Source: Epithemia pelagica (lineage: Eukaryota > Protista > Bacillariophyta). Taken from it: a stretch of 64,000 nt of DNA. Under the pieces are notes generated by a model. It ran no database searches. It was not told the origin of the DNA and saw nothing but the letters and a program-made list of their open reading frames with translations. Both the position numbers and the translations under genes were made by a program. The DNA lies in the NCBI GenBank assembly GCA_946965045.2, contig OX337234.1, positions 1,984,001-2,048,000 of the forward strand, in the 5' to 3' direction. Positions within the stretch are counted from its first letter, which is position 1, and each line of letters starts with the position of its first letter. Positions 1-64,000 of the stretch are shown here, one piece after another.

Positions 1-1
1 A

Positions 2-2221
2 CTACAAAAGGAAAAGAAGCAACTATTGGTCAAGGAGCACATGCTGAAGGAAAAGATCCAGAAACTCGACACTAAAAACAAGAACCAGAAGGCGATTTTT
101 CAGACCGCGGTGGAGATCAAGGACGTGGAAATGAAGATCAACCGGAAAGAACGAGATATTTTAGCTCATCGATTGGTGGAAATAAAAAAGGATGGAGAGA
201 ACTCGGCACGGGGAGAGCCGCGGAGTAGTCTGGCCAGATCACAACCAGAAGGTGCATCGTCGGAACGGGAACAGCAAATGGCGCAGCAACTGGAAACCAA
301 ACAGTCGGAAATTACCTCGCTGGAGAAAATGCTCAAGGAGCAAGAACGAGAATCTGATATTCGAATGGAGGAAGCTGTTGCAGATTTTAAACGCCAAATT
401 GCTGAATTGGATGAGAAAATCAAGAAAAAAGAAAGAGAAATGGGAGAGTTACAAGACTGTGCGCGCTTGGAAGCTTTCAAGGCCCGACGCTTGATGGATG
501 AGAAAGTAGGGGAGCTACAGGTTCAGTTGGACGAATACGAGGATCGTTTGATTAATCGGGAACAGCAAATCAAGCAGCTCGATGAACAAATGCGAGTGCG
601 GCAGGCGGAAATCGAACGTATTCGAACTGTCCAGCAACAACAACAACAGCAGCGACGCCCATCCGATCGTCCACAACAAGGAGGTCGGTCGGAGCGCTTA
701 TCGGAACTCAGAAACAGACTCGATAAGAACGAAAGCTTGATGCGGTCTAAGGTCCAGAATATTCGTAATTTTGACTCTCCGTCGAAGAGCACAATTGCTT
801 CTCTAAACGACTCCTTCTCGTCTCAGGAACGAGCAGATACAAGCATGTTGGATCTTTCTTCTTGTCCCGACGACGCAACCATTGACAAATTGCGGGAAAT
901 GGAAGCAGCACTTCAAAAGGGGCAATCAAAGATTACAGAGCTTCAAGGTGAACTTGCCACGGTACGGACAAATTTAGACAAGGCGAACTCCGACTTGGTT
1001 GAAGAGCAGGAAAGGCGACGCACCGAGGTGCAGGAAGCGGAACAAACTTCACAAAAGAGGATAGAAGAATTATCCAAATCGCTCATGGAGAGGGAAGCGC
1101 ATGCTAGAAATCTCCAAATGGAGCTTGATGATACCAAGAGCCAGTTGGTACAAGCACGATCAAGTCTGGCAGAGCAAATAGCTGAATCATCGATGCTGAG
1201 CAAGCAAGAGGACTCCCATAAAGCTGAAAATACTGCGCTCCGGAATAACCTTACTGACAGGGAAAATTTGTGCAATGAGTTGAAGCAAAAGGTCGATGCG
1301 CTTGAAACAGAAGTTGCAACGGCATATGAATCTCGCCTTTCAGCTGAGAATGAACTACGTGATGCACAAGCTAAGTTTGAGAGAATGGAGGCCCAGTTGA
1401 TTCGTGAATCAAAGGAAGTCATGGCGAAGAACAAAGTATCCGAGGGTTCCGCTGTCGGGGAGGAGCGAATCCAGTCTCTGGAACAGGAATTAGCTTCTAC
1501 CGCAGCGAAGTTAGCTGAGGCGGAAAGCAAGTGCGAAATGCTGGAGCAGTTCATCCATGAAGATACATCCTCAAATCTGCACCTTGGATCTACGAAGGAT
1601 GAGCTAGTGGATGTGGTGTCACTGAAAGAGGCGCTAAGGGAAAAAGAACAAGAAGTGGAGCGTTTTCGACAAGCTGCGGAGGCCTCGGCGGATCAGCTAG
1701 CCCAAGCAAGGAGGAATGTCGAGGAACTCGAAACGGAACGGGCTCTCAGCCAAGCAAAGGTGTCGCAACTGTCTGCGACCCTGGAAAAACGGGGAGACGG
1801 GGAACAGAAACTTTACCAGAAGACTATGGAAGCTGCTGAAGCCACCGCGGCTCAAACCGAGTTGAAAGATAAGCTGAATGAAGCCAATGCTGTCATAAAG
1901 AGACTTCAAGCAGAACTTGAAAGCAACCAAGGTCCAGAGGATAGATCAGTCTCAAGCAACACTCAGCTCAGTGTGAGACTCGCGGAAACTGAAGTCAAGA
2001 TAGATATGCTCCGAGCGAAATTGAGTATTGCCGAGCGAACGGCAAGAGAGCTTCGGCAGCAAAATGAACGATTGAGTATGGCCAGTAATCGTGATGGGGC
2101 CCCCGAAGATGTAATGAATAAAATGAAGTTTCTGGAAGAACAAAATGCGGCATACGCAGCATCGTTGAAGGCGCTTCGCATTGAAATTGCCACAAGACAT
2201 GAAGGCACCGCGTTCGAATAA
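2..2221 (+). CDS. Long coiled-coil protein, 5'-partial
   Basis: The frame is open from position 2 (LQKEKKQLL...) to TAA at 2219-2221. It is E/K/Q/L-rich heptad sequence throughout, with no recognisable catalytic motif. Confidence 0.8.
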   Translation, partial: LQKEKKQLLVKEHMLKEKIQKLDTKNKNQKAIFQTAVEIKDVEMKINRKERDILAHRLVEIKKDGENSARGEPRSSLARSQPEGASSEREQQMAQQLETKQSEITSLEKMLKEQERESDIRMEEAVADFKRQIAELDEKIKKKEREMGELQDCARLEAFKARRLMDEKVGELQVQLDEYEDRLINREQQIKQLDEQMRVRQAEIERIRTVQQQQQQQRRPSDRPQQGGRSERLSELRNRLDKNESLMRSKVQNIRNFDSPSKSTIASLNDSFSSQERADTSMLDLSSCPDDATIDKLREMEAALQKGQSKITELQGELATVRTNLDKANSDLVEEQERRRTEVQEAEQTSQKRIEELSKSLMEREAHARNLQMELDDTKSQLVQARSSLAEQIAESSMLSKQEDSHKAENTALRNNLTDRENLCNELKQKVDALETEVATAYESRLSAENELRDAQAKFERMEAQLIRESKEVMAKNKVSEGSAVGEERIQSLEQELASTAAKLAEAESKCEMLEQFIHEDTSSNLHLGSTKDELVDVVSLKEALREKEQEVERFRQAAEASADQLAQARRNVEELETERALSQAKVSQLSATLEKRGDGEQKLYQKTMEAAEATAAQTELKDKLNEANAVIKRLQAELESNQGPEDRSVSSNTQLSVRLAETEVKIDMLRAKLSIAERTARELRQQNERLSMASNRDGAPEDVMNKMKFLEEQNAAYAASLKALRIEIATRHEGTAFE

Positions 2222-2450
2222 AATGGAGAAATAATGATGGGGAAGGGATACAAATGTGATCGATAAAGTTGGAATGCCTTTGATAACGCCGGACTAATAG
2301 CCTGTGCTCGGCTATCTACGTAAATGTATGTTATTTTCGTAAATGAACCGTTCACCTACTTCTACGTAAAGAATAATCATATCGGTTCTGTCATGTCTCG
2401 AGATATCGATTTCTCCATAATGGTCAGTTAGTAATTACAAAACTTTTTGA

Positions 2451-5400
2451 TTAAACAAAAAGCATCTCGTCTCTTTCTATTCGCTCTAGCAGCAGTTGAG
2501 CTTCATGCAACCCAGGATAGTCGTCGTCAATGTTTGACTCGCGGTAAATAGATAGTGCTTCATCCACCGCTGCATGTGCCTCGGCAAACTGACAATTTCT
2601 CAAGTGGATGCTTGCAATGGTGACATTGACTTCAGCAATCACCGGGTGCCCCTCATCCAGCACTTCTGTGCTTACACGGAGGGCTTCAGAGGCACATTTT
2701 AACGCGGTACCAAAATCCCCTCGACCAACGAGACTACTTCCTTTGGTTGCAAGCGCCCTTGCGTAGTCAATATGCCCTTCACTTAGTGATTCTCTGCGAA
2801 TATCTAGAACGGTGTCACATATTCTCATCGCCTTCTTGAAGCTGTCACGTTTTACGTGGATCTTCGCAATCTCGTGCAATGTTGTTGCTTGTAACGGATG
2901 ATCCACACCCAAAAATTCCAATCGCATGTAGTAGCATTCTTCAAGTGTTTTCAAGGCAGTTCCGTAGTCCTTCTTTCGAGCGTATGCACAACCAATAGCG
3001 TGCAATGTTTCTGCAATATTTGGGTGTTTCAAACCATGAATTTTCTGCTGGCCAGAAAGGACTTCGCCAAAATGTTCAAAGGCAGTGTCCAACTCGGAAG
3101 GATATACTGCGAACATAATACCTATTTCACGACGTGTTCTCAAGGCTGCAGGATGTTCTGGACCAAGCAAAGACTTTTGAATCTGGAGAGCATCCTTCAG
3201 CGCCACCATTGCCGTATCGTAATCACAGATTGCAGCTTTAACTACCCCAATATGGTACAAGGTCGCAGCCACCGTTTCATGGTCACCACCAAGCTCTTCG
3301 CGTAACGCTGAAAGGGCACCCTCGAGAAGGCCAAGAGCTTCGTTCCATAGACCCAATTGATACTTTACTGTACCTTTCAAGACCTGGGCTGTGGCAAGGT
3401 ATATGTTGTCACATCCAAGACTGCGTTGGACAGCTAGCGCTCGATCATAATAGTCGAGAGCTTCCATGAATAAGCCCGCCCGGGAACTAAGCATCCCGAG
3501 ACTGTTCAAGGTTGTGGCGAGATCTTCACGAGAAGACGTCTGTTCGGAGTCATTTTCTAGAAATTGAAGCTTTTCTTCAAAGAAAGCAATTGCCATTTTG
3601 TACGACCCCCGTTCTTCATGTGCTCTCCCAATAACTTCAAGCATACCTGCTTCAACAAACGTGCTGTAGTCGTCTTTCTTCGATTTAATGGTGGACAGAG
3701 CATTTCGCTCTCTGTAGTATACCGCGCCGATTTGACACAAAGTTTGCGAAACAAGGGGATTGCCTTGTAGATCGTCTCCTAAACATTCCTTCAATACACG
3801 CAACGCTTCCTTGTGGCTTTCCATAGCCAATTTAAATTCATTCTGCATTGCCCGGACTGTGCCAATGGAATTTAGAGTTTTGGCACTTTCTTCGCTGTAT
3901 TCTCCATACACATCATGTTCAATGTCGAGCGCCTCCATGTAGTACGCCAGACTAGACTTGTATTGCTTCTGGTGGAGGTACAAATCGGCCAAAAAGTGGA
4001 GATTGTGTGCAACTTCTTTGGTTGTCTCATTTGCTTGATGAATTCGGAGCGACTCGGAGCTTGATTGAATGGCTCCATGAATGTCCCCACCGCGGCTTTG
4101 AAGCACTGCAAGACGAAACAGCGTTGAAGCTAGTTCTGGGTCATCAGAATCCCGTTCGTGACGCTGGTCCACTAGAATAGCTGACAGTTTTGAAATTTCT
4201 TGTTCCATCGAGTCTTCTCTATGGTTGACCCTGCGTGATGATGATGCCACAATCATTGCTTGAAGATCGTCAGTTTCCTTAGGGTCCTCTCCGACTTCTG
4301 CCGCAGCTTCATTGGCTCCAAGCGACATGCCTGCAAAGCTTAGTTTGTCCTTGGCTGCAACTCCAACATTTGAAGCGTGATCTCTTTCCTCGGCTATGGG
4401 GGTATCACTGGACTCATCATCCGAGACCACATCCAGAGGAGCCGAGCGGACTTTGGAATGAATTGACCGGGCGGACAAGAAACCATCCGCGACTTCAACG
4501 GCCTGCGAAACAAACTGGGATGGAAACCATCTGCCAAAGCCCTCGGCGGAAACTCCCCACCACCATTCGTTACTCCGCTGCCATGTTCGAGATCCATCGT
4601 GGAAGACAAACGTAATCTGGGATACGTCATCCCACGAGTCTGACGGTATCTCGAAGGTTTTGATGGGTCCATCGAAATTGCTTTCATCATCGTGATACTC
4701 TTCCTCACGCTTCAACACAACGACTGGTGTGACGATTGGCTCTTTTTCCTCTTCTGGTAAGGACTCAAAGCCTCGCCGTGGTCTCCGAAAACCAAGCGCA
4801 AGCTTTGCCATTGACTTGGATGTGGTTGACTCTGGACTTTTCACGGTCTTTGTGGATCCTCCTTTCTTTCTTGGAGCTGGAATCCGAAGTGCTCTTGATT
4901 TTCGCCTGTCATACGAGTCCGCCGTTTGCGATGGTCTCAGGAGAGCATCTGTTTCGGCCAAGTCTTTCCGCGGTGACAGCTCCGGACCCGTCTCTAAATT
5001 GTTGGGAACTCCTTCTTCCGGCCCTTCGACAGAAAATTTGCTCAAATCAAGAGCGGAAGTGGCACTTGAACTCAGCAAGCTAGAGGAAAGATCCGAAGAT
5101 GAAAGTTTAATACCATCGCGGCGGTGCCCTCGCTCGTCTGGTTCCTCGTCTTTTAAGCCATATCTTGTGTTGTCGAGCTTTCGCCTAACACCATCATCTG
5201 CTTCCGCCTCATACGACTGGTCTCCTTTTCCATCCGATAATGGGTCCGGTTGACTTAGCTGGGAGCCATTATGAGAAAGCTCCTCTGTCATTGGTGTTGA
5301 CGACGGATTGTTGGTAATGGCATCGTTGTCCTTGCCCTCGCTTTCTTTGGCATTAGGAGTTACTGGCGTGGAAGCTTCGTCCTGTTCCCCTTCATCGTGG

Positions 5401-7046
5401 GGATAAGAAAGTTCATCAGAAGCTGATCGGCTTCTTTCTGCAGATGGAGCATGCAAGGGGTGAGGTTCTGTTTCCGGGTCATCTTCAAGGGGCTCCCCGT
5501 TCTCGTTCCCTTCCTCTTCGACTGAAAGCATGTCTTGTTCCTCCCTTTTCAAGACTTCCACTCTTTCTAACATCATCGATATTTCCTCCTCAGGAACAGC
5601 ACCTTCTTGTTTTGCGCATTCTACCAGGCAGACGGTTGCCGTCACATAGTCTCCCATCCCTATGTAGGCTTCACCCAAGGTAAAGTAGATTTGCGTTCGG
5701 TCAATAGGGTTATCGGTCTTTTTCTCATCTTCCTCTGGTTCTGTTTCGAGGCATTTGTTGAGGTATGCGACCGCTTCTTCATATCGCTCCTGTTCAAACA
5801 AACTTGGAATTAACTGCAAGACTGTTTCGACATCTTCCGTTGTCACGACAAACTCGTCCGTTGTGACTTGTGCGGCATAAATGGTTTGCGCCGCCCGGTA
5901 GAGGTCCAAACCACCTTCGGTATTTCCCTGAAGCTCCAGTACTCGTCCCACATTGACAAGTGCCTTGGCCACATCGATATGCTTGTCTCCCCAGAAGTGA
6001 TTGCGGGTTAAGAGAACCTTTTCGTAGCAGGAAATGGCAAAATCCAAGTTTCCTGCTTCTTCCGCCACTTGTCCCGCCCGATCCAAGGCATGTAGAGCGT
6101 CCTGCGCCACGGTGGAAATGTCCGAGTGTCCGAGCGAAATCTGTAGTTCAACCGTTGCAAGGAGCGTCTCAATCGTCCGTTCCAAATCATCGCGTTCAAA
6201 ATAGAGCTCCGATAAGCTGTACAATATTTTACTCATGGACTGGACGACATGTTCGTCGTGTTGGCTAACTTTTTGTCGCGCTCTTAGAATCTGCAGTGCC
6301 TCTTCAAAGGCCGCCAAGCCATCTTCGTAGGCACCCGTAGAAGTGTACAATCCCCCGAGTGCTTCGAGGGAGCTTACCAAGGCTTCCGTGTTGCGTGAAG
6401 GATCCATGCGAATAAAGGAGACTCCTTCGAGTGGTATCTGATCCGGAGTGTTGTGCTCTCCCGCTCGGTGTATGTCCAGTAAAAGATCAATTACTTCTTC
6501 GTGACAATCAATCGCGGATCGGAACTGATCATTCAGTTTCAAGTGGACTTGTGCCCTGGATTGGAGAACATCTACTATACAAGCTTCCAGGCATATTTGC
6601 CGTTCCCTCGAGGAGGATCGTTGTGGTTGTTGCGGTGCATCGGGTGAAGTCGAAAGGACTCGTTCTCGACAATTTCGAAAGAGTCCTTCTGCTGTCTTCC
6701 AAGCATCAATGGCCCCAGCATAGTCCTTCAACTTTCGATGAATCGCTCCCTTATTCCTCCATGCCGTGGCCTCACTGCACCAGGACACGACCGATTCTCG
6801 TTGCGGCGATTGTTGTTTGTAACATTCGAGCGCCCGATCTTGGAATCTCAGGGCTTCCGTGTACTTTTCTTCCTTTACCAATTGATTTGCTTGTTGCAAA
6901 AGTTCTTTGGGTCGACGATACACGACCGCTGTGGTCGGAGAGGGATTACTGGTCGCTCGATCCTCCAACAGTACAATGTTACTACTTGAATCTTGTCGTC
7001 TCAAAGGAGGAGGCGATGGTCGCTCCATTGCAACCGTGGAGCACAA
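2451..7046 (-). CDS. TPR-repeat protein (kinesin-light-chain/nephrocystin-3-like TPR arrays flanking an acidic disordered centre)
   Basis: 1531-aa ORF with repeated 'G.eHp.vA.tL..iG.vy' TPR units at both ends (e.g. GDKHIDVAKALVNVG, GLKHPNIAETLHAIG). Confidence 0.85.
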   Translation of the reverse strand: MCSTVAMERPSPPPLRRQDSSSNIVLLEDRATSNPSPTTAVVYRRPKELLQQANQLVKEEKYTEALRFQDRALECYKQQSPQRESVVSWCSEATAWRNKGAIHRKLKDYAGAIDAWKTAEGLFRNCRERVLSTSPDAPQQPQRSSSRERQICLEACIVDVLQSRAQVHLKLNDQFRSAIDCHEEVIDLLLDIHRAGEHNTPDQIPLEGVSFIRMDPSRNTEALVSSLEALGGLYTSTGAYEDGLAAFEEALQILRARQKVSQHDEHVVQSMSKILYSLSELYFERDDLERTIETLLATVELQISLGHSDISTVAQDALHALDRAGQVAEEAGNLDFAISCYEKVLLTRNHFWGDKHIDVAKALVNVGRVLELQGNTEGGLDLYRAAQTIYAAQVTTDEFVVTTEDVETVLQLIPSLFEQERYEEAVAYLNKCLETEPEEDEKKTDNPIDRTQIYFTLGEAYIGMGDYVTATVCLVECAKQEGAVPEEEISMMLERVEVLKREEQDMLSVEEEGNENGEPLEDDPETEPHPLHAPSAERSRSASDELSYPHDEGEQDEASTPVTPNAKESEGKDNDAITNNPSSTPMTEELSHNGSQLSQPDPLSDGKGDQSYEAEADDGVRRKLDNTRYGLKDEEPDERGHRRDGIKLSSSDLSSSLLSSSATSALDLSKFSVEGPEEGVPNNLETGPELSPRKDLAETDALLRPSQTADSYDRRKSRALRIPAPRKKGGSTKTVKSPESTTSKSMAKLALGFRRPRRGFESLPEEEKEPIVTPVVVLKREEEYHDDESNFDGPIKTFEIPSDSWDDVSQITFVFHDGSRTWQRSNEWWWGVSAEGFGRWFPSQFVSQAVEVADGFLSARSIHSKVRSAPLDVVSDDESSDTPIAEERDHASNVGVAAKDKLSFAGMSLGANEAAAEVGEDPKETDDLQAMIVASSSRRVNHREDSMEQEISKLSAILVDQRHERDSDDPELASTLFRLAVLQSRGGDIHGAIQSSSESLRIHQANETTKEVAHNLHFLADLYLHQKQYKSSLAYYMEALDIEHDVYGEYSEESAKTLNSIGTVRAMQNEFKLAMESHKEALRVLKECLGDDLQGNPLVSQTLCQIGAVYYRERNALSTIKSKKDDYSTFVEAGMLEVIGRAHEERGSYKMAIAFFEEKLQFLENDSEQTSSREDLATTLNSLGMLSSRAGLFMEALDYYDRALAVQRSLGCDNIYLATAQVLKGTVKYQLGLWNEALGLLEGALSALREELGGDHETVAATLYHIGVVKAAICDYDTAMVALKDALQIQKSLLGPEHPAALRTRREIGIMFAVYPSELDTAFEHFGEVLSGQQKIHGLKHPNIAETLHAIGCAYARKKDYGTALKTLEECYYMRLEFLGVDHPLQATTLHEIAKIHVKRDSFKKAMRICDTVLDIRRESLSEGHIDYARALATKGSSLVGRGDFGTALKCASEALRVSTEVLDEGHPVIAEVNVTIASIHLRNCQFAEAHAAVDEALSIYRESNIDDDYPGLHEAQLLLERIERDEMLFV

Positions 7047-8607
7047 AACGATAGTGTTGGGTGATGGTCAATGGCCTCTCTCTCTTTCTTGGCCACAAAC
7101 AGCCGAAAGTACAACAAAAAGAGGAGACGTCACAAAGGAAGCAAGAATCCGTTCCGATTACACCAATTACACACACAAAGGTTGTTTCCTGTGTTCTTGA
7201 CGCAATCAAAAAGCAACTTCTTCAGCCTGTTTCTTCAATTCAACGATGAGAGAGTTTCCCAGACCGAAGGGATGCGATGGTAAACGAATCAAGACAAACG
7301 CCCAACGCCTTTGTTGTGATGTGCGTCTTGGGTTGTCCTTTTCATGGACCGATCGATATAGATGAGCTTCTCATTACTCGTCTCTGTTGGCGCTGTGTCT
7401 TGTGTGTGGTGGACGGTGTGTTGTCTCCGGACGATCACACTGTGCCGTACTATAGTCCCAAAGTGTCCAAGCCTGCACGATCCATCGGTTGAGAATTCCT
7501 AAACCTACATGATCCGTTGGAAGCCATGTGCAGCCGGCCATTGCATTGGCTCTATGTGAATAAAGACTTTGACTTAAGCTCTTAGACATTAGCGAGTATC
7601 AATCCGAGCTATTTAATGAAAAATGGTCCCTCATTCCATACACAACGGATGATCTTTCCCTAAGTATTCGAACTTGCACGGACCAGAGCGTCGGCTGACG
7701 TTCCCAAGAAAAGAAAATTGGACTATGCCCTTCTCAGAAGCAATATCCAAGAGCTCCATCTCTAATTCCTCGACTTGAGCGTGCATCAACAATCCCACCA
7801 AAGGCCCAAAATAGATAGAGTTCAAGCCATCAATCTGTGCACCTTACGCATACGTCGTCTCCCCTTGTGTGTGTTGGTCCTCGCTCACAAATCTTTTTGC
7901 TGGGTCCTCCTCGACAATGTGCTCCACAAAATTTGAAATTGCAGCCAAGCGCTTCCAACCAATGGGGGAGCGACGTCCCCACGATACAAATCAACGGCTC
8001 GATTCCAGTGGAGACATGCGCCATGAATTCGCTCGGTACATCGAAAGCATCCGTTGTGATGTAAGCCGGAAAAATAAGAATCCTACCCCATCATCAATAG
8101 AGACATCCGCCAAATTTCGAATGGAAGCCACACACGTCATGCGCTATCTAGTCCAATGGTCAGAGATGATGATTTTTCTCTGATGAGCATTGGATTGAAC
8201 TCGACGGCGAATCCTTCATGGTACATGCTTCAAGGCAATCGCCTTCTTCGCACGATAAAACAATTCGCGACCAGTAGTGAACTGTTGAAGTCATTGCTGC
8301 TGTCACGGAGAGTGGGAGGAAGAAAGATTAAAATTCATTGTTGTCAGCATAAGTTGGGAAAAAAGGATAGGTCTCATTCTCATTAGGCTCTAAGGACTAA
8401 GGAAGATTGCTCCCCTAGCTAGTAGCTACTCCTAGCTAGAGAGCGATGAGTAGGTTTTGGGGTAGACTTGAGCATTGTCCACGTTTGGAGGGTACAGAGA
8501 CTCTCCAAACCTGCGGGACTCAAGTTCTCGCTCTCACTCGGAACCAACAAACACTCACCACAAAATCAGTAACAGAACATTTCGCACCTCTATCTCTGAG
8601 AACGACG

Positions 8608-9717
8608 ATGGAATCGCAACCAAACTATACAAGAGCCACATGGGGTGGAACCGCTCCACATAGGCAGCGACAAGGTGGTTCGAACCGGGGCGAGACTCGT
8701 AAGTCACGCCAGGCCATTGCCATGGACACCTTGACGATCCTGGAACAAGGCTGGTACGAATTGCCAAACGTGAGCAACGCCGACCAGAACGAGACCACCA
8801 GGGTGGTTTCTATTGACCAACAAATGGAAGATGCTATAAACAATACTCACGTTTATACAGACCAAGAAACAGGTCTGTTGTTTGGAACACCAAAAGAAGA
8901 AGCCGAACAAGGACGATCGCTAAGTGAAAAAAGGATAGAACTACCTGGACAACCGGTCGAATATGTGGTCAACGGATTGACCACACTAGACGCCGTTCGA
9001 CAATTGGTGGCCGAACATCGCCAGCAACAATCGCACCACCATTCATCCGTGACGCCAAAGATATTTTGCTTGAATTTCGCTTCGGCTCGTAATGCCGGTG
9101 GAGGCTTTTTAAATGGCAGTCAAGCACAGGAAGAAAGTTTGGCCCGAGCTTCCGGACTCTATCCTTGTCTGACACAAGGACCAAACGTGACGCGTCAGTA
9201 TTATCGTGCCAATGACCATGTTGGTGCCCCCTTTTATACCGATGCCATGATTTATAGTCCTCGCGTCCCCGTATTCAAGGACGAGACGGGTCGACTTATG
9301 GAAGAACCCATGTTGGTGAGCTTCCTGACGGCTCCTGCGGTGAATCGCAGTGCTTCCAGGTATGCGAAACGAGGGAAACGAGACAACCAAAATAGAAACA
9401 ATAGAACGAGAGACGAAGACTTGGATCCCACAGCTTTTGACCGAGAGGTGCAAATCGTAATGAGACGGAGGATTGCCAAGGTCTTGGCCATTGCGCGGCA
9501 AGAGGGACACGATACCTTGGTTCTGGGTGCATGGGGCTGTGGAGTGTTTGGCAACGATCCAAGACATGTCGCACAATGGTTCAAAGAAGAACTGACGAAC
9601 AAGGATAACATTACTGCCTTTCGAAAAGTGGTCTTTGCAGTATACTCACCACGAGATTTCAAGTTTATCAACGCTTTTCAGACCGAGTTTCAAAGCATAG
9701 AATGTGGCAATGGTTGA
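8608..9717 (+). CDS. Microbial-type poly(ADP-ribose) glycohydrolase (TIGR02452/DUF2263 family macrodomain)
   Basis: LNFASARNAGGGFLNGSQAQEESLARASGLY contains the GGG-x-QEE signature. Also MIYSPRVPVF, LVLGAWGCGVFGN and FRKVVFAV. First ATG is at 8608, in frame with the tracked ORF. Confidence 0.9.
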   Translation: MESQPNYTRATWGGTAPHRQRQGGSNRGETRKSRQAIAMDTLTILEQGWYELPNVSNADQNETTRVVSIDQQMEDAINNTHVYTDQETGLLFGTPKEEAEQGRSLSEKRIELPGQPVEYVVNGLTTLDAVRQLVAEHRQQQSHHHSSVTPKIFCLNFASARNAGGGFLNGSQAQEESLARASGLYPCLTQGPNVTRQYYRANDHVGAPFYTDAMIYSPRVPVFKDETGRLMEEPMLVSFLTAPAVNRSASRYAKRGKRDNQNRNNRTRDEDLDPTAFDREVQIVMRRRIAKVLAIARQEGHDTLVLGAWGCGVFGNDPRHVAQWFKEELTNKDNITAFRKVVFAVYSPRDFKFINAFQTEFQSIECGNG

Positions 9718-10246
9718 GATTGAAACCATCCCCTATGATTATTTGGATTCATGCTCCTTCAAAGCAAATTTAATAGAGCGCGTAATCATGGTTTCAAAAC
9801 GTGTACTACCTCTTTACGGATACCATAAAACCTTGTTGGCCGTGATGCTTCGAGCAAATGTGTTCATCTGTTGATGGAAACATGAAAGTAGTACGAAATT
9901 TGAAGCAAGCAAACACCGACCAATCCACTCCATACCAAATGCCTCGTATTCGACGTGGTCCCATGAATCTCTTCGTCCTTTGTGTCAAGGTTCGGATTGA
10001 GGTTGATGTTATACCTCCATGGGTTGGTCCAGGAGAGAGCCATTGTTGGATTTTGAACAATTTCCGTCGAATGCGACATACTGGAATGTTAAAGGCGACC
10101 TTCTCTTTGTTCGGTATATTCAAGTGTTCGATGGATCCTTGTCCGTGACGTTGTTGTCCAAGGCACATCAGCTTTGCCATTCAAAGGCTGAGAATGTTAC
10201 TCTCACGGATCATTCCCACCGTAGCTCAACGAGATTCATGGGTTGG

Positions 10247-12673
10247 TTAGCATGTCGGTGACGGTGGCATGAGAACCTGTAAAATGGGTTTGAAAAAGTC
10301 GGAAGAATCGTCTTCTTTATTTGACAATCCATTCCGTGGTTTCCAATTCACGTGCAGTTCTACGGCCAAGTCGTAGGGTGTTTGATCATTGGCATTGGTC
10401 CAATGCACCGCCTCGGGATGCGCTTGACGGAGACACTCAAGTTTGGCCACAATCGTATCCAACGATTTGTTCTGGTCGTGGGGTCCATGTTCCTGGAATA
10501 GCCCCATCACGGCACAATGCAAGGGCGTCGAAAAGTCATCCAAGGTACAGGCAGCCGCTCGTCGATCGGATTGGACCAACCATTGCAAGACATGTACATT
10601 ACAGCCATACAAGGCGGCCAGATGCAATGGTTTGTGCCATGTCTTGGTGGCGGCTCCAATCACGGCTGGACCAGAAGCTTGCAAGGCTTGCAAAATATCA
10701 AGCCCCAATCGGTGTTGACAGGCATAATGGAGGGGTGTGAATCCTTGGGCATCGGCCAATTGGGCTGCCGTAGGATATTGTTCCAATAACAATTGTACTG
10801 TATCCAATCGACAGTGATACGATTGACAGGCCAAATGCAAGGGTGTTTGATGAAATTCGGTATTGGTAAAGCGGGCGGCATCCGGAAACTTGTCCAAGAG
10901 GAAGGATATGACCTTGTAATTGTCGTGTTGATGAAGACATGCGTAATGAAGAGGCAAACCTATCGAAGAGGAGGATTCGACTCCAATGGCTTCGGGGTAG
11001 GCGTCGTAGGCAGCTTGACACCCTTGCAGCCATCCAATGGCGCAAAAGTAATGCAGCGGTAAACAAACGGCATGTTCTGCCGTATGACACACATTGCCAC
11101 CTTGAGAAGGTGGTGGATACTTGACTTGACAGACCATGGGATGATGTGCCATCCAGGACAAGAGACCATCTCCACAGTGGTCATTTTCTTCCTGTTCGAT
11201 TTGGCCCAACAGTACATTCATTTGATCTGATACACTCCTCAAGTAGGGGAAATGAATGTCATCAATTCTCCCACACTCCAATGGATCGGCAGGATCCAAA
11301 ATTTCAGGATACTCCAATGGTTCACATCCACCACAAGTACCCTCCATGCTTGTACCAGGAGGACAGAAATCCACTACAGATCCTTCGGCTTCTTGCTCCA
11401 TCGGTTCCGAAAACGAAATGTGAGAAGGAACGAGACATCGATTGTTGTTATTGTTTTGATAAAAGACAGTGCGCCGACGCGCCGAGCTCCCAGTGTGTTG
11501 ACGTTTGGCAACGACAGCTGGATGATGATAGGGTGTACTGGCCGTGCCAGTGACTGGATGGCTCTCTGGGTGGTCCGTATCGGTCCAGTACGAAGACGTT
11601 ACCGAAAGGCGAGAAGACTGTTGTTGTTGTTGTTGTTTGTGTTGCTCTTGAAAATGGGCATGCGCCCGTAACAATTCTTTCAAGGAAGGATTGAGCGCCG
11701 AGCAAGACGACTTTATCGCAGAGTCGTCAGAGCAAGACGGAGAATTGGAAGACGAGGACTTGGAGGAGGAATTCGAAGAAGAAGACGAGGACGAACTGCT
11801 TTGCGTGGTGCTGGTTGGTTTGTTGTAGTGTTTCGAGGCTGTTAGGAAATCCAAAAGAAAGGACTGTGGTTTCTTGATCCATCCTGAGTAACTGCTTTTG
11901 CTGTCACAACAAGACTCTTCTTCTTCTGCGTCCTCTTGATGTTCCAAGCTCGGACTGGAAGAGGAGGAAGAGTTTGGAGGATTACTTTCGTTCACCAACG
12001 TATCATCTTCCAATGCGACTCGCGATTGTTCCTGCCGTTGGCTGGTGACATCCCGAGTGTTGGATTCCACGCTGAGTTGTTTCTTTTTCCAACTCAACAT
12101 AGGTTGCTCTTCGTCCTCGTCGTCGTCCTCCTCTTCTTCACTGTGTTCGGTTTCTTCCAAAAATCCTCGAACATCAATGGAAACAAAGGGAATTTTGGGC
12201 ATGGGAGGAACTCCCTCTTCCATGCTTTGATTCAAAAAGTAGTCATCATCATCCTCGTCTTGTTCTTGAATCATCCATTGTTGAATTTGACTTTGCAACG
12301 ATCGAATTCGGTTGCTCCCTGTCGACAGGACACTGGGAGCATCCTCGTCCGCATCCGCCGTGACAGGACCTGTGGTCCACTCTTGGGTGACGTCCTGTTT
12401 CTGGTCCATTAGTGGAGAATCCATGGTTGGTTGTGAATAATGGGAGTCTCCCGCTGCAACACGGCTCGACTCGTTTTGTTCTTGTTGTGCTACGACTTGT
12501 TGTGCACTTTCTGGTTCTTCATGTTGTTGTTGTTCTTGCGACTCGTTGTGTGATGAACCTTGGTGGTGGAGTGGGAGATTCTCGTGTTCGTCATCATCAT
12601 CATCGTCGATTGGATCGGGCCGTCGAGCATGAAACAGCCCATTGTAGAAAAACATGGGAATTGTATACAACAT
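10247..12673 (-). CDS. Ankyrin-repeat protein with long acidic/Ser-rich N-terminus
   Basis: C-terminal repeats LPLHYAC, TPLHLAC, FTPLHYAC, KPLHLAA, STPLHCA and QTPYDLA in an 808-aa ORF. Confidence 0.85.
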   Translation of the reverse strand: MLYTIPMFFYNGLFHARRPDPIDDDDDDEHENLPLHHQGSSHNESQEQQQHEEPESAQQVVAQQEQNESSRVAAGDSHYSQPTMDSPLMDQKQDVTQEWTTGPVTADADEDAPSVLSTGSNRIRSLQSQIQQWMIQEQDEDDDDYFLNQSMEEGVPPMPKIPFVSIDVRGFLEETEHSEEEEDDDEDEEQPMLSWKKKQLSVESNTRDVTSQRQEQSRVALEDDTLVNESNPPNSSSSSSPSLEHQEDAEEEESCCDSKSSYSGWIKKPQSFLLDFLTASKHYNKPTSTTQSSSSSSSSSNSSSKSSSSNSPSCSDDSAIKSSCSALNPSLKELLRAHAHFQEQHKQQQQQQSSRLSVTSSYWTDTDHPESHPVTGTASTPYHHPAVVAKRQHTGSSARRRTVFYQNNNNNRCLVPSHISFSEPMEQEAEGSVVDFCPPGTSMEGTCGGCEPLEYPEILDPADPLECGRIDDIHFPYLRSVSDQMNVLLGQIEQEENDHCGDGLLSWMAHHPMVCQVKYPPPSQGGNVCHTAEHAVCLPLHYFCAIGWLQGCQAAYDAYPEAIGVESSSSIGLPLHYACLHQHDNYKVISFLLDKFPDAARFTNTEFHQTPLHLACQSYHCRLDTVQLLLEQYPTAAQLADAQGFTPLHYACQHRLGLDILQALQASGPAVIGAATKTWHKPLHLAALYGCNVHVLQWLVQSDRRAAACTLDDFSTPLHCAVMGLFQEHGPHDQNKSLDTIVAKLECLRQAHPEAVHWTNANDQTPYDLAVELHVNWKPRNGLSNKEDDSSDFFKPILQVLMPPSPTC

Positions 12674-13726
12674 GATGATAATTGCTTCGAATCACGAGAA
12701 ATGGAAACAACGACACGTAGTATCAAGTTTTGTGTTGCGATGACAAATGGAGATGGACTCCCACCAAAACTCGGCACGCAAGAAACCAAGACAACCGACC
12801 GTTTGGTGAACGATTCGTTGGTCGAAACAAGAGAGGATATACTCCACTTCAATGAATCTGTTCCCCACCACACTCCAACTCAGATGAAAGGAGACTCCAA
12901 CACAACACACGAGAGGTAGATGGCATTCACACGAGTCGAAACTCTCCTCGTTGATTTCTGATTTCTTGTCCACTTGCAGCAGTGCTAAGTGATGAGAGAC
13001 GGAAACGACTGCTGTCTGATGTATACTGGAACCTTTCGGAACACACACAATTCGGGCGGACCTGTCGTTTGCGACAGGTGCAGTCAGTCCGTTGATTCCA
13101 AAGCTTCTGAGGAGATGCACAAAATAAGCTTTTACTCTCTATAGCAGTATAATAAAATATATTGGTTGTCTTGTGGTACTGGGTACTGGTACTGGTACCT
13201 CGTTTCAACGAGCACAACTCACCAACGGGTCGCTCGATGCTCGATCGATTGTTCGGAGTTCGGATGTGGCGGATGCAAGATGCAACACTTCCGCGATGTG
13301 CTCTCCGTTGCAATAAGTACTTATTGTGATAAAGCATTGGTGCGATGGACAGCATCCGACCAGCCGGCGTGCATGGGGATTTCTTATATGTCAGGCCGGC
13401 GTGCAGAGTCCATCACGGATCACATCTTGCTAAGCCCATGATTTGAAAGCCTCTACTCGTACTCGTACTCGTATGATGTAAGTCACGAACAAGACATTGG
13501 GCTTATTTGATAAAAATGGGCATAAGCAATTTAAATCAAAAAGGAAGGCTCCATATCAATGTACCTACATAAACACGACAGAAGAGGGACTTAAAAGCGA
13601 CTCTTTCTGGAATCCACAACCACCACCAAAAACTTTGTTCCATCGATATCCGATCTTCCATTTTCCATTGCATCCGAAACACCAGAGTATTGTCCCGGTC
13701 TCTCTCATTCGCGTGTTCTCTCCCTC

Positions 13727-14170
13727 ATGAGCGTCAATGAAGTCCGTGCTACCAAGGCGAAAGAGGCCTTTGTGGTCCGAGGTTCGGGACCCCCCAATAA
13801 TCGAACCTTTTGCATTGGCGATGAAGATCATACCATTGGCAACGCCTTGCGGCATGTCTTGATGCAACAAGAACATGTTGGATTTGCCGGATATTCCGTT
13901 CCCCATCCGTCCGAACCCGTTGTACAAATTCGAGTCCAAACCATTGCGCTGCCGCACGAGACGGAACCACCACCAGCGGTGAATGTGTTGAAACAGGCCT
14001 GTCAAACCCTCATGGATCAATGTGATATTGTGTTGGAACAATTGGAAACCACCTGTCCGGAAACCAAACAAGATCGATTGGACGTTGAGCGCAAATTTTT
14101 GGAATATGCGGCCGCGGACGATGAAGAAGACGAAGAAGTAGTGGATCATGAAGAAATGATGGAAGAGTGA
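13727..14170 (+). CDS. POLR1D: RNA polymerase I/III shared subunit AC19 (RPB11-like)
   Basis: DEDHTIGNALRHVLM and FAGYSVPHPSE...IRVQT are the RPB11/AC19 dimerisation-domain motifs; the YSVPHPSE form fits AC19. Confidence 0.88.
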   Translation: MSVNEVRATKAKEAFVVRGSGPPNNRTFCIGDEDHTIGNALRHVLMQQEHVGFAGYSVPHPSEPVVQIRVQTIALPHETEPPPAVNVLKQACQTLMDQCDIVLEQLETTCPETKQDRLDVERKFLEYAAADDEEDEEVVDHEEMMEE

Positions 14171-14845
14171 AGGAAACGCGGTCACGGTAGTTGGTTTGCT
14201 GTCTTTCCATCTTGTACTTGGCTCGGTTTGTTGGCCATACAAACGACCTGCTTGTCTTGGTTCATGGGCTGGTCAATTCTAATACAGTTTCAACGATATG
14301 CGTCCTGTTCATGGTACGGGAAATTACGACAGGAATGGGGCGATCCTGAACTGGTTCCACCTTAGAAACGGTGTGGTTTGCCGAGTTTTGTCAGAGGCTA
14401 CCGTGCTGACAGAAAAAAGTACATTGAGATTTTCTAATATTGTATTACTCGTAGACTTTAATAGATCATGTCATTGTGAATCTCATGAGAGGAGTTGGAG
14501 TATCATTCATTGTCTTGCACAATGGACGATTCCACGATTGTGTGTTTCAACGACTTTTCCCATATAAACATGGCTTCTATGAAACAACAATTGCCGACCA
14601 GGTGGCATTTTCGATAGTATCGTTCCAGCGTCCATTACGATCATGACTTGGAAACTGCACGATGTGCGCAGCGGTCCCATCAAGTGAAACAAGCTGCATC
14701 AGTCAACAAAGGTCTTGACATACTATCACGGTATGAAAAGACGGGTGGTGAAACGCTTGTAGCTTTCCGAGATGGTGATTGACAAAGGATACAGGAGTGG
14801 CCCAGGGTAAAGCCTCTCGTGGAGGCATTCCATGTCCAAACAGAG

Positions 14846-17209
14846 CTACAGATTCCGGACCACAAAGCTATTCTGGTACCCCAAACTGGAAAATACCTTG
14901 GTGCTTTCGGAAATCAGAATTTCTTCACCTGCGCTGTTGACTTGATAAATTGACATAAAGTCCACCCGCGTCACTCCATCCGATTCTGCATCCATCATCC
15001 GAAAGGTGTAGGAACCCAGCGGGGCCATCCACCATGTTTCTTCGATGGACAGCGGCGTGATTTCCGTTCCTTCACTCGGACCACTAATCACGGGCGTTGC
15101 ACCCTTTACAATGGTCCAACTCAAACCTAACGGCTTGTCATCGTACCGAACGACAATTTTAATCGCCGCCATGCCAGGCGTTGGCATCCACACGGGTGCC
15201 TTGCTGGGAGCAACAGTGGGACTGTCGGTCCCTAGTCCCGTCGCAGGGGTTCGTAAATTCACATTAAAATTCAAGTTTTTTTGATACACAAAGAATCCCT
15301 GACTCTGATAAATGATTGGTTCATCGTCTTTGCCCTTTATCAGATGGATTGTCAAAGAGTCTGTAGATCCTTGTACATTTGTATCATACATGACCACGTC
15401 GAAGGAACGGCCAAACTTGACTTGTACTTCCTGAATCTCTTGGCCCAAGCTGGCTCTGGGACCTGGTTGACCCTTGAGAACCACGCTTTTTCCACCATTG
15501 CTGGTTCGTTGACTCAACTCCCAGTAACGCATCGAGTTACTGTTGCCAAAGGTAAAGACCAGTCGAATCGTGACCATGTCGAGAGTGGGAGCCGGTGTAG
15601 GTCTCACGGTCGGTGGCACCGTGGGGATACTGGTGGGCTGAATTGTCGGTGTGGCAGTGGTTTGGTTGGTTGTGGGTGCCGCCACGGGAGCTGGCGTCGT
15701 CGGACGGGCTGTCGGAGTCGCCGTGGGAGGGCGTGTTGGTAGAGGGGTCGGAGGAATGGTTGGAGCAAGGGGTGTGCCTTCCCTTGACACGACAAAGGTC
15801 AATTCCTTTTTTTCCAGAAAATATCCCCTTGTTTGCGAAATGACAATCCTCCTCCCACCATTCATGTATTGAGAAATGGTCAACTCGTCATTCGATCCTC
15901 GAATGTCCGTGTCGTACAAGGTTAACCGGTACTGTCCATAGGGGACTGTGACAAAGGATATTTCCTGACTGTTTTTGGCCTTTGGGGCTATAGGACCTTG
16001 TTTCACTTGTTGTCGATTCGATCCCGTGATTCGTTCCAATACCCAATAGCGAATAGACTCGTTATCTCCAAAGACAAAATTCAGCATGAGCAGGGCCGTG
16101 GACGACGTGGGAGAGGGTGTGGGTTGCACCGTCGGGGAAGCGGTGGGCAAAGGGGTGGGTCGTGGTGTCGGCGATTTGGTGGGACGAGGCGTGGGACGAC
16201 GTGTCGGTGCAGGGGTGGGTCGTGGTGTCGGCGATTTGGTGGGACGAGGCGTGGGACGGGGCGTGGGACGAGGCGTGGGTGATTTGGTGGGACGAGGAGT
16301 GGGTGACTTTGTGGGAGCCGGTGTGGGTTGTTTGGTAACGGGAGGATTGCAATAATCGGGTTTCAAGGAGGACAAACTACATCGTTGATCTTGAATCCAG
16401 GAATAGGCTGCACTGACGCGGGCATAGACTCCCGAGTGACTGGCTCGAGCACAGCCGACACCAAAGGAGACAATGCCTACTTGTACCCATTCGGAACCAA
16501 TCTTGCTCAGAAGGGGACCTCCCGAATCGCCCTGACAACTATCTTTTCCACCACCGTCGACACCCGCACAAATCATGACACTATCGACAATGTTGGAAGA
16601 ATATTGGTTTTGACACTTTTGATGCGGGGTAACCTTGACATCGACTTCTTGAAGAACATTGGTAATGGCTCCTCCTTCGGTAGTTGCTCCAAATCCAATC
16701 ACTTTGGTCCACGCGTTGTTGCTGGGCGTGGCCAAGTTGTCATTGAGACGTATCGGGGCAAAGGAATCGACCCGTTGATTCAACTTGACCAACATGATAT
16801 CATATCTCTGACTAAAACTGCTGTACCACGGATGCTTGACAAATCTGGTCACGGAGCGATATTCCGTGTCACTTTCTCGATCGGCCTTGTTTCGTCGCGT
16901 CGTTCCAATCATGACCACGTTGCCTACTTCAAAGGCTCGCTCACAGTGCGCCGCCGTCAAGACCAGGTCATCATGAATCAAACTTCCTCCACAAAGAGTA
17001 TTTTGGGTCGACACGACAAACCAACGATAGGTGCGACGTGGAACGGCCGTGCCACCCACAATGCGGGGAGAGGCCGTAACGTTACTGCTGCTGCTGCTGT
17101 TGTTGGCGGTGATGATCAGGTCGGAGGCATTGACCAATCGACAATGCTGTGGCAACGCCCACCATGTGGCGGCCAGAAACATCATCAAGCGTTTGAAAGC
17201 GTCCATCAT
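14846..17209 (-). CDS. Secreted trypsin-like serine protease with Pro/Thr linkers and three C-terminal ~100-aa modules
   Basis: Hydrophobic N-terminal leader, IVGG mature start, triad LTAAHC / DIMLVKL / GDSGGP, and S1 Asp in KDSC. Confidence 0.92.
16090..16330 (-). repeat. Coding Pro/Thr tandem repeat (PTPRPTKS / PTPAPT), mucin-like linker
   Basis: 12-nt subunits. An exact 48-nt block recurs with 60-nt period (16151-16198 = 16211-16258). Confidence 0.85.
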
Positions 17210-19231
17210 TCTTTTTCGAGAGCTTTTTTCAAAGAAGGAATTTTTGGGAACAATGTTGTTGTCAATCGACGTCCTGCTCGGGCCATGTCATTGCGCTTTC
17301 AATCACACCGTTTCCACATCTTTCGACGTCGAGCTTCGCTCTGTGGAGCTTGCTTCCTGATGGCTCTCAAAGTTCGCTGTTTTCTTGTCAACGTTCACTT
17401 CTTCCACTTTCGACTGGCTCCACAACATTGGTTGGTCCCTTGGTGTCCATCCACGATTTGGAGAAACGACAGTGAGCGATGACCGTCTGTGCCAGTTCGG
17501 CACGCGTACATGGGGGGAAAGGCAATTGTAATATGATCATCTACTATTGCCTCTCGATGTGGTTGGGATATTTTGTCCAATAAGTACCGTCTGGAATCTG
17601 TTAAGTAGACATCAAGCCCAAAGCAGTTCTAAAATGGTATTCGCGCCAGTCGCCCTCGCCACACTCATTGTTTTTTCTCATGTTTCATTCCCATGGCGCA
17701 TAATTCGGAACTGGTCCCATTCGTGGCGGCGAAGGACGGAGCAATTCGCTGCGAATGTGATCACACCATCGTCATTCGCAAGAGGAGGGAATGGAACGAC
17801 CAATCGTTATTCAATGCAATTACGCAAACGAGGAACAGCTGCGCTACAAACTCTCTGAAACCAATGGTAGATCCATGGTTCGAACTTGCCTCGAACCAAA
17901 ATGGAAGATCCATGATTAAGGAGCTACAAAAACGGTATACAGTTGCTGTCTAGCTTTCAGATTCAGAGGCCATGCCAATCTTTGACTTTTCTCTATGACG
18001 CTCATCACTTTGTCTCCCCGTCTTGCTGTCGAATTCAGCTCCACCTTGTCGACTTCTCTGGAACCGCTGAGATCCATATTGCCAAATCTTCTTTGACGAA
18101 AAAGAGATCAAACAGGAAAGTATTTCACAGCTGCACTTGACAGTTTTGTCGTTTGTCCATGACATTTGGACTCATGAGATTCAACCAATTGATGTATCAA
18201 ACCCCGTGGGGTTACATGCATGCTTTTTTAACCTGGTAGACGAGTCGGTAAGAATGAGAATCCGCCATTGCTTCAATGGATACAATCTCTATCGTTCTGT
18301 CTGTGATATTGTATACGACCTGCTTCCATGGTCACACACCTGTCAGTTGCCCTCATTTATTTCGACGGGATGGGACTCGCCAATTGGATGTTCTCATAGT
18401 TTCAAAACGAGACACAAGCAAACCCCGACAACTACTCCACTTAGACATGTGTAAGGCCTGCGTGAGACTACCGTTACAGATAAAGTTAGATAGGATAGAA
18501 GACGTTAAACCATTCCAGCCCTGTCTGAAACCACGATTGAGGAAGACGGAAGAGAGAGAAGGACACACGAAAGAAAGAAATCGATGTCCCTTTCCGTTGA
18601 GCATTGGTGGGGCGCTGACAGAAGAGTGTACGCATGTCTTTGTCTTGTATGTGCCAATCGCCGATTCAGTTCAACTTAAATCACTCCCATAGTGCTTCCT
18701 TGCGTGGCTGCCTCGCACACGAATGTTGCGAGTTGGGCAGCGACAACGGGAAGGGCCCATATTTTTCTACGTTCGAGCAGTAACGGCTTCAGAGTATCAT
18801 TGGCAGCAACAAGTGGGAATGAATTCAGATGCTAAGGAGTATTCCTCTTGTTTCCCTATGCGTTTACCCATACAGTTTTGAATCTCCGATCATCACGCGG
18901 ACTCGCAACGGAAAAATAGCCGAGCCATCACTTATTTCCGGGCTAGCCCACTTAGGTGGGGGGTGGCACTCAAACGTTGATTTAGGGCGCACGTGACAGA
19001 AATACGACTCCGCATGCGTGTCCAAGACGAAATCGCGGTTAACCACGTTTGTTAAGACAGATTGGGACAGGTTTCGAAGGCCGACAGCATAACAAAAAAA
19101 ATCGACTCACTCCCCCACCAGAAACCAACAAACAAGACGTCTCGTTTTCCTTCGAAAGAGAAGAAAAAGTGTATTCGACTCACAAACACCAACCACGACA
19201 AAAACAAAACACAACTGAGAAACGATAAACC

Positions 19232-19774
19232 ATGACTCTCCACACCGGCATTAAGGCTCACCAACTGAGGTCAACCTTCGACCGAAGCAAGGCAGTGCTA
19301 AACGTTGATGATGTCGATGAGAAGAGCCTTCGAGTGAAACCAGGAGTCTTGCGTCACAAGACGTTGAAGAAATACAAGACAGCGAAGAAATCTGTCAGTT
19401 TTTCAAATTATGCAAGCGTTGTGGTCCGAAACGTTCCAGCTGAGGAATACAGGGCACGGTGGCTCCAACCGTCTGAATACATTGAAATCGAGAGAAGACG
19501 CCGCGGCACAGTGCATGCTATCATTGAAGCCAACGGTGAATTGAACCGGTTAAATGAACGAGAACACTGCGTACGAGGTCTGGAGAACCAATTGTCCCCT
19601 CAACAATGCATCCGTCGAAGAAAAACAAACATGCGCTATCGACAGCTTTTGATGGAAGAACAAGGGTTCCAAATAAAATGTGGACTGAACGATCCCGAAG
19701 CACTTCGTCGCCTCTCGGAAATTTTCAGCCACCAGTCTTCAAACCAAGCACGGATTCGTGCCCTTATCGATTGA
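19232..19774 (+). CDS. Small protein of a family common in diatom genomes, function unknown
   Basis: Pattern KSVSF...W....EY...CVRGLE...LLMEEQ..Q...DPE.L...S...A...A..D, recognised from recall of diatom hypothetical proteins; no database check was possible. Confidence 0.7.
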   Translation: MTLHTGIKAHQLRSTFDRSKAVLNVDDVDEKSLRVKPGVLRHKTLKKYKTAKKSVSFSNYASVVVRNVPAEEYRARWLQPSEYIEIERRRRGTVHAIIEANGELNRLNEREHCVRGLENQLSPQQCIRRRKTNMRYRQLLMEEQGFQIKCGLNDPEALRRLSEIFSHQSSNQARIRALID

Positions 19775-20248
19775 TTCACACTTATTCGATCATCGAAAGC
19801 TATTGGTTTTGTATACAGTGCTTCATAACGTTTCAACCATAGACTACTTTAACCTATTTTGAGTTCCAAATTCCAATGCGATTGCTTCATTTAGTTCGTT
19901 CCGTGGCATGGCTTCCTTATTACGAAAGTCGTGTCTTCATGCGCGAAGAAAGTCACGGATGGGGTTGCCTGCTCGGCTTTGTTCGCGTTGGTGACTGTTA
20001 TTTCGTTCGTCCTTTTTTGGGACATTCGCGAACAATAGGAACAGAACACAATCGAACGCGCACACTACTTGTAGCGTTTGTGTACTGACTGACCTTGACT
20101 GACCGTGTACTCGTGACTCGTGCGTACTACATACACATACACTGTCTGTCGGCTACAGAATAGGGACTTTGAGTCCCATTAATTTGAATTTTGAATCCAG
20201 AATGCTTTCTTTCTTCTTTCCCCAGTGTCCATTTTTGGATTGGGCACA

Positions 20249-21217
20249 ATGATGGGCGAAAGATATAGAATAGACAGTGTTTGGGCCATTGCCATCGTTG
20301 CTCTCTTCATTGTAAGCAATAACATTGCGCACTGCTTCCAAGGGACAATCTTTGACAGAACCCCCGGATCATTGGCAGAGCATTCAAAGGCAACAGCCTT
20401 TAAAGACCTTTTTACGATCCGAGCTGTGACTCACCGTCATTCTTCCGACTGGAAGACATCGACCACTCGCACTGAAACACCAATTCACCCTGAGATAACG
20501 GCTTCACTTGTCAAGCCTGTTGAAGCCAGCCATGCGTCGCCTCACTGGCATCAATTTGTTCCCAAGCTTTGGGATAACCCCAGGGGTATCGACATTCGCA
20601 TTTCCTGGGTCTGTCCCTCTCTTCAGCAATCCGAATCGACTAAAATCGCATATTCGTTCCTTGACACCATTGAAGAAACAAGAAGGTTACCAATTATTGG
20701 ACGACGGACTTTGGAAAAGGAGCTTGCCGAATGGATGAGATGTTTTGAGCGTTATTGTGGCAATTACTTGGTACCATTCAATGATAACGGAATGGTATTG
20801 TCGGCAAGGCTTGTTTGCAACAGAGGCGCTGCTTCCACAAAGTGTCCCAAGTGGCATCAAGATTATGTTCCATTTCGATGGATCCAAGCTTTGGTGGGAC
20901 CTGGATGTGAATGGGTGGAACCATTTGCCTCAGATGCAACAACTCGCTTTGTAGAAAGAAGCAATGCGAACTACGATGCTGTGAAAAGGACGCGTGGTAC
21001 ACAGCAAGATGATCATGAGCTAAATTCATTGAATTGTCAGGTTCATAGAGCGGAGACAGGCCAAGCCATCATTCTATTGGGGAAGAAGTGGAATTCAAAA
21101 GCCAGGGAGAACTCAGAACTGGAACCAGTAATCCACAAGTCTCCTGACGGCATTCGCCCATGGCAAGGCCGTGTGTTGCTCACAATGGATGTTGAGGAGG
21201 AGGATGCAAATGCATAG
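20249..21217 (+). CDS. DUF1826-family protein, copy 1, with putative bipartite plastid leader
   Basis: CPKWHQDYVPFRWIQALVGPGCEW, ILLGKKW, VIHKSP and GRVLLTMD match DUF1826 (HxD...H). N-terminal hydrophobic stretch ends AHC-F. Confidence 0.8.
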   Translation: MMGERYRIDSVWAIAIVALFIVSNNIAHCFQGTIFDRTPGSLAEHSKATAFKDLFTIRAVTHRHSSDWKTSTTRTETPIHPEITASLVKPVEASHASPHWHQFVPKLWDNPRGIDIRISWVCPSLQQSESTKIAYSFLDTIEETRRLPIIGRRTLEKELAEWMRCFERYCGNYLVPFNDNGMVLSARLVCNRGAASTKCPKWHQDYVPFRWIQALVGPGCEWVEPFASDATTRFVERSNANYDAVKRTRGTQQDDHELNSLNCQVHRAETGQAIILLGKKWNSKARENSELEPVIHKSPDGIRPWQGRVLLTMDVEEEDANA

Positions 21218-21928
21218 ATTTGTGGAAGTAGGATGTATTGAATAGTTGTAGCGAATGCAATTGTAACTTGTTAGCTTGTTTGTTGTCCGATGGATTCTAT
21301 ACATCCGAAATCCGAACAAGAGTGCAAATTGTGAGCGTCCCTCTAAAGAGAAAAGAAGATACGAATCCTGATCTGCAAGCTTAGTGTAATTGTCCTCCTT
21401 CGACGTCAGTTTCCCATGAGCAGGGTCAGCGAATACATCATCATCACACTCTCGCCAGTGGGATGAAAGAAGTACTCCTAGTGAACTGGAGGATGGTACG
21501 ATTCACGATCTATGGTTATTCGTTATTCGATGACCATCGGCCATGGTTCATGTTGAAAAGGCCATTGGGAATTGCGACTGCGAGCTGCGAGCGGCTTGAC
21601 AGGCTTTGACAGGCCATTCTCGGTCACGCTTGGAGTCCGTTCCAACCAATCACATCATTTTCAGGACCAAATTTTGATCTTGGACTCTGCGCGCCGGATG
21701 GAATAACGAACAGGGTAAGGACAAGATACCCGAAAAAGCCAAAAGGCCATTGAGAGGGAGAGATGGATGACTTTTCTGGAGAAGGAAGTCGAAACCGACG
21801 GATCATGTCAAAACCAGACATATTATTTCCTTCACCCTTGTTGTTGAAAGCATTCCTCTGAATCAAGGACTCTGATCATCATCGAAATTGATTTCATAAC
21901 AGGACCAACGTAGTTCAAAGCCACAAGT

Positions 21929-22786
21929 ATGACTGAGATTGTCCATCCCGTCAAAGCAAAGATCCCAATTGTGGAGCCTTCACCATTCCAGCCAAGTACC
22001 AAGGCCATTTATCACGATGAGATACCACCGAAGCTCGCCATCCAGTCACCTGTTGTGAAAATGAGTGACACCAGACATCCATCGCCGTACTGGAAACAGT
22101 TGGTTCCAATTCAAGGAGAAGATCCGAGAGGCATGGATATCCGTATAACCTGGGATTGTCCCATGCACGCGGCAACATCGGAGTCACACGTTGTTGCACG
22201 CTCCTTTCTCAACATGGTGGAAGAGAAACGAGGAGAACCCCTCTTGTTCCGAGAAGAGCTTGTGGAGGAAGTTTCCGAATGGATGAAATGTTTTGAGCAA
22301 TATTGTTGCGAGTGTTTGGTCGATTCGCCCGGAAAAACAATCTTGTCGGCCAAACTTAGTTGCAGCCGAGGTCCTGCGGCTACAAAATGTCCCAAATGGC
22401 ACCAAGACTATGTCCCTCTCCGATGGATCCAAGCATTGGTGGGACCTGGATGTGAATGGGTCGAGCCCTTTGAATCGGAAGCGACGGCCCGGTTTGTTGA
22501 GCAAAGCAATGCTTGTTACGATGTCTGCCATGCCGACTTCCACGATGAGGGTTGTGAACAGGACCATTCGCATTCTCACAATCATTGCGATTCCGTAAAA
22601 CCCTTGAATTGTCACATTCATCAAGCCAAGGAAGGTCAAGCCGTGCTTTTGCTGGGAAAAAAGTGGAACTTAAAAAGCCAAATGAACTCGAACCTGCCCG
22701 CAGTCACGCACAAATCTCCCACTGGTATTCCAAAATGGCAAGGCCGTGTGTTGCTCACCATGGATGTGAGTGAGTTACGTGTCTAA
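21929..22786 (+). CDS. DUF1826-family protein, copy 2 (tandem paralog)
   Basis: Same motifs as copy 1 (CPKWHQDYVPLRWIQALVGPGCEWVEPF; HKSP...WQGRVLLTMDV), plus a His/Cys-rich insert. Confidence 0.8.
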   Translation: MTEIVHPVKAKIPIVEPSPFQPSTKAIYHDEIPPKLAIQSPVVKMSDTRHPSPYWKQLVPIQGEDPRGMDIRITWDCPMHAATSESHVVARSFLNMVEEKRGEPLLFREELVEEVSEWMKCFEQYCCECLVDSPGKTILSAKLSCSRGPAATKCPKWHQDYVPLRWIQALVGPGCEWVEPFESEATARFVEQSNACYDVCHADFHDEGCEQDHSHSHNHCDSVKPLNCHIHQAKEGQAVLLLGKKWNLKSQMNSNLPAVTHKSPTGIPKWQGRVLLTMDVSELRV

Positions 22787-23558
22787 TCTAGGTAGCATAT
22801 ACAATGGTTCTATAGATTTGAGAGCGAACCAGTTCAATAACTTATGATTTCAACAAGTGTGTCGAGAAATACCTATGCGCAAAAAGTGGAACTGCCGTGC
22901 CTTGGTTGCTCATTCGTTTATGCACATGGTCGCACCCCGACCTCAACCTCTAGCCTTTCGGATCTCATCCATTTCCAATTTCTTGTCTGTCGGCGTCCTC
23001 GGTCGCCCACCTTCAAGATTCAAGACGCACCACCAGGCGCGGATTTGATTTGGCTTTTGATGCTTTTTTGGAATATTGGATGGATGTTTAGTGTCACTCC
23101 TTTGAATGTTGTCGGCATGCGGCACATTGCCTCCTCGCTCCATGGCCCTAACTAGAATTATTGTATGGAAAGATATGTTGCCGTTGAGTCGTCTGAATGA
23201 TCCAATCGTCCTGCCAATGAGAGAAAAAGGGCAATTGTATATATCTTTGAGTGGGGGGACTCAAGGGAAATTCGCAAGATTGACACGCCACAAAATAGGG
23301 CCTGTTATCCTCTGTTACGATTTTTGGTGGTTCGGAATCGACAACGCCACCAAATTCATCGAACGTTGCATAGGGAAGGTGTCGTTCGACAATTTAGAAC
23401 CATAACAAGTACCACAAGAGTCGCTGCCTTTTTCTTTTTGGGGGTGGTGCAAACGGACTAGCAAAACCAGACTCGTCCGTTACTCGGTCAACGTTGTGTG
23501 TCGTACAGCGCACCTCTTGGATCAGCCAAACGATCGTGTGAGTGGGGAAATCGTACCC

Positions 23559-26500
23559 ATGTCGTCGTCCCAAAATATTCCACCCTCCTCGATTTTTCCA
23601 GCTTCGTGCTGCTCGACGGCCGCAGACTCACCGGCCGCCAAAGACCTGCAACAAAAACAACTCAATCGGCCTTCCTATCGACCGAAACAACTGCCCGTTC
23701 GAATCTTCCAGGACGATACTGGCGGTTCTTTTCCTCCTCGAAACATGGCTGATCAATATAGCGATGCCGACATGCTGTCGGATGAAGATTCCTTTGGCGC
23801 CGCCATGCCTCCTCCTCCACCGAGCTATCCGCACCCCGATGATGTTCCCCCTGGAGAACCAGATGGCGGCAGCATGAACGACCAATCTGCCTCTCCCGAT
23901 GGTGACAAGTTCAATGATGAGTACGACGACGAGGAGCAACAATCTTTTCTAGGACGTGGTACTGAAGCTGGAGGGAGTCGAGAAGACCCACCGCAAGAAA
24001 TTGGTCAAGGTACCGCGTCGGACGATGATGACGAGGAGGAAGATGAAGAGTATGCTGCCGAACCGGACGAGGAATACGAAGATGAAGATGACGTCGACTT
24101 TGATTTGCCAGAAGATCAATCGCTCGAGATTCCTCCAACATCGGTCGTGCAGCGCATGGTGTTGAGAGAAAATGTGGACAAAACAGATCGACAACGAAAT
24201 ATCACTGTCTTGGGAGCAATTTGCTGCTGCCTCTTCATTACCATTATTATTATCATTATAGGGTTCTCCACCGATCTTTTCACGAAGGAAACCACTTCCG
24301 CTGTCAGCTCTGGAGCCGACATTGCCCCAACCTCCGCTCCGACCGCGGACAGCGAACGAGTGGCTCGAGTTCGGACCTACTTGGAAGGAGTGGGTATGGA
24401 AGCAAGTGCTCTGGATCAAAGTGGAAGTCCCCAGAGCCAAGCCTTCGAGTATCTCACTGGTGCGGATCCTCTCGGACTTGACCCCGATGTACTAGAAGAT
24501 GCACTCCGTTTGAAGCAGCGATATGGCCTTTTGGCCGGACTTTGGTATGCGTCTCCTGCTGACTGGGCTGTATCCAATGGTTGGGCCTTGGACGCCGACG
24601 AGTGCTCCTGGGTTGGTGTCGATTGCGGAAGTGTGACCGAAGACGGCATTACCTACAATGCCGTGACGTCGATTGCCTTGCCCAATAACAATGTCCAAGG
24701 GTTAACGGAAGAAATTGGTCAGCTCACCCACTTGACGTATTTGGATCTTAACAACAACGTGCTCACAGGAAATGTTCCATCTTCCATCGTCATGCTCGAG
24801 GAACTGGAAGAATTGTACCTTTATGATAACTTTCTACAGGGCGAATGGCCCGCGGATTTGTCCGCTTTCACAAACATGACCGTATTGTATGCAAGCCACA
24901 ACCGGTTTACAGACGATATCCGCAAGTTCTTTACCATTACATCCCTGGAAATTCTCATTCTGGATCACAATGAGTTGGTTGGAACCCTGGACGGCGTTTC
25001 AGATCTAGAGAATATCGGTACGTGTCAAAATCTATCACTCATGCAATGTTTTCATGAAAAGTTTCTCAAAGCAAGTGATATTTTCAGAACGCTTGACGTT
25101 GGGAAGTAACGACATTGAAGGGAATATTCCCGCCGAATTCAGATTCCTTACCAATTTGTCAATCTTGTGGCTGTACGGGAACGACCTAACAGGTCTTATT
25201 CCGAACGCACTACGGGAAATGGAGTCGCTCACTGTGTTTGATGTTTTTGATAATGACTTGGGCAATGGCGAGGGTCTGCCGCTAGCATTCGTTGACATGC
25301 CGAATTTGGAGGTCCTAACCTTGTCTGACAATCCATGGGGTGGCGAGATACCAGATTTTTACGGTGACTTTCCTCGTCTTCGGGTCCTTAGCCTTGAGAA
25401 CAGCGGTCTAGAGGGATCGATCAACTCGGCACTGGGTGATCTCGGGACTCTGGAGGTTTTGCGTCTAGCAGAGAATGGCTTCAATTTTGAATCATTTCCT
25501 TCGTTTATTCTGTCCTTGACGAACCTGACAGATCTTCGGCTCAATAGTTGCAACCTTATGGACGATATTCCTGATGGTATTGAAGATTTGGTCAAATTGG
25601 AGATCCTTTTCTTGCAAGAGAACTTCTTGGCGGTTAATTTCACAGAATCACTCGGCAGTCTCCCATTAAAAGAGTTGAATCTCGCTGGTAACCTCTTCGA
25701 TGACGATGTCCCAGCGTCTTGGGCGCAGTTGACAAACCTTACGTTGCTCAACCTGGCCGACATGGACTTGACTGGACCATTTCCAGATATCTCGGGTATG
25801 ACCAATCTTGAGAGGCTTGAACTACAAGGAAACAACTTCGATGGAGACCTTACGAACGGTTACCTTTCAGCTGTGCCTACACTGCGTAAGAACGAGTACA
25901 CGCTTCCTCGCGTCCAATTGGTGAGACACCTCTCACATTTTTCTCTTTTTATTTCTAGAATACATTGATTTGAGTAGCTCTGGGTTGTCCGGGAATCTGC
26001 CCGACGACTGGGGTGTCTTCAACGCTCTAGAGGAGCTGTACCTGGACGACAACGATTTTAGTGGTGGAATCCCGGCAAGCCTTGGTGATGTTGGTAGTCT
26101 ACAAATTCTGGGTCTTTCAGACAATCAGCTAGATGGTGGTATCACCGACATTTTCGATGGCCTCGATGAATTGCGACGTCTCGATGTGAGCGGAAACTCC
26201 TTGGAGGGACCGATCCCCACATCCATCGGAACATGTGTGAAACTTCGAACGCTTCGTGTGGGACGAAACAGCGAAGAAATTTCAGCGACTGGAATTGTAG
26301 GGCCCTTACCGACAGAACTTGGTTCCCTGGTTAACTTGAGGACGTTTGAATGCATGGACAATCTTATCAATGGATCGCTGCCCTCCGAGATGGGGAACAT
26401 GATCAGTTTGGAACGTCTTGATGTTTCCAGCAATCTCTTGACAGGGTTCATTCCCGATACATTTGCCAATCTTGAGAATCTCGAGAGGTTTTTCTTGCAG

Positions 26501-26632
26501 GACAATAACTTTGATTCAAGTTCATGGCCCACAGAAATCTGTGCAATTGAATCCATTGACAACGTTGTACCCGACTGTGATTTCCTCCAATTGTGTGATT
26601 GCTGCAGCGATTTTGCATGCAATCAGGTGTAG
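23559..26632 (+). CDS. Type-II membrane LRR receptor-like protein; exons 23559-25017, 25088-25885, 25959-26632
   Basis: Acidic N-terminus, one TM helix, LRRNT cap (W.L..DECSWVGVDC), plant-type LRRs and C-terminal DC...CDCC cap. GT-AG introns 25018-25087 and 25886-25958 join the three ORFs in frame. Confidence 0.88.
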
Positions 26633-27089
26633 AGAGCCCACGACACACGGCCACTAAAGATGTTCTCCGGATACATGCTGTTCAGGTTGCGAGAGATGAC
26701 ATCGATAAACGCTCTCTGCGAACAACCTACTCTATGTTAAGATTATGCATTTAATTTCTCATTGTTGTCTTTTACATTCGCCTCATATAGCGAACTCACT
26801 TACTTACTCCGACTCCGACTCTCCCTAGAGTGGGCTGTGAGGGTTGCGGGTTGCCGGTTGCCGGTTGCCGGCTCATTTAGTTACTCCTACCTAGTCGAAT
26901 CCTCATTCGTGACCCATCAAAGCGAACGACAAACGCGCCACGCGATTCAATTCCAACACACGTGTTCATCGTTCATCCTTATTGCGTGTTTTTCTAATGT
27001 GAGACGAAGTTGTTGTTGAGGGACAAAGGACCAAACAAATTGAACAAAAAGAATTCTTTGTCCATTCTGGAAGTCAAACTTTCAGAATT

Positions 27090-28704
27090 ATGGATGGTAA
27101 TCAACTGTTGGGAGGCCCTCCTCCACCCACAACAGGAGAAAACGGCTCGAACGAGCAGCAACAAAATTCCGCTGTTGTAAATGAAGCCAACAAACGAGCT
27201 GCACTTGCTGGACAATGGAGAACACCTCCTTTGCCAATATTTCCTTCTGTTGCTGGAATAGTCAACGTTGGAAACAATGTTGCAGTGCAGCAGACGATTG
27301 CTCCAAGTGCTGCGAAAAAGCCTTCAGGAGTCGATGTCTCGCAGTTGCCAGATTCAACCGAAGACTATGCCAAAGCCTTGCAGGAGGCTTATCAACGCGG
27401 CGCCGAAGCCGCTCAAGCAATGGCTGCTCAGAAGCACCACCAACATGTTCCACCCACACAACAAAAACAACCGGATATATTGCCTTCGACCTCTTGTCCG
27501 GACTTCGTATTGCAAGCCGCTGGCGAGAATGCTGAGGCTCCTGTCATGGCACAGCCACAACAACAGACTACAGTTGCTCCTTTGGCACATCCTGGAGCAC
27601 CGCCCTCTTTAATTCCTACGGATCCTTCATCGCATTCATCTGTTCCTAACCCTTTATCAATGCCTCCACCAGCACCTGTGGTGTCGTCGACAAATGCAAA
27701 TATGGGCATGATGCCGATGGCGACTCTAGCGACTGCTGCGGGTCCAATGGGATCGACAGCTACCGCACAACCATCTCAACAATCGCTTCAACCACTGCAG
27801 CCCTTGGCGGGGCCAATCGCGGCGAACCTCAAAATGAACCCTGCTCAGGCCAATTTGACGCAAATGGTACCCGCAACGACGCAAAGGTCGATGAGTCTAC
27901 CTGATATGAGCACGTATGCGGCCCAACAAGAAGAGGAGAAACGACAAAAGCGTCTAGCAAGAAACCGGGCCAGCGCCAGACTTCGTCGCTTGCGGAAGAA
28001 GAACTTGGTAAGTTGGTGGTACTCAATTGAATTGTCGAAACGCACATGGGTTTTAGCGTCTTGACTCAGATCATCTGTTCGCCCTCTCCTAGGTTGAAGC
28101 GTATGAGCAAGAAGTCGGCATTCTGGAAAAGACTCTAGCACAACTACAAGCTCATGAATGGGGAGAAACAGACAATGTTGCAGCTTTGACGGAGGCTTTG
28201 TCTATGGATCGAGGACAACAGGTTCTCACGTTTGAGCAGCGACATGAAGTGGCAACCGGATTGTTGGACCAGCAACTGCAATGGATCGAAATGCTTGAAG
28301 AAATTATGCTTGAAGATTATGTTCTACAGAATGTGCGCAATGGGGAATTTGCCGAACTGAAGGACATTTTGGGTCTGGACGAAGAACAGTTGAACCGAAT
28401 CGAGGTGAGCAAGGTTGGCTGGCAAGAAGAATGGACGGCTCTCCAAACTCTGAAGGCGTCCGTGATTGCCATGAGAGAGAACGATTGGTTGTGGAATGAA
28501 AGTGTTTCGTCCATAGCGGAACAATTCATGGCAATTCTACACAAGAATCAAGTCAGCAAGTTTCTTCTTTGGGCGGACCACAATGCGGAGGCAATTGATG
28601 AATTGGACGGTGTTAACGCTGCTCCAGGGCCTGCGAACGGACCAGTGTTCGCCTTTGGGGTGGAGAGTCAGCCCGGAGAGAGCTTTGGCGATGAAGAAAA
28701 GTGA
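27090..28704 (+). CDS. bZIP transcription factor; exons 27090-28007 and 28093-28704
   Basis: Basic region KRQKRLARNRASARLRRLRKK. The phase-0 intron 28008-28092 (GTAAGT...CTAG) continues into the zipper VEAYEQEVGILEKTLAQL. Confidence 0.88.
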
Positions 28705-29116
28705 TGGGACGGCAATGTAACATTTATCCACTTGCTAGCCAATGGATTCTCTATTGGGTGAAGATGAAATTATTCTACTGCGATGGATTCTCAGCCAGGA
28801 GAACTTGTTCCATGCAGTCCAAAAGAGTAGGGAAACGATTATCTCGTCTGGATTATGATACTCAGCATAAAATACCCATTTCGTGATATTGGGTTGAAGC
28901 TCTGCACCTTAGTGCAAACAACTTTCTAGGCCACGACACCTAGCTAGCGGAGTAGGACGCATACGTAAGGGGTAGAGTAGGTAGCTCGTCCACTTTTTGT
29001 TCGAGCGCATTCGTGATTTGTCCTCCTGCCACCACATTTTTTGTGTCGGTTGTCGGTTCCTCTCCAAAATCGCAGTCGACAAAGGGACATCTTCAGATTA
29101 GCCTGTCTCTGTTCCC

Positions 29117-29497
29117 GCTTAGGGCTATCAAACTTAGGTACTCAGATTTTTAGCGTAGTTTCTAAAGAAGTTTAGTTGAAACTTAGGTTTTGAAGTTTAG
29201 GTAGTTTAGGTAGCTCTGAAAAATGGCTCCTTCCCTCAACCACACGGAAGATCACTGGACGTTGACACCAACATTCACAGAGAGGGATTCAGTATTCAGT
29301 AGGGCAAAAGCAGCGACATGAAACTTTGGATAAACTTAGGTACCGAAGTTTAGGACAAGAAACTTCGACGATGAAACTTGATACCTATAGTTCCCTCCAT
29401 ATCAGATTGACTCTTTTTATCAACGTTTAATCCGGGAAAAGGCTCTTTCGTCCTTGTTGATGAGTTGGTTTGTGCTTAGGGTGCAGAAGAAACTTAG
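29117..29497 (+). repeat. Dispersed cluster of TTAGG / AAACTTAG / AAGTTTAG motifs in intergenic DNA
   Basis: TTAGG at 29119, 29134, 29183, 29197, 29206, 29336, 29350 and 29476, all on one strand. Confidence 0.7.
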
Positions 29498-29551
29498 AAT
29501 CTGATAGAAGATAGAAAAGGTGGTTCTTGTTCTTGTTTCTGTGCAAATGCC

Positions 29552-32500
29552 ATGGGCGGTTCGGTGTCATCTTTCCAGGAGCTGTGCTCAAGTCTTAGGG
29601 CCAACGATCCGGATGTCCCTATTGTGAATACAGATTGTTTCCCTTACTTCGACAACGAATGTGCGGAACAACTGGGACTTGCTTTGAAAGACAATGTTCA
29701 TGTACGAAAGATTTTTCTAGATATATCCAGTCTCGCTTCTTCTGGACCAGACACTGGTGTATCCCTTCTCGCTTCCTTCCTTCAAACGTCGCGCACTTTG
29801 AAAACTTTGCTTATCAAGTCAACTCCTGGGTTGGCATTACAGGATGCGGGCAAAGTTCTCTCCACTTTCTTTGATGCTTCGATCGGAAGCGACTCGATTC
29901 AAGAGCTTACCTTGGTTGATACCGATCTAACGATCGCATGCGCAGATTTTCGACGTTTACTTACAGAATGTCGTCCAAACTTACGGCGCTTAAGACTCTC
30001 CTGTGCTTGCTCTGTGGACCCAAGTGGAAAGAAAGACATTGTGGACGCGGTGGCTCAGAACAAGACCATCACCGGAATAGAGTTGTCACATGTGTCCGAA
30101 TCTATCTGGTCGGCTTGCATGGCTGGGGTGGCCATGAACGAAAATCTTCACAGCCTCAACTTGGATCGTCTAACATCGGTGTATGATTACGCTCCTTTGT
30201 CGCATGCCATTGAAACCAATACTTCAATTGAGTCACTGTGTGTTCGTTATGGCACTATTCCCAACATGGCAGCAATGGCTTCAAGCCTACAACGAAACAA
30301 CACCATTGTTGAATTGATATTACTACATTGTTCCATCACTTCAAGACAGGTTCCTCATATCGCACGCATACTGAAAGGGTGCCCAACGCTGAAGCGGCTG
30401 AACTTAGCTTCGAATTACATCCAAACCGAAGGATTCGCACTTCTTGCCAACGGTACGTGAAAAGGGCGCGACCTAATGGAGACTAGCCATAGGGCTGACG
30501 TATAGGGTCGACGTCACCTTGCCCAACCAGCCTCACACTCTGGATGACGCACTACTTGCATATCTTTTAGGAACGTACGAACTAGGTAATCTTCTATCAT
30601 AATTTTACGAATACATACCCTTTTCAGGTTATGAGCCCAAGCATCACGCATTGAAGCCTGTTGCGAAAAGACCATAACGATTTGGTGGACCAGTTCAAGC
30701 GTTTGACGTTGAGGAAATCCGTACAAGCGGCCGTTGAAGTCCCCAAGACCTACCAGTTTCGATAGCCCGTTTAAAGAACGGTGGTGCGTCGAAGAAGCAA
30801 GAACCAGGTGGTTTCGTTGCGATTTTCCAGTGAATGGAAACGATAGCTGACTTTCTCAGAGTAAGAGCAGCTGCTGAAGACTCAAGCTTGGATTCCGGTT
30901 CCACGACAATACCAGGTTGGTCGTCCTCTGAAGACTCAAGTTTAAGTAGTATCGAAACGATGAGTAATAAAGTAATTATTAACGGAGAAGAGGTTGAAGT
31001 GAACACAAGTGCCACACGGTCTGAAGATGTGGAGACAGCCCTGTTCAAGAAAGAAGACCGAGAAGGCATGGGTGCAGAGAAGCGCCAGGAACTCTTCTCG
31101 AAGGCTGCTACTTCAACCCCTGCCAAGTTTGATCTCCTATCAGCTAACATCACAGACGTGAAACAGCTGGAGGAGTGTTACAATTTGAACCTTTTGGTGT
31201 CTCGTCTGAAGAGCCAACATATTATGTACGACATGCATGATGTGTTTACTATTGTTGTACCTGATGGAACAGGACCGAACCTCAAGACGAATACGACACC
31301 CAAGGATTTATATCTGTTCTATGCAGATCTCTCAGAAGAAGAAGTCGCTGCCAGTAACGAGTGGTATTCCACATGGCCGAGTAAGTCTTGGTATCGTGAA
31401 AACTTAATGTTAACCGCGAAGCAACTTGAGGCCAGCATGAAGAATTCCCTTTGGACCAAGGTCTATGAACGGTACAAACGTTACAAGACCGAACAGCAAG
31501 GTGGTCCTTTACTTTTTGTGATCATGATGAAGCTTCTCGTGACCCACACTGAACAAGCAACGAAGAATCTTGTAGACACAGTTGAAAATCTTAAGATTTC
31601 TAAAGTCCGTGGGGAGAATGTTTCTAAGATCGTAAGCCTCATCCTCGGTGCTCACGAACGATTGGAGGCAATTTCAAATGTTCCCGATGATTTCTCTAAA
31701 ACGGTTCTAAAGGTCTTACAGACTAGTTCCGTGGATCAGTTTAATAAAGTGTTTGAGCTAATTGAGAGCCAAGCACGAATTGCTGGCGCCTTGACTCGCT
31801 CTACGCCATCTACCCAAGCGCAGTTCCAGATCCCCTCTGTTGAAGCCTTGTTGGATCTAGCCGAGCAAGAATATCTCTCCCTTTGTCGCTCCAACGATTG
31901 GACGGGGAGCAAGACACGGGGAAGCCCCTCTACATTCACGGCTGATAGCCTCACGGCTGATTCCGGCGGTTCTCGTAAATGGAAGCCCGTCTGTTGGAAC
32001 TGTGGTGGGGAACATACCATCAAGGACTGCCCCAAACCAAAGAACGAAGCCCTCATTGAGGCCAATCGTCAAAAATATCAGGCCAAGAAGAAGGCCGGCG
32101 CTGGCAAAGGCAATGGCGATCGTAACCGTAGCTCTAACAAGTGGCGCCCTCCTTCGTCCGACGAGAATGGCAAGCGCATCATTGATGGCAAAACCATGCA
32201 CTGGGATGCCACTACCAAACGTTGGAACAAGCCTCAAGGCAATGTTGCCAACGACCAAGCCGCTCCCGCAACCGACTCTTCGACCTCGACCTCCCAAGTG
32301 CGGTTTGCTGGTGCCACTGCCAACGTTGCTGCCACTGGCTCTGCTGCGACGACCCACGCTCAGTCTCGTCGCGTTCTTGAGCGCACCCTTGAGTCTTTAA
32401 TGACCCAGGTGCAGAACTTATCTTGATGGCGTGGCCGTCGACCTCGTGTCGATGTAGGCCACCCTTTCCCTCAAACCTCTCTTCCCAGGAGGGATACCTG

Positions 32501-35500
32501 GGTAACCTCAGTTTGGTTGTTGTTTTCCTTTTCTGTGATCCTCGTTTTGTGTTTTCGTTCCATGATGCACTGGGCCTTGTCCTTTGAGTCACAGTATTGC
32601 CCCCTTTGTCCGTTCGCTTGTGCGTCTTTCGTCGCCCTCTGTTTGCGAAAGGGAGGTGCACGTGGACGCAACCCTTTTTCGCGTGCGATGTTTGGTCCCA
32701 ACCAGATACGACGACGTCGCAAGACTCGGATTTATCACGTACGACGGCGCTTTACCACACAGAGTATGGCCTTTAACGTCGTAACGGATTCGACGGTTAC
32801 ATGGGCTGGTACGATTGATATTCAACGGACCCCCTTTACTAAAGCCAGAGCGCGCCTTCCAAGACGACGCGCAAGGCGAGGCAAGAAACCGAAACACAAG
32901 AAAGCTACCATACCACGAAGAAGTGCAACGGATAGCTATGAGTTTAACCTCCAAGGAATCTATGTCCCTACAACGTGGACAATACAACAAGAGGAGCCGC
33001 CAGATCGAACATCAGAGCGACTTTCTCGTTGGTTTGGAACGATGGAGGAGCTGGAAGATGCCATCTCCAAGCCTTGGCCAAGAAAAGGTCCAGATCCTCT
33101 AGCCCAGTTCCACGCTATACGGGTACTGAGTGGGTCACCTTTCTCCAAAAGTCATGCACCAAAGAAACGCATGCAGAAAGCAATGATTGCTGCTGCCAAG
33201 CTGACTGGTGCTGTGCCTTCCCAAGTCAATCAAGGATCACTGCCACCTTTGCTGCAGCAACGCATGTCAGTCTATCTCAATGCAGCCGATGATGCCGACC
33301 TTCCTGTAGTGATTGATACAGGAGCATCAACGTCTTTGACTCCTCGGCTGGAAGATTTCGATGGACCAATCAAGGATTGCGAGACAACCGAGCTCAATGG
33401 ATTGTCGAGTACAACGACTGTGGTTGGAGTAGGGATGGCTGCCTGGACACTGAAGGACGTGTTTGGAGTGGTACGAACCATCCGAACACGTGCCTATTAC
33501 GTTCCAGAGGCGCAAATCCGCCTGTTTAGCCCCCAAACCTACTTCCAAGAACAAGCCAAAGGTGAATTGTCGGTTAATGCCTTCCGTTCCAGGTTGACTC
33601 TTCATGATGGAAGCGAACTAGAGTTTCCTTTTCATCCCAACAGCAATCTCCCCTTAATGCTGTCTGGCCGCCAAACCAAGATGGGACTTGCCTTTGAAGA
33701 TGTCATGGCATTGTCCAAAGAGTTTGATTGTCATGGTTTGATGTCGGTGGCGGACGAAGTGAATCAAAATGTAACACAGGCTCAAAGAGAGCTGTTGACA
33801 TGGCACTGGAAGCTAGGCCATGCGAATTTTGAGTGGATCCAAGATTTGTGTCGAGATCCTAAAACCGATCGACGCCGAATCCTTCGGACACGACACCGTC
33901 ACGTGTCAAGTTGTCCCGTCAACGGTTTGCGATGTGCCGCCTGTCAATTGGGAAAACAGCGGCGTCGCGGTGCAAACACACAGCACACTAACACCAAGGA
34001 TGGTCGTTTTATGGTCACTCGGTCAAATAATCTTCGTCCCGGTGACTGCGTCAGTCTTGACCAATATGACTCGACGTTGACTGGCCGTCTTCCGCATACA
34101 CGCGGCAAAGAACCAAAGAAGGACCAGTACACTGGCGGCACGCTCTTTATCGACCATGCTACGGGACTGATGCATTGTGTACATCAAGTCTCCCTAAACA
34201 CTGGTGAAACCATCGAAGCCAAACTTCAGTTCGAACGGTTTGCACAGGACCATGGAGTCACCGTCAAGTCGTATCTGGCGGATAATGCCCCTTTTGGCAA
34301 TACCAAGTTTGTGGACGCAGTGAAACATGCTGGTCAGTCCCTGTCGTTTTCTGGAGTTGGGGCCCATCACCAAAATGGTGTGGCCGAGCGCGGCGTTCGT
34401 ACGGTAACCTCTTGGGCCCGTACTATGATGCTACACGCTGTGCTGCACTGGCCTGAGCATGCTCACGACTTAAGCCTCTGGCCATTTGCCCTCAACCACG
34501 CAGTATGGATGTGGAATAACCTTCCCAAGCGTGGCTCGTTTATGGCCCCGCTTGAACTTTTCTCTGGCACAGTCTTCCCTACCTTGGACCATCTACATCG
34601 AAGCCATGTGTGGGGATGCCCAGTCTATGTACTGGACCCCAAGATTCAGGACGGAAAGAAGCTCCCTAAATGGTCGCCACGTGCCCGACGAGGGCAATAT
34701 CTTGGCGTTTCTCCCGACCATTCTAGCACAGTGGGCTTAATTCTGAATATTGCGACTGGCTATGTTAGCCCGCAATATCACGTCGTCTACGACGACCTCT
34801 TTTCAAGTGTTCCTAATGCCGAAACCGGCGGCGTCCTACAACAAGATATGTTTACTGGGTCTTTTTGGGACCAGTTGGTGGCCTCTGGTCTGGAGCGAAT
34901 TGATGATGGTGACTTTGAGGACGAGCAGCCTCAGCCACCACCCCTCCACCAAGATTGGCTCACTCCTGAAGAGATTGATGCCCTACGGCACCAACAAAAC
35001 GACATGGCTCGTATTAACCCCTTGCCTATGCCTCCTATCCTTCCTCCACGCGCCCCTGCTCCAGAGGGAGCGGCCGCTCCAGAGGGAGCTCTGGTGCCCT
35101 TGGCTCCAGAGGGAGAGGACAATGGTCATGGTGAGATCAACGATGTGGAACCTCTTTTTCCTCCCCTTGATTTGGATGTGGAGCCAAATCCACCAGCAGC
35201 TCCTCCTGACGACGATCCCCAGGACTTGATTCCTCCTTTGGTGATGGATGGAGTATGGGACGGCCCAAACAACTCCACCATTGACTCTGGAGACGAAGTT
35301 GTGATTTTTGAGAATGAGGAGCAGGATGTGGAAGATCCAGTCCGGGCACAGGAGAAAATGAGACGTGCCCAGCACCTGGAACAGCCGGATGAAATGCATT
35401 TTGGTCGTGGCAAGCGCGCACGCAAGCCCAATCCTAAGTATGCTGCGTACTCGCGCGAACGGTGGAAAGAACACGCCTTATTTGGTCACGACGATTATGC

Positions 35501-38500
35501 GCGACTCAAGGTGAAACGTGACTGCCTTAACGATTCATTCCTGGCAAGACTTGATTGGACCTCAACCATTCGTGACCTCAAGTCATCTCAGTCAACGCTG
35601 ATGAGTCGCATCCTAGCTTTGAACACCAACCCTAAGACGGGAACTGTGGAAGCTATGCATCCGATGTTCCTCATTACCAAGGCCGACGCAGCAGATAACC
35701 CACGATGGAACGAAGCCATGAGTGGACCAGATGCTGCTGGCTTCATGGAAGCATGCAAGAAGGAGATCGATACGCTATTCCGCCTGATGAAAGCCTGGAT
35801 AGTCGTCGATCGCGAACCTTGGATGAACGTCATCCCATCAACTTGGGCGTTCAAGAGGAAGCGTTTCCCAGATGGAACGGTCAAGAAGTTGAAAGCACGA
35901 TTCTGTGCTCGTGGAGATTACCAGGTGGAAGGGATAGACTTCTTCGACACCTTTGCTCCAGTGGTGAACTGGACTACAGTCCGCCTAATGCTTATCCTGT
36001 CGATTATCCTTAACCTTGCAACGGTGCAGGTAGACTATACTGCGGCATTCCTTCACGCCCCAATTGATCGTGATCCCAAATGGGACTCAATGACACGTCA
36101 AGAGCGGGAAAGGAGCGGTGTCTACGTTGAGATGCCCAGAGGATTCGGACAAGACGGCAAAGTACTGAAGCTGAAGCGTTCACTGTACGGCCTGAAACAA
36201 GCCCCACGGAATTTCTTTCAACACTTCAAAGGGCAATTGGAACGAGTCGGCTTTGTTGCCCAGGACTCGGTTGATCCATGCCTATTTATTTCGGACAAGG
36301 TAATAGCCGTAGTCTATGTGGATGACACGCTATTTTACAGTCCCAAGAGAGAGTACATTGATGAGGTACTCAATAGACTGAAAACCGAAGAGCACGCAGA
36401 ACTCGATGTTGAGGATAGCGTTGCTGGTTTTCTGGGTGTCCATATTGAAAGGGACGAGACCCAAGGAACAATCAAGCTGGTACAGAAGGGCTTGATTAAA
36501 CGCATCTTAGAGGCCCTACAAGTTGGTGACTTGGACCGGAGTTGTACCCCAGCTCTTTCTAAGCCCCTGGTAGAGGACAAGAATGGAGATCCCCCACAAG
36601 GCAGATACAATTATGCAAGTGTGATTGGGATGCTACAATATTTACAGGCACACAGTCGCCCCGACATTACCTATGCGGTGAGCCAATGTGCACGCTTTGC
36701 TTTCAGTCCAAAGAGATCCCATGAGCAAGCGGTTGAAAAGATTGGACAGTACCTTAAGCACACGCAAGACCAAGGACTGATCCTTAAGCCCGCCACAAGT
36801 CTGGACATCGATTGTTTTGTCGACGCCGACTTCGCTGGATTGTGGCCATATGAAGAAAAGCTGGACTCGACCTGTGTGAAAAGTCGTACAGGATTTGTGA
36901 TCTGTCTGGCAAATTGTCCCATGGTTTGGACAAGCAAACTACAAACATCCATTGCCTTGAGCACTATGGAGGCCGAATATAACGCACTGAGTGAGTCGTT
37001 GAAATCGGTCCTACCACTACAAGAGTTGCTGACCCACGTTGCAGAAGGAGTTGGGCTCAGCAAAGAATACACAACAACATTTAAAACGACAATCTGGGAA
37101 GATAACATGGGAGCCTTGACTTTGGCCAATCTAGAACCCGGGCGGATCACACCACGATCGAAATACTACGCTGTTAAGATTCATTGGTTTCGACAGCATA
37201 TCAGTGATCGGCTGCGAGTCGTCAAAGTGGATACGACACAACAACGCGCCGACATCTTGACGAAAGGTCTCACACAAACCACATTCGAACACATTCGGAA
37301 GCTCCTCTGTGGGTGGTGACCAAATCTATTCTCACAATTTACACATCTCAAAGCCATTATCTCATCCGTGTTCGGCTGAGAGGGAGTGAAAAAGGGCGCG
37401 ACCTAATGGAGACTAGCCATAGGGCTGACGTATAGGGTCGACGTCACCTTGCCCAACCAGCCTCACACTCTGGATGACGCACTACTTGCATATCTTTTAG
37501 GAACGTACGAACTAGGTAATCTTCTATCATAATTTTACGAATACATACCCTTTTCAGTACGTACTGCTGTGTGGGGGTCGAAATTGAGTTCTGTTTGTTC
37601 CTTTTGTCTGATTTTCCCTTCTTCTGCAACAGGTCTGTACCGAAACCAAACGCTTAAGCTATTGGATATATCTGACAATGCGATTTCAGGAAGAGAGGCA
37701 TCTCGAATCTTGGGCGATCTTTTGAGACGAAATCGATCGTTGGAGCAACTTGATATTAACGACAACAGTTGGTCTAATCGGGCTGGGATAAGATCATTTG
37801 CCACCGCACTGGCACGCAATCAAGCTCTCACCTCGTTGAACTTGTCGGGCTGTGGTTTAGGCAGCGCGGCATTGGAGATACTTTCGAGACATGGTCTACG
37901 AAACAACCAGCATTTAGAGTGCCTCAGCTTAAATTCCAATACTATCGGCGATCGCGGCTTACAATCGCTCATTGAGGCTCTCCAAGGGTCGAACTTAGTT
38001 CGTTTCCTGTGTTTAGAACATACTGGTTTGAGTGATGTTGGTGGTAAGTGGAGAATCTCAAATGCAAATTACGAACTCGTCCGAAAAGAAAATTGACCCA
38101 TGTGTTTCTCCTACGAACCAGGTTTGTTGTTGGCTAGCTTTCTGAGCAATTCTAGATGCCAATTGAAACATCTTTCTGTGATTGGAAACTCTCTGGGGGA
38201 TGATACAGTTGTTGCAATCGCACATGCATTAGAGACAAACCAGGAGCTGGAAGCCTTGAACATGGCTGAGACCAACTTTGGCAAAGAAGGAATCGAGGCG
38301 CTTTGTGTAGCCCTACGAACGAACAAAACCTTGAAAAGCATATCTTTCACGTTTCGGGATGCCACATGTCTCTTTATGTGGCATGAAACCCTTAGAGTGA
38401 ACGAAGGGTTGGTCGAAGTACATGCACTATCGTATGCAGATACAATCTCGCCGGAAGTCCAATCCCAACTGGACTTTTATGCCTGGCGTAATCAGTGCAG

Positions 38501-38681
38501 ACCCTTGATGAAGCTTTCATTGTCAAAATCAAAAGTCGACGCCGTATGGGCGCCTGCCTTGTGCCGTTTGTCTCGAAAATCGCAGTACTCCACACTATAC
38601 CATGTTCTTCGGTCCATTTTACCCGGTCACTCTCATGGTATTCATGGTCGGAAACGACAGGCGCCCGACTCGGACGAATGA
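29552..38681 (+). CDS. RNI-like (NLRC3-type) LRR protein, ~623 aa; exons 29552-30452, 37633-38043, 38122-38681; intron 1 carries the retrotransposon
   Basis: LxxLxLxxNxI repeats on both sides of the element. Removing the element restores a 76-bp GTACGT...CAACAG intron, and the phase-1 joins read ...LAN-G-LYRNQTL and ...DVG-G-LLLAS. The MGGSVS start fits an N-myristoylation consensus. Confidence 0.85.
30458..30626 (+). repeat. 5' LTR (169 bp)
   Basis: TGAAAAGGG...CCCTTTTCA with a perfect 9-bp terminal inverted repeat; direct repeat of 37387-37556. Confidence 0.97.
30627..30638 (+). promoter_or_regulatory. Primer-binding site complementary to the anticodon arm of tRNA-Met (half-tRNA priming)
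   Basis: GGTTATGAGCCC abuts the 5' LTR. Its reverse complement GGGCTCATAACC is the tRNAiMet anticodon stem-loop sequence used by Ty5/copia-type elements. Confidence 0.85.
30834..32426 (+). CDS. gag: Retrotransposon Gag
   Basis: 530-aa ORF directly after the PBS leader, with zinc knuckle CWNCGGEHTIKDC and a basic NC-like tail; ends in TGA. Confidence 0.9.
   Translation: METIADFLRVRAAAEDSSLDSGSTTIPGWSSSEDSSLSSIETMSNKVIINGEEVEVNTSATRSEDVETALFKKEDREGMGAEKRQELFSKAATSTPAKFDLLSANITDVKQLEECYNLNLLVSRLKSQHIMYDMHDVFTIVVPDGTGPNLKTNTTPKDLYLFYADLSEEEVAASNEWYSTWPSKSWYRENLMLTAKQLEASMKNSLWTKVYERYKRYKTEQQGGPLLFVIMMKLLVTHTEQATKNLVDTVENLKISKVRGENVSKIVSLILGAHERLEAISNVPDDFSKTVLKVLQTSSVDQFNKVFELIESQARIAGALTRSTPSTQAQFQIPSVEALLDLAEQEYLSLCRSNDWTGSKTRGSPSTFTADSLTADSGGSRKWKPVCWNCGGEHTIKDCPKPKNEALIEANRQKYQAKKKAGAGKGNGDRNRSSNKWRPPSSDENGKRIIDGKTMHWDATTKRWNKPQGNVANDQAAPATDSSTSTSQVRFAGATANVAATGSAATTHAQSRRVLERTLESLMTQVQNLS
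32427..37319 (+). CDS. pol: Retrotransposon Pol (PR-IN-RT-RNase H), in frame with gag after a single TGA
   Basis: PR VVIDTGAS; IN HWKLGH...CAAC with D(LDQ), D(ADN), E(AER); RT KARFCARG, LYGLKQAP, YVDD; RH DADFAG, EAEY, EDN, ADILTK. No internal stops. Confidence 0.95.
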   Translation, partial: WRGRRPRVDVGHPFPQTSLPRRDTWVTSVWLLFSFSVILVLCFRSMMHWALSFESQYCPLCPFACASFVALCLRKGGARGRNPFSRAMFGPNQIRRRRKTRIYHVRRRFTTQSMAFNVVTDSTVTWAGTIDIQRTPFTKARARLPRRRARRGKKPKHKKATIPRRSATDSYEFNLQGIYVPTTWTIQQEEPPDRTSERLSRWFGTMEELEDAISKPWPRKGPDPLAQFHAIRVLSGSPFSKSHAPKKRMQKAMIAAAKLTGAVPSQVNQGSLPPLLQQRMSVYLNAADDADLPVVIDTGASTSLTPRLEDFDGPIKDCETTELNGLSSTTTVVGVGMAAWTLKDVFGVVRTIRTRAYYVPEAQIRLFSPQTYFQEQAKGELSVNAFRSRLTLHDGSELEFPFHPNSNLPLMLSGRQTKMGLAFEDVMALSKEFDCHGLMSVADEVNQNVTQAQRELLTWHWKLGHANFEWIQDLCRDPKTDRRRILRTRHRHVSSCPVNGLRCAACQLGKQRRRGANTQHTNTKDGRFMVTRSNNLRPGDCVSLDQYDSTLTGRLPHTRGKEPKKDQYTGGTLFIDHATGLMHCVHQVSLNTGETIEAKLQFERFAQDHGVTVKSYLADNAPFGNTKFVDAVKHAGQSLSFSGVGAHHQNGVAERGVRTVTSWARTMMLHAVLHWPEHAHDLSLWPFALNHAVWMWNNLPKRGSFMAPLELFSGTVFPTLDHLHRSHVWGCPVYVLDPKIQDGKKLPKWSPRARRGQYLGVSPDHSSTVGLILNIATGYVSPQYHVVYDDLFSSVPNAETGGVLQQDMFTGSFWDQLVASGLERIDDGDFEDEQPQPPPLHQDWLTPEEIDALRHQQNDMARINPLPMPPILPPRAPAPEGAAAPEGALVPLAPEGEDNGHGEINDVEPLFPPLDLDVEPNPPAAPPDDDPQDLIPPLVMDGVWDGPNNSTIDSGDEVVIFENEEQDVEDPVRAQEKMRRAQHLEQPDEMHFGRGKRARKPNPKYAAYSRERWKEHALFGHDDYARLKVKRDCLNDSFLARLDWTSTIRDLKSSQSTLMSRILALNTNPKTGTVEAMHPMFLITKADAADNPRWNEAMSGPDAAGFMEACKKEIDTLFRLMKAWIVVDREPWMNVIPSTWAFKRKRFPDGTVKKLKARFCARGDYQVEGIDFFDTFAPVVNWTTVRLMLILSIILNLATVQVDYTAAFLHAPIDRDPKWDSMTRQERERSGVYVEMPRGFGQDGKVLKLKRSLYGLKQAPRNFFQHFKGQLERVGFVAQDSVDPCLFISDKVIAVVYVDDTLFYSPKREYIDEVLNRLKTEEHAELDVEDSVAGFLGVHIERDETQGTIKLVQKGLIKRILEALQVGDLDRSCTPALSKPLVEDKNGDPPQGRYNYASVIGMLQYLQAHSRPDITYAVSQCARFAFSPKRSHEQAVEKIGQYLKHTQDQGLILKPATSLDIDCFVDADFAGLWPYEEKLDSTCVKSRTGFVICLANCPMVWTSKLQTSIALSTMEAEYNALSESLKSVLPLQELLTHVAEGVGLSKEYTTTFKTTIWEDNMGALTLANLEPGRITPRSKYYAVKIHWFRQHISDRLRVVKVDTTQQRADILTKGLTQTTFEHIRKLLCGW
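37378..37386 (+). promoter_or_regulatory. Polypurine tract
   Basis: GAGAGGGAG immediately 5' of the 3' LTR. Confidence 0.85.
37387..37556 (+). repeat. 3' LTR (170 bp)
   Basis: Identical to the 5' LTR except for one extra A in the TGAAAAA run. Confidence 0.97.
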
Positions 38682-38951
38682 CTCTCTTTTATGGGTATTG
38701 CTATTCAATGAATGCTTTCGCACAGTCCGAAATGTCTCCTACAGGATGCAACTGTTTGTCGAACATTGGATGTCGACACCCGGTTGGTTGGAGCTGAGAT
38801 CCCCTCACCGCATCTGGTAGCCTATACCGTATCTAGTTTACAGGCGTATCTATAGACGACGTTTTCACATGTGACACACGTTCGTAGTAGTAAGAATGAT
38901 CGAAACGGCTCGAATGCGACGGAACGCCACACATGTACGCCACGAGGGACG

Positions 38952-41191
38952 CTACTCGTTCAACTGATAGACGGAAACTGCTCCCGATGGTCCGGCCAAT
39001 GGCATTCCTGCAATGCAGTCATCCACAAAAATGTGAATTGTATTTTGTGAGTAGGATGTGCGACAACACGGTGCAACTGCCACAGCACCGTTTGGTTTGT
39101 GTTACGTACCAACGACCAGATGGGTCCCTTCTTGTTGATCAATGGCAATGGACGTGGCAAAGGCATCTCCTCCTCCCACTTGATTCGATTCCACCGCATC
39201 GGGTAGGACAATCCACGTACTGGTCAAGTCATCATATTCAAACACGTAGACAAGGCCCGCGGAGACCGTGGATGCCGGTACTCCCACAAAGAGTCTGGTT
39301 CCGTCATGATTCAATTGGACACTGGCTCCAAAGGAGGCTAGGACACCATACGTGACTCCCTGCAACACATTATTGGTCCCGTAGGCTTCCCATTCCAAGG
39401 GAATAGGGTTCCAACGAAGCAAGACAACCTCATTCAAATGTCCATTCTGAGATCCCAGGACCAAGGACTTGGCATTGGCCGAAAAACTCTGGACAGATCC
39501 ACCAGCTCCTTGACCACTCACAGCCGCTTGTGTGAACATGGTATTGGCAATGCTTTGTGGCATTCCGTACCCCGCAGTGGAGGCAAAATCGGTACCGGCG
39601 ACGGATTGCACAGCCACAATGGATTCGGTTGCACCACCATTGACCGTAACACCCGCATATCCACAGACGAGCGCCGTTTCTTCATAATCAAAGGCCAACG
39701 ATCCACTGTCTGGCTTTTGTCCAAGAGGAATGGATCCGGTTTTGATCCATGCCTCCACGACCGTCCCTTGTGTCGTATGCGCCTGATTGTCCTTGTAAAT
39801 CTCCACCATGCCACCACTTGCTCCCACACCACTACTGTCATTCTCACTGGCCAACAAGACGGCCAAGAGTCGGCCTTGTGGTGAGAGTGCCATTTGGATC
39901 GGAACCCATGGAATCGATGGATCATCTCCAAAATTCCCCACACTTGCCGTCCACTCAAATGTTCCAGTCACATCTTGAGAATGATACAGGGACACGTGAT
40001 CCCCCTGTGTCACGGCCAATCGTCCCGCCTGTAGGGACAGAGCCTGTGTATGAGGGAGGTTGGTCGGAGGGTCGGGAAGGTCATCGACAATGGTTTGTTT
40101 CCAGACATAGTTGGAGACGGTACTATCGTAGCTATAAATGTGAAAGACACCGTCTATCCAAGACCAACGAAGAAAGAGAGAAGAAGCAACAAGAACAACA
40201 ACAACAACGCATCAAGGTGTCAACAGAGGGGACACGGGGTGAGTCATGACACGGGACAATGGGTTGGCCATTTCCTCGATCTCTGAGCAGCTACCAACAC
40301 ATCTTGCACACACTCATGAAAACAACAACAAGACGTACAATGATCCAGGGGATCCCCCACAAGGGCAGGTTCCGAGCGCATGGCCGCGACAAATTCATTG
40401 CCTGGCCCGTTCATGGCCACGAGACGTCCAAACTCCACGTCCACCGTACTACTACTCGAATTGTTGTTGCCCGGATCGTCTCCTCCGGCACTCGTAGGGG
40501 GAGGCTCCAACACGCCGGAAATGCTTGCAAAGGCTCGTGTGGTTGCACCAGCCGCTTGGGGCGATGCCGTGGGTGGTTCGGTCGTGGTGGTGGTGTTGTC
40601 GGCGTCGATATCGTCATTGCCAATATCATTGTACTGGTCGTCTGGGGTGGCATTGACCGTCGGACTGGCCGACGTGGGCAGGGAGGTGGTCCACCACGAG
40701 GATGCCACGGGGGACTGTGTCGGTGGAGGTGGCACGTACACGGGAGGTGGTGTGGTTGGAACCGTCGGAGGACTGGGATTCCAGGGGTAATTGCCATTGC
40801 CATTGTTGTTATTCGAAGACTTGTTGTTGTTGTTGGTTTCTTCTTCTTGTTGTTGCTGTTGTTGGACACTCATGCCGGCCGCCAACGCCAAGGCCACCAA
40901 GAAAATACCTCCACAGACAATCCATCGGGCCCGAGACGGACAACAGGGACGTCGTTGTTGCAAATGACCGTGCGAGTATCCAATCTCATCTTCATCGTCA
41001 TCATCAAAGTCATGACGCATGACACCACTTTTTCCTCTCAATTCATCGTCGGCATAGGTGGCACCGGCATGATATTCTTGGTGGTCATTATCATCATCGT
41101 GGCCCGGCGCAATGTCCATGGGTGTCATTCGATTCCGGCGACGACCACCACCACTTGCCGTCGCATCTTCTTGATACGATCCATGCATCAT
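38952..41191 (-). CDS. Type-II membrane protein with Pro/Thr stalk and FG-GAP-like beta-propeller, copy A; exons 41191-40339, 40153-39110, 39007-38952
   Basis: TM segment WIVCGGIFLVALALAAGM; blades FGRLVAMNGPG, FGASVQLNHDGTRLFVGVP and FATSIAID. GT-AG introns 40338-40154 and 39109-39008 give in-frame joins that align with copy B. Confidence 0.8.
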
Positions 41192-41732
41192 CTTCTTCTT
41201 CTTCTTCGTGACACCAAATAATCTCTCTTGTCTTATACTATAGAAAATGGTTTGTTGCTTTGGTTCGTTTGTTGGACAGGAGTGTCAACACTCAGGAGGG
41301 ACGTGGAAGTCTTTAATGGTGTTCCTCTCTCCCACTTGGAACTCGAAAAAGTGACCATTACGGAAAAAAGACCCCCCAAAACGCACTGAAGTGCCCGTAC
41401 CAATTATCAAAAGTAGAATCCTCTTGGGAATTTCTATCAGCAGGCGCGCGCGGCCCATCGACGCAGGGCGGAGGTCGCCAAGACACAAACTATGATGGCA
41501 ACACAAATCTACCTTACCTATTCTACGCGAGCACCATTAGTTTGATCTCCAAACTCCAAAGGCTCGATTCTTTCTTTTTCTATACTCCTAGAGACTACAG
41601 CAAAGAGTAATGACAACATATACTAGAAGAGAAGACAACCTAGTTTGTCGGCTAAAGTGCATTTGGAGGATTGCTACCAAGTTCTTCAATTCTGAGTTCG
41701 AAGCGAGTCAGAACATTGGTTGTACAACCTCG

Positions 41733-42788
41733 TCATTCTGAATCTTGATGGCGTCCTGATTCGTCGACGATGGAGGTATCCGATTTGTTGCTGAGGTCGG
41801 AGATGGAGCTATCCAATTTGTTGCTGAGGTCGGAGATGGACGTATCCAATTCGTTGCTGAGGTCGGAGATGGAGGTGCTGAGGTCGGAGATGGAGGTATC
41901 CAATTCGTTGCTGAGGTCGGAGATGGAGGTATGCAATTCGTTGCTGAGGTCGGAGATGGAGGTATGCAATTCGTTGCTGAGGTCGGAGATGGAGTTGCTG
42001 AGGTCGGAGATGGAGGTATGCAATTCGTTGCTGAGGTCGGAGATGGAGGTATGCAATTCGTTGCTGAGGTCGGAGATGGAGGTATGCAATTCGTTGAAGG
42101 CAGACTTTATCTCTGACTTGACGTCGGAAGCTAAGAAGAAAGCTGCAAGGACATATATCAGCGATGGAACTCCAGGAAGGAAAGCCATCACAGCTTCTTG
42201 CCAAAAAGGCTTTTCCACTGCCTCCTTTGCTGCCACTTGGATGGCACCAACTGCAGGATGTGGATATGGCGTCGGCGTCAACAGAGCCAACACACATTCT
42301 TACCAAAAAGGCATTTCCACTGCCTCCTTTGCTGCCACTGGGATGGCAGCAACTGCAGGTTGTGGATGTGCCAAGAAAGACAATGGCGTCAGCAAGAAAA
42401 ATACACTGCTTGATGCAAAAAGTGATGAAACCGCTCCTGCTACTCTACCGCCGGCGCCGGTAGATAGTTCTTGCATGACCACGTCTTTCGTAACAGGCGG
42501 TGATGCGTTGACTTGCTGGCCAGGCTGTTGCTTCTCATGATGATGATGATGATGCATTGGACCACTAAGGAAAACCAGACTACCACGGGGAGGAGTTGTC
42601 GTCATGGTCGTCGTAAATCCCGTGCGAAGAACGCGGACAGGGCCCATAGGAGGCGATGTCGTGACGGTGCCACCGGTCGTGGTAACGGGCACGGCAACGA
42701 CAAATCCGGCCACTACTGCAGTGGAGGAGGCGATCGCAGCGAGCAATAGCAGCAACGTACGACGTAGTGTTGATTGGATGGTTCTCAT
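41733..42788 (-). pseudogene. Putative plastid/thylakoid-targeted coiled-coil protein interrupted by one in-frame TAA (42300-42302); pseudogene or spliced gene
   Basis: ORFs 42300-42788 and 41733-42293 are in the same frame. Signal peptide ends VAG-F, a second hydrophobic domain ends PQPAVAA, there is a 102-bp internal duplication, and the C-terminus has 11-aa repeats. Confidence 0.6.
41757..42095 (-). repeat. Coding minisatellite: nine 33-nt units (NELHTSISDLS) and two 21-nt units (N/TSISDLS)
   Basis: Order 33-33-33-21-33-33-33-21-33-33-33 = 339 nt; near-identical units that degenerate at the 3' end. Confidence 0.92.
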
Positions 42789-43111
42789 CTTTTTTTAATG
42801 GATTTTGGACAAGAAGGGAAGGAGCAAGTCGTTTACCATGCCTTCGTGTGCTGAGATTACCGGAAAACCCGAAATGACAGCGACTGTTGTTGGGACTACA
42901 CTCCAGAAAAGTTGGCCACTCAATCCCCTAGCCCCCGGCGGGGGTGGAAATTTCGATGTGAATTCTCTTTCTCAAATCCCCTTGCGATGGACAAGGGAAT
43001 ACTGTATATGGAAACTCAATCCTTTTGCATATCCGTAGTATTTTCACTCAAACACCAACCTATGTACAGTACATGCATTAACTACATCCTCCCATCACTC
43101 CATTGGTCGCT

Positions 43112-45361
43112 TTATTCCACCAAATGAAAGGACGCGACAGCACCTAGGGGCCGATTGGCTCCTGCTCGGTGTGTGGGGCCCGGTGGTTGCTCTTGTGGCA
43201 AACCGACAATGACCCGGCTTCCCGATTGGTCAATGGCAAATGCCGACCCAAATTGATACGTCTGGTCTCGTTTTCCCTCAGTTTCGGGATGAACAATGGG
43301 CTCGGTCAAGAGAATCCAGGTGTCCGAGGAGGCATCAAACTGATAGACAAACACCTTGCCCAAGGTCCGACTCATGGAATATGTGTTTTCTTTGGTTCGA
43401 AATGGCCCGGGGGCTCCGACAAACAATCGCTTTCCCGTATGATCAAAATGGATCGAGGCACCAAAGTTGGCGTCCTCCGATTCCCCACCCAACACATTGT
43501 TTGTCCCGTAGGCACTCCATTTTCCGGTCCCTGTCGAATCCAACCGCAATATCACGACACGATTCCGTCGTCCATTCCGTGAACCAATGGCCAAGGCTCC
43601 TCCATCCACGGATAGACTAAAGGTGCTACCTCCTAGAGGCTGCGCATGGGCCGGAAGGTAACTATTCGCCACCAACTGGGGATTCCCTAAAGGGAACCAC
43701 GTTCCAGTTATCCCATTAATCGACGAGTACACATCCACAGTCTCGGAAAGAATGTTCCCATCCGAGGATTCCTGAAAGGTTCCAACCGCTAGCAAATCAA
43801 TGCCTGACTCGTATCCAAAGAACAAAAAGCCTCCCGTCGCACTGGTCGCCAAGGTTGCTTGGGAGACCAACTCCCACGAGGCAGTACCATCCGTTGAGTG
43901 CGTTTCATGAAAGATTTCCAGCACACTCGGCTGGTTGTCATTTTCGCTAGACAGTAAAATGGCCAAGGTATCACCCCAATGAGACAAAGCCACACTAATC
44001 GCATGCCAATTCACTCGATTCACGTTGCTGTTGGCCGGACCAAAACGCTCAATATCATGGCCCGATGATCCCAAATAAATAAAGGTTTCCCCACCCTGTG
44101 TAAATGCTATTCGTTCACCATTGCCATTCATTGAAACCACTTGAATATCCTGAAATCGCTTCTTTACAGCCCCGCTGGAGGATGACATGTACGAAGATCC
44201 AGAATAGGCTGAAGGAACACTGGAAGATGTATGATACAATGTACGTTCCCAAATCCAATCATGGACTGCAACCGCCCATCGAAAAACTTGATAAGCTCCA
44301 TGGTACTGACCATCACTATCCTTTGGTCCACGCATAGCGGCCACAAAGCGATCTCCATTGCCATCCAAGTCTACTAAGTGGCCAAAGGATACTTGAGGAC
44401 GAACCGATGTGGGAAGGTGTTCGTCCGTGTGTGGAACCACCAGAGCACTCATGGGTTTAAACACACCCGTGTGAAAGCCACGCGGTGGGTAGGAATCGAT
44501 CCCGGACGAATTTCCATCGGAGGGAAGAATGGTGGTGGTGGACGGCGTCATGGGTTCCATGTCTTGGTCGTCGTCAGCTTTGGTAATGCCACCAAAACTG
44601 AGTACCAGGGTAAGGACCAAGGCGAGACAAAAGAGGGCTCCAAAAAAGGCATCCAAACTACTGGCGTCGCATTCTCCCTTTTTGCGAAAGGGTAATTCCC
44701 CATTCTTGATCAAAACGGCATTTCCTTTTCTCGCTCGTTCGATAAACCTGGAATCTCCATGATGAACGACACGATTGTGGTGACCGTCCGGTCGGCAGCT
44801 GCGAAGACCACCCAAGGAGGAGGACGTTCCCACCAAGGGAACACTTCGCACACCTCCGCCATTCTTATTAGTACTTCTTCCTCCTCGAGTCTGATTGGAA
44901 CGAATGGTTCGTTGTTGAATACGACCACCTGTACTAACAAGTTGTTGCTGCGAGTTTCGGCAACCATTGCGCACCGTTACAGTGCCATCGTCATCGTCAA
45001 AGTCCGTGGCGGTGGTTTTGTCATCTTCAAAGGACGACGAAACTACCGCGTTGTTGTCGTCGTTGCTGCTGGTGGCATTGGGATGGTCTGAAGGCGATAG
45101 GGCAGGGTTTTCTTCATCATTTCCATGGATTATCGGTGAAGAGGACAAGGGGACAACCGATAAGAGACCAACACCGTTGTAACAATAACGACTCGTCTCT
45201 CCTTGTTCAGCATTTTCATATTCGTCCAAGGATTCGTCATCCAACAACTGAATGGTTGATCCCCGTGACTCCATTAACAAATGATCGGACATATCGGATG
45301 GTTGCTCCATCCAAGCATCGCGAAACTCTTGTCCATCTTCTTCCTCGGTATTGACTGGCAT
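43112..45361 (-). CDS. Type-II membrane FG-GAP-like beta-propeller protein, copy B (intronless)
   Basis: TM segment FFGALFCLALVLTLVLSFGG; blades FGHLVDLDGNG, FGASIHFDHTGKRLFVGAPG and FGSAFAIDQSGSRVIVGLP. First ATG is at 45361. Confidence 0.82.
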   Translation of the reverse strand: MPVNTEEEDGQEFRDAWMEQPSDMSDHLLMESRGSTIQLLDDESLDEYENAEQGETSRYCYNGVGLLSVVPLSSSPIIHGNDEENPALSPSDHPNATSSNDDNNAVVSSSFEDDKTTATDFDDDDGTVTVRNGCRNSQQQLVSTGGRIQQRTIRSNQTRGGRSTNKNGGGVRSVPLVGTSSSLGGLRSCRPDGHHNRVVHHGDSRFIERARKGNAVLIKNGELPFRKKGECDASSLDAFFGALFCLALVLTLVLSFGGITKADDDQDMEPMTPSTTTILPSDGNSSGIDSYPPRGFHTGVFKPMSALVVPHTDEHLPTSVRPQVSFGHLVDLDGNGDRFVAAMRGPKDSDGQYHGAYQVFRWAVAVHDWIWERTLYHTSSSVPSAYSGSSYMSSSSGAVKKRFQDIQVVSMNGNGERIAFTQGGETFIYLGSSGHDIERFGPANSNVNRVNWHAISVALSHWGDTLAILLSSENDNQPSVLEIFHETHSTDGTASWELVSQATLATSATGGFLFFGYESGIDLLAVGTFQESSDGNILSETVDVYSSINGITGTWFPLGNPQLVANSYLPAHAQPLGGSTFSLSVDGGALAIGSRNGRRNRVVILRLDSTGTGKWSAYGTNNVLGGESEDANFGASIHFDHTGKRLFVGAPGPFRTKENTYSMSRTLGKVFVYQFDASSDTWILLTEPIVHPETEGKRDQTYQFGSAFAIDQSGSRVIVGLPQEQPPGPTHRAGANRPLGAVASFHLVE

Positions 45362-45988
45362 GTTCTTCTTTGGCGGTTCGATTGGTCCCAAACCGCATTC
45401 ACAACACCAACCTTCGTTGCTCGTTCGAGAATCGTCTCTTTCTTTTGCTGCTTTTCACCAGAAGACGATATCGTGAAACCACCAATTTATGTTTTTCTTT
45501 GTGGTCGACAAGATCAATGATTGGATCTCCTGGAAGGACGGTCGATTCTTTTCTCCACAAAAGGCGAACTTCTGGTAACAACTTCCCTTTGTTCGACGGA
45601 GTCCGTGTTTCTTCTCGTCGTTTGGGGCTATTGGGTGTCACAAATCACCGGACTTCTTGGGTGTAGTCTGAGCTCCATTGATTCCCTTTGAACTTTGAAC
45701 CATAGAGTCACTACCCAGCGCCTTAAAAGTTCTGGGGGGTTCTGCTGACACGCATTCGATTAGACGCGTTTGGAACGCATTTCAATCGCATTCCATCGAA
45801 ACGCGAACACGGACATTTTCGCTCACAAAAGTGTCACTTGGATAGACTTTTTGCATCCGTTTGGTCATTGTGATTCCTCATTGCTTGTGCCAAGCTCGAA
45901 AGATCTTTGGATTCTCTCTCTCTTGATAGACCTCTTGGTTGGTTTCTTGGAGAAAAAAAACTAGGTAGTCACACAAGCAGAAGCAAGC

Positions 45989-48976
45989 ATGCCTGGACCC
46001 GCAGATCTCATGGCCCATATTGCGGCACGTGGCAAAGAGGCAGGGCAGGAACCCACCATGGGCAAGAAGGGAGCACCGGTTGGATTGATGGCAGCCTTGG
46101 AAGCCCGGAAAACGGCACCGACTCCTAAATCCGAAACCACCAAAAGTTCTCCATCTACCAAACCAGCAGTCTCCAAGTCTACGCCACAAGTTCCAGAAGG
46201 CAAGCTCTTCCATTACGATGAGTCGGTCCAAGGCTTTTTGTTTGATTTTTCCAATAGTACACCTCGATTGACACGGGATGCCCATGGCAACGAACAAACC
46301 GACATCTTGGTTCCCTTACCACCCTGTGTGTATCGAATGACGGATTACACCTTGGCCAAAAAGGAACCAGTCTTACTCAAACGTTGTCTCCTCAAGCTCA
46401 ATGTGTTGAGGTGCCTGGCCCGCGAATGCGACAATCTCAACAATTTGCTTTGGCATCGTTTTTGTCCCACCACCAAGGAATACCAGCATCGCAAAACGCA
46501 CACCTTGGAAGAAGATGAACTGGGCAAGGCACGTTTCATGGAACTCATTTCCAATTGTGGAGTCTTTCAAAAAGTCTCGGAACTCTTGTTGCAACGGGCT
46601 GGACAAGTGGCCGATGTGGTGGCCAACGTGACACCCAGCAACAACAACAAGGAAGAGGGCGGAGGAACCAATAAGAACCCCTACCGTATTCCTCAAGTAA
46701 AGGTTCAAGGATTGGAAGACTTTCTTCAAAAGATTGAGGAGTTGGAACCTTCATTGAAACAGGCACGTGACGAGATTGAGCAAACACAATCGGTTAGCTT
46801 CTTTCCAGGTCTTGGTGTAAGTTCCTTTCCAACTTGTGCAACCTTGTGGTTGTGGAATTTCTATAGCGCAGGCACTTAGCAGGGACCCCAGAAAAAGCCG
46901 CATGACTCACCCGGTTATTGCATTGCCCATTGATAGGAACTGTTTTGCCCCGGATCCAAAGTCCTGTGCTATCCCGAAGGAATGGAAGGAAGCCCGCTCG
47001 GATGTTCCTGTGTTCAATCCTGGTATGCCGAAGAACTTAACAAAGCGACGGTACGTTTACCAGTGTTTTGCATTAGTTTTGTCACAAGAGCTCACACCTC
47101 TGTCGTTTTCTGACAATATTTTGACATGGGGACAGAACAAGATTAAACGTCGCTTTGTCCTGGTGTAAGTCGATACCGTATGACAATGTGTGACGACAAT
47201 ATCGGGTTTGAACAAGGGTCATCGACGCTTGCTAACACGATTCCATACTGACCACTCCGGTGTTCTTCTCTCCATCTCTATTCAGTGTCGAATTCATGGT
47301 CTCGGTGGGAGATGAACTCGTCTTTGTGGCGGCCACAGACGTCTATCCAGAGTTTCATGATCCCAGTCGCAGCGTTCCGCTTCGAGACTTGACGCATCGA
47401 AAATTGGACCCCGTCAACAATGCTGAAGATGCCTCCTTGTTGCAACGACTGCAACAGCGAGGGGAATTTTATGCTTCTGTAGCAACCCATAATCATTATC
47501 TGGAATATTATCCTCATTCCTTCTTCCCCATTATTGGCGGAGGGTGGAGGAACAATGCTGTCCGGCCTCTTTCCAAAGGAGGTCGAGTCATGGTGGATGG
47601 TGCGTTAACTTTTGAAAGAGGCGTGGAGGTATCATAATCATTGTCTGATGGGGATATCTTATTCATTGTTCTGTGTGTTGACTTGTCCCGAAACAGTGAA
47701 ACGTGGTATCTTGGAAGGTCATTTGCCGGTACGAGGAACGTCCGACGGCATGTCCGATACTGTGAAGGAGGCTATTAAACTGTTTGAACAGAACAAACGT
47801 ACAGGTATTGCTGTTCCCTTCCGCACAGCCATTCTTCCTGGGTTTGATTCAGGTACCTTATCCAAGAAGAAAAAGTTGCAGATGGGCGACATTGAAGAAC
47901 GAGGTGATTCCGATCGATCCAGCCTTTGGCAGTCATGGCCAATGTTGACTGGATTCTCCTTCACCGCCCGAGTGTGGGGAAAGCTGCTGCTTGGAATGCC
48001 CAAGGATATACCCTCTGGGTTTAAACAAGGCCATATGGTCAAGCGCAATTCACGGAGCAAACTCGGGGTAGAATTGGGCGGTCTTGGTGGCGAAGGCAGC
48101 TGCGGTAATTGTGGTTACATTGTCTTTCAGGAGCAAGCGTTTGAACAGCTTGTCCTGGCCGATGACAAGAAGGAATTGATTCGCGCCGTGGCGAGAAATG
48201 CTGGAGGCGGTGCCCAGTGGGACGATGATGATGGCGAAGAGAACGATGGCGATGACAAGGAGGAAGTGGGCCTGGATGTTGTGGCGAACAAAGGAGGCGC
48301 ATCTATCTTTCTGTTGCACGGTCCTCCTGGTTGTGGGAAAACACTTACGGCAGAAGCCATTGCGGAGCTGCTTCGTAAGCCTCTGTACATTGTTACGGCA
48401 GGTGATCTCGGTATCACAGCGGCCGAAGTCGAAAAAACACTGGGAGCCGTACTTGAGTTGTGTCAAACCTGGGACGCTTTGGTTTTGATTGACGAAGCAG
48501 ACATATTTTTGGAAGCTCGAAACAGTGCCGAAATTCAACGAAATGCATTGGTTTGTGTCATGCTTCGTTTGCTGGAGTATTACTCTGGTTGCTTGTTCTT
48601 GAGTTCCAACCGGGCAGCGGGTAGCATTGATGCCGCGATTGCTTCCCGAATCACAGTCATGTTGAGTTACCCGTCCCTAGATGTGGCTGGCAGGGCAAAA
48701 GTATGGAAGAACTTGATTGAACTGATTCCGGTCCAACCTGCTGGGGAGGCCACCACCAAAAACTCTCGAAAAGCTTCCAGTTATCGTGTGGATTTTTCCG
48801 AGGCGGACTTTCAGGATCTGGCGTCCAAGTACGAATTGAATGGACGTCAAATCAAAAACTCGATCGTGCTTGCAAGGGCCTTGGCTAGAGAGCGCGGAAA
48901 GCCACTCGAGATGCCTATTCTTCAGCGAGCCGTAACTGCCGTTGCAGGTGAAAACGCCGCATCTGGAGTATACTGA
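45989..48976 (+). CDS. Multi-exon AAA+ ATPase
   Basis: Walker A GPPGCGKT, Walker B LVLIDEAD, sensor LSSNR and Arg finger IASRI. Introns 46793-46871 and 47600-47696 give in-frame joins; exon structure between 47051 and 47285 is not fully resolved. Confidence 0.8.
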
Positions 48977-49319
48977 ATATTTGGTTTACGCTGCTTTAAG
49001 GGATTGAAATTAAGTTTTAATCTGATCTTTCTGTTCCCCAATTGGATTCTGTCATGTCTTCTTCATGCATATAGATATAGATCATAAACATTGATATCAT
49101 TTTGTCGAACGAGCTTTCTCATCAGCTGTCTTCACCAACAGCCATCTCTGTTGTCATCACGGCTCCTTGGAAACTTATCAAAAGGAAAAATGTATTTTGG
49201 AGTTTTTTCATAGCGCATAGCGTCCTCTTCGCACGATCCATAGGGCTTCCACCCCCAGAACCACCGCTCAAGAGGCGGTCCATCGTTGGACCAGCCATCC
49301 CCTTCTTCCAACAGTCAGT

Positions 49320-50495
49320 CTATGAAGCCATGCCAATTGAGGTTGCGTTGCGGCTTTCCGTTCGCCGGAGCTCACCATTCTCTCCCCATAGCAGAGAGTT
49401 CAAGGAATCATTAAGTGATTCAATCTCTTCATCTATTTCATCAAGTCGCGTTTCCGTGGACCTCTCACTCTTGAAATCACTAAAGAGTTGAGATGACGGC
49501 GCCCATGAAGCAAAGCTATCAGCATTTCTGTTGTCATCGAGATACTCATCGTAAAGCCTTTCAAAATCATCATCTTCAAAATCCTCCTCCTCGAACATGT
49601 CTTCCTCCTCCCCTTCAAAGTACGAACGGATCCCGGATCGTGATGTCCAGGCCTCAACGGGTAAAACTTTCACGTTGGACGGTGTTTCTATGCGTTCGGG
49701 GACCGGCGGGGCCTTGGCCGCAGTCAAGCGTCCGGCCGAACTCGGAAAGATGGCACTGAGGAAAAGATCCCAGTGGCGGATCGAGTACCGATCCTCTTGA
49801 TGTTGAATCAGTCCATTTTCTTGGTTGATAGTGAAGTGTGTATACACAATACAGGGCTTGATGTACATACCCCAAGGACCAAAATTGGCCCTTCCCGAAA
49901 GACGCCAAGTGCATACAATTGTATTGGGTTGCTGTTGACTGACTTGGGTGGATATAATATCAGCGCGCGATACCTTTTGGTCAAATAGAGCTTTCACGTC
50001 ATGAACATATTGATCCAGAGAATCAAAGTATACGTCGGCATCTTCGTACGTGAAATCCTGGCAAAAGTACTTGGGATCTACCTTGCCTGTTACAAACCAC
50101 TGCGATTTGTACAAATCCCGGTCTAGCATCTCGGCCAGCTCCGAAATTGTAACATGGCCGGGTTGACGGCTTTCTTTCTGAAGACGATACGACGGTCGAG
50201 GCGTCTTGTGTTGGGCGGTGCGAGCTTCCTGTACAACAGCAGAAGGATACTCGGATTTGTCATGGGATGAAGGAGACGAATGAAAGTAGGATGACGAGTG
50301 GAATCCGGGGGACACGTGTGATTTGTGGTTCCTGGTGTCGTCGTCCTGACTGTCGTCAGTCAGCGTAGCAGATCGAGCACCGACATGGCCGGTTGCCTGT
50401 CCCCCCCAAAGTGGACGACCAATACCATTCAAGAATCCATTGCAAGGATGACCACCGAAAAATAGTACAAGCCACCAGAGTTGTCTCCCGTGCAT
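49320..50495 (-). CDS. DUF2358 / SnoaL-NTF2-like protein with bipartite plastid-type leader
   Basis: Leader MHGRQLWWLVLFFGGHPCNG-F. Core FVTGKVDPKYFCQDFTYED...WRLSG...NGLIQHQEDRY. Acidic C-terminal tail. Confidence 0.75.
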   Translation of the reverse strand: MHGRQLWWLVLFFGGHPCNGFLNGIGRPLWGGQATGHVGARSATLTDDSQDDDTRNHKSHVSPGFHSSSYFHSSPSSHDKSEYPSAVVQEARTAQHKTPRPSYRLQKESRQPGHVTISELAEMLDRDLYKSQWFVTGKVDPKYFCQDFTYEDADVYFDSLDQYVHDVKALFDQKVSRADIISTQVSQQQPNTIVCTWRLSGRANFGPWGMYIKPCIVYTHFTINQENGLIQHQEDRYSIRHWDLFLSAIFPSSAGRLTAAKAPPVPERIETPSNVKVLPVEAWTSRSGIRSYFEGEEEDMFEEEDFEDDDFERLYDEYLDDNRNADSFASWAPSSQLFSDFKSERSTETRLDEIDEEIESLNDSLNSLLWGENGELRRTESRNATSIGMAS

Positions 50496-51600
50496 TATTG
50501 TGGTTTTGTGCTCACCACGTGTTCTTGTTCGCTCCAATGAATCTGAATGTGCGCTCAATTTCTTCCAACCACGGGGGACAATGAATGAAAGTGACGAATG
50601 TGACCCTTTTAGAGAGAAAGATTGAATGGTGATGGATGCGAATCAATCACACGTCCCAAAGATCTGGTCCCCAATAGCAATAGCACAATCACAATCGTTT
50701 CGATCCATATGTCATGTGGATCTGCCGATTGCATTCTGGCGAATTTCTAGAACACAAAGGGTTGTCCGTGGTACGCTCGGAAGCAGTGGTGGTTGGACGT
50801 TGGACGGGGAAGTGATGAAACCTACAACTCAGCGTCCACTATGGGATCTCGTTCATCTTGTAGACTCAATCAAATGTGCTTTGAACAGTGATTTGGGACG
50901 CAAGGATGTAGTGGAATGTTGGGGGCAGATTCCTGCGTCAGTGACTCGCCAAGACCTGAGTCAAAGTAGTCGCTTGAACAGTGGCGGATAGGTCAATGTT
51001 AGTCGCTCCTATTAAAATTATTGCCCCATAAGTATTCCTAAGCGTGACCATATTCGTGATAAGTAAGAGGAGAAAAGTAACGCGATTTCCGTTGCGAAGT
51101 ATATTGCGGTTAATACGAGTACTTTGGGTTGCTCCACGCGTAAATAGGTGAACTTTTCTGACAAAGATCCGGTCTTGCCTCTCTGGCTTAAGTATTAAAC
51201 AACGTATGTACCAGAGGCTTTTCTGGCAAATCATTCCAGAAAATGTTTGAGTCGGACAAAATCCTTAAGTACCAATGGCGCGCCAGACACACAAATACAA
51301 AATCTCAGCGAGATTATGCATCATCAGTAATCACAAAAGCTAAATATTCGATCCGTTGGACGACGGGTATTTGTTCTAGGCAGACGATGCGCGCCACCGT
51401 CCCACTTTTTTGTGAAAGGACTTGTCCATTGACAAAATGGTTACCCTTCTTGATAAATCAATAAAAAGTCCGTTCCGGGAAAGTCCAAAGTCATTCGTGG
51501 TGTCCAAAAGGTTTGCGGAGGGAACTCCATCAGTTCCATTTCTAGGTAGACCCAACCCAGTCTCTCTCTCTTTGGACAACGACGCTTGTAGACAAAGAGA

Positions 51601-53109
51601 ATGAAGGTCGTTCATCAAGTTCAGAATTTTCTGTCGAACGCCAATGTGTTGGGAGTTTCCTTGCTGTCCAAGAAGCGACATGTCATTACCGTTCAAACTG
51701 ATTGTTCCTTTGAAGACCCTGAAACGGAAGGCGAGATTCTGGAAAGTGTCGAAGTTTCCCTCGTGACGGGAAGAGGCAGAATTCCAACGTTTCCATCGCG
51801 TCGTACCCGTTGGTCATCCCGGAAAAAAGAGTCCACGACGAATGGTTTCATTCATTCCTTGCATAATGCGTGTGAGGCGGGAACACCAAACACCTTGTGT
51901 TGTCGTGATACCTCTTCCTTTGCAAGTCGCCATGACGGAAGCGGATCGACCGCACTAGAATCGATTCAAGACGTTGCAAGTATGAGCACGTCCAGTTCGA
52001 CTGGATCTTGTTCACGAGTCCGATCCGGATCCTCCAATGACATGAGCGGCAGTGGCAGCGCGTCGACCCAATCAAGTGTGAGAAAGCCTCCCCGAGCAAT
52101 TTTGGCGCGGCGGTCTCCAGCCCATGCCACATCTTCCGATTCCGTCGTCTCCAATATTCGACCCTTTGCCGGAAGTTCTACCGAAGAAGTTCAACAGACA
52201 TGTGATTTTGTGCGACCTGGACATTGTGACTTTGTGGAACCAGTCTATCCGGGGAGGAAACGAGACCGAACGTCAAACGAAACAAGAGAATTGTTACGAT
52301 GGAGGCAGGTCCCTCCTGAATCACTGTTGGTCCGCTCCTCCCAGAATGGCAAAAATCGAATGAAAGAGTCGTTCGTAGGCGATCTCTATGAATGCCTTGG
52401 TGTGGATATGATCGAGTCTCCTCACCGGCTCCAGAAATTTTCGACCCGAGTTGTTTTGCCAGAAGTGGAAGAAGTGCCAAATAAACCAAGAGACAGGTGG
52501 CATGCTCCCGACATTTTTATCGTGACTCTTTCGATTCCACTGGAAAAGAAAAAATGTTTGACACTCTCATTCCACTTTGGAATGAAGGCCCAAACCCGAG
52601 AGATACTGACTCAAATAACCAATGACAGTGACAGTGTCCCAGGAAACAAGGACGAGGAATCACTCGTCAACGCAGTTCGTTTGTTCAACAGCTGGTGTGG
52701 ACAAGCTCCGAATGATCCCGCTGTGCAAGGTCGATTCAAACTGATTCCATACGTTGAAAATGCGGAGGACATGGGCATTCCTGGATGGATTTCACGGTGG
52801 AATGGGAGACCCACACGGATCAAACGTACCGGCAAAACGGGATTCTTGTACACCAGCGAAGACGACTTGACAATGGACGATTCTGTGATGGAAATGGAAA
52901 TATCAATACATGCGTTTCCGTGGATCACCAAACAGGCCATTGACTATTTACGAGAAAAAGTGTTTCCCAAGTCTCTACTGACATTTGGGTTCTTGATTGA
53001 AGCGCGAGAGGAGTCGGATGTTCCGGAAATGTTGATTGGATTGGCCCAACTAGGGTACCCTAGAGCCAACATGGCAGTTCCAAGCGATGAATTCTTTGAA
53101 ACAAGTTAA
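51601..53109 (+). CDS. EDR2 C-terminal (DUF1336)-domain protein
   Basis: GRFKLIPYVEN, RWNGRP, MEMEISIH and FGFLIEAREESDVPEMLIG follow the DUF1336 motif order. Confidence 0.8.
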   Translation: MKVVHQVQNFLSNANVLGVSLLSKKRHVITVQTDCSFEDPETEGEILESVEVSLVTGRGRIPTFPSRRTRWSSRKKESTTNGFIHSLHNACEAGTPNTLCCRDTSSFASRHDGSGSTALESIQDVASMSTSSSTGSCSRVRSGSSNDMSGSGSASTQSSVRKPPRAILARRSPAHATSSDSVVSNIRPFAGSSTEEVQQTCDFVRPGHCDFVEPVYPGRKRDRTSNETRELLRWRQVPPESLLVRSSQNGKNRMKESFVGDLYECLGVDMIESPHRLQKFSTRVVLPEVEEVPNKPRDRWHAPDIFIVTLSIPLEKKKCLTLSFHFGMKAQTREILTQITNDSDSVPGNKDEESLVNAVRLFNSWCGQAPNDPAVQGRFKLIPYVENAEDMGIPGWISRWNGRPTRIKRTGKTGFLYTSEDDLTMDDSVMEMEISIHAFPWITKQAIDYLREKVFPKSLLTFGFLIEAREESDVPEMLIGLAQLGYPRANMAVPSDEFFETS

Positions 53110-53628
53110 ATGCGTGAGGTTCATTTCAACCTCACGCCAATGTTTTCAGGATGCATGCGCGGAGCGAGGAGTTGGAATCCGATCGACCAAATTTTTCAAC
53201 AATGCTTTTCATAAACTAGCATAGGCGTGCTGGTCTGTCCTCATTGACTGCCGGCCTGCTTCTATCTCGAAAATGAGATGGGACAGGGACGAGTTCGAAT
53301 CCTATGTTCGCAGTTATTCATAAATACCTGGCACCTGTTGCTATATTCTAAATGTCTCTCACGGGCACATCCGGTGAACGGATGGCTCCGTCTTTTCTCT
53401 TTTGATTATAACCACACGATGAAGACCCACCACCACCAAGTCGGTTAAGGCTAAACATTACCATAGCCAACACCGGGAGACATAGCACCATAGCGAGCGA
53501 CCTATAGCGATATAGCGACGTCACACGTCACCAAAGCGACCAAAGTTCGACGCAATCGACCCAAACGAAGACAAACTGGCAAACTGGTGTCTAAATTAGA
53601 AAAGAAAGGTGAAAGAAGAAAACAAACA

Positions 53629-54500
53629 ATGGGAAATCTCTGGTCATCCGAATCTTCCTGGCAGGCCACCTCTCGCAATGTGTTCATTACGGGTGCTTCA
53701 AGTGGCATTGGTGCCGAATTGGCCCGAGCCTTTGCCCGGGAGGGTGCCAAATTGGCCCTCTTGGGTCGCAATGTCGACCGGCTCCAACAGGTTGCCAAGG
53801 ACTGTGTAAGACTGGGAGCGGAAGCCGTCCAGGTGTATTCGGCCGATTTAACAGTGAATGCCGACATTGAACGAGCCACCCGCCAAGCAATTCAAGACTT
53901 TGAAGGATTTGATGTCGTCATTCTCAATGCGGGTCGAAGTCAGGGATGCTATTTTGAAGAAATTCAAGACATTGAACAAATTGACTACATGATGAAACTC
54001 AATGTATCCGGTGTCATGATACCACTCCAAAAACTCCTCCCATCCATTCACAAGTCTCGTCATTCTCGAATTGTATTCATTTCGTCAACGGCTGGCGTCG
54101 TCCCCGTCCCCTATCGGACCGTGTACAGTGCAAGCAAATTTGCCGTATCGGGATTTTGTGACACGTTACGGCTGGATTAAACGATACCTATCACAATGAA
54201 GCCCCGAAACTGACGCTCATTACAGTTCCTGAGGTAAAGGGAACCGCTCTGAATGAAGGACGCATGAATTTTGGATCCGCTCTTCCACCCGTTCAATTTC
54301 GGAACGACACATCGTTGGAGTTAGAACCAACTTGTCGCAACATGATGGAGGCGATTCGGGAAGGAAGACGAGAATGGGGTAAGCCCCTCAAGGTCCGACT
54401 GTTACAGCCATTGATCTCTATTATTCCCGAGCTTATTGAAGGCATGATCATGAAGCACATGCGACGAACGCACTTTCGGCCCAAGGTGTCGTCTGCCTGA
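53629..54500 (+). pseudogene. Short-chain dehydrogenase/reductase (DHRS7-like) with a 1-bp frameshift near 54177-54180 (pseudogene or sequence error)
   Basis: TGASSGIG, NAG and YSASK motifs. Adding one T at CTG GAT TAA ACG gives ...RLDLNDTYHNEAPKLTLITVPEVKGT, which runs into ORF 54264-54500. Confidence 0.8.
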
Positions 54501-55259
54501 TGATGCCGTCGTCAAAAAGAAGGATCTTAGAGTTGACTCTATCGCGAGTTCAGTGGATACTGATTACTGATACAATGTTGTTCTGCGCAAAGTTTCGTGG
54601 CTTGTCTCACGGTCCTAGATACTAGATAGAGATATGACATGATAGGACGGATTACCTATTTCACTTCCTGGGACCGCTCCATGGTCATTGTCACGTGCAC
54701 TGTTTTTTTTTTTTGAACACAGGTTTTTCGTTTGGTTCTTCCGTTCTCGATGCCGCAACGTGAGTAACGGTCCGCCCCCATCCAGCCGTTGGAATTCCAG
54801 TTGGATCCTTGGGTCACAAGTCACAATCCCCACGCCAGAAAATTCGACGTTCGATGACGGCGCGCTTGGATAGCTATTCTTGGAGTTCCACCGCGCGCGC
54901 GGGGGATAATCCATGTGGGTCACCACGAAGCCTATCCATAAGTAATCGGGACGAGGCCGTTGTTGGAGGTCAGATTTTTGGGAAATTCCGTTTGGTGGAT
55001 GGATCTTCGTTCAAACGACTCGACAAAAATCTCTATTCACAACGTGTGTGTCGCACATCTCATTCCCCGGTCCAACATTGGAAAAAGTCTCTCGGAAAAA
55101 GATCAGACTCTCTCGACTCCGAGGAATATTATTGTGAGAAACCCACATACCGGGTTGACCAAGTGTGTTCCAAACAGACCATAGACCTCTGCTAGAAGAA
55201 GAGAGATTGGGTTGTTCACATCACTCGAGAGCATTTGAGAGAGGATAGTCAGTATCACC

Positions 55260-57185
55260 ATGGAGACCGACAAAACAAAGGAAAATGATTTTGACATGCA
55301 AGTGATTGCTCCAATGAAGACGGACAGCATGTCCGAGTCCGAGTCGGAATCCGATTCCTCGGTTGCCAGCAACGATGAGGAAGGATCTCCCACTTTGGAA
55401 CAACAGGAACCTGAAGTCCCTCCGTATTGGGAACCGTCCGCTTCGATGCAAGATCCTGTGGACGAAATGGAGGTGCAAAAGCAAGATCTTCCACAGACTT
55501 CCAACACTAAACCAATCCTTCGTCGCAAATGGATGCTCCTGATGTTAGCTGCTAGTGGTGTCATGCTTCTCCTGGGAGTCCTTGTGGGTGTTATTGTTGC
55601 CACAACGAGTGGTGGTCAAGATGGAAACACGAGTAGTAGTGAAGGAGACTTGAATCCTCCCACTCCTTCGGGCGAACCTTCGGCTCCCGTGGCAGCTCCT
55701 ACTCCGGGACCTGCTCCTACACCCGCTCCCACGTCGGAATTCTACTTCTTTCTCCAACCTCGATTGCCCGATTTTGGATTGTCCCTGCTGGACCAGGGCA
55801 CGTATCAGTACAAGGCCATGCAATGGCTCGAAGAGAACCACAATGCCGAGTCGCACGATGACTCGCGCACCCTTCAACGCTTTGTCTTGGCATGCATCTA
55901 CCATGCGACATATTGGGTGGAAACACAGTTTACTCGCCTCGAGCTGGGAGAAGGTGCGGTCACGCGTGGGTGGCTCCAAGAAGATGGATGGCTGACGGAA
56001 CCTAATGAATGTCTCTGGTATGGAATTCAATGCAACGATCAAGGCCAAGTATCCGAAATTGATTTATCCTACAACTTTTTGACGGGTACCTTCCCCCCCG
56101 AAACACAACTGTTCAAGGATTCCTTGACGGTCTTGGTCCTGACCAAGGCCATAGTGTTCAATGACGGAGATGCTGGAAACGCTTGGTTGGGAGAAATGAC
56201 CAATCTTCGGGAACTCGATTTGGCCGATACAGGATTTTATTATGATGGAATTCATCCAGCCATTGGCAAACTGGTGAATTTGGAAATTTTGGATCTGTCC
56301 TATGCCTTTTATTACGGTCCCTTGCGTGACGAAGTCTTTGCCAACTTGCAAAACTTGGCTTATTTGGATATTGGTGGCAATCGTATCAATTCGACTTTGG
56401 TAGCATCAATTGCTAATTTGAGCAAGCTACGATTCATGTATGCCGACAACTCTTTTTTGACAGGCGATTTGTCTATTTGGACGACTCCCGATCAAACGCC
56501 TGATTTGGAGGAACTGTGGATTGACAATAATGCCGACCTTGGAGGTGGTATTCCCACCGAACTGGGCCAGTATTCCAATTTGGCCTCCCTCTCCTTTACC
56601 AAACTGGGTTTGACGGGAGCAATTCCATCGGAATTGGGCAACTTGTCTAAAATGAAACAAATGTGGTTGTACGGAAACAAGCTCAATGGAGAAATTCCAC
56701 CTCAGTTGGCGAATCTGGCGAACATGGATCGATTGGAGTTGGAAGCCAATGATTTGGTGGGTGCCATGCCGCCAGAAATTTGTAACATTGTTTGGCCTCG
56801 TGGCTTTTTGCAAGTCTTGGAAGCCGATTGTGCCGTTTCCAATCCCGAAGTTGTCTGCGAACTGGGCGCCTGTTGTAGCTGTTGTGGAGAAGAGTGTGTG
56901 AACAATCCGCCACAACCCTTGAACGCCGCCGGTCAAATAACGCCACAGTCGATATCTGCGGGTGGTGGACGATACCTCCGCAAACTGGGGGACCGAGTCG
57001 ATCGAAGCAACACGCTACCGTCGACTCCGGAAGACCGTCAAAAGCGTCGTCATGAAGCGCGATACGAACGGGTGCAGCAACGAAAGGATCCTTCGTACGC
57101 ACAGGCCGCAGCTGAGAAACGAGACCAGAATCTGCGGTTCCACAAGCACCTACAAGAATATCTCTTGACTCAAGATTCACAATAA
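55260..57185 (+). CDS. Type-II membrane LRR receptor-like protein (intronless; same family as 23559-26632)
   Basis: Acidic N-terminus, TM WMLLMLAASGVMLLLGVLVGVIVA, LQRFVLACIY, WLTEPNECLWYGIQC cap, LRRs, and EADC...CCSCC cap. Confidence 0.88.
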   Translation: METDKTKENDFDMQVIAPMKTDSMSESESESDSSVASNDEEGSPTLEQQEPEVPPYWEPSASMQDPVDEMEVQKQDLPQTSNTKPILRRKWMLLMLAASGVMLLLGVLVGVIVATTSGGQDGNTSSSEGDLNPPTPSGEPSAPVAAPTPGPAPTPAPTSEFYFFLQPRLPDFGLSLLDQGTYQYKAMQWLEENHNAESHDDSRTLQRFVLACIYHATYWVETQFTRLELGEGAVTRGWLQEDGWLTEPNECLWYGIQCNDQGQVSEIDLSYNFLTGTFPPETQLFKDSLTVLVLTKAIVFNDGDAGNAWLGEMTNLRELDLADTGFYYDGIHPAIGKLVNLEILDLSYAFYYGPLRDEVFANLQNLAYLDIGGNRINSTLVASIANLSKLRFMYADNSFLTGDLSIWTTPDQTPDLEELWIDNNADLGGGIPTELGQYSNLASLSFTKLGLTGAIPSELGNLSKMKQMWLYGNKLNGEIPPQLANLANMDRLELEANDLVGAMPPEICNIVWPRGFLQVLEADCAVSNPEVVCELGACCSCCGEECVNNPPQPLNAAGQITPQSISAGGGRYLRKLGDRVDRSNTLPSTPEDRQKRRHEARYERVQQRKDPSYAQAAAEKRDQNLRFHKHLQEYLLTQDSQ

Positions 57186-57616
57186 CCTCTTGCGGCATTC
57201 TTGAGTCTTTATATTATTTCTTTCATCTTTGTGCACGTCAAACAACCCTGATTTGTGACTGGATGGGTCCAGCTCCAACGACAGATGAGCGCAAATTATT
57301 TCCATAGAGCACTAAAACATTATTATTTACATACCGTTTTCTCCATTACACTTTCATGCATCATTCTCTAAGGACTAGAAGTTGGACAACCTTCTAGGTT
57401 GATTGGGAGGGGAATACTCCTGAGAGTGCTTCGCTCTAGACATGAGATAGCAAGGGTAGCAGGCTGTGCGCGGATTTTTTGCTTGACGTTGACGTCGCTC
57501 GTATTTTAAACTGCGTCATTCTCGTCATCAAGGGCGAAGAAGCAGAAGAGAAACACTGTTGTGAATCATCGACCTTGTGTATGCTTTGATCTGTTGAAGG
57601 CTTGTTCACTTCAAGG

Positions 57617-58537
57617 ATGGTTCGTGCTGTCACTAGTGTTTTGCTTGCTTTTTTGGTGGTCCAACTTGTTGAAGGTTGGACCTTCCAACCAACGCCTAGT
57701 GCATCCAGCGCGTCAGCTCTATATTCTTCGTCTTCGGCATCGATTGGATATGAAACTACAACCAAGGCCACCCTTTTGCATCTCGGGGCCGTTTTGGATC
57801 GAGGCCAGGCTTACAATCCAACCTCGGGAGAATATTATGCAGAACGGATGGAAGTGGCTCGTGAGAAGATTCGGTCGTTCTTGGAGGCCAATCCAGGAAA
57901 AGTTCCTACCAAGATGGAAGATATTGAGGGAGAATGGGAATTGGTCCTGACAACCGTTCCTCACGGAATTTTCCGTAGCAGTCCCTTCTTTTTGGCCATT
58001 CAAGAGGCTTACGAAGTATATGCGGAAGAAAAAGAGGCCTATGGTATGCCCAAAGCTCAATTGTTTTTCAAATTGCACGAACTTCAAACCATGTCCTGGG
58101 GTGTGAGCAAAGTTGGTAGAGTCGCACAACACATTACCAAAGATTACATTTTCTCCGAGTTTGATACGTCCATTTTCAGCCTGACGGTGATACCCATTCT
58201 TGGATGGTTCAAATTACTCCCTACCTTTGGTGGATGTGTGGTGACTGCGGCCAAAGCCGAACTGGCAGACGAAGGTGTCCTTAAAATGTCGGTTGACTAT
58301 ACAACCGCACGGCCCGTGCCCGGTTTGTCAGGCTTGGGAGAGTGGATATGGAGTATTAAGGTTCCTGTGGGTGCTGTTTGGAAATTGTTGCCATGGAACA
58401 AAGGTCGGGAGCCTTTGTGTCAAGTGTGGAACAGATACTGCGACGAGGATTTTCGAATTGTGGAAGATCGGTCAGGAGACTTGTTTGTCTACACACGGCC
58501 TCTTATGCCACGAGCTCTTGACTTGGCAGAAGATTGA
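57617..58537 (+). CDS. PAP/fibrillin-like plastid lipid-associated protein
   Basis: Signal peptide ending VEG-W; lipocalin-like motifs IEGEWELVLTT and YCDEDFRIVEDRSGDLFVYTR. Confidence 0.7.
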   Translation: MVRAVTSVLLAFLVVQLVEGWTFQPTPSASSASALYSSSSASIGYETTTKATLLHLGAVLDRGQAYNPTSGEYYAERMEVAREKIRSFLEANPGKVPTKMEDIEGEWELVLTTVPHGIFRSSPFFLAIQEAYEVYAEEKEAYGMPKAQLFFKLHELQTMSWGVSKVGRVAQHITKDYIFSEFDTSIFSLTVIPILGWFKLLPTFGGCVVTAAKAELADEGVLKMSVDYTTARPVPGLSGLGEWIWSIKVPVGAVWKLLPWNKGREPLCQVWNRYCDEDFRIVEDRSGDLFVYTRPLMPRALDLAED

Positions 58538-58922
58538 TGATATGACTAGGCATGGTTGGAAAGATAGACGCATACATTCGCAATGCGTGTCCGGTGATTG
58601 GTTCTAATAGTTAAAGAGTAGCTGGTATCTGGAACATGTTGTCTATTGGCATGGGGTAGCACAGTTCTAGAATGATTTGTTGAGTTTCTGCGCATTCTTC
58701 GACAGGACGTTTTTCCTCGGTAAAACCAGGCAAAACAAGGACAGATCCCCAATAGGAAATAGAAACAAGAGAATAATCAGCCAAAGCGAGGAGTTGGTCA
58801 CGTGGTCAGTGCAAGCCAGAACAAGCAGAATTCTCAATTTTGATGGCAGTTTATGTTTCTGAGCAACTCGATGCGATGGGAACGTCACAAAAGCCAAGGA
58901 CACAGAGCATCATGTTTCCCCT

Positions 58923-59478
58923 TTAGATTTCATCAGCGTGTAGGAGCATGTTCGGTATGGACTCCTTTACAGGAAACCGGCGTCCCGTTCCGGGACAGAT
59001 CAGTGCCCCATCAATCAGGTGAACATCAAATAGCACTTTGTGAAGATTAGCCTCCAATTTTTCGTCCGCAACAGCTTCTCCTGTCAACGCTGAAACTTTG
59101 CTGTCATGTTCTTCACCCACTTCTGTTTGGTCGACTGCTGCCAAATCCTCCTGTTTCATCAGATAGAGTGGCAGTTCTTTTGGCAGCTCCGGTAAGCCTC
59201 CGGGAACGTGAGGGGACAACTCTTCCACGGCTTGTAAGATTGCTGAGTAGTTCAGTTTTGGGAGTAACCTCATCAACAAGTCCCGATTCACTTCCGACGG
59301 TGGATCTTCGACCTCGACTCGTTCCGCTTCAATTTTGAGGGGGTATCCATTTTCTGTTCTGAGGGAAAGTTCAGATGGTGAGAATAAATGAAGGAAACTT
59401 CCTCACAATCCATTGAAAGGAAGCATAAGCTTACCCCTTGACGTTTGATTGGAGATAATTGTGTGTGAGTATTCTCAT
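58923..59478 (-). CDS. TRMT112: Multifunctional methyltransferase activator subunit TRM112; exons 59478-59435 and 59358-58923
   Basis: The spliced product MRILTHNYLQSNVKGTENGYPLKI...LHKVLFDVHLIDGALICPGTGRRFPVKESIPNMLL has the hallmark Trm112 termini. Intron 59434-59359 (GTAAGC...CTCAG, 76 bp). Confidence 0.93.
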
Positions 59479-59669
59479 GGTGGGCGAATCCAAGACAGCA
59501 GTGTGAAGATCTCAAGCCTACAAAGCAATGGATGGATGATTCTCGCAATTTTTTCCTTGTCAATCAAAAGTACTGAACATACGGGTTATGAAGAAGGTCT
59601 ACCCCTCGAAGCTACCTAGGTAGCTACTCCTCTGGTTCAATGGTTTTGCATGCCGCAACAAAATGAGCC
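59479..59669. promoter_or_regulatory. Probable bidirectional promoter between TRM112 and N6AMT1
   Basis: 191 bp between divergent ATGs. Contains the perfect 16-bp palindrome AGCTACCTAGGTAGCT (59610-59625). Confidence 0.65.
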
Positions 59670-60485
59670 ATGGCAATGGCGTCCGACGACAGAATGGAGT
59701 GGAAAGAGCTCAACCTTGTGGCGGAAAAACGGGCAACGAATTCCCCAATTGCTCCCATGCCATCACTGTCTCATTTGACCATGAAAGACTATGATCAGGT
59801 CTATGAACCTGCAGAAGACACCTTCTTATTCTTGGATGCACTCCAGTTTGAGTTTAAGCAAGGCTCCCTCTTGCCAGTCGAAAGAGAACCCGAAACACCG
59901 TTTGTCGTGATCGAGATTGGGTGTGGATCTGGAGTTGTGAGCACCTTTTTCCGATCTCAATGGAAGAAATACAACTATTCTTCGAATCGATTGCAGAGTT
60001 ATGTTTCGGATATCAACCAAACCGCTTTGAAGGTGTCACTACAAACGGACAAAGTCAACAACTATACCAATGACAGTGATCCATCGCCGTTTCCACCTGT
60101 GGAAGCGATTCATTGTGATTTAGCATCTGCCTTGTTGCCTCGGTTGCAGAACCAGGTCGATGTCATTCTGTTCAATCCTCCGTATGTGCCGACCGAGGAT
60201 GACGAAGTCGTCACAGAGACGAATGAGGGAGGAATTTCCGCCGCATGGGCCGGAGGGAAAGATGGCCGTAGAGTCATTGATCGTTCCATACCGCAGATTT
60301 CACAACTCTTGCGCCGTCCCACAGGAGTTGCCTATTTGGTGACGGTCGATGAAAATCATCCATCCCAACTAAACTCCTCTCTTCTTGAGCCCCTGGAGCT
60401 CACCATGAAACCACTTTTTCGACGACGGGCAAAAAATGAGTTTTTGTCAATCCAAAAGATCACTTGGAAAGACTCAAAGACATGA
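59670..60485 (+). CDS. N6AMT1: HemK2/MTQ2 eRF1 glutamine methyltransferase (catalytic partner of TRM112)
   Basis: VYEPAEDTFLFLDAL, SAM motif EIGCGSG, NPPY, WAGGKDGRRVID and RRAKNE. Confidence 0.93.
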   Translation: MAMASDDRMEWKELNLVAEKRATNSPIAPMPSLSHLTMKDYDQVYEPAEDTFLFLDALQFEFKQGSLLPVEREPETPFVVIEIGCGSGVVSTFFRSQWKKYNYSSNRLQSYVSDINQTALKVSLQTDKVNNYTNDSDPSPFPPVEAIHCDLASALLPRLQNQVDVILFNPPYVPTEDDEVVTETNEGGISAAWAGGKDGRRVIDRSIPQISQLLRRPTGVAYLVTVDENHPSQLNSSLLEPLELTMKPLFRRRAKNEFLSIQKITWKDSKT

Positions 60486-61029
60486 TCTACAGAACGCCAT
60501 GACGAGAGGAGCCGTTTGATATGAACGTTCATTTTCCATCGTCAAGCGAAAGACGAGCTACGTTCCGTTAACAAACAAAATGCAAATTCAAACAGAGGAC
60601 GGATAAAGGCTGAACACTACTTGCTTATCAGTTAACTACGAACCCCCAAAGATGTTTTAACGATGAAAGATCAACCATTGATGCAAGGTAGCGAGACCGG
60701 TCCCCGAGAACAGAGCGTTTGGCTTCGCCTGGTTGTCCATTGTGTGACATGCATTGTCGTGTCATATTGGGCTTTTCCAACATGAATGAACACCGATCAA
60801 CTGAAGTACATTCATCCTGTTCCGTCTGTTGAAGTTCTCGTAACAGATACTCTTCTTCGTATTCATTGGTGATTGCTTTCCCATACATACTAAGTAGAAC
60901 ATGGTGCCACATATACTGTGTTTGCTCGTCCCTTGCTAGGCCGTCTCCCCGACCCATCGTGGACCTGTGGTTTTCATTATTGTTGTTGTCTTGTCCTGGA
61001 TCACCGCGACGGCACATTGTGGACGACTG

Positions 61030-62676
61030 CTAATTGTTGTTGTTGTTTTGTCCTTGATTGTTATTATTATTATTGTTGTTGTTGTTTCGTTTGTTTCCGG
61101 CATTGTTGCGACCGCGACCACCTCCACCTCGTCGATTGTTGTTGCCACTTCGGGCATTGTTGTTGTTATTATTATTGTTGGAGGGCGATGCCGCGGCTCC
61201 TGGTCCGTCATCGGCACCACCCTCAACTGCCGCAGCAGCAGCAGTATCCCCTCCTCCTTCCCCACTACTGGCGTTTTGTTGTTGTTGTTGTTGCGCGGCT
61301 TGCCATTTTTGCAAGAGTTGGACGGCCGTTTGGACATTGTCGGCATTGGCCCCTGTGACGGTCAAGGTATTGGATTTGCGTTGCTTGCGAATTTGACAAT
61401 CGGTTTTGCGAGCAATGTTGCGCAATTTGGTTTGAGAGGGCAAGGCTGGTAAGGAGACGGAGGCGGTCGTGGTGGTGGTAACCGTGGCGACCGCAGTGTT
61501 GTTGTTGTTGTTGTTGTTGGACGACGACGATGCACTGTTGGCAGCGGCGGCCGTGGTGGACGGGCTGGCTGTGGCATGGGTGGTGTTCAATGTTGTCGTC
61601 GGTTTGGCAGCTGCCAAGACCGAGGTTGGTTGTACGAGGAGGGTCATGATATTGGCCAAACAGGCCAGAACATTGAACAAGTCTCCTTCCAATTGAATCA
61701 AATCCATGCGTGGCATTGTGTTGTGGTTCATCATCATCATGATTGGTGGAGGAATCATGATGCGGACATTGGAATGAGCCGAAAAGGTGGCCAGCGTTTG
61801 GCCGTGTTTCCCGACAATGGTGGAATGTTTTTGACGGGCCACGGGAACATCCAAAATGACTTGATCCATAATCAAGTGTGAATTCTGCATCAAGAGACTA
61901 GTGGCCGACATATTGTGATGATGATGATGATGATGATGATGGCTGGAATGATGATGATGATGATTGTGAACGGCCGATCCACCCGGTGCCTTGGACAACA
62001 ACTCCACCAAGCCTTGGGCGGCATGACAGACCGCGGGAGCATCGGCTCGAATCACGACGGGCGTCCAGGCCGGATCAGACCAGTCCAATGGCGTAAGGGT
62101 ATGATAATCGGTCGCGGCCGCAGTGTTGGATGCTAACGGCGTTGTCGACGACAATGTCGACGAGGGCATGGCATTCAACGTGCCATCGGTGGTTGGTGTC
62201 GCGCCTCCGGTCGTCGTGGTGGTAGTAGTTCCAGAGGCGGCGGCATTGGACGCCATGGATTCGTGTTCCTTGGTGGCGGCGACTACCGAGACTCGCACCG
62301 GCTGATGCGTCGAGGCGACTTGGGCGGCGGACTTTTGCAAGGCTGCTACCGTTTGTCCTCGTCGTCCAATGACGGCTCCCACACTGGCAGTGGCAATGTA
62401 CAACGTCATAGTCATGGTATAGGGTGGCAACAAGACGGATTGATGATGCGTCGCAATGCATTTGACCATGCGTTCCCACGACGGTGCTGCTGCCGTGCTG
62501 CTGCTGCTGGTCGTTGCGGTGGAGGACGAGTGGCCGTCGGCGACGGCAAAGGGACAAATGAGTTTGCGAAGGGAAGCATCGTCCACAAGTTTGACCGGAT
62601 CCGATGGACTCTCGTCTCCAGTACCACCACCCATGCCGCTGGTTGTGGGCGGGGCTTGTACTTCGACCGACGCCAT
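61030..62676 (-). CDS. Multi-KH-domain RNA-binding protein with His tracts and N/G-rich low-complexity tail
   Basis: KH GxxG loops VGAVIGRRGQTV and IVGKHGQTL, plus a third degenerate KH (LRNIARKTDCQI...LTVTG). First ATG is at 62676. Confidence 0.85.
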   Translation of the reverse strand: MASVEVQAPPTTSGMGGGTGDESPSDPVKLVDDASLRKLICPFAVADGHSSSTATTSSSSTAAAPSWERMVKCIATHHQSVLLPPYTMTMTLYIATASVGAVIGRRGQTVAALQKSAAQVASTHQPVRVSVVAATKEHESMASNAAASGTTTTTTTGGATPTTDGTLNAMPSSTLSSTTPLASNTAAATDYHTLTPLDWSDPAWTPVVIRADAPAVCHAAQGLVELLSKAPGGSAVHNHHHHHSSHHHHHHHHHNMSATSLLMQNSHLIMDQVILDVPVARQKHSTIVGKHGQTLATFSAHSNVRIMIPPPIMMMMNHNTMPRMDLIQLEGDLFNVLACLANIMTLLVQPTSVLAAAKPTTTLNTTHATASPSTTAAAANSASSSSNNNNNNNTAVATVTTTTTASVSLPALPSQTKLRNIARKTDCQIRKQRKSNTLTVTGANADNVQTAVQLLQKWQAAQQQQQQNASSGEGGGDTAAAAAVEGGADDGPGAAASPSNNNNNNNNARSGNNNRRGGGGRGRNNAGNKRNNNNNNNNNNQGQNNNNN

Positions 62677-63375
62677 GGCAGTTTGTTGTCCTTGTCTCTG
62701 AAAATCGCTCAACCGCACCAAACCCAACCAAACACTCCCGAGTCCCGAGTCCTTAGTCCCGGATTGGTGCATAAAGCGCGTCCCATCTGCGTCCCTTTAG
62801 TGCGACTTCTCCAGACGCGCAGCACGACTCAAATCGATTCTGATAAAAACTTGACTCGTGTCATTGTCATAGCTCGGGTCAGACTCGTACAATACTTTTT
62901 CTGCACAATAGAAAGAAGACGCCCATTCCGAATTGTACTCTTGGACTACTACTGTTTGTGCGACCAGTTCCAACTCAACGGATCGGTACCGATTCTTGGT
63001 TTCTCCTCCAATTGCGCTCGTGGCGGGAAAAATTGATCCTGTCCAATCCATAGTATGGCCCTCGTGCCGACCGACTCTACAAGAGTTGTCTTTAGGACTG
63101 ACTCTTCTCACAAAATACCCAAGCCCCTTGTTCCTTGTTCTTTTTTGGCCAGAGAGGGGAATTGGACATTGGAATTGGAGCGACGCAGGACGAAACAGGA
63201 ACCACCACAAAAGCCAAACCAAGAAAAGCTGAAAAACCAAACGAACACACGATTGCTACACACAAATCCGAAGATTGCGTAATTTGGTGAAAAAGGTCGC
63301 GGTGCCAACTCGTTCTTCCTATTGTAGTTTCTCGTTGTCGTCGTTGCGTTATCAGTCATATACTACGGGGACACC

Positions 63376-64000
63376 ATGTTTCGATTCCAAGCACCCAATC
63401 GAGGATCGTCCTTCCTTCGAGGAGGCAGCAGTCCAACCAATTCTGGAATTTCCAGAGGAACTCGCATCCTGGGCTTGGCGTTGGCCTTTGTGACGGGCAT
63501 GGCGGTGATGCAAACCATGATGTATGCCTCGCAAGCCGCCTCGCACGGTCGGAAATCCACCACTCTGTCCTTGTACCAACACGAGATTCGACCCGTCTTG
63601 AGGAATCCATCCGATCATCATTACGGCAAGTGTCGATTTTTCATGGCCGAATCTGCCGTGGCGCCCAATTCTGGTTTGGGCATGTTTGTTGGCACGGGTT
63701 TGCTCAAGGGCGACATGGTGGGGTTCCCTGACATTTGTCTCTTTGTGACGGCACCTCCCAATCATTGGACGCATTTGCACAGTCACACGTGGGGTCGTGG
63801 CATGTACTTTGGTCAAGACGAAGGCCGAGGCACGCGGATTGCCTGTGAGGGATATGGCACTGTCTTTAATACCATGCCTCGCAGTCACATTAATGTACGC
63901 ATCCAGTCGGCCATTCAACAGACTCATTCTGGATCGACACGGTCGTTGCCGGGGGCGGGCAGTATCTCGCATCATTTTGGCGTGCATGGTGTGGCCACCG
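63376..64000 (+). CDS. 3'-partial membrane-anchored protein of the diatom SET-like family (not in the ORF track)
   Basis: Manual translation from ATG 63376 is stop-free to the window end: TM RILGLALAFVTGMAVM, then CRFFMAESAVAPNSGLGMF...PDIC...FNTMP...PGAGSISHH. Confidence 0.75.
   Translation, partial: MFRFQAPNRGSSFLRGGSSPTNSGISRGTRILGLALAFVTGMAVMQTMMYASQAASHGRKSTTLSLYQHEIRPVLRNPSDHHYGKCRFFMAESAVAPNSGLGMFVGTGLLKGDMVGFPDICLFVTAPPNHWTHLHSHTWGRGMYFGQDEGRGTRIACEGYGTVFNTMPRSHINVRIQSAIQQTHSGSTRSLPGAGSISHHFGVHGVAT

What the first reader, a model, noticed from the sequence alone, without database searches (positions are those of the whole stretch)
32400..32564. Gag and Pol in one frame, separated by a single TGA plus a strong hairpin: candidate programmed UGA readthrough in a diatom copia element
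Seen: gag ends TCT TGA (32424-32426). The same frame continues TGG CGT GGC... without a stop to 37319, giving one 2161-codon frame with a single UGA exactly at the Gag/Pol boundary. Four nt after the stop begins a stem-loop: GTGGCC-GTCGAC / CTCGT loop / GTCGAT-GTA bulge-GGCCAC (32431-32462). Established: most copia elements use one ORF or frameshifting; in-frame stop suppression with a 3' RNA structure is known for Candida Tca2 and for gammaretroviruses. Inference: this element sets its Gag:Gag-Pol ratio by structure-stimulated UGA readthrough. I know of no such description for diatom CoDi elements, but could not check. Caveat: an ATG at 32562 lies only 45 codons downstream, so reinitiation is an alternative.
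Basis: partly seen in the sequence, partly recalled or inferred. Interest (0 to 1): 0.85.

Follow-up and report, generated by a model that had tools for sequence, protein, structure and literature searches.

The report
Conserved UGA readthrough signal, copia clade
A recently inserted copia-type jumping gene, probably from a diatom, has its capsid gene and its enzyme gene in one reading frame split by a single UGA stop that distant relatives also keep, followed by a predicted RNA stem, so the enzymes are likely made when ribosomes occasionally read through the stop, a known retroelement strategy with a signal I did not find described.

Summary
Observation confirmed. A young Ty1/copia element (30458-37556) has gag and pol in one frame, split by TGA at 32424-32426. 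The stop is not a private mutation: 75 of 78 full-length Gag relatives end at the same place, and all 8 junctions seen as DNA (7 families; Gag 30-57% identical where measured) carry TGA. All six lineages tabulated have UGA-N6-GG(G/C)C. In 4 of 6 this opens a bulged stem whose upper pairs change on both sides; two lineages, one held out, lack that exact stem. Pol stays in frame, and the first AUG lies anywhere from codon 9 to 87, often behind a conserved hydrophobic stretch. Best reading: programmed UGA readthrough (about 0.8), stimulated by the stem (about 0.65). No translation data were available. The host (diatom) and CoDi membership are inferred, not shown. The scan noted this layout before in other genomes (six notes). 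Known strategy; the clade-wide signal was not found in my literature searches.

The parts
30453..30457 (+). 5' target-site duplication GTACG
   Evidence: identical copy at 37557-37561
30458..30626 (+). 5' LTR, 169 nt, TG...CA
   Evidence: identical to the 3' LTR but for one A in a homopolymer
30627..30638 (+). primer-binding-site position, GGTTATGAGCCC
   Evidence: likeness to the copia-type internal initiator-tRNA site is recalled, not tested
30834..32426 (+). gag, 530 aa, ending in TGA
   Evidence: AlphaFold model matches the Drosophila copia capsid best (Z 9.4, rmsd 6.4, 182 aligned)
31992..32030 (+). single CCHC zinc knuckle of Gag
   Evidence: C, C, H, C invariant in 20 of 20 aligned Gags
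32424..32426 (+). in-frame UGA between gag and pol, candidate readthrough codon
   Evidence: TGA in 8 of 8 junctions seen as DNA
32427..32432 (+). 6-nt spacer; +1 and +6 pyrimidine in 6 of 6 lineages, +5 T in 5 of 6
32433..32460 (+). conserved core of the predicted stem: GGCC/GGCC (4 bp), 6-bp upper stem, 5-nt loop, 3-nt 3' bulge
32426..32587 (+). short -1-frame ORF opened by the TGATG overlap (53 codons); not the Pol frame; the ATG is absent from 4 of 6 lineages
32427..37319 (+). pol frame, 1630 codons: linker, protease, integrase, RT, RNase H
32499..32555 (+). hydrophobic 19-residue stretch (Kyte-Doolittle 2.24), upstream of the first Met; candidate membrane helix
   Evidence: counterpart in 58 of 71 long pre-protease regions of relatives
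32562..32564 (+). first in-frame ATG after the stop (codon 46)
32862..32906 (+). Arg/Lys-rich stretch of the linker (10 of 15 residues)
33315..33323 (+). protease active-site DTG, codon 297 after the stop
   Evidence: weak Pol_BBD match E 0.027
33762..33959 (+). GAG-pre-integrase domain, start of integrase
   Evidence: Pfam PF13976 E 5e-5, below the curated cut-off
35790..36554 (+). reverse transcriptase, copia type
   Evidence: Pfam RVT_2 E 5.6e-34
37373..37386 (+). polypurine tract
37387..37556 (+). 3' LTR, 170 nt
37557..37561 (+). 3' target-site duplication GTACG

Best explanation
The element has gag and pol in one frame split by a conserved UGA, and Pol is likely made as a Gag-Pol fusion by programmed readthrough of that UGA, likely stimulated by a predicted RNA stem that begins 6 nt downstream. 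Most ribosomes would stop and release the 530-aa Gag; a few percent would decode UGA with a near-cognate tRNA while the stem sits at the mRNA entry channel, and continue through a 296-codon linker into protease, integrase and RT. Shown: layout, conservation of stop, frame and GG(G/C)C motif, and two-sided base changes in the stem. Inferred: readthrough itself (about 0.8), the stem as its stimulator (about 0.65 overall), the rate and the inserted residue (from known systems only).
For: Stop conserved: 12 of 13 members of the window's own Gag cluster, and 60 of 85 listed members of seven clusters, end like their representative, none extended into Pol. Of the 150 best Gag representatives, 78 reach the profile end and 75 stop within 10 residues of it; none is fused to Pol. 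Always UGA: 8 of 8 DNA junctions. Frame kept: Pol follows in frame 0, open from stop to protease, in 6 of 6 intact loci (window, L001, L002, L004, L008, L018) although the linker is 184-298 codons long. The 219 codons between stop and first Met in five lineages hold no stop (joint P 7e-4 under base shuffling). First Met at codon 46, 9, 26, 87, 56; the most hydrophobic 19-mer lies wholly upstream of it in 3 of 5. GG.C at +7,+8,+10 in 6 of 6 lineages against 32 of 2304 TGA triplets in the window; the C starts codons for R, Q and P, so it is not protein-driven. A 4-bp plus 5-7-bp stem with a 2-3-nt 3' bulge starts exactly at +7 in window, L004, L008, L009 (background 0.2-0.3% of positions); each of the first five upper pairs shows 2-3 pair types, and +9 is C-G in the window against G-C in the other three. 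A covariance model from L004+L009 alone ranks the window's junction joint first in 64 kb on both strands (E 0.29) and L008's first among non-training hits (E 0.07). In the sister family of the same host, 0 of 20 core-stem bases change, while spacer, loop and flanking pairs take 6 changes. Geometry fits known UGA readthrough cassettes with 6-12-nt spacers (passages of PMC3159437).
Against: No ribosome, peptide or reporter data. The bulged stem is absent from L001/L002 and from the held-out L018 (model E 6.1 for L018); these have only a 4-5-bp hairpin or a context-dependent long-range stem from about +7 (pair probabilities 0.4-1.0). The descriptor was written after seeing L004, L008 and L009, so its P value is inflated, and the model E-values are not significant. 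The window reads UGA-U, not the leakier UGA-C (4 of 6 lineages have C). The Met-Met at codons 46-47 is shared with the sister family (P0121). In Tca2 a similar stop-plus-structure junction did not direct readthrough in S. cerevisiae. L009 is a decayed copy whose Pol frame breaks at codon 20. Lineages are related, so they are not fully independent draws.
Confidence: 0.65

Rival explanations
1. Pol is initiated separately at a downstream AUG, by reinitiation after Gag, internal ribosome entry or an internal promoter; the stem would serve that initiation.
For: Met-Met at codons 46-47 is kept in the sister family. Tca2's junction holds a minor promoter. The stop overlaps an ATG (TGATG) in the window and L008.
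Against: First Met varies from codon 9 to 87 and lies behind the hydrophobic stretch in 3 of 5 lineages; no stops and no frame shift upstream of it. First Met differs even among copies of one neighbouring Pol cluster (P0269, P0277). The overlapping ATG is in the -1 frame and closes after 53 codons. This model does not need the stop to be UGA or in frame.
Confidence: 0.15
2. Readthrough occurs, but it rests on the UGA and its primary context (spacer, GG(G/C)C) or on distant elements; the stem has another job, such as packaging or dimerisation.
For: The primary motif is in 6 of 6 lineages, the bulged stem in 4 of 6. Tca2 needs more than its local structure.
Against: The stem starts at a fixed distance from the stop in all four lineages that have it; a packaging signal need not keep that register.
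Confidence: 0.13
3. A spliced RNA removes the stop and joins gag to pol.
For: Drosophila copia uses splicing to set Gag:Pol (Background of PMC2194720). A pyrimidine run ending in CAG lies at 32463-32488.
Against: 0 in-frame GT-AG pairs of 45-400 nt with a consensus donor span the stop in the window; candidates in other loci share no position. Splicing would not need a conserved UGA or frame.
Confidence: 0.04
4. The UGA is decoded as selenocysteine.
For: The stop is always UGA, and a stem 6 nt downstream resembles the SEPN1 element (passage in PMC3159437).
Against: No Rfam family, SECIS included, matched 30400-37700 at E up to 1; the codon sits in a linker, not a redox motif. Rfam could miss an algal SECIS.
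Confidence: 0.02
5. The TGA is a private nonsense mutation or an assembly error in a single-ORF element.
For: Three distant relatives are recorded as single Gag-Pol proteins (P0225, P0228, P0233).
Against: Those three fall outside the window's 94-member RT clade. All close and distant members of the clade end Gag at this point, and LTRs and target duplication show a recent insertion.
Confidence: 0.01

Closest known systems
Tca2 (pCal) of Candida albicans, Ty1/copia
   Same: Copia superfamily; gag-UGA-pol in one frame; predicted structure a few nt 3' of the stop.
   Different: Tca2 has an 8-nt purine-rich spacer and a predicted pseudoknot, and its junction did not direct readthrough in S. cerevisiae (PMC2194720, abstract and Background). 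Here: 6-nt spacer, GG(G/C)C, bulged hairpin, and a 184-298-codon linker with a hydrophobic stretch.
Tj1, Tcry1, Tosmo1-3 of fission yeasts, Ty3/gypsy
   Same: In-frame TGA between gag and pol kept across a clade; the Tj1 stop is needed for transposition (passages of PMC4600332 and 10.1101/2022.12.06.519325).
   Different: Other superfamily; signal is a primary 8-nt context GAA-TGA-CT with no stem reported in the passages read; Tj1 pol has no AUG.
Moloney murine leukaemia virus gag-pol readthrough
   Same: Stop between gag and pol, 3' structure sets the Gag:Gag-Pol ratio (about 5%, PMC2194720 Background).
   Different: UAG, 8-nt purine spacer, pseudoknot; experimentally proven.
Type II UGA readthrough with 3' stem (alphaviruses, tobraviruses, furoviruses, Drosophila kelch)
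   Same: UGA, often followed by C, then a 7-12-nt spacer and a bulged stem (passages of PMC3159437).
   Different: Those stems have loops of about 100-270 nt; here the loop is 4-6 nt in four lineages, and the spacer is 6 nt.
CoDi elements of diatoms, CoDi-B/CoDi5 markers
   Same: [quoted passage not shown] CoDi-B has one CCHC, no chromodomain, LPDG and LLS protease markers (supplement 3 of PMC2774666); the window has one CCHC, LHDG and LFS.
   Different: Neither paper proposes readthrough or describes a junction signal in the text I searched; no reference CoDi sequence was available for alignment.

Membership tests
Ty1/copia LTR retrotransposons | LTR pair with TG...CA ends and target-site duplication | tested here: met
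   169/170-nt LTRs, 5-nt duplication GTACG
Ty1/copia LTR retrotransposons | pol order PR-IN-RT-RH with copia-type RT | tested here: met
   DTG at codon 297, pre-integrase 446-511, RVT_2 1122-1376
Ty1/copia LTR retrotransposons | Gag with retroelement capsid fold and zinc knuckle | tested here: met
   Top two matches are copia capsids (Z 9.4 and 7.3, rmsd 6.4-6.5, about 180 aligned); ranks 1-8 are all retroelement capsids; CCHC invariant
CoDi (diatom copia), clade B / CoDi5 | RT groups with reference CoDi sequences | not testable with these tools
   No named CoDi sequence was returned by any search; supplements of PMC2806351 unavailable
CoDi (diatom copia), clade B / CoDi5 | one CCHC, no chromodomain, LPDG/LLS protease markers | tested here: inconclusive
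   One CCHC, no Pfam chromodomain match at E 0.1, LHDG and LFS by eye against the marker table (15 of 25 CoDi rows seen); markers are short
CoDi (diatom copia), clade B / CoDi5 | host is a diatom | not testable with these tools
   No genome or name held; neighbours are LRR, TPR, ankyrin, trypsin, KH genes with short introns, i.e. a compact eukaryote
Retroelements with programmed gag-pol stop readthrough | single in-frame stop between gag and pol, conserved in active relatives | tested here: met
Retroelements with programmed gag-pol stop readthrough | Gag-Pol fusion made by decoding the stop | not testable with these tools
   needs reporter, Ribo-seq or peptide data
Structure-stimulated (type II-like) UGA readthrough | conserved stem 6-12 nt 3' of UGA with compensatory changes | tested here: inconclusive
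   met in 4 of 6 lineages; exact stem absent in L001/L002 and L018
Structure-stimulated (type II-like) UGA readthrough | UGA-CUA or UGA-CGG context | tested here: not met
   window has UGA-UGG; relatives UGA-CAA, CUG, UGC, CUG, CUC
Selenocysteine recoding | SECIS element in the RNA | tested here: inconclusive
   no Rfam match at E up to 1; models may miss algal SECIS

The most novel reading that the evidence does not exclude
A large copia clade of algae (746 Gag representatives at E up to 1e-30) uses its own recoding cassette, UGA-N6-GG(G/C)C with a bulged stem, as the first programmed readthrough signal in diatoms, and readthrough switches on a membrane helix plus basic patch found only in Gag-Pol, so that the rare enzyme-bearing subunits anchor particle assembly at a membrane.
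Probability: 0.25. Interest if true: 0.72.

Novelty: new variant of a known kind. Interest (0 to 1): 0.5.

Why it matters
How copia elements bypass a gag stop is unresolved: the one studied case, Tca2, failed the local-signal test. This clade offers a short candidate signal with natural compensatory changes, so a few reporter mutants can settle it. If it holds, it would be a defined readthrough cassette for diatoms, where my searches found none, and a tool for setting protein ratios in algal engineering. It also means gene callers split these elements wrongly and start Pol at arbitrary Met codons. The strategy itself is known from other retroelements, which limits the surprise.

Tried and rejected
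No host genome is held, so copies were judged from protein clusters and contigs. No RNA holder was listed; contigs of runs of unrecorded kind bridge the junction without a skip over the stop, which says nothing on RNA, and these runs may be the window's own source. The 'longer' Gag search found no fusion, but the tool calls this weak evidence. Viral contigs gave no relatives; the first genome scan none. Foldseek found no PDB match for Gag at E 0.001; the wider aligner did. MAFFT did not align the junctions in register, and RNAalifold on four junctions recovered only the 5-bp lower stem, covariation term -0.12. An apparent perfect conservation of a second hairpin at 32483-32502 in the sister family was dropped: the tool hides differences near contig ends, and 3 unlisted ones fall in 32474-32503. 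L001 against L002 (8 synonymous, 9 non-synonymous changes in 218 linker codons) is too close to test selection. No Rfam match. The protein atlas did not answer, so the linker's fold is untested. Gao et al. 2003 on gag-pol recoding signals was not held; it predates diatom genomes but may list further stop-type copia elements. Supplements of PMC2806351 could not be read and may tabulate the stop. Look-up of earlier findings by Gag sequence gave nothing.
Full report
Observation. The window holds a complete LTR element at 30458-37556: LTRs of 169 and 170 nt that differ by one A, a GTACG target duplication, a primer site and a polypurine tract. One frame runs from ATG 30834 to 37319 with a single internal TGA at 32424-32426, giving 530 and 1630 codons. 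Downstream lie protease, integrase and a copia-type RT in that order. The upstream ORF has no Pfam match, but its predicted structure matches the copia capsid best among 48,161 chains (Z 9.4, rmsd 6.4, 182 aligned), so it is Gag. The hairpin is as described: -20.5 kcal/mol, z -3.46 for 47 nt, among the 9 most stable of 921 windows, core pairs at 0.91-1.0 in context.

The stop is inherited. The Gag search returned 39 proteins. I aligned 19 of them with the window's Gag, leaving out fragments and the long, more distant forms; all 20 end within a few columns of each other at 32-88% identity. In the window's own cluster 12 of 13 members end in QVQNLS, and 60 of 85 listed members of seven clusters end like their representative; the rest are truncated or shifted, none runs into Pol. 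A profile search found 746 representatives at E up to 1e-30. Of the best 150, 78 reach the end of the profile, 75 stop within 10 residues of it, two within 12, and one is a Gag with repeated knuckles and no Pol. Among 114 Pol relatives, three look like single Gag-Pol proteins. In an RT tree of 100 of them plus the window, midpoint-rooted, these three lie outside the window's clade of 94 (support 0.96). Their fusion may be real or due to gene calling; I had no DNA for them.

The junction in DNA. Of 16 metagenome loci, 6 end before the Gag stop, 5 are decayed before or across it, and 5 show it: L001, L002 (97% identical, one family), L004, L008, L009. Of 4 later loci one, L018, is a complete element. 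A contig of a sister family in the same host adds one more. All 8 junctions, window included, have TGA. Gag identity between lineages is 30-57% (L009 not measurable). In the 6 intact loci Pol follows in frame 0 and is open to the protease, 184-298 codons away; L009 breaks at codon 20 and is decayed elsewhere too.

The signal. All six lineages read UGA, six bases, then GG(G/C)C; 32 of 2304 TGA triplets in the window do so by chance. The GG may reflect a glycine, but the C starts Arg, Gln or Pro codons. In window, L004, L008 and L009 this motif is the 5' arm of a 4-bp stem topped by 5-7 further pairs with a 2-3-nt bulge on the 3' side; the upper pairs differ between lineages on both sides (GU/GC/CG/GU, UA/UA/CG/CG, CG/UA/UA/UA, GC/GC/GC/CG, AU/GC/GC/CG) and such a structure starts at 0.2-0.3% of background positions. 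I wrote that descriptor after seeing three of these loci. As a fairer test, a model built from L004 and L009 ranked the window's junction joint first over both strands of the window (E 0.29) and L008's best among non-training hits (E 0.07): right places, weak scores. The sister family changes none of the 20 core-stem bases; its six changes in 32427-32464 hit the spacer, the loop and the outer pairs, one of which breaks. Against: L001/L002 and the held-out L018 lack this stem. L018 can form a longer stem from +7 in a 100-nt context but not in a 150-nt one; L002 has a weak hairpin or a long-range alternative.

The linker. The first Met after the stop is at codon 46, 9, 26, 87 and 56 in five lineages, and the 219 codons before it hold no stop (joint P 7e-4). 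A hydrophobic stretch at about codons 18-48 precedes basic residues; it lies wholly before the first Met in window, L008 and L018 (weaker there, 1.16). Among Pol relatives with at least 200 residues before the protease, 58 of 71 have a 19-mer of mean hydropathy 1.6 or more, against 1 of 71 in an equal stretch from the protease on. The three fused outgroup proteins carry a like stretch between Gag and protease. So the linker looks like a translated continuation of Gag. A membrane role is inference only.

Mechanism. Most likely, ribosomes end at UGA to give Gag and a minority read through to give Gag-Pol, with the stem at the entry channel favouring decoding (inferred from known cassettes; passages of PMC3159437). 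I put readthrough at about 0.8 and the stem as stimulator at about 0.65. Separate initiation (0.15) keeps some support from the Met-Met shared with the sister family and from Tca2's junction promoter. Splicing has no in-frame consensus intron in the window. Selenocysteine has no SECIS match.

Comparison with print. In-frame stops between gag and pol are known: MuLV, Tca2, Tj1/Tcry1/Tosmo. For PMC2194720 I read the abstract and Background: the Tca2 junction did not direct readthrough in S. cerevisiae. For PMC4600332, 10.1101/2022.12.06.519325, PMC3159437 and PMC13517186 I read search passages. [quoted passage not shown] For PMC2774666 I read passages and part of supplement 3. Searches for diatom + retrotransposon + readthrough (7 papers, none on this by listing), diatom + read-through + gag + LTR (0), stramenopile + stop codon readthrough + retrotransposon (0), copia + in-frame stop codon + algae and transmembrane between gag and pol found no description of this signal or linker. 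The library lacks most subscription papers and Gao et al. 2003.

Earlier notes of this scan report the same layout in other genomes. They are leads, not support.

Verdict. Real, conserved and probably functional; a new variant of a known recoding strategy; untested at the bench; host and CoDi clade inferred. Interest 0.5.

Noticed in passing
window 35063-35115; L002 1027-1121; L012 5171-5304; L006 2200-2354: Clusters of AGAGGGAG, identical to the end of the polypurine tract (37379-37386), in the integrase-RT spacer: 3 copies in the window, 4 in L002, 3 in L012, 2 in L006. Candidate central polypurine tracts.
   Followed up: partly
window 30453-30459 and 37557-37632: The element sits in what looks like the 5' splice donor of an intron of a leucine-rich-repeat gene; the duplication keeps GTACGT on both sides, so the host gene may still splice.
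   Followed up: no
L017-L020: Eukaryote-type copia sequences, one complete (L018 1606-8478), lie in contigs filed under bacterial metagenome-assembled genomes; probably binning contamination.
   Followed up: partly
L012 near 2884: A decayed relative of L009 has lost about 47 nt that include the stop and the hairpin; it carries many other stops and shifts.
   Followed up: partly
protein P0285: A 1782-aa Gag-derived protein with many tandem zinc-knuckle and WPP repeats and no Pol; possibly a domesticated Gag.
   Followed up: no
window 41730-42370: Tandem 33/21-nt and 102-nt repeats with ORFs open on both strands.
   Followed up: no
window 32455: The commonest allele in the laid contigs has C for T in the hairpin's bulge, leaving all pairs intact.
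   Followed up: yes

Follow-up and report, generated by a model that had tools for sequence, protein, structure and literature searches.

A predicted Mtq2–Trm112 methyltransferase is encoded by a lineage-restricted head-to-head gene pair in diatoms

Introduction

The methyltransferase Mtq2 requires Trm112 for its solubility and activity, and Trm112 acts as a hub for which Trm9, Trm11, Bud23, and Mtq2 compete (PMC5372719). The closest described systems are the Mtq2–Trm112 complexes of yeast and Encephalitozoon and the human HEMK2/N6AMT1–TRMT112 complex, and much is already known about the biology of this enzyme. To our knowledge, TRM112 and MTQ2 are not linked in yeast or human. The reviews and primary papers on Trm112 that we consulted do not mention adjacency of the two genes in eukaryotes.

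Two kinds of linked arrangement offer a comparison. First, prokaryotic fusions between Trm112 and methyltransferases have been taken by their authors as a sign of interaction (PMC6144793, PMC5372719). Second, head-to-head gene pairs are common and, according to two general studies, tend to be co-expressed and conserved (PMC1487180, PMC7817982); the divergent histone genes are an example of such bidirectional pairs in eukaryotes.

Here, we describe a diatom locus in which TRM112 and MTQ2 diverge from a 191-bp spacer. The locus lies within a 64-kb stretch of DNA—hereafter called the “window”—and positions without a locus label refer to it. Both subunits are clear homologues of the yeast, Encephalitozoon, and human proteins. 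As in the prokaryotic fusions, the genome has a Trm112 module in physical linkage with a partner methyltransferase. The fusions, however, are single polypeptides of bacteria and archaea that involve several methyltransferase families, whereas the diatom locus consists of two separate, divergent genes. With the eukaryotic bidirectional pairs, the locus shares the divergent orientation, the short spacer, and the functional association of the products, although its conservation is shallow and extends over one clade. TRM112/MTQ2 joins this well-described class of functionally related head-to-head pairs, and is no new kind of system.

Results

The plus-strand gene (positions 59670 to 60485) is the MTQ2/HemK2/N6AMT1 coding sequence, an intronless single open reading frame (ORF) of 271 aa with a glycine-rich SAM-binding motif and an NPPY motif. 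The protein passes the Pfam MTS model, which describes a class I SAM-dependent methyltransferase domain, with a score of 24 against a cut-off of 23. In an alignment of 35 diatom homologues, the columns of E82, G84, and G86 in the glycine-rich motif are invariant, as are those of the NPPY residues N169, P170, P171, and Y172. The best solved relatives are human N6AMT1/HEMK2 and E. cuniculi Mtq2; the human chains solved with TRMT112 (e.g., 6khs and 6h1d) align over nearly the full length with an E value of about 1e-30. Among the NCBIfam models, the archaeal PRK14968 models and TIGR00537 (the HemK2/MTQ2 family) outscore TIGR03534 (PrmC), with all of the scores lying below curated cut-offs that are tuned to prokaryotes. 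By these comparisons, the protein is nearer to the HemK2/Mtq2 type than to the PrmC/HemK1 (Mtq1) type.

The minus-strand gene, TRM112, consists of two exons. Exon 1 (positions 59435 to 59478) starts with the ATG at 59478 and is a 15-codon exon, composed of 14 codons plus 2 bases. The intron (positions 59359 to 59434, minus strand) is 76 nt long, is in phase 2, and has GT..AG ends, with the donor GT at 59434/59433 and the acceptor AG ending at 59359. The first base of exon 2 (positions 58923 to 59358, minus strand) completes the split Gly codon and is followed by 144 whole codons, beginning at 59357, with the stop at 58923. The same intron position—the end of exon 1 followed by a GTA donor—was found in all of the diatom loci examined (L002, L014, L006, L007, L015, and L016).

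Transcript evidence for the intron came from Logan contigs of two small metatranscriptome runs (X1 and X2) of one sample, the only RNA runs that match the locus; these contigs cover a part of TRM112 and none of MTQ2. The contigs of both runs skip exactly positions 59359 to 59434, joining 59358 to 59435. The gap has CT..AC ends, which correspond to GT..AG on the minus strand, and the 76-nt intron is thus confirmed by spliced RNA. These contigs are 95–99% alike and both extend to 59503, so that the 5′ UTR of TRM112 is 25 nt or longer (positions 59479 to 59503, minus strand), a minimum extent because assembled contigs cannot reveal the true transcription start.

The protein searches with TRM112 were run exon by exon. 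The translation of exon 1 matches the conserved N-terminal strand of Trm112, of the M-R-L-L-T-H-N type, and exon 2 alone passes the Pfam Trm112p model (PF03966) with 23.5 bits against a gathering score of 22. TRM112 matches the human TRMT112 chains with an E value of 3e-14 in two aligned stretches, one N-terminal and one C-terminal, and exon 2 weakly matches the NCBIfam Trm112_arch model. At the C terminus, the C-P-x-x-G-R-x-F-P ... I-P-N-M-L columns are invariant among 20 homologues. The four-cysteine zinc knuckle of the yeast and archaeal Trm112 proteins was not found in the diatom TRM112 translation, which contains a single Cys in its whole length. As far as we know, the zinc site is likewise missing from the animal and plant TRMT112 proteins, and it does not define the eukaryotic members.

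As compared to the human proteins, the diatom subunits carry insertions that are lineage-specific: MTQ2 has 271 aa versus about 210–230 aa, and TRM112 has an acidic insert. On the strength of the N6AMT1 and TRMT112 matches and the two Pfam models passed, the gene identities named in the original prediction are both solid at the level of sequence comparison. The geometry that it described—an ATG at 59478 on the minus strand, an ATG at 59670 on the plus strand, and a 191-bp spacer with a 16-bp palindrome—is correct to the base.

How much room does this geometry leave for two promoters? The spacer (positions 59479 to 59669, no strand assigned) measures 191 bp from ATG to ATG, has a G+C content of 46%, and is presumed to be a bidirectional promoter region. 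This distance is far inside the 1 kb usually taken as the limit for bidirectional pairs, and the TRM112 RNA, reaching 59503, occupies a part of it. Since the TRM112 mRNA covers at least 25 nt of the spacer, no more than about 166 bp is left to accommodate both core promoters, and the promoter region is therefore physically shared. This geometry suggests that TRM112 and MTQ2 may be co-regulated to some degree. On the MTQ2 side, two out-of-frame ATGs at positions 59650 and 59663 (59650 to 59665, plus strand), 20 and 7 nt before the MTQ2 start, open ORFs of 42 and 43 aa, respectively. Consequently, either the MTQ2 leader comprises only a few nucleotides, or these are regulatory upstream ORFs.

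The perfect 16-bp palindrome AGCTACCTAGGTAGCT (positions 59610 to 59625, no strand assigned) lies 45–60 nt upstream of the MTQ2 ATG. The 64-kb window contains two perfect 16-bp palindromes, as compared to 1.02 expected from shuffled sequences, so that its frequency is at the level of chance. The corresponding spacers of two related species (297 bp in L002 and 277 bp in L014) contain no long palindrome comparable to AGCTACCTAGGTAGCT. We therefore rejected the palindrome as a conserved regulatory element, and it is probably incidental. The 191-bp spacer as a whole is unalignable with the 297-bp and 277-bp spacers, and its sequence is not conserved across the three species. A CTACTC hexamer directly 3′ of the palindrome (window positions 59623-59629) occurs as a tandem duplicate in a different assembly of this organism (run X3), in which the palindrome is intact. 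A sigma-70 and terminator scan of the spacer was disregarded as inapplicable to a eukaryote.

How far does the pair extend among the diatoms? The closest MTQ2 homologue, with 56% identity, is from Epithemia clementina. In this species (locus L002), TRM112 (ATG at 4703, minus strand) and MTQ2 (ATG at 5001, plus strand) are likewise head-to-head, 297 bp apart, and a locus from an ENA assembly (L014) has the same arrangement as the window with 277 bp between the genes. In a maximum-likelihood tree of 38 MTQ2 proteins, the three sequences form one clade with 99/95 support; this gene tree, built on a single 270-aa protein, was used in place of a species tree. The shared bidirectional promoter that had been predicted stands insofar as the two genes share a promoter region physically, with TRM112 RNA 25 nt into the 191-bp spacer, and the pair is kept in two other species.

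The neighbouring genes provide a measure of the background. A flanking gene encoding 311 aa (positions 57602 to 58537, plus strand), which is convergent with TRM112 and weakly matches Pfam PAP_fibrillin, occupies the matching relative position in both relatives, with 79% identity in L002 and 91% in L014. Because this neighbour is also syntenic, the retention of the pair is not clearly above the background synteny. L014 groups with Epithemia in the MTQ2 tree, yet its flanking gene is more similar to that of the window. Between the window and L014, the 91% identity of this gene contrasts with about 51% for TRM112 and about 45% for MTQ2, with large insertions counted; in this strong contrast of rates, it is the two subunits of the enzyme that evolve fast. 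On the other side, a KH-domain gene identified with Pfam (positions 61030 to 62772, minus strand) is convergent with MTQ2 and is syntenic in Epithemia (L002) only. The KH-domain protein contains long runs of Asn, Gln, His, and Thr.

The organism of L014 has a second intact MTQ2 copy (L003:4851-6326), which is 97.8% identical to L014:2994-4478 over 1.49 kb. Transposon genes of the DDE and copia types flank this copy, which retains only 149 bp of the spacer and is not accompanied by TRM112; it represents either a segmental duplicate of recent origin or a rearranged haplotig.

Outside this clade, MTQ2 has other neighbours. In the sister lineage (P0005, locus L097), no TRM112 lies in the 1.4 kb that precede MTQ2 or in the 6 kb that follow it. 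In the next outgroup, an Amphora coffeaeformis-like clade (L018:579-3627), argininosuccinate lyase (ASL, minus strand) is head-to-head with MTQ2 (plus strand). The same ASL/MTQ2 arrangement occurs in L098:2319-5936 and in a deep clade comprising L009–L011 (L009:3240-5771), L020, L019, and L022. Given its presence in both the outgroup and the deep diatom lineages, ASL/MTQ2 is likely to be the ancestral diatom partnership, with TRM112/MTQ2 as the derived state.

A broader survey gave the same picture. None of 80 metagenome MTQ2 loci has TRM112 nearby, whether searched by tblastn (24 TRM112 queries) or by applying a TRM112 profile to their six-frame ORFs; these loci have 28–52% identity to the query, with at least 1 kb of sequence upstream of MTQ2 in 47 and downstream in 49. 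Likewise, no TRM112 lies near MTQ2 at the locus of the oomycete Plasmopara. When the TRM112 and MTQ2 match lists were paired by sequence size, only the three already known loci were recovered. One further coincidence, the equal 1187-bp size of P0085 and P0211, is of a kind that chance would produce among short contigs. A weak TRM112-like tblastn match upstream of MTQ2 in L004 (E value of 0.002) was rejected, because it is antisense inside a longer plus-strand ORF and reaches a profile E value of only 0.11.

The original prediction had described an operon-like linkage and had itself proposed microsynteny as the test. This comparison limits the linkage to one small clade: it is absent from the sister lineage, from the Amphora-like and deeper diatoms, which have ASL/MTQ2 instead, from the 80 metagenome loci, and from Plasmopara.

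A different linkage was found in another diatom. In three contigs (L006–L008), MTQ2 (plus strand) is followed by TRM112 (minus strand) in a tail-to-tail arrangement, and about 100 bp separate the two stop codons. TRM112 is head-to-head there with the eIF2-alpha gene (L006:5923-7803), and the divergent TRM112/eIF2-alpha pair also occurs without MTQ2 in L015:3474-5465 and L016:3440-5444. At three of these loci (L006, L015, and L016), the TRM112/eIF2-alpha spacers measure about 350–490 bp. In the MTQ2 tree, lineages with ASL/MTQ2 branch between the head-to-head and tail-to-tail groups. Converting the tail-to-tail form into the head-to-head form would take two separate single-gene inversions; together with the intervening ASL/MTQ2 lineages, this makes two independent juxtapositions of TRM112 and MTQ2 the simpler reading of a tree that represents a single protein.

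Discussion

How did the two genes become neighbours? The account that we consider probable is that the subunit genes of one Mtq2/Trm112 enzyme diverge from a single short promoter region as the result of a derived, one-clade rearrangement that replaced ASL/MTQ2, that the pair is not an ancient or obligate operon-like unit, and that the palindrome is incidental. The locus would encode a predicted eRF1 glutamine methyltransferase, with Mtq2/HemK2 as the catalytic subunit and Trm112 as the activator. The head-to-head layout would have arisen once, in the common ancestor of the window diatom, Epithemia clementina, and the L014 relative, where it would have replaced the older MTQ2–ASL head-to-head layout. 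Since then, TRM112/MTQ2 may have persisted within a small syntenic block. Both core promoters would share one nucleosome-free region, and some correlation between the transcription of TRM112 and MTQ2 is likely. The rearrangement itself may have been neutral or mildly useful, and may have been kept since so short a spacer is hard to break without harm to a promoter.

Two considerations lead us to favour a neutral or mildly useful event. First, Trm112 must supply its other partners too, so that a strict one-to-one coupling with Mtq2 is no evident requirement. Second, the organism of L014 tolerates an additional intact copy of MTQ2. Against neutrality stands the tail-to-tail pair of L006–L008, which hints that the linkage of TRM112 and MTQ2 may be favoured more than neutrality allows.

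Did selection bring the genes together? On such an explanation, the diatoms repeatedly juxtapose MTQ2 and TRM112 because the co-inheritance or coupled expression of the holoenzyme is advantageous, the coupling being achieved by a shared promoter in the head-to-head form and by overlapping 3′ ends in the tail-to-tail form. We regard this explanation as doubtful. It draws on the two configurations in separate lineages—head-to-head in the window clade, and tail-to-tail in L006–L008, where TRM112 keeps its own eIF2-alpha partner—and on the intervening ASL/MTQ2 lineages, given which one adjacency inherited from an ancestor would not be the most parsimonious history. By our own estimate, two independent juxtapositions among about ten lineages would occur with a probability of about 1e-6 under random gene order (2/N per lineage, with N of about 1.3e4 genes). 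Moreover, Mtq2 is reportedly hard to express without Trm112 (PMC5372719).

However, the linkage is absent in most of the sampled diatom lineages and in all of the other eukaryotic loci. Several methyltransferases compete for Trm112, and the benefit of tying it to one partner is not clear; in addition, the second MTQ2 copy of the L014 organism is intact without TRM112 beside it. The events number only two and are placed on the tree of one 270-aa protein, and the data are also compatible with an adjacency in the common ancestor that small inversions and losses later altered. The tail-to-tail pair is the sole observation that hints at selection for linkage. The stronger statement, that MTQ2 and TRM112 were brought together on at least two independent occasions in diatoms and that this reflects selection for coupling a hub activator to one partner, strikes us as improbable. 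If true, it would be a rare eukaryotic example in which the genes of a two-subunit enzyme have clustered repeatedly in an operon-like way.

Less probable again is pure coincidence, namely neutral rearrangement in a gene-dense genome with separate core promoters and no meaningful co-regulation. The genome is compact (the window contains 38 ORFs of at least 180 aa, some of them overlapping, which we read as roughly one gene per 2–2.5 kb), other short divergent gaps are present in the window, neither the spacer sequence nor the palindrome is conserved, the pair is retained together with a neighbouring gene, and the L003 duplicate of MTQ2 keeps 149 bp of the spacer only. The argument in the original prediction that chance adjacency is unlikely overlooked the look-elsewhere effect over the many interacting gene pairs of a genome: with thousands of interacting protein pairs, we estimate that chance would yield about one adjacent pair. 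Against coincidence, full promoter independence is physically unlikely where fewer than 170 bp separate the 5′ regions of the two mRNAs, head-to-head pairs tend toward co-expression in general studies (PMC1487180, PMC7817982), and a tail-to-tail linkage exists in a second lineage (L006–L008).

Overall, TRM112/MTQ2 is a genuine bidirectional gene pair that is confined to one lineage. If the spacer drives both genes, then it is a natural compact (<200 bp) bidirectional promoter, usable for two-gene expression in diatoms, and the locus is an example of coupled enzyme and activator genes in a eukaryote. The comparison also indicates that divergent partnerships turn over fast in diatoms, with ASL/MTQ2 and eIF2-alpha/TRM112 exchanged for TRM112/MTQ2. 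This turnover is a warning against inferring function from single adjacencies.

One further neighbour of TRM112 was seen in the loci with the eIF2-alpha partnership. A gene for a THUMP and UPF0020 methyltransferase (Trm11/THUMPD3-like) lies at L015:1-913 and L016:1-757, about 4 kb and three genes from TRM112. Enzymes of the Trm11/THUMPD3 type also use Trm112, and the nearness of this gene to TRM112 is possibly due to chance.
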